Positions 1-64,000 of a stretch of DNA of 64,000 nt are shown one piece after another. A program made the translations under genes and the position numbers. Position 1 is the first letter of the stretch. Every line of letters starts with the position of its first letter. Source of the DNA: Candidatus Latescibacterota bacterium (GTDB lineage: Bacteria; Latescibacterota; UBA2968; UBA8231); assembly GCA_965206595.1 (NCBI GenBank), contig OZ242214.1, positions 5,760,001 to 5,824,000 of the forward strand. The letters run 5' to 3'. Below the pieces are notes generated by a model that was not told the DNA's origin, searched no databases, and saw only the letters and a program-made list of their open reading frames with translations.

Positions 1-1230
1 GCTCTCCAAGGTCACCACCGCCGGGTCGACGAGCATGCCGACCGCCAGCATGAGGCCGGTCATGGTCACCATGTTCAGAGTCACCGTCGATCCGAAGAAC
101 TCGCGGGCGGCGAAGAACCCGGTGAACACGCACAGGACCGACACCGGTATGGCGACCGATATTACCAGGGTGCTGCGGATATTGCGCAGGAACAGGAAGA
201 TGATGCCGATCGCCAGGACCGCGCCGAGCAGGGCCGAGTCGGTGAGTTTGTCCACTTCCCGCAGCACCTGCTCGGAACGGTCGCGGACGATCTCGATTTC
301 CAAGTCCCCGCCGTACGACAGCTCGATTTCCCGAAGGGTCGACCTCACGTCGCCGGCCATGTCGACGAGGTTGGCGGTGGAGGACTTGTACACCTCGACG
401 GTGACGGCGTCGGCGCCGTTGAGGCGCTCGTAGCGCTTTTTCTCGGGGTAGTCGTAGTTGACCGGGCCGACGTCCTCCAGCCTCAGGGCGGTCCCGGCCA
501 GCGGCAGCTCGCCGATTTCGTCGGCGCGGGCGAACTCGCCGAGGGCCCGCACCTGGTAGCGCTGGTCGCCGTCCATCACCCGTCCGAGAGAGACGTTGAC
601 GTTGTTCTCCCTGACTTGCCAGGCGAGGTACGGCAGCGACACGTCGTGGTCCTGCAGCCGCTGCTGGTCGAGCTCGACGATCAGCTGCTTTTCCTCGATC
701 CCCTCCACGGTGACGTTGGCGACCCCGTCGAGGCGCAGCAGCTGCGGCTCGATGACCTTGCGGTAGATGTCGAAGAGGCGGTCACCCTGTCCCCGCCAGG
801 CGACGTTGGCGTAGAGCGACGGGCGCTCGTCGCTCTGCCAGCGGCGGATGCGCACGCTCCGGACATCTGCGGGAAGGTTTCCCCTGATCGCCTCGACCCG
901 CTCGCGCACCTCCATGGTGGCGATGTCCATGTCGGTGCCGGCCTTGAACTCTACGCGCACCGACGAATTGGAGGAGGAAGAGGTGGCGCTGACGCGGTCG
1001 ATGTTGCCGAGCAGGGCCAGCGATTCTTCCAGGGGCCGGGTGATGTCCCGCTCCACTTCCTCCGGAGACGAGGACGGGTAGGAGACGTTGACGTTCACTC
1101 CCAGCGAGGAAATGCTCGGGAACGACTCCAGCGGCAGCCGCGTGAGGGAAATGACCCCGAGGACGATCATGCTCAGGGTCGCCATCACCATGGTGATCGG
1201 CCGCGCGACGGAGAATTCGGCGAGTTTCAT
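1..1230 (-). CDS. RND efflux permease subunit, AcrB/AcrD/AcrF family (runs off the left window edge)
   Basis: Manual translation from ATG at 1230 (AGGAG RBS upstream): MKLAEFSVARPITMVMATLSMIVLGVISLTRLPLESFP...LAVGMLVDPAVVTLE, a typical RND N-terminus and TM4 motif. Absent from the ORF track because there is no stop in the window. Confidence 0.92.
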   Translation of the reverse strand, partial: MKLAEFSVARPITMVMATLSMIVLGVISLTRLPLESFPSISSLGVNVNVSYPSSSPEEVERDITRPLEESLALLGNIDRVSATSSSSNSSVRVEFKAGTDMDIATMEVRERVEAIRGNLPADVRSVRIRRWQSDERPSLYANVAWRGQGDRLFDIYRKVIEPQLLRLDGVANVTVEGIEEKQLIVELDQQRLQDHDVSLPYLAWQVRENNVNVSLGRVMDGDQRYQVRALGEFARADEIGELPLAGTALRLEDVGPVNYDYPEKKRYERLNGADAVTVEVYKSSTANLVDMAGDVRSTLREIELSYGGDLEIEIVRDRSEQVLREVDKLTDSALLGAVLAIGIIFLFLRNIRSTLVISVAIPVSVLCVFTGFFAAREFFGSTVTLNMVTMTGLMLAVGMLVDPAVVTLES

Positions 1231-1345
1231 TATCGCTCCTCCGGCCGTGCCGCCTGCGCATGCGGGCGGAGGGGGGGCGGGCGAAGAGAGCAGGGCAGGC
1301 AGGGGCGGAAACACCTGCGCCCGTTGCGGCTGGGCGGCAACAGGT

Positions 1346-4300
1346 TCACGGGGACCGGTCCACCAGCGTGTATACCACCGGGATGACGATCAGGGTCAGC
1401 ACTGTCGACACCAGCAGTCCGCCGATCACGGTGATCGCCATCGGCGCCCGGATTTCCGCCCCCTCACCGAGCCCCAGCGCCATCGGCAGCAGCGCCAGGA
1501 TCGTCGTCGACGTCGTAATCAGGATCGGGCGAAACCGCAGCTCGCCGGCGCGCAGCACCGCCTCCGTTTTTTCCATGCTCTCCCTCCGACGGAGCTGATT
1601 GATGTAGTCGATCAGCACAATGGCATTGTTGACGACGATGCCGGCGAGCATGATCAGGCCGATGAGCACGACGACGCTGATCGCCGTGCCTGTGAGCATG
1701 AGTGCGGCGGCGCTGCCGACCATTCCCAGCGGGATCGTGAACATGATGACGAACGGGTGCAGAAGCGACTCGAACTGCGACGCCATGACGAGATAGACGA
1801 GGAATACCGCCAGCAGCAGGGCGAACTTCATGCTGTCGAACGAGCGCACCATCTCCTCGTTCTGGCCGCCGACGTTGATGCCGAAGCCCTCGGGCAGGCT
1901 CATCCCGGCCCCGGCCGCCTCGATCGCGGCGACGGCGCTGCCGAGGTCGAGACCGCTGAGGTTGGCGGTCACCACGGCCACGCGCTCCTGGTCGATGCGC
2001 CGGATTTCCGCGGGGCCTTCGACGATGACGACGTCGGCCACGGCCTCGAGAGCTACCGGAACGGCGTAGGAAACGGGACTGACCACCATGCCCTTGAGGT
2101 CGGCGAGGCTGCGGCGCTCCGACTCCACCGAGCGCACGCGCACGTCGATCCTGCGGTCCTGCCGCGTCAGCTCGGTCGACACCTCTCCCTGCAGCTTGTT
2201 GCGCAGCAGGTCGCCGATGTCCTGAATCGTCGTGCCCAGCTCGGCGACCCGGTAGCGGTCGAAGACCACCTGGATTTCCGGCTGCCCCCCCTCGACGCTC
2301 GACTTGACGTCGACGAGGCCGGGGATCTGCCGCATCCGCTGCGCCAGGTCGTCGGCGATCAGCTGCAGGGTCTCGAGGTTGAATCCGGATACCTCGACCT
2401 CGACCGGCGTGCGGAAGGAGAAATAGGACGGTCGCGAAAACTTGTGCTCGAGGTCGGGAACTTCCCCGACGAGATCGCGGACCTTCTCCATCACCTTCTC
2501 TTCGGTTTCGCGGCTGCGGTGGCCGGCCTCGAGGCGCACGAACAGCTGCGCCATGTTCTCCTTCTTCTCGTCCGCGTAGCCGCCCGTCTCGCCGGTCGCC
2601 CCTACCATGCTGAAGGCGGTCTCGACCTCGGCGAACTCTTCGATGCGGCCGTCGAGGGCGGCGACCTGGGCCGCGGTCCTCTCCAGCGGGGTTCCGGCTG
2701 GCAGCTCGATATCGACGAGGAACTCCCCCTGGCTCATCTCGGGAATCAGCTCCAATCCGAGGTCGCGGGCGCGGAGCAGCAGCAGGGCCGGCAGGGCCGC
2801 GAAGACCAGGAGCACGGCGGCGCGATGGGCGAGCGCCCCCTGCAGCAGGCGCGGGTAGGCGGCGGAGAGGGCGCCGTAAGACTTGCTGAACAGGCGCTCG
2901 AACGGGTAGATCAGCAGGCCCGCCAGCCGTCCGATGGCCGTGAAGAATCCCCGAAGCAGGCCCAGAAGCAGGGCCGGACCGCGCACGAGGGCGCCCCCTT
3001 CCCCCGCTTCCTCCGGCGCCAGCGGGCGCAGGACGAGGGAGGCAAGCATCGGGATGAGCATGAGGGCCACGAACAGGGATGCGACGAGTGAGTAGGTCAC
3101 CGCGAGCGCCTGATCGCGAAACAGCTGACCCGCCACCCCTTCGACGAACACGAGCGGCACGAACACGCAGACCGTGGTCAGGGTCGCGGCGATGACCGCA
3201 TTGCCCACCTCGCCGGTGCCCTGGCGGGCTGCCTCGACGATGGACAGCCCCAGCTCTTCCCGGTGCCGCCGGATGTTCTCGAGCACGACGATGGAGCTGT
3301 CCACGAGCATCCCCACCCCTAGGGCCAGGCCCCCCAGCGACATGATGTTGAGGCTGACGTCCGACACGAACATCAGAAAGAAGGTCGCCACCACCGAGAT
3401 CGGGATGGAGAGCGAGATGATGGCGGTGCTCTTGAGATGTCTGAGGAACAGGTAAAGGAGGATGACGGCGAGGATGCCGCCGTAAATTGCCGTCTTGAGC
3501 ACCTCGTCGACCGCCTGCCGGATGAAGGTCGCCTGGTCGACGACGACCTCCATTTCTCCGCCGGCCAGGAGGTCCGCGTAGTCGGCGCGCACCTGGTCGA
3601 GCTCCCCGGCCACGGTATCATGCACCCTGACGGTGTTGGCGTCCCCTTCCTTGTAGACGGCGATCTCCACCCCTTCCCTGCCGTTGATGCGGGTGATGAC
3701 GTCGCGTTCGCGATGGCCGCGAAACACGCGCCCGACATCGTTAAGCCTGATCGCCGCCCCCGCCGGCCGGGCGATCACGATCTCGCCGATCTCGTCCCAG
3801 CTCTGAAATTCGTTCAGGGTACGCACCAGGAACTCCGCTTCCCCGTCCTTCAGCAGACCCCCGGTGAGGTTGACGTTCTCCGCGGCCAGCCGCGCCGTGA
3901 CCTGGCCGATGGGAATGCCGAGGTGGGCCAGCCGCGCCGATTCGACCTCGACGTGGATCTCCTCTTCGAGCCCCCCCTCGACGCGCACCGCGGCCACTCC
4001 TTCGAGGCTTTCGAGGTCCAGGCGGATACGCTCCTCGGCGATCCGCCTCAGCTCCATGAGATTGGCGCCGCCGTAGAGGGCGATGCGCATTATCGGGTCG
4101 AGCGAGGGGTCGAAGCGCAGGAGAATCGGTTTGTTGGCGCCGACAGGCCGCTCCCCCATGTCGAGCTTCTCGCGCAGGTCGAGGGAGGCGAAGTCCATGT
4201 CGGTGCCCCAGGCGAACTCGACGATGACGTCGGACAGTCCGGGCCGCGATATCGAGCTGACCCGGATGACGTTGCTCACGACCCCGACGAGTCCCTCGAT

Positions 4301-4498
4301 CGGTTCGGAGATCAGGCGCTCGATTTCGTGGGGCGAGGTCCCGGGGTACTCGGTGCGGATCGTGATCGTCGGGTAGGTGATGTCCGGCAGCAGGTTGACC
4401 GCCAGGCGCGAGAAACCGACCGCACCGAAGGCGACCACCGCCACCATCAGCATGGCGACGGTCACCCTGCGGCGGATGGAGAAGTCTACGAGTTTCAT
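1346..4498 (-). CDS. RND efflux permease subunit (1050 aa)
   Basis: GMLVDSSIVVLENI, GIVVNNAIVLID and RFRPILITT motifs; full RND length. Confidence 0.95.
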   Translation of the reverse strand: MKLVDFSIRRRVTVAMLMVAVVAFGAVGFSRLAVNLLPDITYPTITIRTEYPGTSPHEIERLISEPIEGLVGVVSNVIRVSSISRPGLSDVIVEFAWGTDMDFASLDLREKLDMGERPVGANKPILLRFDPSLDPIMRIALYGGANLMELRRIAEERIRLDLESLEGVAAVRVEGGLEEEIHVEVESARLAHLGIPIGQVTARLAAENVNLTGGLLKDGEAEFLVRTLNEFQSWDEIGEIVIARPAGAAIRLNDVGRVFRGHRERDVITRINGREGVEIAVYKEGDANTVRVHDTVAGELDQVRADYADLLAGGEMEVVVDQATFIRQAVDEVLKTAIYGGILAVILLYLFLRHLKSTAIISLSIPISVVATFFLMFVSDVSLNIMSLGGLALGVGMLVDSSIVVLENIRRHREELGLSIVEAARQGTGEVGNAVIAATLTTVCVFVPLVFVEGVAGQLFRDQALAVTYSLVASLFVALMLIPMLASLVLRPLAPEEAGEGGALVRGPALLLGLLRGFFTAIGRLAGLLIYPFERLFSKSYGALSAAYPRLLQGALAHRAAVLLVFAALPALLLLRARDLGLELIPEMSQGEFLVDIELPAGTPLERTAAQVAALDGRIEEFAEVETAFSMVGATGETGGYADEKKENMAQLFVRLEAGHRSRETEEKVMEKVRDLVGEVPDLEHKFSRPSYFSFRTPVEVEVSGFNLETLQLIADDLAQRMRQIPGLVDVKSSVEGGQPEIQVVFDRYRVAELGTTIQDIGDLLRNKLQGEVSTELTRQDRRIDVRVRSVESERRSLADLKGMVVSPVSYAVPVALEAVADVVIVEGPAEIRRIDQERVAVVTANLSGLDLGSAVAAIEAAGAGMSLPEGFGINVGGQNEEMVRSFDSMKFALLLAVFLVYLVMASQFESLLHPFVIMFTIPLGMVGSAAALMLTGTAISVVVLIGLIMLAGIVVNNAIVLIDYINQLRRRESMEKTEAVLRAGELRFRPILITTSTTILALLPMALGLGEGAEIRAPMAITVIGGLLVSTVLTLIVIPVVYTLVDRSP

Positions 4499-5850
4499 CG
4501 CCCCCCTGGGGCGCCGCCGGCGCCCGTGGAGTCGCTCCCCGTTCTCGCGGCCATGCGCGATTTGAAGCGCTTCCAGGACTCGACGGCCTCGGCCTCGCTG
4601 AGACCGCGGCGCTCCTGCACGCGGGCGATGAAGGCGGCCGAATCCGGCATCTCCCCGTCGCCGCCGAAGCGGCCTCCTCCAGAGCGGCGGCCGCCGCCGA
4701 AGCCGGGAGACGGCCGTCCCCCGGGAGGCCCGCCAGCGGATTCCGCGCTCTTCACCGCCGCGGCAGCCATCTGCGCCGCCTCGCTGCCGACGGTGCGCAC
4801 CGCGGAGCCGTCCTTGAGCCCCTGCTGGCCGATGGTGATGACCGCTTCACCCTCCGCGAGCCCGGAGACCACTTCGACGAGATCGCCGCTGACGTACCCC
4901 AGCTCGACGCCGCGGCGCCGGGCGCGTCCCTCTTCGACCACGAAGACGTCCTCCTCGTCGGTCTCAAGCACCAGCGCCTTCTTGGGGATGACCAGGGTTC
5001 CCGCGTGCACGTCGGTGATCAGGCGCACGGTTGCGAACATGCCGGGTTTGAGCCCGGTGCCTTCGGATACCTCGAGGGTGACCTTTACGGTTCCGCTCAG
5101 CGGATCGATGCCGGGGTTGATCATTCTCACTTCGGCGGCGATCCGTTCCCCCTCAATGCCGGAGGCGGTGATCTCGGCGCGCTGGCCGACCTGCACCTGG
5201 CGCACGCGCTTTTCGGGAATGCGGATGCGCGCCAGCAACGGCTCGAGATCGGCCACGGCGAACAGCTCCTCGCTGGCGCGCACGAGATCCCCGACCTCGA
5301 TGTTGCGCAGCATCAACAGGCCCGCGATCGGCGCGCGAATGTCGGCGTAGGCGAGGTTGAGACGCGACTCCTTGAGCGCGACCTCGGCGTTGGCCAGCTG
5401 ATTGCGGGCGGTCTCGTACTCCTCCTCGCTGACCAGCTGTCGTTCGAACAGGGCCTGGCGGCGGCTGTGCGAGGCGCGCGCCTGCCCCAGGGCCGCTTCG
5501 TCCTGTTCCACTCGCAGGCTCAACTCCTCCTTGTCGAGGCGGGCGAGCAGCTCCCCCTCGCCGACGCGGTCCCCCTCTTCGACTAGCAGCTCCTCCACGG
5601 TTCCCTGGGTGCGCGCCACCACCGTCACCCAGCGCTCCGCTTCGAGGCGCGCGTGCGTCTCGATGTAGCTGGAAATGTCGCCGCGGGCTACCGCCGCGGT
5701 CTTAACCGGGATCGCCGCTTTCTCACCGGGGGAGCCGCCCCACTGGCCGCGGTCGCCGCGCGATGGACCCCCCTCCTCGCCGCCGCAGGCGCTCAACAGG
5801 GCGCCGAGTGCCGCCGCCACGACGATTCGCACTGCGTGAACTGAGACCAT
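4495..5850 (-). CDS. RND periplasmic adaptor (membrane fusion protein), probable lipoprotein
   Basis: Lipobox-like LSAC, VEEGDRV and IRAPIAG biotinyl-like motifs, LKPGMF; overlaps the permease start by 4 nt. Confidence 0.92.
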   Translation of the reverse strand: MVSVHAVRIVVAAALGALLSACGGEEGGPSRGDRGQWGGSPGEKAAIPVKTAAVARGDISSYIETHARLEAERWVTVVARTQGTVEELLVEEGDRVGEGELLARLDKEELSLRVEQDEAALGQARASHSRRQALFERQLVSEEEYETARNQLANAEVALKESRLNLAYADIRAPIAGLLMLRNIEVGDLVRASEELFAVADLEPLLARIRIPEKRVRQVQVGQRAEITASGIEGERIAAEVRMINPGIDPLSGTVKVTLEVSEGTGLKPGMFATVRLITDVHAGTLVIPKKALVLETDEEDVFVVEEGRARRRGVELGYVSGDLVEVVSGLAEGEAVITIGQQGLKDGSAVRTVGSEAAQMAAAAVKSAESAGGPPGGRPSPGFGGGRRSGGGRFGGDGEMPDSAAFIARVQERRGLSEAEAVESWKRFKSRMAARTGSDSTGAGGAPGGR

Positions 5851-6108
5851 GTTCACTGGTTCACCTTTCCGTTTGGCAGAATGACAACCAAGGTTGGACC
5901 ACTCCAGGGCTGCTCCTGTTTAATCCTTCCCGTATTCCGGGTTCGACAGGGAAATACCGCTCAGGGGGCAGGCGCACGATTCCCGGGGGGGATCGCGCAA
6001 GCGCCGACTGCCGCGCTCACGAGTCGTTGGGGTGTCGTTTTGACCCGGATCCGGGTACAGGGAGAGAGCAGAGGAGGCTGGTTCCGGGAAGCACCCGGGG
6101 GGCGCGAT

Positions 6109-6891
6109 TTATTCGCCCTTGCCGGAAAGCTTGTAGCTGCTCGCCGTGTAGGTGAGGGTCTGCCCCGCCTTCATCTCCTGCACCCTGGTGTTCGAAGACA
6201 GGAATTCAACCGCCGTGGAGAGCGTCTCGATGTCGGCGGGCTGGCCCATCGCTTCGCCGTAGTGGCAGGGAATGACCACGTCCGGGTTGACGAAGCTGGC
6301 GGCGCGCGCCGCCTGGCGGATGTCCATCGTGTACTTGCCGCCGACCGGAAAGATGGCGACCTGCGGTCCGTACATCTGGCCGATCAGCTGCATGTCGCCG
6401 AACAGGCAGGTGTCGGAGGAGTCGTAGATCGAAATGCCGTTGTCGAAAGCGAGCACGAAACCGCTTACGGCGCTGTCAGGCCGGAAGTAGTCGTTGCCCG
6501 TGGGCGGCCCCTTGACCAGGTGCGGAGCCATCGACAGCGAGTGATGCGCCTGCACCATCGTGATCGACACGTCCTTGACCTTTACGGTCCCTCCCGGGTT
6601 CATCGTCAGGGCGCGGCTCTCCATCTCGAGGCCGTGCGCCTCGGCTACCTGGCACATCTCGTAGTTGCCGACGAACTTGGCGTTCGTTCGCCTGCAGATC
6701 TCGAACGAGTCGCCGATGTGGTCCATGTGGCCGTGGGTGGCTATGACGAGGTCGGCCTTGCGCACCTGCGACAGCCTGATGTTCGCCATCGGATTGTCGT
6801 CGAGCCAGGCGTCGAAGTAGATGGTCGTGCCATTGTCCGACTCGAATTTGAACGAGGCGTGACCGAGGAAGGTGATTTTTACGGATGCCAT
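6109..6891 (-). CDS. Metal-dependent hydrolase, metallo-beta-lactamase fold (UPF0173/UlaG-like)
   Basis: FLGHASF, THGHMDH, AHHS and IPCHY motifs. Confidence 0.9.
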   Translation of the reverse strand: MASVKITFLGHASFKFESDNGTTIYFDAWLDDNPMANIRLSQVRKADLVIATHGHMDHIGDSFEICRRTNAKFVGNYEMCQVAEAHGLEMESRALTMNPGGTVKVKDVSITMVQAHHSLSMAPHLVKGPPTGNDYFRPDSAVSGFVLAFDNGISIYDSSDTCLFGDMQLIGQMYGPQVAIFPVGGKYTMDIRQAARAASFVNPDVVIPCHYGEAMGQPADIETLSTAVEFLSSNTRVQEMKAGQTLTYTASSYKLSGKGE

Positions 6892-7077
6892 GTGTTCCCT
6901 CCGGGATTAGAGAAGGTGACGGTTCATCCGCAGCCCGGAACTGGCTGTGGAGTTCGGGCCGGCGGTACGACACTTGCGATCCGCGTACGGCAGGTGCAAA
7001 CCGCCGGGATACAAAGGCTTATTAGGCAGCCTGCGGGTCAAGCAGGACGGGACTTCCAGCTCCCTGAGAGCCCGCCC

Positions 7078-9465
7078 CTATTGCGACTCCCGCTGCCTGG
7101 TAGTCGAGGCGGCGAGACCGTCGATCTTGAGCACTTCTCCGGTCTTGCGGTCGACCTGTCCGAACTCGAGGACCCCGGTGGGGCAGGACTCGACGCAGGC
7201 GCTGCAGCGCACGCACTCGGGATCGGCCATCGGCAGACCCTTGTTGGCGAAGTTCATGATGTCGATGCCCTGGTGGCAGACCGAGGTGCAGACGTTGCAG
7301 GAGATGCACTTCTTCTTGTCGGCGAGAATGCGGAAGCGGCTGAAGCGGGCGTAGATGTGCATCAGCGCAGCCAGGGGACATGCGAAGCGGCACCAGACGC
7401 GGCCGCTGAACCAGAAGTAGGCCCCGTACCCCACGATGCCGGCCAGCAGCAGATCGACAGCCCACTTGTAGTTCAGCTGTATGCCGAACGGTTTCCAGCC
7501 GTACAGCAGCCCGGCGTAGAAGGCGGCGAGGCTGCTGCCCAAACCGGTGTCGGGCCAGATCCAGCTGATGACCCGGGTCGCCAGCAGGAGGAAGCAGATC
7601 AGCAGGATCGCCTGGCCCAGCATGTTCGCCCTGTTCCAGGCGGCCCCGTGCGGCATCTTGTGGCGGTGGGTATCGCCGAGGGTTTCGGCCATGGCGCCGC
7701 AGGAGCAGATCCAGCCGCAGTACGCACCCTTCCCCCAGAAAAAGATGATCAGCGGGATGAGGACGAAGGTCTGGACGAGACTGATGCCCAGCCACCACCA
7801 GAGCGGCTGCGAGGTGAACACGTTCCAGATGAACAGGGGCCAGGCGAGAACGAAACCGAAGGCGCGCCAGTACTCGCGGCCGTGGCCGTAGTCGACGGCG
7901 GGAAACAGGGCGTCGGCGAAGCTCTTGCCGAAGCCGCCGTCGAACCAGCCGTTGTACCCGAGCCAGGGGAGCAGGAGGTAGGGCAGCAGGAACAGCGGCA
8001 CCACCTGGACCGCGGCGAGGGTCCAGGTCTGCACCTTGACGTACGGGGTGCGCCGGCGGCGGATACGCCGGATTCCAAATACGACGACGAGGACGCAGTA
8101 AAGCAGGCTGTAGTAGAAGCCGGGTTCCCCGAGGTTGAAGTTGAGGGTGCCAAGGATGGTCGCCGGGTCCGCGGCCATGGCGCCGAGGGCCCCGCCGGCC
8201 TGGCTGAGCAGGGAGGGAACGCTGAAGGGAAACCAGCCGCTCCCCTGGAACCAGCCGGTCAGCGAGCCGCCGGCCTTCCAGTTGTAGACGAAGGCGCACA
8301 GGGCGGTGAACAGCCCCAGGCAGGCCCAGTTGCGGGGCCGCAATTCGCCGCGGATCGCCACCCCCGAGCGGCGGAAGAACTCCAGCGGCGCCTCGCGGCC
8401 GATCATCGAGAAGACCGCGTCGTTGGGGATGCGGACCTCCTGCCTGTCGGCATCCTCGATGGCGACCTCGTTCTCCTCGATCGCCTTGAGGTTCGACGCC
8501 ATCATCATCCGGACCGAGCCGGCGCGGCGGCCCCCTTCGAGGAAGGCGCCGCTGCTCGTCGTCACCCGCTCGGAGGTCGGGGTGTCGACGGCGACGTCGG
8601 CCATCGGGTCGGCCGACAGCATCTCCAGCTTCTCGATGTTTTCCGGCTTTGGCCGGGCGAACTCCGGCTTGCGGTAGGAGAGGGTGACCCGCCCGCCGGC
8701 GAGGGCGACGGCGATCGCGGTTTCGAGGGCGCTGTCGCCGCCGCCGACGACGAGGACGTCGCTGTCGCCGTAATCCTTGGGGTCGTGCAGGCGATTGGAG
8801 ACCTTGTCGAGCTCCTCCCCCGGGACCCCGAGCTTGCGGAAGTTCCCCGAGCGCCCGATGGCGACGATCACCCGGCGCGCGCGCACCGTGTCGCGCCCGG
8901 GAACGATCAGCTCGAATTGCCCTCCGCCGCTGCGCACCTGCTCGACGCGCGCCATCGTCGGGACGATACCGTTCTCCAGGGTCTGGCCCTTGAGCTCGGC
9001 TACCAGCGGCTCCTTGACTTCGGCGGTGAACTGCAGCTCGCCCGCAGGCACCATTTCGGTCGGGTAGGTGAAGATCGGCTTGCCGCGCGGGAAGTTGACG
9101 ACGGTGGAGAACGGCTCGGTCGCCTCGAACAGCTCGAAGCGCAGACCGGCTTCCCGGGCGGCGAGGGCCGCGGCCATGCCGCTGACCCCGGCGCCGACGA
9201 TGGCGACGTCGAGGATGTCGCCGTCCCCCCCGGACTGCCGCTCCTGCTGAAAGCGCTGATCGTCGCGGATGTGCTCGACCGCCCTGGCGCCGCTGTCCGA
9301 GGAGAACTTCAGCAGCGGAATGCCGGTGAGGTCGCCGACGATGTAGAGCCCGGGGACGTTGCTGCGATAGTTCCCGTCGACCTCGGGCAGCTTCTCGACC
9401 ACCCCTGCGGGCCAGCGCGTGTGCAGCCACTTCGCGTAGGATCCAAGAGTTCGCATCTCGATCAC
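7078..9465 (-). CDS. FAD/NAD(P)-binding thioredoxin-reductase-like domain fused to a polytopic membrane domain and a 2x[4Fe-4S] ferredoxin domain
   Basis: IVGAGVSG and VVGGGDSA dinucleotide motifs; TM helices; YCGWICSCG and WCRFACP; CISCNVCTSVC and CVRCSACVESCP. Confidence 0.85.
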   Translation of the reverse strand: MIEMRTLGSYAKWLHTRWPAGVVEKLPEVDGNYRSNVPGLYIVGDLTGIPLLKFSSDSGARAVEHIRDDQRFQQERQSGGDGDILDVAIVGAGVSGMAAALAAREAGLRFELFEATEPFSTVVNFPRGKPIFTYPTEMVPAGELQFTAEVKEPLVAELKGQTLENGIVPTMARVEQVRSGGGQFELIVPGRDTVRARRVIVAIGRSGNFRKLGVPGEELDKVSNRLHDPKDYGDSDVLVVGGGDSALETAIAVALAGGRVTLSYRKPEFARPKPENIEKLEMLSADPMADVAVDTPTSERVTTSSGAFLEGGRRAGSVRMMMASNLKAIEENEVAIEDADRQEVRIPNDAVFSMIGREAPLEFFRRSGVAIRGELRPRNWACLGLFTALCAFVYNWKAGGSLTGWFQGSGWFPFSVPSLLSQAGGALGAMAADPATILGTLNFNLGEPGFYYSLLYCVLVVVFGIRRIRRRRTPYVKVQTWTLAAVQVVPLFLLPYLLLPWLGYNGWFDGGFGKSFADALFPAVDYGHGREYWRAFGFVLAWPLFIWNVFTSQPLWWWLGISLVQTFVLIPLIIFFWGKGAYCGWICSCGAMAETLGDTHRHKMPHGAAWNRANMLGQAILLICFLLLATRVISWIWPDTGLGSSLAAFYAGLLYGWKPFGIQLNYKWAVDLLLAGIVGYGAYFWFSGRVWCRFACPLAALMHIYARFSRFRILADKKKCISCNVCTSVCHQGIDIMNFANKGLPMADPECVRCSACVESCPTGVLEFGQVDRKTGEVLKIDGLAASTTRQRESQ

Positions 9466-10910
9466 CTCACCAGGGTCATCACCCGGGTCTCGCTGACCCT
9501 TTCGCTCTCGACCAGGAGCCGGCAGAGGTAGCTGCCGCTTGCCACCTTGCCGCCGTCTTCGTCGCGGGCGTCCCAGCGGTAGATGTAGCGCCCCGCGTCC
9601 TGGAAGCCGCTGGCGAGGCTGCGGACCTGCTGGCCGGCGGCGTTGAAGATGGTCAGGTCCACCTCGGCGCCGCGCGGAAGGCCGTACTGAATGTGGGTGC
9701 CCGGGTTGAAGGGGTTGGGGTAGTTCTGGGCCAGGGTGATCGCCCTGGGCAGGGAAACGTCGAGCTCTACGGCGGTGTCGGGCTCCGGCAGCTCTTCGAC
9801 GATCCCCTCACCCTTCCAGACCGGAGCCCCGTTCCAGAAGGTGTCCCAGGCGAACCACATCGAGTTGTACGCCGGGATCTGCTCGAGCCGGGTCCCCTTG
9901 AGCTCGCCGGAGACCGCCTCCCCCAGCATGTTCCAGCGGCTGCCGGTCTCGACGTCGACGAACTCGACCGGCAGGTCGCCCAGCGGCTCGGCGAAGACGA
10001 AGGACAGCGACCTGCCCCCGACCTTCCTGCTGTAGGGAATGGCGGTGCGCGAGGCGCGGTCGAAGACGACGAGCAGGCTGTCGCCGCCGACTTCGTCGTT
10101 GATGACCACCCCGTCCGGGATGTCCTTGAAGGGGTACGACTTGGCCTCGCCGTTGCGGGAGATGCCGAGCACGGTCTCCTTCGCCAGGATGCGGCCGTCG
10201 AGATCCGGGGTGGCAGTGGTCATCGGGAAGAAGATGGCGAGGTGATCCTCGCGGTAGCTGTCGTAGGGGTAGATCTCGTACTGCCCCTCACGCAGGTAGC
10301 GGTCGCGCTGGCGGCTGTCGTAGCGGTCCATGCCGGTTCCCGACAGGGCGACCTCGGTGTCGGGGTACATCTGCTTCCACATCGACCAGGTGGTCTCGAC
10401 GATCGGCAGCAGCTCTAGCTTCTCCCCCAGGTAGCGGCCGCTGATACCGGTGTAGATCATCTGCGGGTACAGGGTCAGGCCGTCGCGGCGGTCGTACATC
10501 ACAAGGTTGCTGTTGATCAGCTGCCCCGAGACGCCGAACTCGATCTGCGCCAAGTCGTCGCCGGTGGCGTCGAAGTCGAGGGCCGTGCCGGTGAGCGGAC
10601 AGAGCGTCACCGAGATGAACTGGCCGCCGATCTCGTCGTTGATGATCTCGTGCCACCACCCGAGGTTCTCCGGGTAGGCCTTGGCGACGCCGTGCCTGAA
10701 GATTCCCATGACGAGGTCGTCCTCGCGCACGTACTTCGCATCCTCGGGCCTGCCGAACTCCGGGTTGGTCAGCGCCGGGATGCCGTCCTTGGCGGGGCCG
10801 CCGCTGAACAGGTGCTCCGTCAGCCCGGTGACGTCGTCCTGCAGGTACTCACCGCCGGAGGCGGGCAGCGCCGCAAGGGCGCAGATGGCCGCCGCCAGGC
10901 TCTTGTTCAT
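9462..10910 (-). CDS. DUF3179-family protein with signal peptide and C-terminal FlgD-Ig/T9SS-like sorting domain
   Basis: KDGIPALTNP, AKAYP..WHEIIND, TLCPLTG, NSNLVMYDR, MWFAW; C-terminal QNYPNPFNP. Confidence 0.85.
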   Translation of the reverse strand: MNKSLAAAICALAALPASGGEYLQDDVTGLTEHLFSGGPAKDGIPALTNPEFGRPEDAKYVREDDLVMGIFRHGVAKAYPENLGWWHEIINDEIGGQFISVTLCPLTGTALDFDATGDDLAQIEFGVSGQLINSNLVMYDRRDGLTLYPQMIYTGISGRYLGEKLELLPIVETTWSMWKQMYPDTEVALSGTGMDRYDSRQRDRYLREGQYEIYPYDSYREDHLAIFFPMTTATPDLDGRILAKETVLGISRNGEAKSYPFKDIPDGVVINDEVGGDSLLVVFDRASRTAIPYSRKVGGRSLSFVFAEPLGDLPVEFVDVETGSRWNMLGEAVSGELKGTRLEQIPAYNSMWFAWDTFWNGAPVWKGEGIVEELPEPDTAVELDVSLPRAITLAQNYPNPFNPGTHIQYGLPRGAEVDLTIFNAAGQQVRSLASGFQDAGRYIYRWDARDEDGGKVASGSYLCRLLVESERVSETRVMTLVR

Positions 10911-10940
10911 GGTCCTCGTCCTCGGTTGCAGCCACAGCGC

Positions 10941-12036
10941 CTACAGATCGACGACCTGCAGGCGCTGTGCCAGCTTGTCTCCCATAAGATCGGACTTGCT
11001 CTCGAGTTTCAAAACGCCGCGCGGGCAGACGTGGGCGCACATCCCGCAGCCGACGCACGAAGCCCGCTTGACGTCCTGGAAGCCCGCTTGACGTCCTGGT
11101 TGTTGCGGGCGTAGGCGCGCACGTCGATTCCCATCTCGCAGTAGGCGCTGCAGTTGCCGCACGAGATGCACATGTCCGGTTTCACGCTGATGCGGAAGCG
11201 CCCGAACTTCTGGATCAGGCCGAGCAGCGCCGCCATCGGGCAGAAGAAGCGGCACCAGACCCGGGTCCCCAGCAGCGGGTAGAGCGCCACGGCGAACACC
11301 CCCGACAGCAGCGCCCCGACGATGAGCCCGTACATCTCCTGAATCTTGAAGGCCACCGCGGCGAAGCCTGGGTGGTTCTGGCCGATGCCCCAGTTGATGA
11401 AGACGACCGCGGTTGTGCCGAGGGCGAGAAGCAGCACCGTGTGGATGGAGACCTGCTCGAACTTCCACGCACGCGTCGACTTGTCGGAGAGGTGGCGCCA
11501 GGAGTCGCCGGCGGTCTCGGCAAGGCCGCCGCAGCCGCAGATCCACGAGCAGTAGAAGCGCTTGCCGAAGATGAAGGCCAGCGCCGGAAACAGGATCAGC
11601 GAGCCGATGAAGCTGTAGAGGGCGATCAGCACCGGGTACTCGAGGATCGTGCTCGGGTAGAAGTACTCGATCTTAAGCGGCCACAGGTAGGAGAAGAAAA
11701 AATCCTTCTTCCCGACAGGGCGACCGCGAAAGGCAGGCAGAAGGCGAGCACGATCTGCACCGCCACCACGACAAGGGTCCTGACGCGCTGGTAGCGGCTG
11801 TTGCCGTGGCGGCCCAGGAAGAAGGCGCCGCCGGCGATCATGGCGAGCGAGTAGATGGCGCCGTAGAGCCACCACTTGTTGCCCAGACCCAGGGCCGCGG
11901 CGAGCGGGTCGAACCAGTCGGTGAAATAGGTCGCCAGGTAGAAGGCGAGGATGGCGGCCCCGAGGATCCAGGCGCTCGCCCCGCGCCGCCGCCATGCTTC
12001 CCGGTAGGTGCTCATCAGTCCGTGTTGGTACATCAT
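10941..12036 (-). pseudogene. Membrane 4Fe-4S binding protein, frameshifted
   Basis: Pieces in three frames: MMYQHGL... / GKRFYCSWICGCGGLAETAGD, WCRFFCP, CISCGNCSAYC / CVGCGMCAHVCP. Shifts near 11720 and at a 20-bp tandem duplication at 11060-11099. Confidence 0.8.
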
Positions 12037-12065
12037 CTGCTCGCGCCCTCCTCGGAAATGTTTCC

Positions 12066-13421
12066 TTATGTGACCGTCGCCTGCAAAAGGTGTCGAAGAC
12101 CGGCGGGGGCGTCAGCTCCGGGTCGAACAGGGCCTCCCGCAAGTGGGACAACACGTAGCGCAGGTCGCGGCGCTCCTCGATCCAGCGCACCAGGAAGGTG
12201 TGGTCCCAGCGGCGGCCCAGCATGTTGAAGCCGACGACGCGGTCGTTCTGCAGGACGATCCGCGTGGTGCTGCGCACCGGTCCGGTCTCCTCGTGGAACC
12301 AGTTCCTCTCCCCCTCGAGGTTGAAGTTGACCAGCCCGGCGGTGGTGTACTCGACATCCATGAACTTCGCCGAATTGTAGAACGTCCCGCGCTCGTAGGT
12401 GGCGGAGTCTCCCAGCATGGCGACGCCGGCCACCCGGCCCTGGGCGCGCGAGGTGTACCACAGCTGCTCCGGCCTGCGGCTGCCGTCGAACCAGGCGACC
12501 GCGGCGCCGCCGGCGGCGAACACGCCGGGGGCCGAGGTCGCAAGCCCCCCGTCGACGGCGATGCCCCAAGAGCGCTCGTCGAGCTCGATACCCGAGTCAC
12601 CGAGTCACCGAGTCACCCGGTGTGGGAACCACCCCGATGGTGATGACGGCGATATCGCACTCGATCCCGGGACCGTCGTCCCAGGTGTCGTCGGGAAAGG
12701 CGTTGGGCCGGTGCCCCGAACCGGCGACCTTGGTGCGCATTCCCGTTACCGCGCCCGCGGCGTCGCCGACGAACTCGTCGACGACGGTGTTGAGGTGCAC
12801 GTGCAGGCCGTTCTCCTCCATCACCCGCGCGATCCAGGCGGCCTCGCGGCCGTCGATGGCCAGCGGCCAGTACCAGTCCTCCATGATCAGGAAATGGGTG
12901 TCGACCCCGGCATGGGCGAGGATCTCTGCCGCCTCGATGCCGACCAGTCCGCCCCCTACGACCGCGGCGCTCCGGGCGCGGCGGCCTGCCGGCGCCGGGG
13001 CCGCCGTGGGCCTCGCGTTCGAGCCACTCGAGGTCCTGCATGGTGACGAAGTGGCCGATCCCGTCGAGGTCGGACCCGGGCCAGGGGCCCGAGCGCGGCC
13101 GCGAGCCGCAGGCGATCAGCAGGCGGTCGTAGGGAAGCGGCTCGAGCCCGCCGGCGAGAAGCACCAGCCTGGCCTCGACGTCGACCCCGGTGGCGCGCGC
13201 CCTCACCCGCCCGAAGCCGACGCGCTCGTACAGGTCGCGCTCGTAGGTCTCGATGTCGCGGTGCGACAGCTGTCCGCAGAAGACGTACATCAGCGCCGTG
13301 CGGGAGAAGGGTGGTCGGACTCTTCCGACACGATGGAGATTTCCCAGTCCGGCTCGCGCTGGCGAATCGTCAGCGCCGCCTCCATTCCGGCGACTCCGTT
13401 TCCTATAATGACGGCTCTCAT
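12066..13421 (-). pseudogene. FAD-dependent pyridine-nucleotide-disulfide-family oxidoreductase (NirB/rubredoxin-reductase-like), multiply frameshifted
   Basis: MRAVIIGNGVAG..., SRTALMYVFCG, YDRLLIACGS, VFAAG, FYNSAKFMDVEY spread over at least 4 frames; 8-bp unit CCGAGTCA repeated 3 times near 12592-12615. Confidence 0.8.
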
Positions 13422-13646
13422 TGCGGTATGCGGTTTACCAGTTGGATGACCGAAGCGCGCCTCGGTTTCAAGGTTCCGCCGCATTTGGCTGCAACGGCCT
13501 GTTGCTCCCCCTTCGTCGCCGGCATCGTCCCGGCCGGGGCAAGGGGAGTGAATCTCGTCATGGAACAGGCTGGAATCCAGGTTGCCGAGGGCGTCGCTCC
13601 AGCGGCTTGAAGCTTGTGGAACCCCGAGTCAATGCGGATAATCCAA

Positions 13647-13679
13647 TATAGTACATCTATAGTACAACTATAGTACAAC
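13647..13679. promoter_or_regulatory. Three tandem 11-bp direct repeats (TATAGTACAWC) between the divergent oxidoreductase and arsS
   Basis: TATAGTACA starts at 13647, 13658 and 13669, an exact 11-bp period. Confidence 0.6.
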
Positions 13680-13696
13680 GCATCACACCGCATCGG

Positions 13697-14758
13697 ATGA
13701 CGATGAGCGAACTGGTTCACATCGAAACAGCTGCCGCCGGACCGGCGCCCCGCCCGCGGGTCACGAAGTCGAATCGCGACCTGCTGGCCGGCGACTGGCC
13801 GCGCTTCTCCGACGTGCTCGACGAGCACGCCTTCCTCCTCGAGCGACGCCGGCTCACCACCCTGCAGGTCAACGTCGGCAAGCTCTGCAACCAGACCTGC
13901 CGCCACTGTCACGTCGAAGCCGGCCCCACACGCACGGAACAGATGACCCGCCGGACCGCGGAGCGGGTCGTCGAGCTGATGGACCTGCCCGGCGCCGAGG
14001 ATCTCGACCTCGTCGATATCACCGGCGGGGCGCCGGAGCTCAGCCCGCAGTTCCGCTTCCTCGCCGGGGAAGCGCGCTCCCGCGGCCTCCGCGTCATCGA
14101 CCGCTGCAACCTCACCGTGCTCTTCGAGCCTGGCCAGGAGGACACCGCCGGCTTCCTGCGCGACCACCGGGTCGAAGTCGTCGCCTCCCTGCCCTGCTAC
14201 TCCAGCGAAAACGTCACCCGGCAGCGGGGGGAAGGAGTGTTCGCCAAAAGCATCGAGGCGCTGCAGCTGCTCAATTCCCTCGGCTACGGGCAGGAGGGTA
14301 CCGGTCTCGTCCTCGACCTCGTGTACAACCCGGTGGGGGCCTTCCTGCCGCCGGACCAGGAGGAGTTGCAGAGCGACTACAAGGAGCGCTTGCTCGCCGA
14401 CTTCGGCATCCTCTTCAACCGGCTCTACACGATCACCAACATGCCGGTGAAGCGCTTCCTGTACGATCTCAAGCACAGCCACGGGCTCGAGGAGTACATG
14501 ACCCTCCTGGTCAACAGCTTCAACCTGCAGGCCGCGGAAAACGTCATGTGCCGCGACCTGGTCTCCATCGGTTGGGAGGGGACCGTCTACGACTGCGATT
14601 TCAACCAGATGCTTGAGATGCCGGTCCCGGGTCCGCGCCGCAGCATCTGGGACCTCGACTCCCTCGACGAGTTCAACCGCGGCCCCATCGCCGTCGCCGA
14701 CCACTGCTTCGGCTGCACCGCCGGGGCCGGCAGCAGCTGCGGCGGCTCCCTGGACTGA
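13697..14758 (+). CDS. arsS: Arsenosugar-biosynthesis radical SAM protein ArsS (TIGR04167-like, DUF3641 C-terminus), Cys form
   Basis: LQVNVGKLCNQTCRHCHVEAGP, DITGGAPE, IDRCNLT, ASLPCY, YDCDFNQM, HCFGCTAGAGSSCGG. Confidence 0.9.
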   Translation: MTMSELVHIETAAAGPAPRPRVTKSNRDLLAGDWPRFSDVLDEHAFLLERRRLTTLQVNVGKLCNQTCRHCHVEAGPTRTEQMTRRTAERVVELMDLPGAEDLDLVDITGGAPELSPQFRFLAGEARSRGLRVIDRCNLTVLFEPGQEDTAGFLRDHRVEVVASLPCYSSENVTRQRGEGVFAKSIEALQLLNSLGYGQEGTGLVLDLVYNPVGAFLPPDQEELQSDYKERLLADFGILFNRLYTITNMPVKRFLYDLKHSHGLEEYMTLLVNSFNLQAAENVMCRDLVSIGWEGTVYDCDFNQMLEMPVPGPRRSIWDLDSLDEFNRGPIAVADHCFGCTAGAGSSCGGSLD

Positions 14759-15281
14759 GAACCACCCCCGGTTACCGGCAGTCTTCCTGGAATCCCCGCA
14801 TCCTTCCACGGGGCGCCGTAATCAGACAGGCGCGACCCTGCCGGAAACCGGTCCATACCGCGGTCGCCGGTGGCGCCACGTGCCCGCCTGACCGCGGCAA
14901 CCTGCCTGCGCAACCCCGTTCCGGTGTGAGGTCGCATTCAATTCCGGGGAATCCGGCCCCCGCATCCCTCCCTCGACGTCACTTTCGCTCGCGGCGATCA
15001 CCCGTGCGGACTCGCATCAAGCGCCCTGCGAGCCGCGGGCATCGGCTGAGAACTTGTGCCTGCGGGCGCAATTCCGCGTGAATTCCGTCGCCCTACATCC
15101 TGAGGGAAAAAATCGCGGTTCCAATCCAAACCCGTTCATCTGTGCGGAACTTCCCCCCAATCCCGGCTCGCGGCGTTGCCTTCCGCGCGCCGTACTCCCC
15201 AGGCACGACTCACAGGCGCATTTGCGATCCGGGCGCATCGGCGAAAGGAGGTAGTTGGTCCTCGTTCAGCAGGCGCGAAGG

Positions 15282-17723
<2,442 letters not shown>

Positions 17724-18002
17724 TCGATGTTTGATCGGTGCAGGTGTTCGATGAGGAGCTGGGCCCGTAGCCGGAATGTGCGCGGCAGGGAGCCTGCTCT
17801 CTTTAAGGGACACATGCTCGGCAGAAATCATCCGGTTTCATCGGCTCCCGAAAAAGATGTTGGTGTCGAACCTGCAGGGGGCAGCCGGCCGCGGCAGAGG
17901 CCGCTGCCCCGGCAGCTTGTTCCCGGCCCGCAAAGCAGCTAAGGTATCCGCTCTTTTCCCGCTGGATCCATTCGCCGCTCTCCAATCGCAAGGAAATTTT
18001 CC

Positions 18003-19634
18003 ATGGCCATATCCAAGCACGGACTCAGGCATCGACCCACCGTAATGGGCAGGCGCGGCATGGTCGCCTCCGCCAATCCCCTCGGCTCGCTGGCCGGGCT
18101 GCGCATCCTCATGCAGGGCGGCAACGCCGTCGACGCGGCGGTGGCGACCGCCGCCGCCCTCAACGTGGCCGAGCCCTACATGTCGGGGATCGGCGGCGTC
18201 GGATACATGCACATCTACAGCGCCCGCGATCAGGAGCACAAGGTGCTCGACTACATAGGGCTGACACCAGCGGCCGCGGACCTTTCGCTGTTCGACGAGG
18301 AGAAAAAGGGGAGCGGGCCCTTGTCCCCTATCGTGCCCGGCGCCTGCGGAGGCTGGCTCGAGGCCCTGCGCAAGTACGGCACCATGGACCCCGACACGGT
18401 GTTCGCCCCGGCGATCGATCACGCCGAGCAGGGGATCGCCCTGACGGTCAGCAACAACTTCTACTTCGAAACCTGCGAGCCGAGGCTGTCGAAGTATCCC
18501 TCCTCGGCTTCCAACTACCTGGTGAAGGGGCGCGCTCCCCTGCCGGGAGACGTGCTCGTGCAGAAGGATCTCGCCGAGACCTTCCGCGCCGTCTGCCGCT
18601 CGGGACCGGAGGTGTTCTACACCGGGGAGATCGGCGAGATGACCGCCGCCTTCCTCGCCGAGGTCGGGGGGCTGATCACCAGGGAGGACCTCGCCGGCTT
18701 CGAGCCGGTCTGGCTCGACCCGGTCTGCATCGACTACCGCGGCTACAGGATCTGGGCGCCCCCACCCCCCTGCCAGGCGGTGCAGTACCTCGAGACCCTC
18801 AACATCATGGAGGGATACGACGTCGCCGCCATGGGGCACAACACCGCGGACACCCTTCACACCTTCCTCGAAGCGGTGAAGCTGTCGATCGCCGACCGCG
18901 CCGAGTACACCGCCATCGAACATCCGCCGACCTCGGGCCTGTTGTCCAAGGAGTTCGCGGCGAAGCGCAGGGAGCTGATCGGCGACCGGGCCCAACCATG
19001 CGGCGGCGACCTCTACACCGCGGAGAAGATGGAGAACGAGGTGGTCGCAGGGGACCCTTACCCCTACGTCCTCAACGAGTGCACGACCCATTTCGACACC
19101 GTGGACGCCGACGGCAACGCCGTCGCCTGTACGCAGAGCCTTGGCGGCGGTTTCGGCTCGGCGATGGTGGTGCCGGGCACCGGGGTGGCGCTCAACAATT
19201 TCATCAACTGGTTCGACCTTGAGCCGAAAAGCCCGAACGCCATCGGTCCGTTGAAGAAGAACGAGATGTGCATGTCGCCGATTCAGGTCTGGGACGACGG
19301 CGGACTGCGCCTGCTGATCGGTACCCCGGGAAGCCACGGGATTCTGCAGACGACGCCGCAGATGATCATGAACGTCCTCGACCACGACATGAACGTGCAG
19401 GCGGCGATCGAGGCGCCGCGCGCCAAGACCAACAGGGGTTACCAGATCGGCGCCGAGGACCGCATCGGCGCAGAGGTATTCGCCCGGCTCGAGGAGCGCG
19501 GGCACGTGATCGAACGTCTCGGAGACTGGACCGCCGGCGTGGGAGGCGGACAGGGGATCATGATCGACCCCGACAGCGGCTCCTTCACCGGCGGGGCCGA
19601 CCCCAGGCGCGACGGCTATGCCATGGGGTGGTGA
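18003..19634 (+). CDS. ggt: Gamma-glutamyltransferase family protein
   Basis: GGNAVDAAVATAAALNVAEPYMSGIGG, TTHFDTVDADGN (Thr nucleophile), GTPG, ADPRRDG. Confidence 0.92.
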   Translation: MAISKHGLRHRPTVMGRRGMVASANPLGSLAGLRILMQGGNAVDAAVATAAALNVAEPYMSGIGGVGYMHIYSARDQEHKVLDYIGLTPAAADLSLFDEEKKGSGPLSPIVPGACGGWLEALRKYGTMDPDTVFAPAIDHAEQGIALTVSNNFYFETCEPRLSKYPSSASNYLVKGRAPLPGDVLVQKDLAETFRAVCRSGPEVFYTGEIGEMTAAFLAEVGGLITREDLAGFEPVWLDPVCIDYRGYRIWAPPPPCQAVQYLETLNIMEGYDVAAMGHNTADTLHTFLEAVKLSIADRAEYTAIEHPPTSGLLSKEFAAKRRELIGDRAQPCGGDLYTAEKMENEVVAGDPYPYVLNECTTHFDTVDADGNAVACTQSLGGGFGSAMVVPGTGVALNNFINWFDLEPKSPNAIGPLKKNEMCMSPIQVWDDGGLRLLIGTPGSHGILQTTPQMIMNVLDHDMNVQAAIEAPRAKTNRGYQIGAEDRIGAEVFARLEERGHVIERLGDWTAGVGGGQGIMIDPDSGSFTGGADPRRDGYAMGW

Positions 19635-19640
19635 AGCCGC

Positions 19641-20366
19641 TCACTTGTCGGTTTCGTTGCCCAGTGCCTCGCAGGCGGCGGCGAACCCGGCGGACGTGCT
19701 GGTGTAACCGATGACGTGCTCGAAGTTGCGGAACACGATCTTGCGCAGCCATCCGCCTTCCTCGAGGCGGTCGTCCACGGTGTCGGAGTACTCCCCGGAG
19801 TGGGTGCAGTCCCGCAGCATGATAACCCGATAATTGTGCTCGACCGCCCCGGCGGTGGTCTGGTAGAGGCAGGCCCGCTGGCTGAACCCCACGGCGATCA
19901 ACGTCTTGATGTCCCTGCAGCGCAGGTGGTAGTCGGTGTGGGTCTCGTGGAACCCCGACCATTCCCGCTTGGGAAAATCCGGCTCGTGCGCCAGCGGCCG
20001 GATCGAAGGTGAGTAATCGGGCTTTACGGGGGTCCGGGCCGGGGCCGGCCGCGCCGCGGCCCCGGGAATGCCCCAGCGCGTTCCGTGCAGCTCGCGCTTG
20101 ATGCTGCCCGGCTCGTCGACGAGCGAGAAGTCGTTGTGAATGTAGAAGACGTGCATGCCGGCCTTGCGCGCCGCGGCCAGGGCCGGCGCGATCCCCTCCT
20201 CCACGTGCGGATTCCCGGAGCCGCAGTCGCTGTCGACGACCATGAACGCGGTGCGTTCCAGCTCGAGCTCGAGGGTGGCGTAGCGATGCCCTTCCTCCCC
20301 GTACCGCTGTCCGTTGTAGTTGCCCGCCGGGCCGAACCAGCGCACCGGCATTTTCAGTGTCGTCAT
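19641..20366 (-). CDS. Cysteine hydrolase / isochorismatase family
   Basis: TAFMVVD, FPKREWSGF and GFSQRACLYQT supply the D-K-C triad; start reassigned to MTTLK after a GGAG RBS. Confidence 0.8.
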   Translation of the reverse strand: MTTLKMPVRWFGPAGNYNGQRYGEEGHRYATLELELERTAFMVVDSDCGSGNPHVEEGIAPALAAARKAGMHVFYIHNDFSLVDEPGSIKRELHGTRWGIPGAAARPAPARTPVKPDYSPSIRPLAHEPDFPKREWSGFHETHTDYHLRCRDIKTLIAVGFSQRACLYQTTAGAVEHNYRVIMLRDCTHSGEYSDTVDDRLEEGGWLRKIVFRNFEHVIGYTSTSAGFAAACEALGNETDK

Positions 20367-20376
20367 CTGGAGACTC

Positions 20377-21723
20377 CTATCCGAACCAGGAGGGTTTCGG
20401 TGTCGCCGGCGGCCAGTAGCCGGCGGGGTTTTCATCCCACTCCCGCCCGCACATCCGCGAGATGACCACCCACTCCGCGGCGGTGAGGTGGCCGTGGTTG
20501 TGGAAGAGGAAACGCTTCAGCCCGGCGGCTTCCGAGGCGGTGAGAATGCGCTGCAGGTCGCCGGCCGTCATCGGGTCGCCGGAGTGCGGCATGCGCCCGG
20601 TGTCGACCCAGGGCATGATCTTGCCGGGATCCCCCACCGCGGCGAGGGCGCGCCGGGTTTCCCGCTGCACCACTTCGTCGAAGAAGGTCTGGGGAAACCC
20701 GAGCTCCAGGTCTGCGAGGCTCTCCACCTCGGGCAGCTCGATCCCCATCCAGGCGCGCAGGACGGTCCAGCAGTCGTCCTCAGTCGTGCCCGGGTTCCAT
20801 TCGGCGATCTGCTTTACCCAGCGCGCGACGGTGCCGTACATGCCGTCGAAGCCGCGATGCCAGAAGTAGTGCTTCACCAGCAGGATATCGACGATCTCGT
20901 CCCAGGCGTGGAAGTCGAGGGCGGTCATTCCCGAGAACATCGCCGAGCGCGGACCGTTTCCGAGCAGCAGCTTGCGCGGCATTCCCTCGAGCTCGCCGCG
21001 GAACGCCCGCCCCTCGCGAAGGCCGTCCTCGCGGCGCCAGCGCAGCCAGTAGAGGGCGTCCTCGTCGATGTCGAACAGGTCCATCGCCGACAGGACCCCG
21101 CCCTCGGCGTAGTAGCGGATCTGGGACGGGGTGAAGCTGTGGAAACGCCGGTGCAGGTGCTCGCGGCCCCGCTCGAGGCGTCCGGCATCGTAGCCGCGTA
21201 CCTCGGCCGCCTCCTTCTGCGACTCGTTCATCTCGCGAAACACGGCGTTGCCATGGTGGTAGACGAGCTCATACGCCGATTCCGTCCAGCCGTCCATGAT
21301 GCCGCCGTCCGCTTCGGGAAAAGCGGCGAACACATCCTCCCATACCGCGGCCTGCAGCTGCGTGCCGTAGGGATCCTCGGCCAGCGGCAGGGCGGTCGCC
21401 GCCGCGGTCCCGGGGCCGGGGCAGAAGATCATCAGGCTCCAGCCGCGGCGCTTGGCGTCTTCCAGCATGGCGTGCAGGAGGCGTTCCTTGGCGGGGTTGC
21501 AGGCGACGTCGCGCCGCGCGACCTCCAGGCCTCGATCCCGGTACGGGTCGAGCCTGCTCTCGAAGGCGGGCACGGTGAAGTTTCCGTCGGCGTCGGCGAA
21601 CAGCAGGCGCCCGAAGACCATGCCGCGGATACCGCCGGCCTCCCAGGCGTCGAAGATGCGCTCGTAGTCGTCCATCACCGCTTCCAGAGGCTGTCCGATC
21701 CGAATCCAGGGAATCAATGCCAT
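20377..21723 (-). CDS. Hypothetical protein (448 aa), possibly a TIM-barrel enzyme
   Basis: Long ORF with protein-like composition, 10 nt upstream of the cysteine hydrolase. Confidence 0.75.
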   Translation of the reverse strand: MALIPWIRIGQPLEAVMDDYERIFDAWEAGGIRGMVFGRLLFADADGNFTVPAFESRLDPYRDRGLEVARRDVACNPAKERLLHAMLEDAKRRGWSLMIFCPGPGTAAATALPLAEDPYGTQLQAAVWEDVFAAFPEADGGIMDGWTESAYELVYHHGNAVFREMNESQKEAAEVRGYDAGRLERGREHLHRRFHSFTPSQIRYYAEGGVLSAMDLFDIDEDALYWLRWRREDGLREGRAFRGELEGMPRKLLLGNGPRSAMFSGMTALDFHAWDEIVDILLVKHYFWHRGFDGMYGTVARWVKQIAEWNPGTTEDDCWTVLRAWMGIELPEVESLADLELGFPQTFFDEVVQRETRRALAAVGDPGKIMPWVDTGRMPHSGDPMTAGDLQRILTASEAAGLKRFLFHNHGHLTAAEWVVISRMCGREWDENPAGYWPPATPKPSWFG

Positions 21724-21762
21724 GGCGGCTGCTCCGGTCGTCCATGTTGCGGCAGGTTAAAG

Positions 21763-21792
21763 AAAAAGCCGCTCCTGTTTGAAGCGGCTTTT
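21763..21792. terminator. Intrinsic terminator-like hairpin
   Basis: AAAAAGCCGCT-cctgtttga-AGCGGCTTTT downstream of the 21864-22532 gene. Confidence 0.6.
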
Positions 21793-21863
21793 GTAGTTAA
21801 AGCCAGACAGCGTCAGTTGGCGCCCTGCTCTCCGGCTGTCTCGTATTCCAACTCGTCCCAGCT

Positions 21864-22532
21864 CTAATCGCCGGTAATGGGCGGATGGTCGACCTCCAGG
21901 CTGCCGGCGCCGGTAGTATCGGGTACGTCCCCCTCGTCGTGCCAAGCGGCGCGAATCCGCTCCAGTTCCAGCCCCTGCTCTGCTGTCAGCATGGCCTCGA
22001 AAGCCATGCGGTGCTCCTCCAGCAGGCCGCCCGGGTCCACGAGACCGGATGCCTCCGCCGCGGCGTAGCGGGCGCGCTGCCGCTCCAGAAGATCGAGCCA
22101 GCGGCGCTGCTGCTGCTCCGTGAGCTCCAGGGCGTCGGCAAGGTAACCGGGTTTCAGCCCGCCGGGTGGAGCGGGGATCATGCGTTCCTCGATGAACTCG
22201 CGGGCTCGCGCCAAAAACAGGCGCTGGTCCTCCGACAGAATCCGGTCGCGCTCCGCGGTGTGCGCGCGCAGGGCACGGCGAAATCGCTCCCGCCCCTCTC
22301 CGGGCGTCAGCATCCCTTCCTCGACCTGCCGTCTCACGGACTTCACTTCCCACTCCAGGGCAGCGCGCAGATCCCGCAGGCTGACTTCCTGGTTCTTCGT
22401 CAGGTTGAGCGCCTTCCGCACCCGCTGGCGGAAACGCTCCGGGTCGAATCGCTCCCCGCCCTCCTCTCCAAGTTGTGGAAGGGACGGCGCGGAAACGGCG
22501 AACACCAGAAATGCAATCAGTACGCGTGTCAT
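21864..22532 (-). CDS. Secreted helical protein with Spy/CpxP-like LTxxQ repeats
   Basis: Signal peptide; LNLTKNQ, ILSEDQ, LELTEQQ and MLTAEQ. Confidence 0.7.
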   Translation of the reverse strand: MTRVLIAFLVFAVSAPSLPQLGEEGGERFDPERFRQRVRKALNLTKNQEVSLRDLRAALEWEVKSVRRQVEEGMLTPGEGRERFRRALRAHTAERDRILSEDQRLFLARAREFIEERMIPAPPGGLKPGYLADALELTEQQQRRWLDLLERQRARYAAAEASGLVDPGGLLEEHRMAFEAMLTAEQGLELERIRAAWHDEGDVPDTTGAGSLEVDHPPITGD

Positions 22533-22699
22533 TCTCCCGAGCCTGGATCGTCTCTATGCAGCAGGCCGCCCTTCCGCCCCGAGTCGGTCCGTCCGGCCGC
22601 CGGACCGTTCATGGCGGTACCGTCGATGAATATAGGCAGGAGAGGGAGAACTTGAACGAGTTCCTGCGAGCACTGAAATTCTGGCACCAGGTTTCCCTT

Positions 22700-24367
22700 A
22701 TGACTGAACACCTTCCCGCGCTGGCGCGCCTCTGTTTTCGCGTTCCCCCAGAGCGCATGTCCGAGTTCGAGAGCGCCTTCGAGAGCAGGCTGCTGCCGCG
22801 ACTGCAGGACCGCGGTCTCACCCCGGCAGCCGACCTCGGCCGCCCCACGGTTCCCGGGGTCTTTCACCGGCTGTTCCCCCTCGAGGAGACAGGGCAGATA
22901 ACACGGGTCAGCGTCGATCTTGAGGCGGACGCGGACTGGGCGGCGGCGCTCGATGAAATCGGGGGAGATCTCGGCGCGACGATTTCCTGCACCTTCCACA
23001 GCTATCTCGCCGCCGGCGTTCAGGGGCGCCGCGTCGATGTCGACGAATCGACCGAGGGCCGCTGGACGACCTACACCACCGCCAACCTCGTTTCCGGCGA
23101 CCTCGTCACCTGCATTCTGCGCGACAGCCGGCAGCGGTTCTGGTTTACGACCGCCCACGCCGGCACCACCATGTTCGACGGTAACCAGTGGCACGACTTC
23201 GGACCGGAGACTGGACTGCCTGTCGACCGCTGCTGGGCGCTGTTCGAAGGTAGCGAGGGAGAGATCTGGTTCGGCTCTCACCGCAGCGGGGTAACCCGGT
23301 TCGACGGCGACAGCTGGATGTCGTTCAGGCAGGAAGACGGCTTGCCCAGCAACAGCGTGATTTCCGGATACCAGGACGGACAGGGGAGGCTCTGGTTCGG
23401 ATCGGACGTGTCGGAAGCGGGAGAGGGACTCGCCTGCCTGAACGGGGATTCCTGGACCCTCGTAACCGTCGCCGACGGCCTTGCCGACAATCGCGTCAAG
23501 TGGATCACCCAGGACCGCGACAACCGCCACTGGGTCGGGACCGCCGGAGGGGTTTCGGTTTACGACGGATCGGGGTGGCAGACCTACGACACCGGGGACG
23601 GGCTCCCCGGAAACTGGGTCGAAACGATTCTGCAGGATCGCGAAGGAGATATGTGGGTCGCCACGGACCGCGGCCTCGCCCATTTCGACGGCGTCGAGTG
23701 GACGGGGTACACGGCCCAGGACGGGCTCCCCGGGAGCTGGGTGACCGCGGCCTTTCAGGACAGCCGCGACATTCTCTGGTTCGGAACCTTGAACGCCGGC
23801 GTCTGCTGTTTCGACGGGGAGACCTTCCAGACGCTTAATCACGAAGATGGCCTTTCCGGGGATGCTGTCTGGTGGATCTACGAGGACGAGACGGGGGACC
23901 TCTGGTTCGCGACCGACGGCGGGGTGTCGCGCTATCGCCCGCCGGAGCCGGATCCTCCGGCGGTGAAACTGAATGCGGTTACCGCCGACAGGCGCTACGA
24001 GCAGTTCGACGACCTGGTTCTTCCGGCGTCGGCCGACCTCGTCGCCTTCGAGTTCGACGGGGAGAGCCCGCACACCCGTCACAGCGGCCTGGTGTACCGG
24101 CACCGGCTCGTCGGCTGCGACGACGAGTGGCGCACCACGTACCGGCGCCGCGCCGAATACAGCTATATAGAGCCGGGCACCTACAAATTCCAGGTGCAGG
24201 TTGTAGACCAACTCCTCGACTACTCTCCCATCCTCGAGACCGAGTTCACAGTGCAGGACCCGCAGGGAGACCGCATCGGCGAACTCGAAGAAAGCGTAGA
24301 CGAGCTGTCGCGCCGGCTCGAGGAGGCGAACCGCAGGCTGCGGGACGCCGGTCTTCACCAAGCATAA
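22700..24367 (+). CDS. Two-component-regulator propeller repeat protein with Y_Y_Y domain and terminal coiled coil; no kinase
   Basis: Repeated DGLPxNxVxxIxQDxxGxxWxGT units; YRHRLVG...YSYIEPGTYKFQVQ; start reassigned to MTEHL. Confidence 0.85.
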   Translation: MTEHLPALARLCFRVPPERMSEFESAFESRLLPRLQDRGLTPAADLGRPTVPGVFHRLFPLEETGQITRVSVDLEADADWAAALDEIGGDLGATISCTFHSYLAAGVQGRRVDVDESTEGRWTTYTTANLVSGDLVTCILRDSRQRFWFTTAHAGTTMFDGNQWHDFGPETGLPVDRCWALFEGSEGEIWFGSHRSGVTRFDGDSWMSFRQEDGLPSNSVISGYQDGQGRLWFGSDVSEAGEGLACLNGDSWTLVTVADGLADNRVKWITQDRDNRHWVGTAGGVSVYDGSGWQTYDTGDGLPGNWVETILQDREGDMWVATDRGLAHFDGVEWTGYTAQDGLPGSWVTAAFQDSRDILWFGTLNAGVCCFDGETFQTLNHEDGLSGDAVWWIYEDETGDLWFATDGGVSRYRPPEPDPPAVKLNAVTADRRYEQFDDLVLPASADLVAFEFDGESPHTRHSGLVYRHRLVGCDDEWRTTYRRRAEYSYIEPGTYKFQVQVVDQLLDYSPILETEFTVQDPQGDRIGELEESVDELSRRLEEANRRLRDAGLHQA

Positions 24368-24400
24368 AAAAACCGGGCGCGCCGCTGCGACGCGCCCGGG
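24365..24400 (-). terminator. Rho-independent terminator on the minus strand
   Basis: Minus strand reads CCGGGCGCG-tcgcagcgg-CGCGCCCGG-TTTTTTT. Confidence 0.8.
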
Positions 24401-24661
24401 ATACCTCGGTAACCGGCGGGTAAGGCCGGTTCCGTCCAGGTGATCGACCACCTGGTGAATCCGAAGGTCAGGTGGTCGACCTCCTTAAGGGTATTCTACT
24501 ACTCACAGACCACCTCCTTTCTATTCGGCTCCGGGCCCTCGGCGCTTACCGGTGCCTTGAACCCGTGCTCGTTCATTTAGGCCGGCGCAGCGCTATCGGT
24601 TTTGAACAACCGGCCATTTGGCGAGATGCCAGAAACGGAAACGGCCTTCGTTTCCGTTGCC
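24365..24661 (-). ncRNA. Candidate structured small RNA (~295 nt) carrying a 12-codon ORF
   Basis: Bounded by a sigma70-like promoter and a terminator; about 6 hairpins; two strong SD motifs; no long ORF. Confidence 0.55.
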
Positions 24662-24667
24662 TTTCCA

Positions 24668-24697
24668 AATATAAACAGGGCGAAAAAACAGAGTCAA
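24668..24697 (-). promoter_or_regulatory. Sigma70-like promoter
   Basis: Minus strand TTGACT-N18-TATATT in an AT-rich patch. Confidence 0.65.
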
Positions 24698-24757
24698 CAG
24701 CTTTTTTGGCCCCCCGTCCCAGTGCCGCAATTCTCGCAACTCCAAGTCCTGCAATCG

Positions 24758-25648
24758 CTACTGGTTCAGCGAATCCATTGTTGTCGAGAGCCCGAGGGCG
24801 AGCTGCCGGCCAGCGGGGAAGTTCCTTCCCCCCAGACTCTGACGCACCGCCAGCTCGAGGAGCGCGTTCCCGGGAAGCGAAAAGGAAAGCGCCGGCGCCA
24901 GGTAGGTGATGCGCTTGATCTGCGTCCTGCTGGGAAAGCCGAAGTCCGTCCCCGTCCGGCCGCGCAGCATCTGCAGCTTGAGGGCAAGCCCGACCCTGTC
25001 CCCGACGTCTCCTCCCGCTTCGAGGTCGATCATCCACTCGTCCCCCGGGTCGCGGAGGATCTCCTCGTTTTCGGTGCGCACCCGATAGCCGACATCGGCG
25101 TTGGCGTACAGCGGCAGCGGCCAGAAGGAACGGCCGGCCTGCAGGGTGAAGTCGAAGTCCCACTGGCCTTCGCCCACCGGTATCAGGCCGTCCTCGTTGC
25201 GGAACTCCCCCGTCGGCATCTTCACCGCCGTCTTCACAGTGAAGACCGCGGGGGTTTGGAACGCCCGCCACTTCGCCAGCAGGCGCAGGTCGCTGAAGCC
25301 GCTGTCTCCCACCGGGTCGAGGTGGGTGGCGTCGTCGAACTGCTGGTCGAACCAAGGCACCTGAAAGCCGAGGTCGAGACGGTCGCTGGCGCCGAAAAAT
25401 CCCTCGGCGAACACCGCCATCGAGTCGTACTCCCCGTTGAAGCGATAGGGCCGCCGGCTCCCGGCCTCGTGCATCCGGCCCGTGAACTCCTGGGCGTTGA
25501 TGTACCATTCCCGGGCGTGCTGACGGAACCAGGTGATCTTGCCCCAGGCGCTGCCGGCGGGAAGGGTCCAGGCGCCGGCGCCGGCCGCGTCGGGAACGAG
25601 AATTTCCGCGACGGCGAACAAGGTCACTGCCCACTGCTTCCTATACAT
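24758..25648 (-). CDS. Putative outer-membrane beta-barrel (MetA-pathway-of-phenol-degradation/transporter-like)
   Basis: Signal peptide, AGAWTLPAG, GFSDLRLLAKW, KMPTG, alternating beta-strand pattern. Confidence 0.7.
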   Translation of the reverse strand: MYRKQWAVTLFAVAEILVPDAAGAGAWTLPAGSAWGKITWFRQHAREWYINAQEFTGRMHEAGSRRPYRFNGEYDSMAVFAEGFFGASDRLDLGFQVPWFDQQFDDATHLDPVGDSGFSDLRLLAKWRAFQTPAVFTVKTAVKMPTGEFRNEDGLIPVGEGQWDFDFTLQAGRSFWPLPLYANADVGYRVRTENEEILRDPGDEWMIDLEAGGDVGDRVGLALKLQMLRGRTGTDFGFPSRTQIKRITYLAPALSFSLPGNALLELAVRQSLGGRNFPAGRQLALGLSTTMDSLNQ

Positions 25649-25830
25649 GGATCCGCGACCTTTCCTGGTTTCGATTCTGCGACCCAAGCCCCACTGGAAA
25701 AAGCGGATTCGCCAATGCGTCATCGAGGCCTTTCCGCGGCCGGCGCCCGTGCCAAATTGCCCGACCTCGCAGGCACAGCGACTTTTTGATTGCGGACGCC
25801 GCACCCGGGAAACAACATACCTCCTTTGCC

Positions 25831-27129
25831 ATGCACCTGCTGACCCTCGGACTGAACCACGAAACCGCCCCTGTGGAGACGCGCGAGCAGCTCGCTTTTT
25901 CCCCGGCCGCCCAGACCGAGGTGATGCAGCGCCTCGTAGGCGACTACGGCATCGAGGAGGCCGCGGTGCTGTGCACCTGCAACCGCTCCGAGATTTACGC
26001 GGTCAGCGGCGACCTCCACGGCCTCGACGGGGTGCGCCGGTACCTGTCGAGCGAGCACGACGTCGACCTCAGAGAGCTCTCCCCCTGTCTCTACGAGTTC
26101 GCCGACGCCGATGCCGCCATGCACCTGTTCCGGGTCGCCTGCGGCATCGACTCCCTGGTCACCGGGGAGTCGCAGATCCTCGGACAGGTGCGCGAGGCCC
26201 TGGAGCGGGCGCAGCAGACGCGCACGGCGCGGCGGTTCATCAACGAGGTGTTCCAGCGTGCCCTGAGGGCGGGGAAGCGGGCGCGGAGCGAAACCGACAT
26301 CGGGCGCGGCCGCCTGTCGGTCAGCAGCGCCGCGGTCGAGCTCGCGGGGCAGATCTTCGACCGCCTCGAGGGCCGTTCGGCGCTGCTCCTCGGGGCCGGC
26401 GAGATGATCGAGCTCACCGCCCGCTACCTCGTCAACAGCGGCATCGAGCGCTTCCTGGTCGCCAACAGGACCTTCGAACGGGCACGGGAGCTGGCGCGTC
26501 GCTTCGGCGGCGAGGCGGTGCCGTTCACCGACTTCGGCGAGCGCCTCGAGCAGGTCGACATCGTCATAACCTCGACCGCGGCTCCCGGTTTCGTCATCTC
26601 GCCGGAGATGATCGACGAGGCGATGCACCGCCGGCGCGGGCGGCCGCTGTTCCTGATCGACATCGCCGTGCCGCGCGACGTCGACCCGGCCGTGCGCGAC
26701 GTCGACAACCTCTTTCTGTTCGACATCGACGACCTCGAGGAGGTCGTCAGGGCCAACCGCCGTGAGCGCGAGCAGGAGATCTGCCAGGTGCAGGAGGTCA
26801 TCGACAGCGAGCACCGCGAGTTTGTGCACTGGCTCAACGCCCTGGAAACCGGCCCCCTGGTCAAGTCGCTGCGGCGCCACGCCGACGACCTGCGCCGCCA
26901 GGAGCTCGACCGCTGGATGGCCAAGCTTTCCCACCTTTCCGACGAGGACCGCGAAACCGTGGAGGCGGCCATGCGCGGTTACGCCAACAAGCTGCTTCAT
27001 CACCCCCTGGTGGAGATCCGCAACCTCGCCGGCGAGGAGGACGGGTACGTCCGTCTCGAGACCGTGCGGCGCCTGTTTGGGCTCGACCGCATAGGGGAGG
27101 AGGACCCCGGCGGAGGGAAGGACCCGTGA
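25831..27129 (+). CDS. hemA: Glutamyl-tRNA reductase
   Basis: GLNHETAPVETRE, LCTCNRSEIY, GESQILGQV, GAGEM, DIAVPRDV. Confidence 0.96.
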   Translation: MHLLTLGLNHETAPVETREQLAFSPAAQTEVMQRLVGDYGIEEAAVLCTCNRSEIYAVSGDLHGLDGVRRYLSSEHDVDLRELSPCLYEFADADAAMHLFRVACGIDSLVTGESQILGQVREALERAQQTRTARRFINEVFQRALRAGKRARSETDIGRGRLSVSSAAVELAGQIFDRLEGRSALLLGAGEMIELTARYLVNSGIERFLVANRTFERARELARRFGGEAVPFTDFGERLEQVDIVITSTAAPGFVISPEMIDEAMHRRRGRPLFLIDIAVPRDVDPAVRDVDNLFLFDIDDLEEVVRANRREREQEICQVQEVIDSEHREFVHWLNALETGPLVKSLRRHADDLRRQELDRWMAKLSHLSDEDRETVEAAMRGYANKLLHHPLVEIRNLAGEEDGYVRLETVRRLFGLDRIGEEDPGGGKDP

Positions 27130-27944
27130 CCGCGGCCTGCCTCCTTTTTCTCGGGGTGTCGCTCTGTTGTTATCTGGCCGCGGCCTTCCTGTATCACGTC
27201 CGGCTGTTCTTCAACAAGCCGCACCTGGACCGCTGGGGGCGAAATGGGTTGCTGTTGGGGGTGGCCGTCCACGCCGTGGGGGTGATCCTCCACCTGCTCC
27301 TGTCGGGACAGCCCCCCTTTTCCAGCATGCTGCTGCTGGTCTCGCTGCTGATTATCCCTTTCGTGGGAGCCGGCCTCGCCATCGAGGAGTTCACGCGCGT
27401 TCGCCACCTTGGCCTGCTGCTGGCGCCGCTGGCCTTTCTCGGCCTGCTCTACCCGCTGCTGATGCCTGTGCAATTCGACGAGGCCGAGTCGATGCTCCTG
27501 CGCTTCCCCTGGCTCGGCGTGCACGTCCTCGTCACCCTGCTGGGGGACGCCGGCTTCGCGCTCGCCTTCTGCACCGCGGCGTCCTACCTCATCCAGTCCC
27601 GGCAGTTGAAGAGGGGCCGCCTCAATCGCTATCTGCCGGCCCTGGACACCGCAGGACGGATCACCGACTACGCGGTGGGATACGGCTTCTTCCTGTTTTC
27701 GGCAGGGCTCGCGATGGGCTTGGTCTGGCTGCTCGGGGCGCCGGGGGAATTCCTCGGGCGGGGGGACCCGAAGGTCCTGATGGCCGTGCCGACCTGGCTC
27801 GCGTACGCCGCCTACCTGTACCTGCGCGGCGTCCGCGGCGAGTACGGGAGCCGCCTGAAGTGGCTGGTGATCGCCGGGTTTCTGTTCGTCGTCGCCAATC
27901 TGCTCGGCGTGCGCCACGACTTCGCGGTGAACGCGGCTCTCTAA
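27126..27944 (+). CDS. ccsA: Cytochrome c assembly protein, CcsA/HemX family membrane protein
   Basis: Multi-TM; WLGVHV, YLIQSRQLKRG, LPALDT, DPKVL; overlaps the hemA stop. Confidence 0.8.
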   Translation: MTAACLLFLGVSLCCYLAAAFLYHVRLFFNKPHLDRWGRNGLLLGVAVHAVGVILHLLLSGQPPFSSMLLLVSLLIIPFVGAGLAIEEFTRVRHLGLLLAPLAFLGLLYPLLMPVQFDEAESMLLRFPWLGVHVLVTLLGDAGFALAFCTAASYLIQSRQLKRGRLNRYLPALDTAGRITDYAVGYGFFLFSAGLAMGLVWLLGAPGEFLGRGDPKVLMAVPTWLAYAAYLYLRGVRGEYGSRLKWLVIAGFLFVVANLLGVRHDFAVNAAL

Positions 27945-27991
27945 GGGGTTCCCGGGGCCGGTCCCTGGCCCCGAGCTGCCGAAAGTTCTTA

Positions 27992-28138
27992 TCCCACGAA
28001 ATAACGGATCGGCGTCCGAAATACCGTTGGTCTCCGATATTTCGTGGGACAGTTTTTCCCGCGAACGGCGCGAGATGTTTCGCAATCCGTTGTAAATGAT
28101 ACATATAGAAGATCGGACTGGAACGGCACGGGAGTTGC
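27992..28138 (+). promoter_or_regulatory. Sigma54 (-24/-12) promoter with upstream palindromic activator sites
   Basis: CGGCACG-GGAG-TTGC at 28124-28138; TCCCACGAAATA (27992) / TATTTCGTGGGA (28038) inverted pair and CCGAAATA motifs. Confidence 0.65.
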
Positions 28139-28446
28139 GAATTGCCGGAAACCGTCGCTGGTGAACACCGCTGTGCAGGAGGCTGCCCTTCCCTCGGCCC
28201 GGGGGCGGACCGTGTATCCCCAGAAAATCCGAATGCACGGAACGACCCATGTCCGGCTGCGGACTGCGGTTGCTCCCTTGATTTCCCGCCCACCCAATCT
28301 GCCACTGGAGACCGAATGAGAACCGTCGCACCGTTTCGTCAATCACCCCCGGGGCTCCCAGGGCGAGCGTCCAGCCTCGGGAGATTGCCGCAAGCCGGCT
28401 GCCGGAAGGAGGTGGAACCGCGGGAAAAACGGCGGCCGGGGCTGGC

Positions 28447-30258
28447 GTGGTATTCGTGAGACAGGACATCCGGCTTTCCGTTGCCCTTCTGGCGACGGGC
28501 CTCGCCGGGGCCGCCGGCGCCAGCCCCCTGCACGTCCTGGAGGCCGAGCGCTTCGCGACCCCGCCAGTACTTGACGGCGAGTTCACGGACTGGAGAGGCG
28601 CACACTGGACCCGGTTCTATCCGGGCGCCCCCCAGATGTCCGGTCGGGCGTTGAACTGGTTGAAGGACGACGGACTGTCCGAACCACCCGGCACCGCCGC
28701 GACCGCGGCCGACCTGTCGGGCAGCTTCTCGATCCGCTGGGACGACGACTGGATCTACCTCGCCGCCGATGTAACCGACAACGTCCACGACGTCTCCGGC
28801 GGCACCAGCCTGACCTGGTACCTGAAGGACGCGGTAGCCCTGTACCTCGACGTTCCCGACGACGGCGACGGCGGCGGGTGGGTACTGGGGGACCACGCCT
28901 TCGCCTTCGTCGCCGAGCCTTCCGGTCCCGGGGACGGCCGCTGGTGGCGGCGCGGCGAAGCCAAAGGGAGCGAGGAGTCGCAGGCCCCCCCGGAGACCCG
29001 GCTGGCGGTCGTCCTCAGTGAGACCGGATACCGGATCGAGGCCGCTATCCCGATGGCGCCCCTGACGGAACGCACCCCGGAATGGCGCCCCCCGTTTGCC
29101 GGGCGCTCGGCCGGCTTCTTCCTGCTCGCCGCGGACCCGGACGGGGGTGCGGAGGAGGTCAGCCAGATCCTGTACGGCGGAGACGACGACAACGACGCCA
29201 ACTGGGCGACCCTGCGGTTCGTCGAGGCGTGCGGCCCTTCCCCAGGGAGCACCGGTCCCGGACCCGTGCTCGGGCGCCTGGTCGTTCCCTTGTCTCCGGA
29301 ACGCGCAGGAGAGTTCACGGCATTCGATGCCGCCCTGCTTCCTCTTCTCGAAGGGCACGGCTTTCAGGCCGTGGAGCCCCCGCTGTCCGCCAGCGTGGAT
29401 CCATGGCATACGCGTTTCTTTACGGCTCCCGGTACCACCCTGCTGCGGCAGTGGTGGGCGGACGTCGAGACCGATCCGGCATGGATCGCCGCGAAGGTCG
29501 CCCTGGCACCCTATGGCCCTCGCGGGGATGGGGCGGATCCATCCATTGCCCCGCGGGGGCTGACCGCTTCGATGGAGCTCTACTCCTCTCCCGCGGGGGA
29601 GGGGGTCGCGAAGGAGCTGGGACCCGGAAAACCTCGTAATATCGAGCCGGTCACCGCGCGCGCCGGCGCCGGCTTGCGCACCGGAAACTGGTGGAATCTC
29701 GGGGTGCCGGACGGGGTGCCGCCGACCGTGGACATCCTTCAGGATGAAGAGGGCGCCCTGTGGCTGGCGACCTATCTCGGCGTCCACCGCTTCGACGGCG
29801 TCCATGTCACCAGCTACGAGGTGTCGAAAGGACCCTTGGACGAGTTCGTTCAGGCGATTCATCGCGACCGGGAGGGAAATCTCTGGGTGGCGCGCGGCAG
29901 GGCGATCTCCAATGGAAAGGGGGGCGGGCTCAGCCGCTTCGACGGGTCGCGCTGGCGCGACTTCGATGTCGAGGACGGCCTGTCACACAACTACAATACG
30001 GCGATTGCCGAGGACGCGGCCGGCCGCCTGTGGTTCGCGACCGGCCGGGCGTCAGTTGCCTCGAAGGGAACCGCCTGACCAGCTATACCCCGGAACATGG
30101 ATTGCCCGCCCCCGTAGTGCTCGATCTGCTGGGGACGAGGGACGGGGCGGTGTGGTTCGCGACCAACAGCGGGGTGTCCAGCTTCGACGGCGCCGCTTTC
30201 ACCAACTACACGGATGCCGACGGCCTGCCGGGCGGCCGTATCCTCGCCCTCGGGGATG
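28447..30258 (+). pseudogene. Secreted CBM9-like sugar-binding domain + propeller sensor, frameshifted and truncated
   Basis: PVLDGEFTDW, WDDDWIYLAADVTD, GYRIEAAIP, then propeller repeats; frameshift near 30045; ends abruptly at ~30258. Confidence 0.7.
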
Positions 30259-31834
30259 GTCCTGGTGGTCGACGACACCCCGGCCAACCTCGAGGTTCTG
30301 GTGAGTGCCCTGTCGAATGCGGACTTCGGGGTGCTCGTCGCCACCAACGGCAGCGAAGCCCTGGAGCGCACCCGGCAGGATGAGGTCGACCTCATCCTGC
30401 TCGACGTGATGATGCCGGGGATCGACAGCTTCGAGACCTGCGCCAGGCTGAAACAGGACCCCCGCACCCGCGACATCCCCGTCATCTTCATGACCGCTCT
30501 CTCCGATACCGCCGACAAGGTCAGGGGATTCGCCGCCGGCGCCGTCGACTACGTCACCAAGCCGATCCGGCACGAGGAAGTGCTGGCCCGCGTCGAGACC
30601 CACCTCTCTTTGCGCCGGTTGCAGCGGGAGCTCGAGGAGGGGAACCGGAGGCTGAGCGCCGAGGTGGAGGAACGCCGCAAGGCGCAGGCCGCCCTCAGGG
30701 AGCTCAACGTGTCGCTGGAACAGCGGGTCGCCGAGCGCACCGCCGAGCTCGAGGCCGCCCTCGCGGAAGTGGAGCGGCTCAGGAACAGGCTCGAGGTCGA
30801 GAACCAGTACCTGCAGGAAGAGATCGGCCTCTCCCACGATTTCCAGGGGATCATCAGCCACAGCGAGCTTCCGCAGGGTGCTGTCCGAAGTGGAGCAGGT
30901 CGCCGACACCGGCGCCACCGTGCTCATCCTGGGGGAGACCGGAACCGGTAAGGAGCTGCTGGCGCGCGCCGTCCACGACATCAGCGGCGCCGCGAGCGCC
31001 CGTTGGTCAAGGTGAACTGCGCCGCCCTGGCCGAGAACCTGATCGAGAGCGAGCTCTTCGGGCACGAGAAGGGGGCCTTCACCGGGGCGGTTGCCCGCAA
31101 GGTCGGGCGCTTCGAGCTGGCCGACCGCGGCACCCTCTTTCTCGACGAGGTCGGGGAGCTGCCCCTCGACCTGCAGGCCAAGATGCTGCGAGTCCTTCAG
31201 GAAGGGGAGTTCGAGTGCCTCGGCGGCACCGAGACCCTCAGGGTCGACGTGCGCGTCATCGCCGCTACCAATCGCGACCTGCAGGGCGACGTCGAGGAGG
31301 GCCGCTTTCGCCAGGACCTGTACTACCGGCTCAACGTCTTTCCGATACGCAGCCTGCCGCTGCGCGAGCGCAAGGAGGACATCCCCCTGCTGGTCCGGCA
31401 TTTCGTCGGGAAATTTTCGGGCGAGACCGGCAGGCAGGTGGACTCGGTCCCCTCCGACGTGATGGAGCGGCTGATGGCCTACTACTGGCCCGGCAACGTG
31501 CGCGAGCTGGAGAACGTCGTCGAGCGGGCGCTCATCGTCAGCCGCGGCGGCCGTCTGCAGCTGGGGGACTGGTTCGCACCCGGCAAGCCGGAGCCGCTAC
31601 CCGGCGCCGCAACCCCCGCAGCGCCCGGAGGGATCGCACCCTCGACCGGGGGGGAGGTGGCGACCTCGGAGGAGAACGAGCGCCGCCACATTCTCGAGGT
31701 GCTGGAGCGGACCGGGTGGCGCATTCGCGGCGCCGGCGGGGCCGCCGAAAGGCTCGCCGTCAAGCCGACTGACCCTCGAGTCCCGCATGAAAAAGCTGAA
31801 CATCGCGCGAAGACCCGCCGGGCCCACGGAATAG
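30256..31834 (+). pseudogene. Receiver + sigma54 AAA+ activator (FhlA/NtrC-like) + Fis HTH, three frameshifts
   Basis: VLVVDDTPAN, LDVMMP, KP; [11 protein letters not shown] (off-frame); [34 protein letters not shown]; TLESRMKKL (off-frame). Confidence 0.85.
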
Positions 31835-32008
31835 CGGATTCGGCAGTCCGAAATATCGGGGCCTCCGGTATTTCGCGTTTCCTCTCTGAACTGCCACACT
31901 ATCACTTGCGGTGCCTCTGAAAATGGGGTATTGATGATGTCGACCAAGACATTTATCGACCCCTTCCAGGAGGACACCGCAAGTGAAGTGTAGCAAACAA
32001 GCCATTTC

Positions 32009-32315
32009 ATCAGCGTGATCGAACTATACGTTACCCCGTTCGACAGCTGGGAAGGCTGGGACTACCCAGGACAAATGGAAATCAGCGAGTTGGCCGTCGG
32101 CAAAGTCATCGGCTTCGGAATTATAGTATACGACTACGACACTTCCGGTGAACGGGAGTGGTGGACCCCTGAACCGATGGCCTGGCAACGCGCCTGGCGG
32201 AGAGACGCAGATGGATTACTCGACGGTCTCCTGCTGGGTCCCGATTTGTCGGGACCCGGAAACAGTGCGGTCGAGTCGGTCTCCTGGGCGCGGATCAAGG
32301 CCTCCCTGGAGGTGA
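32009..32315 (+). pseudogene. C-terminal fragment of a lineage-specific secreted protein (ends AVESVSWARIKASL)
   Basis: Begins at ISVIELYVTPFD, the motif also present at the end of 33926-34762. Confidence 0.6.
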
Positions 32316-33173
32316 GGAACCTATCTCAAAATAGGCAAACTTAAACTTGTTTTCGAAATGACAGTGATGTACCATTGGTGTATGGTCAATCTGACCGACA
32401 TGCAATGGCAACGAATCCGCCATCACTTTCCTGAAGAACTTCGTCCCAAGAGCCATCCGGGTCGCAAACCGGTTTGCACCCGTGATGTTTTTGAAGCCGT
32501 TCTTTGGATTCTAAACACCGGGGCTCAATGGCATATGTTGCCGCAGTGCTATGCGAACTACAAAACCGTGCATCGCCGTTTTCAAAACTGGTGTCGTCAA
32601 GGGGTGTTGCGCGAAGTTCTCATGGACCTGGCCCAGACACTTCACGAGCAAGGGGGCCTGGACGAATCGGAGGCCTTCATCGATGGCATGTTCTCGGCGG
32701 CCAAGGGTGGAGGTGCCGATATCGGCCACACCATAGCGAGGTAAGGGGGTGCGGGTCATGGGGATCGTCGACGGCAATGGGCTTCCCTTGTCGGTGAGCA
32801 CGCATGCAGCGAACCATCATGAAGTGACGCTGGTTCAGTTGACCTTTGACTTTTACCTGATCGAAAACCAACCTGACAACTTGATCGGTGACAAAGCGTA
32901 CGACAGCGATTCGTTGGATGAAGAACTTAAGAAAAGCGGGATCGAGATGATCGCCCCCACATCGCCAGAATCGGACCAAGAAAAAGACTCAGGATGGACG
33001 GCGATTGCGGCGATATGTGCGGCGTTGGATGGTTGAGAGATTCTTTGCTTGGCTTCAATGGCAGCGTCGAGTGATCACTCGCTGGGAATTGTATCCGGAG
33101 AATTTTCTTGGCTTCGTCCGACTTGCATCCATTTTGATTTTACTTAAACAATCTCAATTTTGAGATAGGTTCC
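32316..33173 (+). mobile_element. IS5-family insertion sequence (~858 bp) with frameshifted transposase
   Basis: Perfect 17-bp terminal inverted repeats GGAACCTATCTCAAAAT (32316-32332 / 33157-33173); LTDMQW, WILNTGAQW, FIDG, GDKAYDSD, RRWMVERFFAW; lower GC. Confidence 0.92.
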
Positions 33174-33664
33174 AGGTAAAATGGTCGTTTTCACAAACCA
33201 ACAGCAGTGTCCGAGAGGAAAACGGCAAAGCGCCCGGTGTCTGCGAGACAGTGTCCCCGGCATCGGGTGGCGCCTATGTTTTTGGGGGCCCGTCAGATTC
33301 GGTGCCGGGCCGGAAGCTCCGGAGGCCGGCCGGGGAAGTCGGACAGGCTATTTTACACGACACCAAAGGGCGTTGGCGAACCGCACTGGAGTCTGTAAAA
33401 CGCTTTGTCCTGAAGAGGGGATCGCCGGGGCGTTCGCTGTCGAGACGCCGGGCCCCGGTAAGGGGAAGGGCTGACGAAGAAGGGGGCGCCCGCAAAAAAA
33501 TCGGTTGACAAGGCCTGGGTTTTTTAGTTCGCAACGGCAGCCGAAGGGACCGGCATCCGGCGGCTGCTCCGCGGACTTGATGCCGAGGCGCAGTATCGAT
33601 TCGAGAAGGAAAGAGGCAGTGAACGGACAATCCGGCGGGCTACCAAGATAGGAGGATCAAGGTC

Positions 33665-33874
33665 GTGCGCCGAATCTCGTTCCATATCAAACCCTCCACT
33701 GTGATCGCCCATCCTCGAACAGACTGCAGATACTCGCACAGTCATCACAGCAGCAGCTCGGGCTATTGCGCCTACACCTGCACCCTCTTGGGGCACGGGA
33801 ATTCCTACTTTTCCTTGCATCCACAGGTTCACGGCCCGACCGCAACGTGCGGAACCTGCAAGTGCCAGGGCTAG
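33665..33874 (+). CDS. Small Cys/His-rich peptide (69 aa), unknown function
   Basis: AGGAGG RBS before GTG; 6 Cys and many His; enclosed by an 18-bp inverted repeat. Confidence 0.45.
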   Translation: MRRISFHIKPSTVIAHPRTDCRYSHSHHSSSSGYCAYTCTLLGHGNSYFSLHPQVHGPTATCGTCKCQG

Positions 33875-33982
33875 AGTAAATCGGCATCAAGTCTGCGGTG
33901 GCGGACGAGTGATCGATTCATCGAGGTGGATCGAATGCTCGTCCGCTTTTTTTCTGCAATCCATTTAAAGAGAAGGGCAACA

Positions 33983-34762
33983 ATGACCTCTGCCTGCCGC
34001 ATGCTATGTCTCACCGTCTTTTCTCTCTGCCTGCCGGGACTGGTTGCTGCCCACGTAGGCGCCCGCGTATACCCAATCGCCTACCTCAGCGACGACATGC
34101 TGGAACAGATCGACCTCAAGGACGGCTCGGTAGAGGAGTGGTATGAGGTGGTCGGGGAGCCGTCCATGACTCTGCTGGACTTCGGCGAGGGAGACCTGGG
34201 ACCGCTCGATCCGTCTGATCTGGATTTCCGTATCTGGCTGGCCTGGCACGACAATCCGGCTCGCTTTTATCTGGCCTTTGTGAGCAGCGACGACATCTAC
34301 GAGAACAGCCACGATTACAACGTCGACGGCTTCTCTGTACAGGACGATATGAGCCTGAATGACAGCATCACCCTGGTGATCGACGGAGATCACAGCGGCG
34401 GTGCGGGCTGTAGCCTGCATTGTCCCTGGGACGTGTCAGTCGAGGCCAATAGTGGAAGTCAGAAATACGACGCCATCGCCCGCACTCTTGACGGCCCGAA
34501 CCTAGATGATCGTTGGGCCAGAGGGCCGTCCGGGTTCGCCTGGAATGCCCTGCCACCATATGGGGATGCCGGCGGCAGCGTGGCAGGAGAAAACCCGACT
34601 ATCAGCGTGATCGAACTGTATGTCACCCCGTTCGACCGCCGGATGAACCACAACATCGAAGAGAGTAGGGAGCCGGCCGGGCAGTCGGACGGGGTGGGCG
34701 GCAACAGGTTGGTGATCGGGGCAGGAAGTACCCGACCGAGGGTGACCAGGTTCAAGCGGTAA
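33983..34762 (+). pseudogene. N-terminal part of a lineage-specific secreted CBM9/DOMON-like protein, 3' end lost
   Basis: Signal peptide, IDLKDGSVEEW, DLDFRIWLAW, IDGDHSGG; diverges shortly after ISVIELYVTPFD and lacks the tail seen at 32009-32315. Confidence 0.65.
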
Positions 34763-34794
34763 GGGGAACCATCCTACGGTCAGACCTCCCTGAA

Positions 34795-36859
34795 TTACAG
34801 GCTCTTCTCGATCGCCGCTACCATTTCGTCGGTATCCCTTACCCGGGAGCAATCCACAATCACCCCCTTTGAATCCACCAGGTAGTACGAAGGTATTCCG
34901 TTGATGTTGTAGGACTCGGCCAGATCTGAGCGGAAGCCGTGCGCACGCACGTGAACGCCTTCGATTTGATGTTTTTCGATCGCGTTTCGCCAGGCGGCCT
35001 CATCCGTGTCCAGCGACAGGTTGAGGAAGACGACCGGCTGGGCGGCGGTCCTTCCCTTGATCTCGCGGAGATGGGGCAGGTCCCCGATACAGGGTCCGCA
35101 CCAGCTCGCCCAGAAATCGAGAAAGAACACCTTGCCTTTGAACTGGCTCAGCGACACCGGCTGCCCGTCGAGGTCGTGGAGGGTGAATTCCGGGGCCGGC
35201 TGTCCGGGTTGCAGCTTGAGGGCGTCGTTCAGGGCGGTTTGGACCGCCTCCGTGTATTCCGGGTGGGGGTTGATCTCCTCGAAGTCCTCCCACTTGCGGA
35301 GGGCCAAGGCAAACGCTTCGCTTCCCTGCCTGAACCCATCGATCAGCTCCCCGGCCAGAAACCAGTAGAGCACTCGCCCCTGAAGTTTCTCCTTGGCGAG
35401 ATCGTATCTCCTCGAGAAGGCCCAGATCGTCCGGGCTCCGGTGCCGGCATATATCGAGTCGAGCCGGGTCAGGTCAGGTCAGCCTCCGACAGGCCAAGAC
35501 CTGAGAGATCGATTTTTTCGGAAAGCTTGAGGGGTTGGCGATGTTCGTGGAGGGAATCGAGCTGAGCCAAGGCCTCCTGTGACAGTCCGAACTCTGACAG
35601 ATCGACCCTTTCGGATAATTTCGGCGTCTTGCTGAGAGACTCAAACTGTTCATCATGGTCCATCCCTTCTTTTTCCGGCAGGAAGAAAACCAACTCTCCG
35701 CCCGTCGTATCGACCCTGGCAACCTCTTCCTCACTTGAAGTAACGAGGCTGTAAGATCTTCCCTTCTTTTCGAAGAAAGAGTCGAGCTCTGCCTGGGCGG
35801 TTTCAGACAGGCCAACGCCGGCAGGTCGAACATCTGGGACAGCCTGAGGGATCGCTTCTTCTGGTATTGGGAGTCGAGCCGGGCCTGAGCCGCCGCCGCC
35901 AAACCGGCCGCTGACAGATCGACCATCTTCGACAGCATGGGATACCAGTCGCTTTTCTCGTACAGAGAGTCGAGTCGGCCCTGAATTTCCTCAGGAAGGT
36001 TCAGAGCGGACAGGTCGCGCAACTCGGACAGCAGGGGCAGCTTTCGCGATTCGGAGTTCTGCAACTCCCAGTCCAGGGTCCGCACAAGAAATGTGTGATA
36101 ACTGTCTGCCTTTATTGCCTTTTCGTCTACCAGCGGAATCTCCTGCAGGAAGTCGTAGTACTCCGGTGCGATATCTCTGTTCTTGTGGCCGTTGGCAAAG
36201 TAGAAATTCGTCGGATATGGAATCATGGATCTTGCCCACCCATAGTTGAAATAGGCGGTTGCATAGTCGACGAAACCCGGAGACAGCGAGTATTTCCCAC
36301 GCCCCTCGGCCAGGAACTCGAGCTGCTCCCGACGCCGCTCGTCTACCTGCCGCTTGAAGTCCTCGACCTCCAGATCCTCGTATTCGAGGTGAAAGTGGAG
36401 AAAGCGCGGAATCCACTCGGCAATGAAGCGGCTGTTGTCGGCGTTGGCACCGCTGAACGAGTAGGAGGGGCCGAAGTAGCCGGCGTCGATCGTGATGTGC
36501 AGACTGTCCCGGGGCTCGACGAAGAAGACCAGGGGATTGTGATCGAAGAGGAAGGACCCCATCCAGCGCACCCACTTCCATCCGGGTTAGCCGCTGTCGT
36601 AATACCCCATGACCAGAGTGCCCCGGCTGACGGGCAGCTCAAAAGTGAATCGGTTCAGGCTGTCGAGAGCGACGCCCTCGTCGGAGCTGCCCAGGCCGGA
36701 CGGCGGCGTGAAAGTGAAGGCGACTTCCCGCGAGGCCGGGTTGCGGACTTCCCCGGTGATGGTCGCGACTGATGGCTGGCTCTGGGCGTCTTCAGCTGCC
36801 AGGCAGGTGCTCGATGCGGTCAGGGCGGCAACAAGGAAGCTGCAGAATCGGTGGGCCAT
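34795..36859 (-). pseudogene. TlpA/ResA-family thiol-disulfide oxidoreductase with long repeat-containing N-terminus, frameshifted
   Basis: C-terminal PAPEFTL...DFWASWCGPC...GIPSYYLVD; signal peptide MAHRF; pieces in at least 4 frames. Confidence 0.8.
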
Positions 36860-37007
36860 GGGGAAAAGCTCCGGAATCAGGTCGGGGGATGCGGGAACGA
36901 AGGGACTCCGCCGCGGGCACAAGGAAAAGGCTGTCGCGGAAGTAGTCCCGCATTGCGCGGCCATCCAATGCCAAACAAGAAAGGGGCATATCAAGTGGGG
37001 GATCTCT

Positions 37008-39108
37008 TCAGTCGTTCTGCGGAGTTTTGAAAATGACCAGGTGGTTATTCATGACCGCGCAGATGTGATCCCCCGCCAGAATGAGGTTGTGACGCCCCCG
37101 ATAGTTGAAGGGAAGGATGTAATCCCCGGACGTTATGCGCGAGTGTCCGTGGCTCTCGTTGAATTGGTAGATGAATTGGTCGCTGAAGTCGCCCGTTATA
37201 TCATGAATTTTGGCGGATTCCCTTTGGTCTATTTTGCCCAGTTTCTCCCGTTGCCATATGGCGCCGTACCAGGTCACCGCGTATGACCATATCCCGTTCC
37301 AGGCCCAGCCATAGGCGAAATCGCCGTCCATGGTCAGTCGAGGGAACTTCCCAGGGATGTAATCGACCTCCACCGGCTGCAGTGGATCGGTTATGTCGAT
37401 CACGGCCAGCTCCCCGGGCCGGTGCCGCTGGACGTAGGCTCTGTTCCCGTCTACGGATATGGGGCCCAGTCCCGGCGGCCGGGCGATCCGGTAAAAAACG
37501 TACTCCCCTTCGGGAGTCAGCTCCCGCATCTCCAGGGATTCCAGCATATGGCCTGCATCTTCCAGCTTCTGTGCGATGGATTCCGGAAGAACCCCGGGAG
37601 ACAGCCGGTGATGCAGCTTTTCGATGGATTCTTCATACTGCCTGGAGCGTCCGAAGCGGCGGAGGGGGGTCCTGCTCAGCTCTACAGGACGCCCGGGATC
37701 CGTCAGATCCAGGACGACGAAATCGCCGTCCATGGTCAGTCGAGACGTGGGAGCCGGCAAAGTGCATTTCCCCGTCGTAACCCCAGGCATGTCTGATTCT
37801 CTCTTCGACGGGCAGAACGTGGACCGGTTGGGGCAGTCCTGCTTCCCGCACGTCGAAGCTGTGCAGCTCGAGGAGCTCGCTGCCGAGCAGGCACGCGTAC
37901 AGGTATCCCTCCCGGACGGCCCACCCCGTCAGCCGGGGAGTTCGTTTCAACCAGGGGGTGGGACCTGACTCGATTGGATGGAGAAGGCGCTGCCCTTGCA
38001 GCCGGGGACGTTCGGGCCTGCCGAGGTCGAATACCGCCACCCCCACGCTGTCTTTGGCCGATCCCCAGACATAGGCGGTGGTACCGGAAAGGGCCAGCCT
38101 CCAGAGCAGCCAGCCGTCGATCTCCGCTCGCCCTGTCTCCTTCGGCGACTGCCAGTCCGCCACGTCCACCACGCTCACTCCGTTCTCCAGCAGCACAACC
38201 GCGGATCGGTCTTTCAGGGCCAGATCTGCAACCGGTACTTCGTAGGGAAGGCCGCCCACCGGCTCGATCGGGTCATCCTCGCGGTGGGACTGTGTCGCAT
38301 CCATCGCGAGCACGATGGCCCCGGAGACCAGGGCGAGCGTGGTCATACCCCACTGGAATCGCCTGCTGGCCTGCGCTCTCAACGCCAGGGCAGACCACAG
38401 AAGGGCGCCCCCTGCTATCAGGGCGGCAGCCGCAAGCTTTGGCCAACAGGAGCGATGGATCGAGGGCCAGACGCAGGATCTGGCCTGTTAGATCGATGAC
38501 CAGGATCCGCGTGATGAAATACGAGACAGCAGGGGACAGTTGGGAACCTGTCCCCAGGAAGAATAAAGCGACCCACCCCAACATAAGGGCGACAGCTATT
38601 GCCTTCAGGGGCCGGCCGGTAAACGAGGAGGAAAGGAACACCAGGGTGTGCAGGATCACGTAAGGGAATAACCAGAGCAGCAGGATGCGTGCGATCCCCA
38701 CCTCCTGCAGGATCTCCTGCAACCCGGAATTCCGGAGGAATTTTAGAGATGAACCCTGGTAAAACCACCACAGGAAGTTGGGTTTTCCCCATTCCGGCAA
38801 TCCGAGGTATACCCCTGCCCAGAACGAGGCCAACACCGCGAGCATCCCCGCAGCCGTCCAGGAGCCAGCGGCCGGCTCAGCAGAAAGGGCATTGTCCCCC
38901 TGCCGCGCTCCCCGGCAACCAGGTCGATGCCCATGGTCACGGCGGCCAGCAGGCTTACCAGATAGCTCACAGCAACAAGGGGATACTCGTTGTTGAAGAC
39001 CGGGTGGAGATAGGCCAACCCGAGGAGTATAGCCACGCAGGAGCCGGCGCCGACCTTGTAAACCGCTTCCCGTCCTTCTTTCCACAGCAGAGCTCGTATG
39101 GGGTTCAT
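37008..39108 (-). pseudogene. ABC-2-type permease fused to LVIVD-like repeats, frameshifted
   Basis: MNPIRALLWKEGRE, GERGRGTMPFLLSRP; VSVVDVAD..P, VAVFDLGRP, LAVIDITDP repeats in several frames. Confidence 0.7.
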
Positions 39109-40001
39109 GACGCGCCTCCTGCGGTGCGGACGTATGCCACGAAAGCATCCTCCAGGCCTAAATCTTCCACCTCGACGATGCGTCCGCCCTGCGCCTCGAT
39201 CCGGGCGGTCTGTTCCCCGCCGTACCCCACCACCGTCAACAGCCGCTGCGCGCCCGTTCCCTGCACCTCCCGCAATTCTGGAATACCGGTCAATGGACCC
39301 GCACCATCGGGCATGCGCACCGCAACCCGCTTTACCGACTGCTTCACGTCGTCGACCGGGCCTTCCACCACAAGGCGGCCCTGCTCGATGATGGCGACCC
39401 GATCGGCGACTCGCTCCACCTCGTGTACGAGGTGCGACGACAGGAAGACGGTGCGTCCCTCCTCCTGGATGAGCCCGATGATGCTCTCGAGGAAATCGCG
39501 CCGGACCACCACGTCCAGCCCGGAGGCCGGCTCGTCGAGGATCAGCAGGGGCGGCTCGTGCCCCAGGGCCAGAGCGAGCGCGAGCTGGGCGTTCATGCCG
39601 CGGGACAGGTGCTTGACCTTCTGCTCGCGGTCGAGGCCGAATCGGTCGATCAGTCCCTCGACCTTGCCCGGGTTCCAGGTTTCGTGGAACTGGCCGGTGA
39701 ACCAGGCCAGCTCCCGCACCTTCATCCACCCGTACATGAGCGGATTCTCCGCCACGAAGCCCACCTGCCGCCGCAGGGCCAGCGAGTCCCGCCCCGGGTC
39801 GAGCCCGAGCACCTCCACCTGCCCGGCCGTGGGGCTGAGCAGGTTCATCAGTATCCGGATGGCCGTGGTCTTGCCGGCCCCGTTGCGTCCGAGGAACCCG
39901 CAGACCGAGCCGGTTGGCACCTTGAGGTGGAGGTCCTCCACGGCGGCGCGCTTGCCGAAGCGGTGGGTCAAACCTGTCATGGCGATCGCCGTATCACTCA
40001 T
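39105..40001 (-). CDS. ABC transporter ATP-binding protein (YtrB-like)
   Basis: GRNGAGKT, LSRGM, LILDEP, SSH. Confidence 0.93.
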   Translation of the reverse strand: MSDTAIAMTGLTHRFGKRAAVEDLHLKVPTGSVCGFLGRNGAGKTTAIRILMNLLSPTAGQVEVLGLDPGRDSLALRRQVGFVAENPLMYGWMKVRELAWFTGQFHETWNPGKVEGLIDRFGLDREQKVKHLSRGMNAQLALALALGHEPPLLILDEPASGLDVVVRRDFLESIIGLIQEEGRTVFLSSHLVHEVERVADRVAIIEQGRLVVEGPVDDVKQSVKRVAVRMPDGAGPLTGIPELREVQGTGAQRLLTVVGYGGEQTARIEAQGGRIVEVEDLGLEDAFVAYVRTAGGAS

Positions 40002-40410
40002 CGATTCGCTTCCTCCCTGTCGAATCTTTTCTGCCGAACTGGCTGAGTCGCTCCCGGAATACCTCGCGCATCTCCGCCGGGCTCAGGCCCAGCTCGACGG
40101 CTTCGACGAGGGCCTTGTCGAGCAGTCGCCGCACGATTTCGAACCTTTCTTCCCGGCTCATGGTCACGGTCTTTTCGGCCACGTAGGTGCCCATGCCCCG
40201 CTTCTTGTAGATCAGCCCCCCCCGCTCCAGTTCGAGATACGCCCGCACCACGGTGTTGGGATTGATCAGGTACTGCCCGGAAAGGGCGCGCACCGAGGGG
40301 AGCTCGTCGTGCGCTCGGAGCACCCCGGTGGCGATCTGGTACTTGATCTGCTCGATGATCTGCAGATAGATGGGAACCCCGTTGCCCGGGTCTATACGAA
40401 GGTGTAGGAT
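39994..40410 (-). CDS. GntR-family regulator, YtrA subfamily (apparent ATC start)
   Basis: The frame extends upstream of the track ORF: ILHLRIDPGNGVPIYLQIIEQIK...LPSVRALS...INPNTVVRAY..LE...RGMGTYV. Confidence 0.88.
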   Translation of the reverse strand: MLHLRIDPGNGVPIYLQIIEQIKYQIATGVLRAHDELPSVRALSGQYLINPNTVVRAYLELERGGLIYKKRGMGTYVAEKTVTMSREERFEIVRRLLDKALVEAVELGLSPAEMREVFRERLSQFGRKDSTGRKRIDE

Positions 40411-40598
40411 GCCGAGGCTCCTGTATCCGCCCGATGATTCAATTGTTCAGCTGACGAGGCCGTTAACGTCCGGCCGGCAGCCCCGATGGATTTCCCCGGA
40501 CCGTGAGGGTCCAGGCATGCATCGGTCGGTGATCGTTGCTACGCTGCTGCGTGCGGCCGATGTTGCCGGCTTACCGAAAGGATTTCTCACGGTATCAG

Positions 40599-40652
40599 TG
40601 TATCGCAAAACCGATACAGCGACACTGTACGAAGCTTCATGAGTTCAGGCAA
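40599..40652 (-). promoter_or_regulatory. Promoter with YtrA-type operator for the GntR-ABC operon
   Basis: Minus strand TTGCCT-N17-TACAGT (40652-40624) followed by the palindrome TGTATCG-N6-CGATACA (40599-40618). Confidence 0.7.
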
Positions 40653-40743
40653 GCACTTTTTCCAGACGAACCAGTGCCCGCCGATTTCAAAACGAACTCG
40701 CTGTTTGCGGGAGGAACTTCACAACCAACATGGGTACAGGCGG

Positions 40744-40763
40744 TAATGCATACGTGTGCATTA
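40744..40763. promoter_or_regulatory. LacI-type operator palindrome
   Basis: TAATGCATACGTGTGCATTA with central CG and one mismatch, immediately downstream of the LacI gene. Confidence 0.6.
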
Positions 40764-40791
40764 ATGGAGAAAAAAGCTGCTCCATGATTTG

Positions 40792-41838
40792 TCATCCGCT
40801 ATTGACTGCTTTTCCCTTCGGTTTCGCTCCGCAGGATTCCCGCACGACAAGGCGGGAGTTCAAGGTTACTTGCCGGATGGTATTGTTCCCCTGCAGTTGT
40901 TCCATCATCAGGTCCATTGCGGCCGTGGCGATCTTCTCGTACGGGATTGCCAGTGTAGTCAGGGCCGGAGTCAAATAAGCCGCCACCTTCAGATCCCCGT
41001 TGCCCACCACAGCCACATCCTCAGGTACGCGAATACCCGATTCCCGCAGCCCTCGGCAAACCCCAATGGCGGTATAATCGCTGTGGCAGACGAGGGCCGT
41101 AAACCGGTCGCCGAGTTCTTTACCTCGGCGATACCCACCATCCGTGTGGCCTTCCCCGGAAGACAGGAATCCAGGTGCCAGATCGTGCTGTTTCATCGCC
41201 GTGGAGTACCCTTTGGCTTCGTCTGAAACCGGGGTGACCTGATCCCGGTCCGGTCCTCCAGGTCCGAGATATCCAATGCGGTTGTGACCCAGCGATATCA
41301 GGTGTTCGGTGGCCATGTGGAAACCGGATTCATTGTCCAGCACCACTCCGCTCAGGTTTGGAGTCGGGTAGTAGAAGGTCACGGCAGGGACCCGCTCCTT
41401 GACGGCATCGAGAATGCGTTCCGACTCCTCCGCGTAACGCCGTGTATTAATCAACAGTCCGTCAATGCCCCGGGAAATCGACTGCTTGATCTGGAGGACC
41501 TGTTCTTCTCGTGGAGCCTTACCGTCAGGAGCCACCCCCAAAACGATCTGATATCCCTGGCTGCCAGCCGCCTTCAGGAGCATATCGGTCAGAGTTCCAA
41601 ATGACTCCAGGGAGATATGGTAGGTCAGCAGGCCCAGGGTCGCGGTCTTGCGCGTGACGATAGCACGGGCCATCAGGTTGGGACTGTAGTCCATCTCAGC
41701 GGCCAGTTTTTGCACACGTTTGCGAGTCTTGTCGTTCACCAATGAAGACGCATTCAGTGACAGCGCGCGCGATACGGTCGAATGCGAAATACCCAACCGC
41801 CCTGCAATGTCCTTGATGGTAACTTGCTTTTTTTTCAT
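40792..41838 (-). CDS. LacI-family transcriptional regulator
   Basis: VTIKDIAGRLGISHSTVSRAL, YSPNLMARA, RVPEDVAVVG, PALTT, VRESC. Confidence 0.95.
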   Translation of the reverse strand: MKKKQVTIKDIAGRLGISHSTVSRALSLNASSLVNDKTRKRVQKLAAEMDYSPNLMARAIVTRKTATLGLLTYHISLESFGTLTDMLLKAAGSQGYQIVLGVAPDGKAPREEQVLQIKQSISRGIDGLLINTRRYAEESERILDAVKERVPAVTFYYPTPNLSGVVLDNESGFHMATEHLISLGHNRIGYLGPGGPDRDQVTPVSDEAKGYSTAMKQHDLAPGFLSSGEGHTDGGYRRGKELGDRFTALVCHSDYTAIGVCRGLRESGIRVPEDVAVVGNGDLKVAAYLTPALTTLAIPYEKIATAAMDLMMEQLQGNNTIRQVTLNSRLVVRESCGAKPKGKAVNSG

Positions 41839-42417
41839 TGGCGACCTGTCCCAAAAGTATAGTTAAAACATAATTTGGGCACAGGTTCAGCCGTGTTCAG
41901 GATGGCATTTACGTTATTTAGCTCTCATAAAAGTTTCCGTGAAGATGGGATGGCGTCGGGTTTTCCAACGAGCCTTGTTCCAAACTGTAGGTATTGTCAC
42001 CTGGGACCGAGCTTCGCCTGGTTTGTGTCCAAGAGGCCAATGTCAAGAATTCCAGGGACACAAGGCATAAATAAAAAGTGAATAATTAGTGAGGATAAGT
42101 ATAAAAATGTTTTGGTCGAGACTTCACATTTGATGGGAATTTTCCTGGGCTTTGGAGGAGTGTCCGAGATTGCTTTTCCAGGTTTTCCATACCCGGGGTC
42201 ATTCGGGCGTTGCGCCGGAGCGGTCAGACTTCCGGAGTTTGTGTGGGCGAATCTTCTCAAAGGGCACCCGTTTACTTCCCGTGGTTGGAATAAAGATTGT
42301 GAAAACGGTTCACGTTTTCTTTACTTTCCCGGACAACACACCTTTGCCGAGAGTCGATGGCGGTTACCGGATCAGCGGCCATTCATCGCAAAATCCGCTC
42401 CAAAGGCAGGCCGAGAC

Positions 42418-44436
42418 ATGTCCGAAACAGAAAGGGAACGACAGGAGAACGAGGCGCGTAGAGCCCGGATCTCCAGGCTCAGCGAATCCAGTCTGCGCAC
42501 CGCCCTGAGCCTCGACCTCGTTACTGTCCTGAAGGAGGTCGTGGACAACGCACGGCTGCTGACGAACGCCCGCTACGGCGCCCTCGCCGTCTTCGACGCC
42601 GCGGGGCATTTACAGCGGTTCATCACTTCCGGCATCACTCCCGAAGAGCGCCGGAGGATAGCAGGAGAGGGGCCCCTGGGGCTGGGGCTGTTCGGTTACG
42701 TGAACAAGAGAAGGGAACCGCTGCGACTCGCAAATCTTCACGAGCATCCCGAGTCGGTCGACTTTCCCGAAAACCATCCGCCGATGAAGACCTTTCTCGG
42801 AATTCCGATCCTGCATCTGGGCGAGAACTTCGGCAACCTCTATCTCACCGAGAAGGACGCCGGGCAGGAGTTTACGCCGGAGGACGAAGAGATCCTGGTG
42901 ATGTTCGCGTCCCACGCGGCAGTCGTCATCGCCAACGCGCGCAGGTACAGCCACGAACATCAGGCCAGGGCCGACCTGGAGGCGCTGATCAGCTCCTCCC
43001 CCGTGGGCGTTCTGGTCGTCGACGCGGAGACGCGGACTGTACTTTCGGTCAATTTCGAGGCGGAACGGATCATTGGCGTGCTGCCGGAGCCGGGCGCTAC
43101 TCTGGAGCAGTACCGCGAGGCCATATCCTGCACCCCTCCTTCGGGAAGTCTGGTTGCGACCGAGGAGCTTCCCCTGGAACGGGCGCTCGGCAAAGGGGAG
43201 ACCGTGCGCGCCCAACAGTTCGTCTTCCACCATGCGGACGGGGAGGCGATCACCGCCCTGGTCAACGCCACGCCGATCCTCTCGAAGGACGGACGGATCC
43301 TGTCCGCTGCGGCCGTCATCCAGGACATCACCCCCCTGGAAGACCTGGAAAGGATGCGCTCCGAGTTTCTCTCCTCGGTCAGCCAGGAGCTGCGGACGCC
43401 GTTGACCGCCATCAAGGGCTCAACGGCCATGGCCCTGGGAGGCCCATCTCAACCCGATCCCGCAGAGACGCGCCAGCTTTTCCGGATCATCGACGGTCAG
43501 GCGGACCTTCTGCGCGGCCTGATCAACGACCTTCTCGACATGACACAGGTCGAGTCCGGAGCGCTGTCGTTCACGTCCGAGCCCGTGGACGTGGCGGATC
43601 TGGTCGACCACGCGAGGACCACGTTCCTGCGGGGTGGCGCGGCAAACAGCATCGAGGTCGATCTGCCACCGAACCTGCCCCGGGCAAGGGCGGGCAAACA
43701 GCGTATCCTGCAAGTGTTGGGCAAGCTCTTTTCCAATGCTTCCAGGTACTCGCCGAAGGGGTCCACCATCAGGGTGACAGCGTCGGTAGCGGACTTCCAC
43801 GTGGCGATCTCCGTGGCAGACGAGAGCAGAGGGGTTTCTGGCGAGCATCTGCCCGCCCTGTTCGAGAAGTTCTCTCGGAGGGGGCGGGAAGCAGGAGGAA
43901 GCGGGCTGGGGCTTGCGGTCTGCAAGGGCATTGTGGAGGCGCACGGTGGCCGGATTTGGGCGGAGAGCGACGGACTGGAAGGAGGGACGCGAATCACCTT
44001 CACCATTCCCGTGGCAGACAGGTCAGAGGTCCGTGGGGCCGCCAACCAGTCTGGAGGTGTGAGGGGGAGGGAGCGAGCGCACAGTCGGGCATTCGAAGGC
44101 GACCTCCTACTGCCGTGGGACGATAGGCCCCCACCGTATCGGTTGGGAGATCTGACGATCGACTACGACGAACGCACCGTGTCCGTGGCGGGCCGTCCCG
44201 TGCAGCTGACCCCGACCGAGTACAAGCTGCTCTGCGAGCTTTCGATCAATGCCGGACGGGTGGTGGAACATCGTCAACTGCTGGACCGGGTCTGGGGTTC
44301 GGATTACTCCGGCGATACGCGAATCGTTCGGGTTTATGTGAAGGAAATTCGAAAAAAGCTGGGCGACGATGCCCGCAACCCGACGTACATCTTCACCCTG
44401 TCTCGCGTCGGCTACCGCATGGCAAAACCAACGTAG
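42418..44436 (+). CDS. GAF-PAS-HisKA-HATPase fused to an OmpR-type winged helix; degenerate H-box, no receiver
   Basis: GAF (HPPMKTFLGIPI), PAS, VSQELRTPLTAIKG, GSGLGLAVCKGIVEAHGG, LTPTEYKLL...VGYRM. Confidence 0.85.
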   Translation: MSETERERQENEARRARISRLSESSLRTALSLDLVTVLKEVVDNARLLTNARYGALAVFDAAGHLQRFITSGITPEERRRIAGEGPLGLGLFGYVNKRREPLRLANLHEHPESVDFPENHPPMKTFLGIPILHLGENFGNLYLTEKDAGQEFTPEDEEILVMFASHAAVVIANARRYSHEHQARADLEALISSSPVGVLVVDAETRTVLSVNFEAERIIGVLPEPGATLEQYREAISCTPPSGSLVATEELPLERALGKGETVRAQQFVFHHADGEAITALVNATPILSKDGRILSAAAVIQDITPLEDLERMRSEFLSSVSQELRTPLTAIKGSTAMALGGPSQPDPAETRQLFRIIDGQADLLRGLINDLLDMTQVESGALSFTSEPVDVADLVDHARTTFLRGGAANSIEVDLPPNLPRARAGKQRILQVLGKLFSNASRYSPKGSTIRVTASVADFHVAISVADESRGVSGEHLPALFEKFSRRGREAGGSGLGLAVCKGIVEAHGGRIWAESDGLEGGTRITFTIPVADRSEVRGAANQSGGVRGRERAHSRAFEGDLLLPWDDRPPPYRLGDLTIDYDERTVSVAGRPVQLTPTEYKLLCELSINAGRVVEHRQLLDRVWGSDYSGDTRIVRVYVKEIRKKLGDDARNPTYIFTLSRVGYRMAKPT

Positions 44437-44626
44437 CACACGCGTTCCGGTCCGGAATTTTGCAGAGGCACCGGAGAGAGTGGGGTCGGCTCGAGCTCGA
44501 GAGCCAATCGGATCGTCTGGAAGCCGGATCGGTTCGCGCCCGTTGTCTTGAGAACAGGGGCAGTCAGGCAGGGTTGTCGAATCCGGGAATACCGGCTGCC
44601 TGCGGCGGCAGTGCGCGGCGCAATCC

Positions 44627-44670
44627 AAAAAAAACAGCGGACCGGATTGGGGATCCGGTCCGCTGTTTTT
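44627..44670. terminator. Bidirectional intrinsic terminator between convergent genes
   Basis: AAAAACAGCGGACCGGAT-tgggg-ATCCGGTCCGCTGTTTTT. Confidence 0.85.
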
Positions 44671-44709
44671 CAACAACCCAAAATATAAGAAGAAATATAG
44701 AAAGCAGCC

Positions 44710-47358
<2,649 letters not shown>

Positions 47359-47529
47359 CAGAAAATCCTCCCGTTTTGGTGGGGTGCGATGGGTTCGTTG
47401 TTGTCCAAAAGAAGCAACTTCAGGCAAGGCCCGCTTCACCCGGGGTCCCAGGTTTCGCGGGGCCTGCCTGTCGCTGCGATTGCCTTTTGCCGCTGCTCGT
47501 ATCGGTTCGGTTTCATTCCGGGCCCGGTG

Positions 47530-48100
47530 CTAAATCTCCAAAAGAAAACGCGTGTACCACAAGGCACCGTTGAAGTCCCATGGCGTGCTCTCCGGGCGCA
47601 GGTTCCGCTGGCCCTGGGTTGTCCGACAAGATCCTCGGGATCGTCAGGGTCTCCGGGGACGACATCGGGCACCGTACCGAGGATATTCTGCGCTCCCGTG
47701 TTCAGCCGGTAGCGCTCGCCGAAGGCATAGCCGACTTCGGCGTCGACGGATAACGGCCCGTCGAAGGAGTCGAGGTCGCCGCAGCTGTTGTCCTGGAAGC
47801 GGCAGGCCTTCCAGGCGCTGAAGTAGCTGGCCGCAGCACGGCGTTCCAAGAGCCCAGCTGGTGGCTGCCGGTGAGCACCATGCGGTGCTCGGGGTTCATC
47901 TCCTCCAGCTCCACCTCGCGGCGGGGAGTCATCAGGCTGAAGTCGATCGGCTCGTCCAGAGGTTTCCCGAGGAATTCGCTGATCGTCCGTTTCTCGGAAA
48001 AGTTCTCCAGGCTGGTCCGGGTCCAGTTCCAGGCGAGATCGACGTGCGACAGGGACACGGCTGTCCCAGACCTTCGTCCACGACAGCATCCGTTCTCAGC
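47530..48100 (-). pseudogene. Remnant of the C-terminal barrel of a paralogous TonB-dependent receptor
   Basis: VELEEMNPEHR, ASYFSAW, VDAEVGY, GAQNILGTVPD resemble the C-terminus of 44710-47358; frameshifted, no N-terminus. Confidence 0.65.
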
Positions 48101-48422
48101 ATGGTCAATCTATCTGGTTTGTCGATGTGGAATAGAGTCAAAAGGCAGGTCGGCTTGCCAGATTGGATGGCTCCGAACCTTTTACAGCGAGGGTCAGGGG
48201 GCTTCTGCCAATATAGAAAGGTTTGCATGAGACGTCGATTTATTTCTCGTTCCGGCTTGGCGCATTGCGCCCCTGCCGCGGCCAGCTCGCAGGAGGAGCG
48301 CGGCTTTTTCCGCCTTTCGATGAAGATGAATCGACAAAACCCGGCGGGCGCCCGATGCCGGGAGGCGTGGTGCCTGCGGCATCGGGCGCTTTTTCGGACT
48401 TGCCGGAATCGCCGGGGATTGC

Positions 48423-50723
48423 TCAGCGCAGCAGCATCATGCGCCGGTGCACGGCCCAGTCGCCGGTCTGCAGGCTGTACACGTACACCCCGCTGGCCAC
48501 CGCGCGGCCGTACTGGTCGCGGCCGTCCCAGGTGATACGGTGTTCACCGGCCCCAGGAGCGTCGGCGTGCAGCAGGCGCACGAGCTGGCCGGAGAGGTTG
48601 TAGATGTGCAGGCGGATCTCCTCGCCCGCCAGGGAGGCCGGCACCTGGAAGGGGATCACGGTGGAGGCGTTGAACGGGTTGGGCGCGTTCTGCTGCAGGA
48701 CCGGCCGGCCGGGTTGCTCCGGGCGGACTTCCCAGGCGCGCTCTTCCAGCACCACCAGCATGGCCTCGCCCAACAAGGCGAAGTCCTCGAGCTCGGCTGG
48801 CTGGCTGGACAGGCCTTCGTACAGCTCCCTCGGCATGCCAGGCATGTAGGCGACGTCGACCCACACCTCGTCCTCCAGGACGAAGTCGTGGCCGAGCCAG
48901 TAGGCCTTCGGACGGGTGTCGTTGACCGCCGTAGAAAGCATTTCATCACCGTCTCTCTCTCCGTCGTCGTCCCGCGGTCGGGGATTGACCTCCACCCCAT
49001 CGTCGGGGGCGAACAGCGAGGTGCGCCGCGTCACCAGCCGGTAGTCGAGGCCGAGCGCCAGGATGTCGTCGAGCAGCTCCTGCTGCGACCCGAAGCGGGC
49101 GATCTGCTCCTCGAGAGCCTGCACCTTCTGGTGGGCCCAGAGCCGCGGAATCAGATCCCCCGAGTCATCGGTCCGCGTGAACTCCAGCGGGAAATCCAGG
49201 GACAGGGTCTCCTCTCCCACTTGGCCTATCACGCTCAAGGTGAAATCCCCGCCCTCCCGGTAGCGGCCGACCTGGAACAGCTCACGGCCGGCTGCCAGGG
49301 CCTCCACCCCGCGCGGGTGCACGTCGTGAATCTCTACGTCGCCGAAGGACAGCTCCTCGAGCAGCAGCACGGGAAAAGTGAAGGACTCGAAAAGGTCGCG
49401 GAGCGCCGTCTCGATATCCCCTTCGTCCGAAAGGAAGTACGCCTCGCCCTGGTGGTCTTCGGCGAGGCCGGCCAGAAACCCCTGGTCGACGTCCTTTCCG
49501 ACGCCGATGGTGAACAGGCGGGCCCGGCCGTCCGACCACTGGCCCACCAAGTCGCTCAGGGGCTCGAGTTCAACCTCGCCGAGGTTGGGCAGGCCGTCGG
49601 TCAGGAAGATGACGTGGTTGATCCGCCCCGAGGGGAAGGCCTGCTGCATGGCGCGGCCCAGTCCCGCCTCGAAATTGCTCACACCCAGGGCGTCCTGGCG
49701 GTTGATGAAGGCGGTTGCCGACTCCTTGTTGGACCGGTTGGCCGGCACCGGGGCCGCCGCAAAGGAGTCGGCCCGGTGGCTGAAGACTACGATGTTGAAC
49801 AGGTCCTCTTCTTTCAACCCCGCGATCGCCGCGGCAAGGGCACCTTTCACCGCCTCGAGCTTGCCCCGCTGCATGCTCGAGGAGATGTCGATGACGAAGG
49901 TCAGGCTGCGCGGCAGGGGATCGCCTGCCGTCAACTCAGGCAGGGGCGGCAGCCACAGGGCGTAGTACCCCATGGCTTCGTCCCCTTCCGGAGCGAAGCT
50001 GAGCACCGTCGGCTTGAGCAGGTCCCCGGTCTGACGGATGGTCAGGGTGAAGTCTTCCCGGGGGGAAATCTGCTCGTCGCCGAAGAAGACGTTGGCGCTG
50101 TAGTCGTCCGGACGGTCGACCTCGGTGAGCCGGGGAAGCCCCGAGGTCGTCACCTCGATGGGGTGCTGACTGTTCACCCGTGCCCGCAGCACGAACAGCT
50201 CCATCTGCAGGGCCTGGTCGGTCTCGGGCGCGAGCGGGAAGGTGTAGTCGAGACGGCCGTTGCGGGCTTCGAGAAGCTGCATGTACTCGAACTCGACGCG
50301 GCGGCTGCCGCTGGCAGGAAAGGGGAAGATGCTCAGGCGGAACTGGTTCGGGGTCACCTGCTCGATCAGGGCCGGGTCGACGCGGCGGCGCACGATGGCG
50401 TCGTAGATCTGCCGCGCCTCCTCCTTCTCCAGGATGAGACCCTGGATGCGCTTGTCCCCGATCCACAGCACCAGGTCGGTGACGATGGCCCCGTCGGGCA
50501 GGGTGAACTCGTAGATCCCCTCGACCTCCCAGTCGGCGTGGTTGGTGAAGATCTGGTCGGTGCGCGTGCGGGCGATGCGCTCGTCGATCTGCACGTCGAC
50601 GGTGGCCGAAGTCAGCTCGAGGTGCTGGCGGCCGTCGTCCCCGACGCCGGTGTACACGTAGCCGATGCCGAGGGCGGGAAGAGGGGCAAGCAGGGCAAAG
50701 AGGAGCATTAGTCGGGTTTTCAT
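48423..50723 (-). CDS. Secreted VIT + vWA domain protein with C-terminal FlgD-Ig/T9SS-like domain
   Basis: EGIYEFTLP, ARQIYDAIVRRRVDPALIE, FVIDISSSM (MIDAS), IFLTDG, IPRLWA, QNAPNPFNAST. Confidence 0.9.
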   Translation of the reverse strand: MKTRLMLLFALLAPLPALGIGYVYTGVGDDGRQHLELTSATVDVQIDERIARTRTDQIFTNHADWEVEGIYEFTLPDGAIVTDLVLWIGDKRIQGLILEKEEARQIYDAIVRRRVDPALIEQVTPNQFRLSIFPFPASGSRRVEFEYMQLLEARNGRLDYTFPLAPETDQALQMELFVLRARVNSQHPIEVTTSGLPRLTEVDRPDDYSANVFFGDEQISPREDFTLTIRQTGDLLKPTVLSFAPEGDEAMGYYALWLPPLPELTAGDPLPRSLTFVIDISSSMQRGKLEAVKGALAAAIAGLKEEDLFNIVVFSHRADSFAAAPVPANRSNKESATAFINRQDALGVSNFEAGLGRAMQQAFPSGRINHVIFLTDGLPNLGEVELEPLSDLVGQWSDGRARLFTIGVGKDVDQGFLAGLAEDHQGEAYFLSDEGDIETALRDLFESFTFPVLLLEELSFGDVEIHDVHPRGVEALAAGRELFQVGRYREGGDFTLSVIGQVGEETLSLDFPLEFTRTDDSGDLIPRLWAHQKVQALEEQIARFGSQQELLDDILALGLDYRLVTRRTSLFAPDDGVEVNPRPRDDDGERDGDEMLSTAVNDTRPKAYWLGHDFVLEDEVWVDVAYMPGMPRELYEGLSSQPAELEDFALLGEAMLVVLEERAWEVRPEQPGRPVLQQNAPNPFNASTVIPFQVPASLAGEEIRLHIYNLSGQLVRLLHADAPGAGEHRITWDGRDQYGRAVASGVYVYSLQTGDWAVHRRMMLLR

Positions 50724-50946
50724 GGCGGGGGATCCTTTCGCAGGACGGGACGAGACGAGACGATATGGTTTAGTAGTAGGTGACCTTGACGCCTCCGGCC
50801 TTGAGGGCGGGGATCTGTGGTGATGGCCTGATGACTGAGGGGGTTCTTTTTTCAATTCAACCTCTCGACCTCGCGACTGCCCGGCGGAAACTTGATATCG
50901 GCTCATCAAGAAATCCGCTGCCTGGACGGAGGCACCGGTCGATCTG

Positions 50947-51717
50947 CTATTCCCCGATCACCCGTGGGTTATGCTGGTTTCCGCACAGCAGTTGCGTCTC
51001 CAGTTCCGAGGGGTTTTCGATTCTGGCGAGCTGGCTCCGCATGTCTTCCTGCGGAATGAACCAGGGCATAAGGTACATCCCGAGCAGACAGGACCTGGGG
51101 CTGTCGGTGCGGTTGGGCCGCGACGTGTGCCACCAGGCCCCGTGTGCGACCACCGCCGTGCCCCGGGTTCCTATCAGCATCTCCCCGTCCTCGCGCCAGC
51201 GGTCGGTCGGCGGCTCGGGCGGATGCCCCTTTCGATGCGAGCCGGGCACGACGCCGGTGGCGCCGTTCTCCTCGGTGAAGTCGTCGAGGAGCCACACCGT
51301 CTGCGCGGCGAAGTTGCCCGCGGGCCACGGCGGTTGCAGCGACCAGTACGGATAGTCGGCGTGCCACCCGATTCCCTCGTGGCCGGGGTAGATGGTGTTC
51401 GCCGTCCAGGAGGAGCAGATGATGTCGTCGCCGAGGTACCGCTTCCAGATCGACACGATCAGCGGGTGGCACATCAGGTCGAGGAAAACCGGGTGCTTGT
51501 GGGCGATGCCGCCGACGCGCTGGTGCCTGTTGGGGCGCCCCCCGTCGTCGATCTCCGCTTCGAGAAACCCCTCGAGAACGGTGCGCGCCGCGTCCGCTTC
51601 CTCGGGCGAGATGACGTCCGGAAGGATGTAGTAGCCGCGGTCGTCCACCGCGGCGATGACGGCATCGATGTCGACGGCGCTGACATCGTCGGTAGATACC
51701 GTGATTTCTAGTGTCAT
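50947..51717 (-). CDS. Phytanoyl-CoA dioxygenase (PhyH) family protein
   Basis: WHADY, LDDFTEENGATGVVPGSH, WH...N...R. Confidence 0.9.
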   Translation of the reverse strand: MTLEITVSTDDVSAVDIDAVIAAVDDRGYYILPDVISPEEADAARTVLEGFLEAEIDDGGRPNRHQRVGGIAHKHPVFLDLMCHPLIVSIWKRYLGDDIICSSWTANTIYPGHEGIGWHADYPYWSLQPPWPAGNFAAQTVWLLDDFTEENGATGVVPGSHRKGHPPEPPTDRWREDGEMLIGTRGTAVVAHGAWWHTSRPNRTDSPRSCLLGMYLMPWFIPQEDMRSQLARIENPSELETQLLCGNQHNPRVIGE

Positions 51718-51981
51718 AGGGTCTGCTCCTCTTCAGTATTGCAGGTTTTGCCAATATAGATAAAAGGGGGCGCCCACTGCCGGCCTACTTTCCCTGCATG
51801 GTCTTGATGAGGGCGTGCGCGAGGCCGGGGCTCCAACGTCGTACCCCGAGGCATTCAGCGCAGGGAATCGCCCCTCGATAACCGACATCGCTTCTCGCCC
51901 CTGTACCACCATGCAAACCAGTCTCGCGTGCAGCCGAGGGTGATTTTATTCTACCTGTATAACAATAGAGGGAGCAGATCG

Positions 51982-52746
51982 ATGGCCGGCATGACGACAG
52001 AAGAGAGGTTCCAGTTCGACCTGCAGGGGTACCTGGTGGTTCGGGGCGTGTTGACCCCCCGGGAAGTGGCCGAGCTCAACGAGCTGGCCGACGAGGCCTT
52101 GCCCGGGGAACACGACGAGACCGGCCTGCGCCGCACCTCCAATGTCTCGCAGTGGGGCCCGCGGTTTCGCGACCTGATCGACCATCCCGGCATCGTTCCC
52201 TACCTGGTCGAGCTGATGGGGCCGAAGTTCCGCATCGACCACGACTACAGCATGTTCATGCGCTGCGGCACCTCCCGCAGCCGCCTGCACGGGGGGCCGT
52301 CGCCTCAGTGTTACGAGGGGGATCACTGGTACCGGTTCTATCCCGACGGCATGATCCGCAACGGCCTGACGGTCTTCACCTGGAACCTGACCGACTGCAA
52401 TCCGGGGGACGGCGGCTTCGCCTGCGTGCCGGGCAGCCACAAGACCAACCTGCGCGGGGCCATGCCGGAGGAGGTGCTCAGCTTCGGGCGGCCGGCCCAT
52501 TACGTAAGGCAGCCTGCGGTCAAGGCGGGGGACGTGATCATCTTCACCGAGGCGCTGGTGCACGGCACCCTCCCCTGGGACGCCGACCACGAGCGCCGGG
52601 CCCTGCTCTACAAGTACAGCCCCGGGCATTCCTCCTGGAGCGGCACCTACTACGACCCCGCGGACTATCCTGGCGCCAGCGAACAGCAGATCCGCATCAT
52701 GGCGTCCCCTTCGGTCGGCGGGCGGCCCGACTCGGTGCAGGGATAG
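51982..52746 (+). CDS. PhyH-family dioxygenase
   Basis: FDLQGYLVV, LHGG, GGFACVPGSHK, FTEALVHGTLPW, RRALLYKYSP. Confidence 0.9.
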   Translation: MAGMTTEERFQFDLQGYLVVRGVLTPREVAELNELADEALPGEHDETGLRRTSNVSQWGPRFRDLIDHPGIVPYLVELMGPKFRIDHDYSMFMRCGTSRSRLHGGPSPQCYEGDHWYRFYPDGMIRNGLTVFTWNLTDCNPGDGGFACVPGSHKTNLRGAMPEEVLSFGRPAHYVRQPAVKAGDVIIFTEALVHGTLPWDADHERRALLYKYSPGHSSWSGTYYDPADYPGASEQQIRIMASPSVGGRPDSVQG

Positions 52747-52760
52747 CGGTCCCTCGGGCC

Positions 52761-53915
52761 TCACCGCTCGATGGTGTAGCGGGCAACCGCGTCCTCATCC
52801 AGCTCGATACCCAACCCGGGCCCGTCCGGAACCGCGGCGAAGCCGCCTTCAACAACCACCGGCGAGCCGGCCAGCTCCGTCATCATCGGGCTCGGCCTGT
52901 CGATGCTGGCATCCCCCCATTCCCGGCGGGTGATCGGGTACTCGCACAGGAATCCCTGCGGCATCGCCGCGACGAGGTGAATGCTGGCGGCGAAATTGAT
53001 CGCCGTGCCCCAGTTGTGCGGCACCACCGGGATGTTCGCCAGTCTCGCCATCTCGGCGATCCGCCGTCCTTCGGTCAGCCCTCCCACCCACGACAGGTCG
53101 GGCTGCAGCAGGTCGACGGCGCGACGCTCGATCAGGTCCCTGAAAGCGAACGCCGTCAGGTCCGACTCCCCCGCGGCTATGCGGACACTGGTGCGGGCGG
53201 CGAGCTCGGCCATGTTCCCGGCGTCGTCGGCGCTCGACAAGGGCTCCTCCCACCAGTAGATGCCGGCACCGGAGTCCTCGATCATGCGCGCGGTCTGCAC
53301 GGCCTCGGCGAGGCTCTCGGGACGGCCGAGGTCGAGCATGAGGTCGATCTCCTCGCCGGCCTGGGCGCGCAGCTCCTGAAGGATGGCGAGGTCCCGCGCC
53401 GGCTTGCGGCCGAAGTCCGCCCAGCCGTAGAACTTGAGCGCCCGGTACCCCTGGCGGACGTACTCCAAGGTATCGGCGAAGGCCTGGTCCGGGGCGTCGC
53501 CGTCGACCCAGATGCTGCTGACGTACACCTTGACCCGCTCCCGGAACCGGCCCCCCAGCAGATCGTACAGGGGGATGTTGAGCGTGCGCGCCGCGGCGTC
53601 GTGTACGGCCATGTCGATTCCGCTCACCGCGTGGACCATCAACCCGCGGCGGTCGTAGAGCCGCCGGCAGGCGTCGTACATCCGCTCCCAGACGACGCTG
53701 GTCGCCAGCACTTCCTGGCCGACGACCTCCTGCGCCAGCCGGCGGTCGATCAGCTCACTGGCGGCGAACACCCCGCCGCCGAAGCGGTCGGGGACGAAGC
53801 ACTCCCCGAAGCCTTCCACCCCTTCATCGGTGCGCACGCGCACCAGCACCCAGCCTCCGTGGGGATACTCGTGCGACTTCAGAACTCGAGCGGTGACTTC
53901 CGCAATCCCGGGCAT
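52761..53915 (-). CDS. Mandelate racemase/muconate lactonizing enzyme family
   Basis: SGIDMAVHD, PLYDLLGG, LMLD, WEEP, AAGE, LQPD, PHNW, GPGLGIE; start reassigned to MPGIAE. Confidence 0.92.
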   Translation of the reverse strand: MPGIAEVTARVLKSHEYPHGGWVLVRVRTDEGVEGFGECFVPDRFGGGVFAASELIDRRLAQEVVGQEVLATSVVWERMYDACRRLYDRRGLMVHAVSGIDMAVHDAAARTLNIPLYDLLGGRFRERVKVYVSSIWVDGDAPDQAFADTLEYVRQGYRALKFYGWADFGRKPARDLAILQELRAQAGEEIDLMLDLGRPESLAEAVQTARMIEDSGAGIYWWEEPLSSADDAGNMAELAARTSVRIAAGESDLTAFAFRDLIERRAVDLLQPDLSWVGGLTEGRRIAEMARLANIPVVPHNWGTAINFAASIHLVAAMPQGFLCEYPITRREWGDASIDRPSPMMTELAGSPVVVEGGFAAVPDGPGLGIELDEDAVARYTIER

Positions 53916-54179
53916 GTGATCCTCCGATTCCTTCGATTGACAGCGACCGGGCGTCCCGACACTTTCACGCTTCACCGCCCGTCGATGCTCCGGCGAGGTC
54001 GGGATCGTGCGCCGAAGTGGCGCGACCGATCTGGGCCTGGGGACCCCAAATGGAGCGCAACTGGATCGCAACGTTCTCCGTGCGTTCCCGACAGGTACTC
54101 CATGGGTTCGGGGCCGCAAGGGCGGGACGCAGCCCGGATCTGTTTTCAACGGGCGTCTCAAAGCAATATGGAGGTTGCC

Positions 54180-54476
54180 GTGCCGGAAAGAACCGTCAGT
54201 GATGAAGTCGGGTCGAAGCTGCTGTTCGAAAACGATCGCGTCCGGGTCTGGGACCTGCGCATCGATCCTGGCGAGAGCACCGGTCTCCACCGGCACACAA
54301 AGGATTACCTGTACGTCGTGATCGGCGGCGGGAGCCTCAAAGGGCCGGGCGGCGAGCCGAGTGAGATGGCGGACGGCGAGGTGGTCTTCCGGGAAATCCC
54401 CGGCGAGGAAGTCCACGAGGCGATCAACGCCGGCGACCTGCCCTGGCGGAACATCATCGTCGAGATGAAGGACTGA
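54180..54476 (+). CDS. Small cupin-domain protein
   Basis: GGAGG RBS then GTG; LLFENDRVRVW, PGESTGLHRH, VHEAIN. Confidence 0.85.
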   Translation: MPERTVSDEVGSKLLFENDRVRVWDLRIDPGESTGLHRHTKDYLYVVIGGGSLKGPGGEPSEMADGEVVFREIPGEEVHEAINAGDLPWRNIIVEMKD

Positions 54477-54615
54477 CCCGCGCAGGGCGCCGCGGTTGCT
54501 TCGGCCTGCGCCCCTTCTTCACACACATCCTTTTCGTTTCTCCCCTGGCAATCCGGGCGGGCAAAGGCAGGTTCCGCCGGCTCTCCCGGTCCCTATTCCT
54601 CAAGTGAAGAGTGAT

Positions 54616-56451
54616 ATGTCTGTGGCTACCTGTCCCAAACGCCTTCTGATACCCTGCCTCCTGGCCGCCGCGGCGCTTGTCGCCGGCGTGCAGGAGATCG
54701 AGCGCGGCCACGCCCTCGGCATTCACTCCGAGGTCAAGTACGGCCCCGACTATCAGCACTTCGACTACGTGAACCCCAACGCCCCCAAAGGGGGGGAGCT
54801 GCGCCTGGCGGTCGTCGGCACCTTCGACAATCTCAACCCGTTCATCCTCAAGGGGATAGCCGCAGCGGGCACGCGGATGATCTACAGCCGCCTGTGCACG
54901 AAGTCGCTCGACGAGCCGCTCAGCGAGTACGGCCAGCTCGCCGAGGTCATCGAGTGCCCGGCAGACCGCTCCTGGGTCACCTTCCACCTCAGACCGGAGG
55001 CGCGCTGGCACGACGGGGTCGCGGTCACCCCGGCGGACGTCATCTTCACCTTCGAGACGCTGATCGCCAGGGGCACGCCGTTCTACCGCAGCTTCTACGC
55101 CGACGTCGACACAGTCGAGCAGCTCGGCGAACACGCGGTGAGATTCCGCTTCGCTCCGGGAACCAGCAACCGCGAGCTGCCCCTCATCCTCGGACAGCTG
55201 CGCATCCTCCCGAAGCACTACTGGCAGGGGCGCGACTTCGCCGAGACGACTCTGGAGCCGCCGCTCGGCAGCGGTCCCTACCGGATCGCCGCGGTCGACC
55301 CGGGCCGCTCGATCACCTACGAACGCGTCGCCGGCAACTGGGACGAGGAGCTTCCGGTGCAGCGCGGGCACCACAACTTCGACAGGATCCGCTACGAGTA
55401 CTACCGCGACGAGACGGTGGCGGTCGAGGCCTTCAAGGCCGGGGAGTACGACCTGCGCTTCGCCTCCAGCCCCGGGGAGTGGGCCACGGGGTACGACGTC
55501 GAGCCGGTGAAGCGGGGGCTGCTGATTCGCGAGGCGATCCCCCACGAAATGATCCGCGGCATGAGCGGGTTCGTGTTCAACACCCGCCGCGAGAAGTTCG
55601 CCGATCCCAGGGTGCGCGAGGCCCTGGCTTACGCCTTCGATTTCGAGTGGACGAACGCGACGCTGTTCCACGACCTCTACCAGCGGACGCGCAGCTATTT
55701 CGAGAATTCCGAGCTCGCCGCGACCGGCCTGCCGGAAGGGAAGGAACTGGAGATCCTCAGCGGTTTTCGCGGCCGCTTGCCCGAAGCGCTGTTCAGCGAG
55801 CCGTACCGTCCGCCCTCGACGGAAGGGGGCGGCCAACTGCGGGCCAACCTGCGCACCTCCCGCGGCCTGCTCGTCGAAGCGGGGTGGCAGGTCGGGGAGG
55901 AGGGACTGACGCACCGCGAGTCGGGCGAGGTCATGGAGATCGAGTTTCTGCTCGTGCGGCCGCTCTACGAGCGCGTCGTCGCCCCGATGCAGAAGAACCT
56001 CGAACGGCTCGGCATCGGCTCCCGCATCCGCACCGTCGACGCCGCCCAGTACTGGAACCGCCTGCAGCAGTTCGACTACGACGTCATCGCGCGCTCGTGG
56101 AACCAGTACCTGAGCCCGGGGAACGAGCAGCGCAACTACTGGACGACGGCCGCGGCTTCGGCTCCAGGCAGCCGCAATTACCCCGGCATCAGGGACCCGG
56201 TGGTCGACGAGCTAGTCGAGCGCGTCATCTCCGCCCAGGACCGGGGGACGCAGGTGGCCACCGCCCGCGCTCTCGACCGCGTGCTGCTGTGGGGGCACTA
56301 CGTCATCCCCCACTGGCACAGCCGCGAGCACCTGGTCATTTACTGGGACAAGTTCGGCCGGCCCGAGGTGCTGCCGAGAAACGACCTCGCCCCGGTCCGC
56401 ACCTGGTGGGTCGACCCGGTCAGGGAGGCGCGGCTGCGGGAGCGCCGCTGA
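54616..56451 (+). CDS. YejA-like extracellular solute-binding protein (family 5)
   Basis: HFDYVNPNAPKGG, FDNLNPF, PLGSGPY, AFDFEWTN, SPGNEQ, RALDRVL. Confidence 0.92.
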   Translation: MSVATCPKRLLIPCLLAAAALVAGVQEIERGHALGIHSEVKYGPDYQHFDYVNPNAPKGGELRLAVVGTFDNLNPFILKGIAAAGTRMIYSRLCTKSLDEPLSEYGQLAEVIECPADRSWVTFHLRPEARWHDGVAVTPADVIFTFETLIARGTPFYRSFYADVDTVEQLGEHAVRFRFAPGTSNRELPLILGQLRILPKHYWQGRDFAETTLEPPLGSGPYRIAAVDPGRSITYERVAGNWDEELPVQRGHHNFDRIRYEYYRDETVAVEAFKAGEYDLRFASSPGEWATGYDVEPVKRGLLIREAIPHEMIRGMSGFVFNTRREKFADPRVREALAYAFDFEWTNATLFHDLYQRTRSYFENSELAATGLPEGKELEILSGFRGRLPEALFSEPYRPPSTEGGGQLRANLRTSRGLLVEAGWQVGEEGLTHRESGEVMEIEFLLVRPLYERVVAPMQKNLERLGIGSRIRTVDAAQYWNRLQQFDYDVIARSWNQYLSPGNEQRNYWTTAAASAPGSRNYPGIRDPVVDELVERVISAQDRGTQVATARALDRVLLWGHYVIPHWHSREHLVIYWDKFGRPEVLPRNDLAPVRTWWVDPVREARLRERR

Positions 56452-56691
56452 CCAGCCTTGCCGCGCGGGTTCGCAGCGAGGGGGAAACGCTATTTCGCGT
56501 CGTTTCGGCGGGAAGCCGGCGCAAAACCGAAGCGCCGGCGGTCGTTGAACAATGCCCCGGGTTGTCGGCCCAGGGGCATCGGGAAACGTTTCAGCCGGGA
56601 GATGTAACAGAGGCTCTCGCCCCCCGGGACACACCGCCGACCCCGGGAGCAGGCCCAGAGCGGAGCACCGGTGATTTCAACGCCGGCCCCG

Positions 56692-58308
56692 TCAGTCCCC
56701 CTCACCATGACCGAGCGTCTCGACAGCGAACGCCGCGGCGATCAGCTCCTTCGTGTAGCGCTGCTTCGGGGCCTCGAAGATCTCCCGCGCAGGCCCCTGC
56801 TCGACCACCTTGCCGTCTTTCATCACGATCAGCTCGGCGGCCAGGGCGCGGACCACCTTCAGGTCGTGGCTGATGAACAAGTAGGCGAGGCCCTTGCGCC
56901 GCTGCAGGTCGAGCAGCAACTCGACGATCTGCGCCTGCACAGTGCGGTCGAGGGCGCTGGTCGGTTCGTCGAGAACCACCAGCCGCGGCTCGAGCACCAT
57001 GGCGCGGGCGATGGCGATCCGCTGCCGCTGCCCACCGGAGAACTCGTGCGGGAAGCGGTCCATGCTCTCCGGGTCGAGGCCGACCTCCGACATCGCCCCG
57101 GCGACCCGCTGCCGCCGCTCCTCCCGGCGCTCGCCGATGCGGTGAATCTGCAGTCCCTCCTCGATGATCTGAAAGGCCGACAGCCGCGGGCTCAGCGAGG
57201 CGAAGGGGTCCTGGAAGACGATCTGCATCTGCCGCCGCAGCGGGCGCACCTCCTTCTGCCGCCAGCCCTGGATGTCGCGGCCTTCGAACTCGATAGAGCC
57301 GGCGCTCGACAGCAGGCGCAGCACCGCCTGAGCCAGGGTCGTCTTGCCCGATCCCGATTCCCCGACGACGCCGACGGTCTCGCCGGCGCGCAGGCGCAGG
57401 GACACCCCGTCGACGGCTTTCACGTGTCCAACAGTCCTGCGCAGCAGGCCGCGCCGGATCGGGAAGTGGACCTTGAGATCGCGGGTGCGCACCACCTCGG
57501 GGGCGTTCTCGTCGACCGGCGCCGGCTCCCCCCGGGGCTCGGCCGCCAGCAGCCGGCGGGTGTAGGGATGGCGCGGTCCGGTGAAGATCGCCTCGGTGGC
57601 CCCCTCCTCGACGACCTCGCCCTCCGTCATCGCGTAGACGCGGCCGGCGACGCGGCGGACGATCCCGAGGTCGTGGGTGATCAGCAGGATCGCCAGGCCG
57701 GAGCGCCGCTGCAGGTCGCGCAGCAGCTCGAGGATCTGCGCCTGAATGGTGACGTCGAGGGCGGTCGTCGGCTCGTCGGCGATCAGCAGGTCCGGCTCGT
57801 TGGCAAGGGCCATGGCGATCATCACGCGCTGGCGCTGACCCCCGGAAAGCTGGTGCGGCCAGGCGTCGAGGCGCTCCTCGTCCGGCAGGCCGACCAGATG
57901 CAGCAACTCCAGGGTGCGCTCCCGGGCTTCCTGGCGGCTCACCTCCCGGTGCAGCATCAGGCTCTCGCTGACCTGCCGCTCTATCGAATGCAGCGGGTTC
58001 AGCGAGGTCATCGGCTCTTGGAAGATCATCGCCGCGCGTCCGCCCCGCAGGGCCCGCAGGCGCTCCGGCGCCGCCCCGATCAGCTCTTCCCCGTCAAAGC
58101 GGATGCTGCCGTGCGGGTGGCTGGCCCGCGGGTAGGGAAGCAGCTGCATCACCGACAGCGCGGTCACCGACTTGCCTGAGCCCGACTCCCCGACCAGGGC
58201 GACGGTCTCCCCCTTTTCGACGGCGAGGGTGGCGTTACGTACGGCGTGCACCGGCCCCTCTTCGAGGTGGAAGTCGACGCCGAGCTGGTCGATGGCCAGC
58301 AGGCTCAC
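56692..58308 (-). CDS. yejF: Dual-domain ABC ATP-binding protein (YejF)
   Basis: Two GESGSGK Walker A and two (L/F)SGGQRQR signatures; GTG start overlaps the yejE stop. Confidence 0.9.
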
Positions 58309-59420
58309 GAGCCACCTCCCGGAAGGCCGGTCTCGGCCGCGGCGAAGGTCTTGCGCGGGTCGAAGGCGTCGCGCACCGCCTCTCCGATGAAGACGAGCAG
58401 CGACAGCATGACCGCCAGGGAGAAGAACGCGGCGAAGCCGAGCCAGGGGGCCTGCAGGTTGCGTTTCCCCTGGTTGAGGAGCTCTCCCAGCGACGGCGAC
58501 CCGGGGGGCAGGCCGAAGCCGAGAAAATCGAGGGAGGTCAGCACCGTGACCGAGCCGGTGAGGATGAAGGGCAGGAACGTCAGCGTCGAGACCATGGCGT
58601 TCGGCAGCACGTGCCGCCACATGATGCGCCGGTCGCTCTGCCCGAGGGCGCGGGCGGCCTTGACGAAGTCGAGGTTGCGGGCCCGCAGGAACTCGGCGCG
58701 GACGACTCCGACCAGCCCCATCCAGCGGAACAGCAGAAGCAGCCCCAGCAGCCACCAGAAGTTCGGCTCGACCACGCTCGCCAGGATGATCAGCAGGTAG
58801 AGCAACGGCAGCCCCTGCCAGATCTCGATGAAGCGCTGGAAGAGCAGGTCGACCCAGCCGCCGAAGTACCCCTGGACGGCCCCGGCGGCGATGCCGGCGG
58901 CGGCGCTGAAGAGGGTCAGCAGGAGGCCGAACAGCACCGAGATGCGGTACCCGTAGATCAGGCGGGCGGCGACGTCGCGGGCCTGGTCGTCGGTGCCGAG
59001 CCAGTTGCCGCCGTCCGGAGGAGAGGGGGCCGGCTGCGCGAGGTCGTAGTTGACGGTGTCGTAGCTGAAGGGGATGGGGGGCCACAGGATCCAGCCCTTC
59101 TCCTCGATGAGCCCGGCGACGAACGGGTCGCGGTATTCCGCCGCGGTCTCGAAGTCGCCGCCGAAGGCGGTCTCGGGGTAGGCGGCGAGGACGGGGAAGT
59201 AGAAGGAGCTGTCGAACCTCACCACGAGGGGGCGGTCGTTAGCGATGAACTCGGCCGGCAGGCTGAGGGCGAACAGGAGCCAGAAGACCCGGTTGCTCCA
59301 GAAGCCGCGGCGGTTGCGGCGGAAGTTGGCGAGCCGGCGCTGGTTGAGCCGCGACAGCCGCATCCCGAGGAAGCGCGCTTCCGTTTCGGCGGGCGGCGAT
59401 GCTGTGGTTCCGGGGCTCAC
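58305..59420 (-). CDS. yejE: ABC permease (YejE)
   Basis: [44 protein letters not shown]. Confidence 0.9.
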
Positions 59421-60514
59421 AGCTCGCGGCTCTCGAAGTCGATGCGCCGGTCGACGAGTGTGTAGGTCAGGTCCCCCACCAGCTGCATCACCAGTCCGAG
59501 GAGGGTGAAGAAGTAGAGGGTCGCGAACATCACCGGGTAGTCGCGGCCGATCGCCGCTTCGTAGCCGAGCAGCCCGAGGCCGTCGAGGGAGAAGATGATC
59601 TCGGTCAGCAGCGCCCCGGTGAAGAAGATGTCGACGAAGGCGCTCGGAAAACCGGCAATGACGATGAGCATGGCGTTGCGGAAGACGTGGCCGTAGAGGA
59701 CGCTGCCCTCGCTCAGCCCCTTGGCGCGGGCGGTGACCACGTACTGCTTGTTGACCTCGTCGAGGAAGGAGTTCTTGGTCAGCAGCGTCAGTCCGGCGAA
59801 GCCGCCGATCACCATGGCGCATACCGGCAGCGCCAGGTGCCAGAAGTAGTCGGCGATCCTCGAGAAGAAGCCGAGCTCCTCCCAGTTGGAGGAGACCAGC
59901 CCGCGCAGGGGAAACCAGTCGAGGTAGTGGCCGCCGGAGAACAGCACGATCAGCAGGATGGCGAACAGGAAGCTCGGGATCGCGTAGCCGACGATGACCA
60001 CCGCGGAGGTCCAGACGTCGAACCGCGTCCCGTCCTTCACCGCCTTGGCGATCCCGAGGGGAATGGAGATGCAATAGACGAGCAGCGTCGTCCACAGCCC
60101 CAGCGAGATCGACACCGGCATCTTTTCCCGCACCAGGTCGACGACGCTCCGGTCGCGGTAGAAACTCTCGCCGAAGTCGAAAGAGACGTACTGCACGACC
60201 ATCTGCCGGAAGCGCTCGTGGGCGGGCTTGTCGAAGCCGTACATGCGCTCGAGTTCGGCTATCAGGTCGGGGTCGAGGCCCTGGGCGCCGCGGTACTTGC
60301 CGGCCCCTTCCCCGGCGCCCAGGGCCTCGAGCGCCTCCCCTTCGCCGGCGCCGCTCACCCGCGCCGTGGCATCCGGCGCGTGCCCCTGGATGAGGGCGAT
60401 GGCCTGCTCCACCGGACCCCCGGGGGCCGCCTGGATGACGAGGAAGTTGACGAGCATGACGCCGAACAGGGTCGGCACCATGAGCAGCAGCCGCCGCAGG
60501 ATGTAGGCGGTCAT
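59417..60514 (-). CDS. yejB: ABC permease (YejB)
   Basis: [40 protein letters not shown]. Confidence 0.92.
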
Positions 60515-60596
60515 TCGGTGGGCCGTCCCATCAGCCGCCTGGTTCGCGGGAGCCCCGGCGGCTGATTTCCGTCAACCTGTTTCCGGAGGCGGGACA

Positions 60597-62420
60597 CTAC
60601 TCGGTCTTCTGCAGCCGAGACGCTTTCTCCGCGTCGTACCACCAGGTCAGCGGCAGCACGAACAGGTCTCCGGTGTACGGGGCGGTCTTTTGCGGCCGCC
60701 CGAACTTGTCCCAGCGCAGGGTGCGGAAGGCGTTGATATGCCAGTGGGGGATGACGTAGTGCCCCCGCAGCAGCACCCGGTCCAGGGCCCGGGTCAGCGC
60801 GACCAGCTCGGCCCGGTCCGAAGCGGCGATCAGCCGGTCGACCAGCTCGTCGACCACCGGGTCGGCGATGCCGGCGAGGTTGCCGCTGCCGGGCTTTGCC
60901 GCGGCGGCGCCCGTCCAGTAGTTGCGCTGCTCGTTGCCCGGGCTCAGGCTCTGGGCCCGCACCGTGGTGACGATGTCGAAGTCGAACTCCTGAACCCGGT
61001 TCTGGTACTGGGCGTCGTCGACGGTGCGGATCCGCGCCGCGATCCCGAGGCGCTCGAGGTTGCCGATCACCGGGGCGACGATGCGCTCCCAGTTCGGGCT
61101 GCCCAACAGGAATTCGATCTCCATCGTCTTCCCGGTCTCCGCGTGCGTCAGGGTGCCGTCCTTGACGCTCCAGCCGGCCTCCTTGAGAAGCCGCGTGGCG
61201 GCGCGCAGGTTGCCGCGGATCTGCCCCGAGCCGTCCGTGCTCGGCGGGTCGTAGGCCTGGCCGAACACCTCGTCGGGGATTCTGCCTCGGTACCCCTCGA
61301 GGATCTCCAACTCGCGGCCCGACGGCGATCCCGAGGAGGCGAGCTCGGAGTTCGAGAAGAAGCTTTTCGTGCGGGTGTACTGGCCGTAGAAGAGGTTGGC
61401 GTTGGTCCACTCGAAGTCGAAGGCGAACCCCAGGGCCTGCCGCACCTTGGGGTCGGCGAACTTCCCGCGCCTGGTGTTGAACCAGAAGGCCTGCATGCCG
61501 GTCGGTCTCTGGTGGGGGATCAGCTCCTTGATCAACCTGCCCTCGCGGACCGCGTCGACATCGTACGCGGTCGCCCAGTCCTTGGAGGTGTTCTCCGAGC
61601 GGTAGTCGAACTCCCCCGCCTTCAAGGCCTCGATGGCCACCGTCTGGTCGCGGTAGAAGTCGAAGTGCACCCGGTCGAAGTTGTAGCGCCCCTTGTTTAC
61701 CGGCAGGTCCCGGCCCCAGTAGTCGTCGACCCTCTCGTAGGCAATGAAACGCCCCGCCTCGACCGCGGCGATCCGGTAGGGCCCGCTTCCCGGGGGCGGA
61801 TCGAGGGTCGTCTCCTCGAAGTCGCGGCCTTCCCAGTAATGCCTGGGCAGCACCGGGAACTGCCCGGCGATCATGGGAAGCTCCCGGTTGAGGTCGCCCC
61901 CGAAGCTCATCTTCACCCGGCGCGGGCCGATCTTTTCGGCGCTCTCGATGTTCTCGTAGTAGGCGCGCCAGCCGGGGTGCCCCCTGGTCTGAAGCAGTTG
62001 CAGCGAGTACACGACGTCCTCCGCGGTGACCGGCTTGTCGTCGTGCCAGCGGGCTTCCTCGCGCAGCTCGAAGATCACCCAGCGTCCGTCGGCGTCGATC
62101 TCGATGCTTTCGGCGAGGCGGCCGTACTCGGAGAACGCCTCGTCCTCGGCGCGCTCGAGCAGGGACTCGTAGAGGAGCTGGTCCATCCTCGGCGGGGAGA
62201 TTCCCTTGAGGACGAACGGATTGAGGCTGTCGAAGGTGCCGATGGTACCGAGCCGGATCTCGCCCCCTTTGGGGGCCTCGGGGTTCACGTACTCGAAATG
62301 GGTGAAACCGGGACCGTACTTGAGGTCGCCGTGCAGGGCGGCGCCGTGGCCGGTGTAGTTGCCCGCGGTCAGAGGGAGGGCAGCGGCGAGCACGCCGATA
62401 AGGCCAGTCAGTGATTTCAT
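60597..62420 (-). CDS. yejA: Extracellular solute-binding protein (YejA)
   Basis: FEYVNPEAPKGG, FDSLNPF, AFDFEWTN, SPGNEQ; first gene of yejABEF. Confidence 0.92.
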   Translation of the reverse strand: MKSLTGLIGVLAAALPLTAGNYTGHGAALHGDLKYGPGFTHFEYVNPEAPKGGEIRLGTIGTFDSLNPFVLKGISPPRMDQLLYESLLERAEDEAFSEYGRLAESIEIDADGRWVIFELREEARWHDDKPVTAEDVVYSLQLLQTRGHPGWRAYYENIESAEKIGPRRVKMSFGGDLNRELPMIAGQFPVLPRHYWEGRDFEETTLDPPPGSGPYRIAAVEAGRFIAYERVDDYWGRDLPVNKGRYNFDRVHFDFYRDQTVAIEALKAGEFDYRSENTSKDWATAYDVDAVREGRLIKELIPHQRPTGMQAFWFNTRRGKFADPKVRQALGFAFDFEWTNANLFYGQYTRTKSFFSNSELASSGSPSGRELEILEGYRGRIPDEVFGQAYDPPSTDGSGQIRGNLRAATRLLKEAGWSVKDGTLTHAETGKTMEIEFLLGSPNWERIVAPVIGNLERLGIAARIRTVDDAQYQNRVQEFDFDIVTTVRAQSLSPGNEQRNYWTGAAAAKPGSGNLAGIADPVVDELVDRLIAASDRAELVALTRALDRVLLRGHYVIPHWHINAFRTLRWDKFGRPQKTAPYTGDLFVLPLTWWYDAEKASRLQKTE

Positions 62421-62456
62421 TTGTGTCGTCGGTTCCTGTATTGAATGGTAGCGAGC

Positions 62457-63323
62457 CTAAACGGGCATTTCGCGCCGGGTGTGCCTTCTGCCGATGGCGG
62501 CCGCTGCTTCCGAGGTGCTGATGATCCGCACCCCCTCGTCGATCGCCTCCCTGATGTTTTCCTCGCCGGCGCCGTCGAGAAAGGCGAGGCCGTTGGCGTC
62601 GCAGGCCGCCTTCACCCGGTCGCGGATTTCCAGCATCTCGTCGGAGAACGGCTGACTGCGGATCATCTCGCCGTGCGACCAGTGGTTGTCTCCCGGGCCC
62701 CATTCGGCGAAGGCGATCCCCGGAACCTTGAGCGTCTCCTCGACGTTTTCCACGGCCCTCCGGTTCTCGATCTTGAGGCCGAGCATCAGCTCCCCTTCCG
62801 GGTTGAGAGGCCAGAAGTCGGCGCGGCGGAGATACTCCTCCACCGGCACTCCCCAGATCGCCGCGGCCGAGCCCTGGCCGCCGTTGCCGCGCCGCCCCTG
62901 GCCGACCCGGTCCCGGGCCACCGTCTGGAAGGAGTAGCGGCACTCCTCGACGAGGGCGGCGACCGCGCCGGGGGAGTCGGCGTGGCAGAGCAGGATCCCG
63001 TGGACGCCGCGGTCGAGCACCTGCTCGAACAGCCAGGCGTTGGCGCGCACCACCGCCTCGCTCGATCCGTCCGGAGGCAGGTCGGCGATCACCGCCGGCG
63101 TCGGATGGCCGCTGCGCGTCGGGCCCGCGGCCTTCATGCCCTTCATGAAACTGTCGAGCCCAGGCAGGTCGAAGGTGCCGTGCTCCATGCTGACGTTGAT
63201 GTAGTCGGCGTGGGTGCCGGCCATTTCCAGGCCCGCCTCATAGCTGACGGCGCTGAAGCCGGTGTAGTAGACAGGCTGGTCTTGCTCCAGCAGCTCGATG
63301 GCGCGGTTGATGCGCTTCGGCAT
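62457..63323 (-). CDS. HpcH/HpaI aldolase/citrate-lyase family protein
   Basis: MEHG, LDRGVHGILL, LKIE, FAEWGPGD; start reassigned to MPKRIN after a GAGGAG RBS. Confidence 0.85.
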   Translation of the reverse strand: MPKRINRAIELLEQDQPVYYTGFSAVSYEAGLEMAGTHADYINVSMEHGTFDLPGLDSFMKGMKAAGPTRSGHPTPAVIADLPPDGSSEAVVRANAWLFEQVLDRGVHGILLCHADSPGAVAALVEECRYSFQTVARDRVGQGRRGNGGQGSAAAIWGVPVEEYLRRADFWPLNPEGELMLGLKIENRRAVENVEETLKVPGIAFAEWGPGDNHWSHGEMIRSQPFSDEMLEIRDRVKAACDANGLAFLDGAGEENIREAIDEGVRIISTSEAAAAIGRRHTRREMPV

Positions 63324-63449
63324 GTTCGACTCCTCGTTCGGGGACAGCGGTTGACGTAGGGCGGAAGCGGCATTGGCGTCAACCTGGATGCCCCCCAGGG
63401 GCCGGCTTAGATTCCCGCGGTTTACCCTTGGGAAACCAGCGAGATATCC

Positions 63450-64000
63450 ATGAAAATCCTCGTGAATGCCGATCTCATCGACGTCGACGGCGCCCTCCTC
63501 GACCGGGTGCGCGCCGCAGCCGGCGACCTCGAAGTGATCGTGACGACGGACGCCGACCGCATCGAGCAGGTGATACCCGACGTCCAAGTCGTACTTGGCG
63601 ACATCGGGGCCGAACTCCTCCGCAAGGCTCCGAACCTGCGCTGGGTTCAGAGCCCGGCCGCCGGCGTCGACGGCGCCCTCTATTCCGAATTCGCAGACAG
63701 CGACATCCTCCTCACCAGCGCCAAGGGGTTCGTCGGCGTCCACCTCGCCGAGCACGCCATGGGCCTGCTGCTCGCGGTGACCCGCGGCATCGGCTGGGCG
63801 GTGCGCGCCCTCGACTGGGAGGTGAAGTGGTCGATCCGCAACAGCTCCCTGGAGCTGTGGGGCCTGACCATGGGGATCGTCGGCCTCGGCGGAACCGGGC
63901 GCGAGCTGGCGAAAAGAGCGCGCGCCTTCGGCATGCGCGTCATCGCCGTCGATCCGGAATCGGTCGATCTCCCCGAAGAGGTCGAGGCCTGCTGGAGAAT
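63450..64000 (+). CDS. D-2-hydroxyacid dehydrogenase family (runs off the right window edge)
   Basis: Manual translation: MKILVN...LRWVQSPAAGVD...LAEHAMGLLL...GIVGLGGTG...AFGMRVIAVD. Confidence 0.88.
   Translation, partial: MKILVNADLIDVDGALLDRVRAAAGDLEVIVTTDADRIEQVIPDVQVVLGDIGAELLRKAPNLRWVQSPAAGVDGALYSEFADSDILLTSAKGFVGVHLAEHAMGLLLAVTRGIGWAVRALDWEVKWSIRNSSLELWGLTMGIVGLGGTGRELAKRARAFGMRVIAVDPESVDLPEEVEACWR

Follow-up and report, generated by a model that had tools for sequence, protein, structure and literature searches.

What is the RNA encoded on the minus strand between two convergent genes of this Latescibacterota genome, and what could it do for the cell? For this locus in the window, by which we mean the entire 64-kb stretch of DNA analyzed, the original prediction listed a promoter, a series of hairpins, two Shine-Dalgarno (SD) motifs, a short open reading frame (ORF) and a terminator, and every one of these elements is found there on the minus strand (Table 1). 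Region 24366-24661 is a stand-alone structured RNA gene, equipped with a sigma-70-type promoter and an intrinsic terminator. The promoter is the only promoter-like site in 23800-25300, compared with 0.1 in shuffled sequences. Likewise, the predicted fold of a 301-nt transcript has an energy of -136.5 kcal/mol, versus -111.2 +/- 5.4 for shuffled versions (z = -4.7; 0/100 shuffles as stable), and is multi-branched, with the 5′ hairpin and the terminator hairpin forming separately. The downstream gene (22475-24367), which codes for Reg_prop and Y_Y_Y domains, lies on the plus strand and is convergent. Thus, no same-strand gene is present 3′ of the RNA, as had been noted.

Table 1. Features of the RNA gene and their positions in the window.
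Feature	Coordinates	Strand	Sequence	Remarks
-35 box	24692..24697	-	TTGACT	promoter scan
-10 box	24668..24673	-	TATATT	18-nt spacer to -35 box
Predicted transcript	24366..24661	-		~296 nt; 5′ end from -10 box, 3′ end from U-tract
Variable structured 5′ domain	24522..24661	-		82-239 nt in relatives
5′-terminal hairpin	24634..24658	-	AACGGAAACG / CGTTTCCGTT	predicted fold
SD1	24511..24521	-	GAAAGGAGGTG	
SD1 plus segment a	24508..24521	-	GAAAGGAGGUGGUC	14-mer; complement of 16S 3′ tail GAUCACCUCCUUUC
Mini-ORF	24468..24506	-	MSSRIPLRRSTT	GUG to UGA, 12 codons; GTG 24506, TGA 24468
SD2	24479..24487	-	UAAGGAGGU (DNA TAAGGAGGT)	inside ORF; GGAGG ends 6 nt before last sense codon
Segment b	24469..24479	-	UCGACCACCUG	spans stop-codon U and G; partner a or c
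Segment c	24444..24454	-	CAGGUGGUCGA	pairs with b or d
Helix b:c	24479-24469 / 24454-24444	-	TCGACCACCTG / CAGGTGGTCGA	11 bp
Segment d	24436..24443	-	UCACCUGG	pairs with c, a or SD2
Hairpin P4	24411..24431	-	AACCGGC / GCCGGUU	variable; deleted in some relatives
Intrinsic terminator	24366..24399	-		12-bp stem 24399-24373, 11 G-C; U7 tract 24372-24366

Could this RNA be a representative of an established class? A search with Rfam 15 at gathering scores gives no match anywhere in the 64-kb window, and a relaxed search (E<=10) of 24200-24900 returns only sub-threshold chance matches. When 20 homologous loci are searched at gathering scores, a single unrelated tRNA is the only match. The RNA had been described as lacking the hallmarks of tmRNA, SRP RNA and RNase P RNA. 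This assessment holds, as ARAGORN and Rfam find no tmRNA in the window (where one would expect a tRNA-like domain and a tag reading frame without SD or start codon), RNase P and SRP RNAs are also absent there, and all three are located elsewhere in the genome with scores of 188.5 bits (tmRNA), 304.2 bits (RNase P RNA) and 70 bits (SRP RNA). It was also said to lack 6S RNA features. Indeed, model RF00013, which has a low sensitivity (5/14 control genomes), yields no match in the genome or the region, and the rod-with-bubble fold of 6S RNA, in which the 5′ and 3′ ends pair with each other, is not predicted.

The gene is widely distributed among relatives. A covariance model of the 3′ domain, built from the RNA's own family (R1), matches 69/76 genomes of this Latescibacterota family, including 12/12 high-quality genomes and representatives of 17/18 genera. 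Nearly always there is one copy, as in the source genome. The conservation called for by the original prediction is therefore present. Comparisons reported below use 51 distinct homologs, 37 sequences from the family itself, or 26 distinct homologs of full length. Each of these 26 carries a sigma-70-like promoter, with a TTGAC-type box located 120-227 nt before the core and a -10 box of the form TAtATT or TACATT. A 5′-proximal hairpin folds in nearly all of the 26, from unrelated sequence, and within one clade of 11 sequences, 12 of 36 predicted pairs in the 5′ domain show compensatory changes. Hairpin P4 is missing in some relatives (L044, L046, L072 and L076). Pairing between the 5′ domain and the interior of the ORF, which was inspected by eye, was dropped because the registers are inconsistent among genomes. 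A literature search for small or noncoding RNAs of Latescibacteria or Latescibacterota found nothing relevant.

The RNA gene is also present in RNA libraries. Two sponge metatranscriptome runs from a single study contain contigs of 154 and 157 nt, with k-mer depths of 678 and 710. These derive from a close relative, span 24497-24644 with 7 mismatches, and include no flanking gene. Such contigs say nothing about strand, ends or level relative to mRNAs, and an RNA library may contain DNA. In both high-depth runs the flanks of the window have no contig cover. Runs X16 and X18 contain pieces that are partial or of low depth. Neither of these observations is counted as evidence.

At the core of the RNA is a long SD element. 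The 14-mer formed by SD1 and segment a is invariant in 37/37 own-family sequences, and its beginning, GAAAGGAGG, is kept in 51/51 distinct homologs. It can form 13 Watson-Crick pairs and one G-U pair with the predicted 16S 3′ tail of its own genome, for which the Rfam model ends at ...CCUCCUUU. The CCUCC core of this tail also occurs in E. coli. This is the longest complement of the 16S tail in the 7.05-Mb genome. The 13-mer TAGAAAGGAGGTG has two genomic copies, one inside the 16S gene and one in this RNA. A plus-strand 16S fragment was considered and rejected; Rfam finds no rRNA in the window, and the match extends over just ~13 nt.

SD1 is positioned like an initiation signal. It lies 6-7 nt ahead of a GUG or UUG start codon, with its GGAG beginning at -11. 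SD motifs across the genome peak at -12 to -10, and precede 47% of 269 unambiguous starts compared with 12% at a control position, in a strict design adopted after a first estimate had failed to separate test from control. SD1 is only partly accessible in predicted ensembles, with mean unpaired probabilities of 0.64 for GAAAG, 0.42 for GGAGG and 0.22 for UGGUC. In 'type 2' paralogs, SD1 is just 9-10 nt long, and therefore the very long complement may serve pairing within the RNA rather than pairing with 16S rRNA.

Downstream of SD1, an ORF of 9-13 codons is found in 51/51 distinct homologs (49 by script, 2 by eye). It begins with UUG, GUG or AUG and ends with UGA, UAA or UAG at a matching position in the structure, within a helix that shows compensatory changes. 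Start codons are GUG or UUG in 38/39 ORFs of the family type; among SD-supported starts of the genome, 70% (409/585) are ATG. The other two frames of the ORF stretch contain stops in 36/37 and 28/37 sequences. Thus, the two SD motifs and the short ORF that had been pointed out are all conserved. The ORF is rich in the rarest codons of the genome, namely AGU, AGA, AUA and UUA, which make up 3.6% of the Ser, 2.4% of the Arg, 6.2% of the Ile and 0.3% of the Leu codons, respectively. Three in-frame indels fall in its AGU repeats, where 3-nt slippage is mechanically expected. As originally observed, no start codon follows SD2. What is conserved instead is its distance to the stop: the gap between GGAGG and the last sense codon measures 6 nt in 33, and 7 nt in 12, of the 51 distinct homologs.

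The end of the ORF is embedded in competing helices. These helices had been predicted to be mutually exclusive, and they are conserved as such in relatives: a:b is paired in 293/296 cells of the comparison and b:c in 414/444. Between the two constrained folds the mean energy difference is -2.5 kcal/mol, with values of -29.5 and -29.3 for the source genome. The covariation that was to be sought in relatives is present in part. Helix b:c has compensatory changes at 4 positions and the terminator stem also covaries (a single pair, for instance, is G-C in 11 sequences and A-U in 7), but true covariation is limited to these two elements. Helices a:b, c:d and a:d show compatible changes only, and a:b and a:d lack true covariation because segment a is invariant.

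How, then, might an RNA with these parts operate? Judging from its sequence and its homologs, it is most likely a ribosome-engaging RNA switch. SD1 would form 13-14 contiguous pairs with the 16S 3′ tail ahead of a weak GUG or UUG start, and SD2 would re-pair with the tail while the last sense codon occupies the P site and the stop codon the A site. Three purine-rich segments (a, which is the 3′ part of SD1, as well as SD2 and c) would compete for two CACCU-type segments (b and d), and therefore nearly isoenergetic alternative folds are possible; candidates are a:b with c:d, a:d with b:c, and a long (SD2+b):(c+d) hairpin. A bound or translating ribosome could then select among these folds. By this means the RNA might hold ribosomes or 30S subunits, or report ribosome availability through its change in fold, with the variable 5′ domain tuning either activity. 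We infer that ribosomes bind and translate the mini-ORF, and that the function would reside in the act of binding or translation rather than in the peptide. A putative ribosome sponge, as first suggested, is the most attractive reading of such an arrangement.

The RNA has relatives outside its family. Model RF02471 (Ms_IGR-5), which Rfam lists as an Actinobacteria sRNA with no assigned function, matches 29/30 genomes of sister family f2 and 18/19 genomes of family f4, at one locus per genome, and 0/14 control genomes. The matching RNAs share with the window RNA the 14-mer, the start-codon position, a second codon of the form AGY and a second SD read in the frame GGA-GGU. Moreover, locus L093 is matched by both RF02471 (39.5 bits) and R1 (26.1 bits), which provides a transitive link. 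The Ms_IGR-5 consensus begins with ACACAaGGAAGGAgGugGuC, followed by a short ORF-like stretch with GUGAGGUG, and its helices overlap the region just past the second SD. The core architecture is shared with the window RNA: an extended SD, a short ORF with an internal SD-like motif, and helices over the ORF end are present in both.

There are also clear differences. With RF02471 (gathering score 45 bits), the window RNA gives no match at E<=10 in 24200-24900, a whole-genome search returns only two unrelated sub-threshold matches elsewhere, and at E<=0.01 it matches 0/63 genomes of the family to which the window RNA belongs. An extra 5′ domain of ~140 nt, missing in the f2 and f4 RNAs, sets the window RNA apart, as do a GUG or UUG start where Ms_IGR-5 has AUG, and a different 3′ half (hairpin b:c, segment d and P4). 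The genomic locations also differ, without hemA synteny: tblastn with six window proteins, including HemA, found nothing within 12 kb around eight f2 and f4 loci. The window RNA is a divergent, 5′-extended and distant relative of the Ms_IGR-5 type. The proposal that it is an undescribed sRNA stands insofar as no Rfam family matches the RNA itself, but not insofar as a distant relative is on record. In the parts of two reports that concern it, Ms_IGR-5 is called 'validated but yet uncharacterized' and is NAD-capped in M. smegmatis, and its first report is given there as Li et al. 2013 (bioRxiv 10.1101/2021.12.14.472595; PMC10454040).

Our preferred account, which we hold tentatively, sees the window RNA as a free-standing and strongly expressed regulatory RNA that branched off from the Ms_IGR-5 type in Latescibacterota, and whose 3′ domain serves as a ribosome-engaging module. 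A bolder version, possible but doubtful, is that the Ms_IGR-5 type, including the Latescibacterota form, is an ancient cross-phylum ribosome-docking RNA. The super-SD and weak start would hold one ribosome at the start codon while SD2 parks a second at the stop codon, such that the pool of free ribosomes is buffered or reported, and the 5′ domain would act as a sensor that opens the docking site.

If the RNA instead acted in trans by base pairing, the CACCU-type segments b and d, which are similar to the 16S tail, or other conserved loops, would pair with the SD regions of mRNAs; the internal SDs would mask these seeds and the mini-ORF would time their exposure. An independent promoter and terminator suit this possibility, as does the fact that segment b is GAUCACCU, identical to the 16S tail sequence, in many homologs. 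Extended SDs of the GGAGGTGATC type are common in the genome (84 copies), and the competing folds expose different segments. However, segment b is nearly always paired in predicted ensembles (unpaired probability 0.08), b and d lack a CCUCC core, and a search of the single-contig genome yielded no Hfq gene. Furthermore, the conserved frame, stop and SD2 spacing would be left unexplained. We consider this function unlikely.

The invariant purine-rich motifs could also attract a protein. As a sponge or decoy, the RNA would then sequester a ribosomal protein, an initiation factor or another binder of GGA or purine-rich sequences, and not the ribosome as such. Near-universal occurrence in single copy and high depth in RNA libraries agree with such a role, but a conserved start codon, frame and stop would not be needed for it, and the conserved GGA-containing motifs number two rather than many. 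The original prediction had offered a sponge for GGA-binding proteins as one option. A sponge for CsrA of the CsrB or RsmZ type, which carries many GGA motifs in hairpin loops, is unlikely because the CsrA gene (PF02599) was not found in the single-contig genome; nor was an Hfq gene. A protein decoy in general seems improbable to us.

There is little support for reading this locus as a CsrA sponge, a micropeptide mRNA or an ordinary leader. The layout does resemble that of the leader-peptide attenuators of erm and trp genes, in which a short ORF after an SD is likewise combined with mutually exclusive helices, and where a ribosome translating the leader peptide would determine whether transcription runs through a terminator into the downstream gene. 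In these systems overlapping segments pair either as 1:2 and 3:4 or as 2:3, and ribosome position picks the fold. The ORF of the window RNA covers segment b, whereas the ORF of an erm or trp attenuator covers the first segment. Also unlike in attenuators, the terminator is not among the alternative helices: it forms a hairpin by itself, constitutive in appearance, 37 nt beyond helix c:d, which has no U-tract.

The genomic neighborhood bears on the same question. Some relatives do have a co-directional gene downstream, and in one genome (G016, locus L010) a 525-aa ORF directly takes the place of the 3′ half of the RNA. But the next gene is convergent in 7/16 genomes examined, including the source genome, and the co-directional genes come from varying families (TIM-barrel, epimerase, DapF, or no Pfam match). 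A leader of one gene family was dropped as a candidate on this account, and the earlier view that the RNA is not an ordinary leader is upheld: it is a discrete, conserved and structured RNA gene, free-standing and near-universal whatever its neighbors, and tied to no single gene. It has no regulated downstream gene, and a cis-acting attenuator is accordingly very improbable.

Least credible of all is that the transcript serves to encode a functional micropeptide of 12 residues behind a long structured 5′ UTR, as was once suggested. The ORF is conserved together with its start and stop, and an MSS N-terminus is kept in most family members, with some switches of Ser codon (AGU to AGC, and AGU to UCA in L076), but residues 4-10 vary freely, conservation lies in nucleotide motifs, distant relatives have unrelated peptides (MKETTTWRATA, MTAILWRCRV and MSEMTSGGGCR, among others), and such a product is unlikely because codons 8-9 interchange among RR, GG and GR as GGAGG changes frame.

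Partial precedents exist for the ribosome-engaging switch that we favor. The STAB-SD of the Bacillus thuringiensis cry3A leader, like similar SD stabilizers, has no start codon; it is a perfect 16S-tail complement that docks 30S subunits but does not serve an ordinary gene. It is located in the 5′ UTR of the mRNA it stabilizes and has no ORF of its own. Both RNAs carry a GAAAGGAGG-type complement of the 16S tail, but the window RNA differs in conserving a start codon and ORF, a second SD and a terminator dedicated to it. The Caulobacter sRNA CC2171 (RF01867) has GAAAGGAGGUGAUCC near the 5′ end of its consensus. Its model gives 17.4 bits for the window RNA and 23.9 bits for L086, far below the gathering score of 75, and the alignment is driven by the SD and terminator-like stems, so we do not assign the RNA to this family. 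Finally, 6S RNA acts on RNA polymerase and the hibernation factor RMF, a protein, acts on the anti-SD region. These are functional analogies only, in that an abundant, housekeeping-like factor would cover the working surface of a core machine; the window RNA shares no sequence or fold similarity with them.

In practical terms, the RNA marks this Latescibacterota family as a near-universal single-copy gene that is absent from current annotation, and its kinship extends Rfam's actinobacterial family RF02471 to a second phylum, one that is uncultured and associated with sponges and sediments. This link to Ms_IGR-5 offers an experimentally tractable entry point, because Mycobacterium smegmatis and Streptomyces both carry the Ms_IGR-5 family and the question can be tested there. 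What evolution has preserved is an SD, a mini-ORF and a second SD in fixed geometry, and not a peptide, and the nearly isoenergetic SD and anti-SD helices have the design of a natural bistable switch. Our literature search on anti-SD and ribosome-sponge RNAs found only eukaryotic, synthetic or unrelated cases, and no bacterial one. If ribosomes do bind here, the RNA would be a naturally occurring bacterial example that targets the translation apparatus itself instead of individual mRNAs. Should it also buffer or report the pool of free ribosomes, as in the bolder version above, it might be seen as the RNA equivalent of a hibernation factor, a '6S RNA for the ribosome'.

The minus-strand RNA gene of this window, about 296 nt long, is very probably real and conserved. 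All of the features listed for it in the original prediction are found in their places. Its promoter is the sole site of its kind in 1.5 kb, where shuffled sequences yield 0.1, and the predicted fold of the 301-nt stretch (-136.5 kcal/mol, z = -4.7) is equalled by 0 of 100 shuffles. The two genes that flank it are convergent. On its own strand, upstream and between the RNA and hemA (glutamyl-tRNA reductase), lies a 348-aa ORF without a Pfam match, whereas the gene 3' of the RNA is on the opposite strand and encodes a Reg_prop / Y_Y_Y protein. Farther upstream, hemA is adjoined by another ORF. A divergent hemA-like ORF usually lies 1.3-3 kb from the RNA across several genera, where it was judged by ORF size and position, its identity by Pfam being established for this window only.

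Rfam 15 yields no match at the gathering score across the whole window, and at E<=10 the RNA region attracts only chance-level matches; similarly, ARAGORN finds nothing in the window. The genome's copies of tmRNA, RNase P RNA and SRP RNA are located elsewhere, and no 6S RNA was detected in the genome. Genes for CsrA and Hfq were likewise not detected in the 7.05-Mb single-contig genome, and the proposed sponge for GGA-binding proteins is therefore unlikely in its CsrA form. Second among the four rivals to the interpretation developed below is a decoy for some other protein. Weak matches to RF01867 (Caulobacter sRNA CC2171) occur at window positions 24374-24496 (-) and at L086:1050-1122 (-), a paralogous locus, and the consensus of that model likewise carries GAAAGGAGGUGAUCC. 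The sequence fully complementary to the 16S tail may thus also be displayed by a small RNA from a third phylum, although the two matches, at 17.4 and 23.9 bits, are far under the gathering score of 75.

The core GAAAGGAGGUGGUC includes the first Shine-Dalgarno motif (SD1) and is unchanged in 37 of 37 distinct family sequences. With the 3' tail of this genome's 16S rRNA, GAUCACCUCCUUUC, it can form 13 Watson-Crick pairs and a G-U pair, and the 13-mer TAGAAAGGAGGTG has just two copies in 7.05 Mb, one in the 16S gene and one in this RNA. Shine-Dalgarno sequences are in use in this genome, preceding 47% of 269 unambiguous ATG starts vs 12% at a control position, with a peak at -12 to -10 that is also the distance from SD1 to the start codon of the mini-ORF. 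Extended sequences of the GGAGGTGATC type are frequent in the genome, the 10-mer occurring in 84 copies.

An ORF of 9-13 codons follows in 51 of 51 distinct homologues, distant ones included (12 codons in 37; 49 called by script, and L090 and L086 read separately as 10-codon ATG ORFs), whereas the other two frames over this stretch contain stop codons in 36/37 and 28/37 sequences. Starts are UUG, GUG or AUG; stops vary too (UGA, UAA or UAG) but keep their structural place. The start is GUG in the window and GUG or UUG in 38 of 39 family-type ORFs, although ATG makes up 70% of the genome's SD-supported starts. The window's mini-ORF is made of the genome's rarest codons: AGU (3.6% of Ser), AGA (2.4% of Arg), AUA (6.2% of Ile) and UUA (0.3% of Leu). 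The peptide itself lacks conservation. Depending on the frame of the internal GGAGG, codons 8-9 encode RR, GG or GR, and the peptides of distant relatives are unrelated, which argues against the micropeptide mRNA first suggested, the last of the four rivals. This internal GGAGG, the second motif (SD2), is conserved in its placement, ending 6 nt (33/51) or 7 nt (12/51) before the last sense codon. Initiation complexes have this spacing; at this site, however, the ribosome would have the stop codon in its A site.

Around these motifs, purine-rich segments compete for complementary partners. Segment a, the 3' part of SD1, is invariant, and so helices a:b and a:d are unable to show true covariation. 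The nested combination a:d + b:c is favored by RNAalifold, and covariation extends to the terminator stem. With constrained folding, a:b + c:d and a:d + b:c are nearly equal in this genome (-29.5 and -29.3 kcal/mol), and their difference over 37 sequences averages -2.5 (range -7.8 to +4.8). The unconstrained optimum (-34.0) differs from both: SD2 and b pair with c and d, leaving SD1 freer. Because three SD-like segments share two partners, one of them is always unpaired. Over 23 full-length RNAs, the mean predicted unpaired probability is 0.64 for GAAAG, 0.42 for the GGAGG of SD1, 0.31 for SD2 and 0.08 for b. The foremost rival is a trans-acting sRNA whose masked seeds resemble the anti-SD.

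Features of the RNA and its surroundings (window coordinates; helix counts are paired cells over 37 distinct sequences)
Feature	Position	Strand	Sequence	Remarks
RNA gene	24366-24661	-		
Promoter	24668-24697	-	TTGACT, 18-nt spacer, TATATT	10/12 consensus positions
Mini-ORF	24468-24506	-		12 codons
Hairpin P4	24411-24431	-		
Terminator	3' end of RNA	-	12-bp stem, then U7	11 G-C pairs
Segment a	3' part of SD1		AGGUGGUC	purine-rich
Segment b			GACCACCU	ends in stop codon; complement of purine-rich a, c, SD2
Segment c			CAGGUGGUC	purine-rich, as SD2
Segment d			CACCUGG	complement of purine-rich a, c, SD2
Helix b:c				414/444; true compensatory changes at four positions, e.g. C-G 17, U-A 10, U-G 4
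Helix a:b				293/296; compatible changes only
Helix c:d				279/296; compatible changes only
Helix a:d				220/222; compatible changes only
348-aa ORF	24758-25804	-		no Pfam match
hemA	25786-27129	+		
ORF adjoining hemA	27126-27944	+		

The conservation and covariation on which the original prediction had staked itself are both present, the latter in helix b:c and the terminator stem. Of 41 related genomes examined by a DNA search, 19 hold the 3' half (~165 nt), with matches to the 5' half confined to the genus. R1, a covariance model built on the 3' domain, places the RNA, nearly always single, in 69 of 76 family genomes, among them all 12 of high quality, and in 17 of 18 genera. When one genome per prokaryote species is scanned for an exact pattern, 26 stretches come back, labelled Candidatus Latescibacterota (16), Gemmatimonadota or similar (8), Planctomycetota (1) and 'uncultured bacterium' (1). 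Separately, each of 26 distinct full-length homologues has a sigma-70-like promoter 120-227 nt 5' of the core, a position from which an RNA length of ~250-350 nt is deduced. Their 5' domain is structured but highly variable in sequence and size. Nearly all have a predicted hairpin at the 5' start, the hairpin sequences being unrelated, and in one clade of 11 sequences compensatory changes affect 12 of the 36 predicted pairs. On several very short contigs of fragmented MAGs (G003:C94, 2.3 kb; G021:C27, 2.1 kb; G007:C127, 1.7 kb; G005:C174) the RNA is near the contig end; assembly seems to break off close to it, possibly because the core is common to co-occurring relatives.

In 7 of the 16 genomes inspected the gene 3' of the RNA is convergent, and the co-directional ones come from unrelated families; as the original prediction held, the RNA is therefore a free-standing gene and not the leader of a particular gene. 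It is against this arrangement that a cis attenuator, the third rival, has to be weighed. In one genome (L010:3992-4191 in G016) the promoter, 5' domain, SD1, mini-ORF and segment b are kept, whereas c, d, P4 and the terminator are swapped for the start of a 525-aa ORF without a Pfam match, an apparent case of natural conversion to an upstream ORF.

R1 also finds weak matches in sister families, at loci with the same module of GAAAGGAGG, an AUG-started 9-12-codon ORF, an internal GGAGG and a terminator; their stop codon lies at a hairpin quite different in sequence from that of the window family. RF02471 (Ms_IGR-5), listed by Rfam as an Actinobacteria sRNA, matches one locus in 29/30 genomes of sister family f2 and 18/19 of f4 at 23-46.6 bits, with one hit above the gathering score of 45, and 0 of 14 control genomes. 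At L093 it scores 39.5 bits (E = 4e-6) where R1 scores 26. The two models alternate by family, the window's own family giving R1 57/63 and RF02471 0/63 and f2 giving RF02471 29/30, a pattern that fits a diverged ortholog, although the genomic neighbourhood is not common to both. RF02471 likewise has no match to the window RNA itself, and among 36 genomes drawn from ten other families of the phylum neither model matches any. The f2/f4 RNAs start with ACAC(A/G)(A)GAAAGGAGGUGGUC(G/A)AAUGAG(U/C), sharing an identical 14-mer, start position and second codon with the window family, and frame their second motif GGA-GGU, like one of its clades. At L113-L120, Ms_IGR-5-like loci of f2/f4, GGUGCGC:GCGCACC and GCCAGG:CCUGGC are mutually exclusive pairings 3' of the mini-ORF, echoing the a/b/c/d competition, and GGCUGUC right after SD2 pairs with a distant GACAGCC.

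Ms_IGR-5 is described in the cited reports as a validated but uncharacterised M. smegmatis sRNA, found NAD-capped (bioRxiv 10.1101/2021.12.14.472595; PMC10454040). Through the near-threshold model match in sister families and the shared core, the window RNA is probably a divergent, 5'-extended relative of the Ms_IGR-5 type, although a non-member by the Rfam criterion. The label "undescribed sRNA" thus holds as far as Rfam matches to the RNA itself go, but not with respect to its relatives.

A paralogous group of super-SD mini-ORF RNAs ('type 2'; L081-L091, e.g. L088:916-1154:+, L081:1003-1220:-, L086:999-1253:-), ~210-255 nt long, is found in sister families f3 and f4, and some window-family genomes also hold one as a second copy. 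All start with GTGCATCC; a complementary GATGC lies farther on in most, so that this motif may belong to the RNA and not to a promoter. In four window-family genomes the second copy is directly 3' of an ORF with a helix-turn-helix resembling, by sequence, sigma-70 region 4 (full, at 123 aa, in L088, 534-905); the end of a similar ORF lies just 5' of the type 2 RNA in G028 (f3). Since f4 genomes carry both Ms_IGR-5-like (L115, L116, L119, L120) and type 2 (L081-L085) RNAs at separate loci, the module has been duplicated and diversified within the class.

Two sponge metatranscriptome runs yield contigs of 154 and 157 nt (k-mer depth 678 and 710) that span 24497-24644 with 7 mismatches and end within the RNA, which establishes presence in RNA libraries only, not strand, ends or relative level, all high-depth data being from this single study. 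Contigs from other relatives, at 7-12x, span the conserved core.

We slightly favor the ribosome as the partner of this RNA, with the act of binding or translation, and not the peptide, as its function. The features under selection, which all point this way, are a maximal Shine-Dalgarno sequence joined to a weak start codon, rare codons, an SD2 placed to hold a terminating ribosome, a stop codon within a helix, and SD-like segments competing with anti-SD-like ones. As a whole, a ribosome-docking or ribosome-sensing role is a tentative reading, somewhat short of an even chance. Its outcome would be the sequestration of ribosomes, a change of fold by which ribosome availability is signalled, or regulation of what the RNA itself does to other targets.
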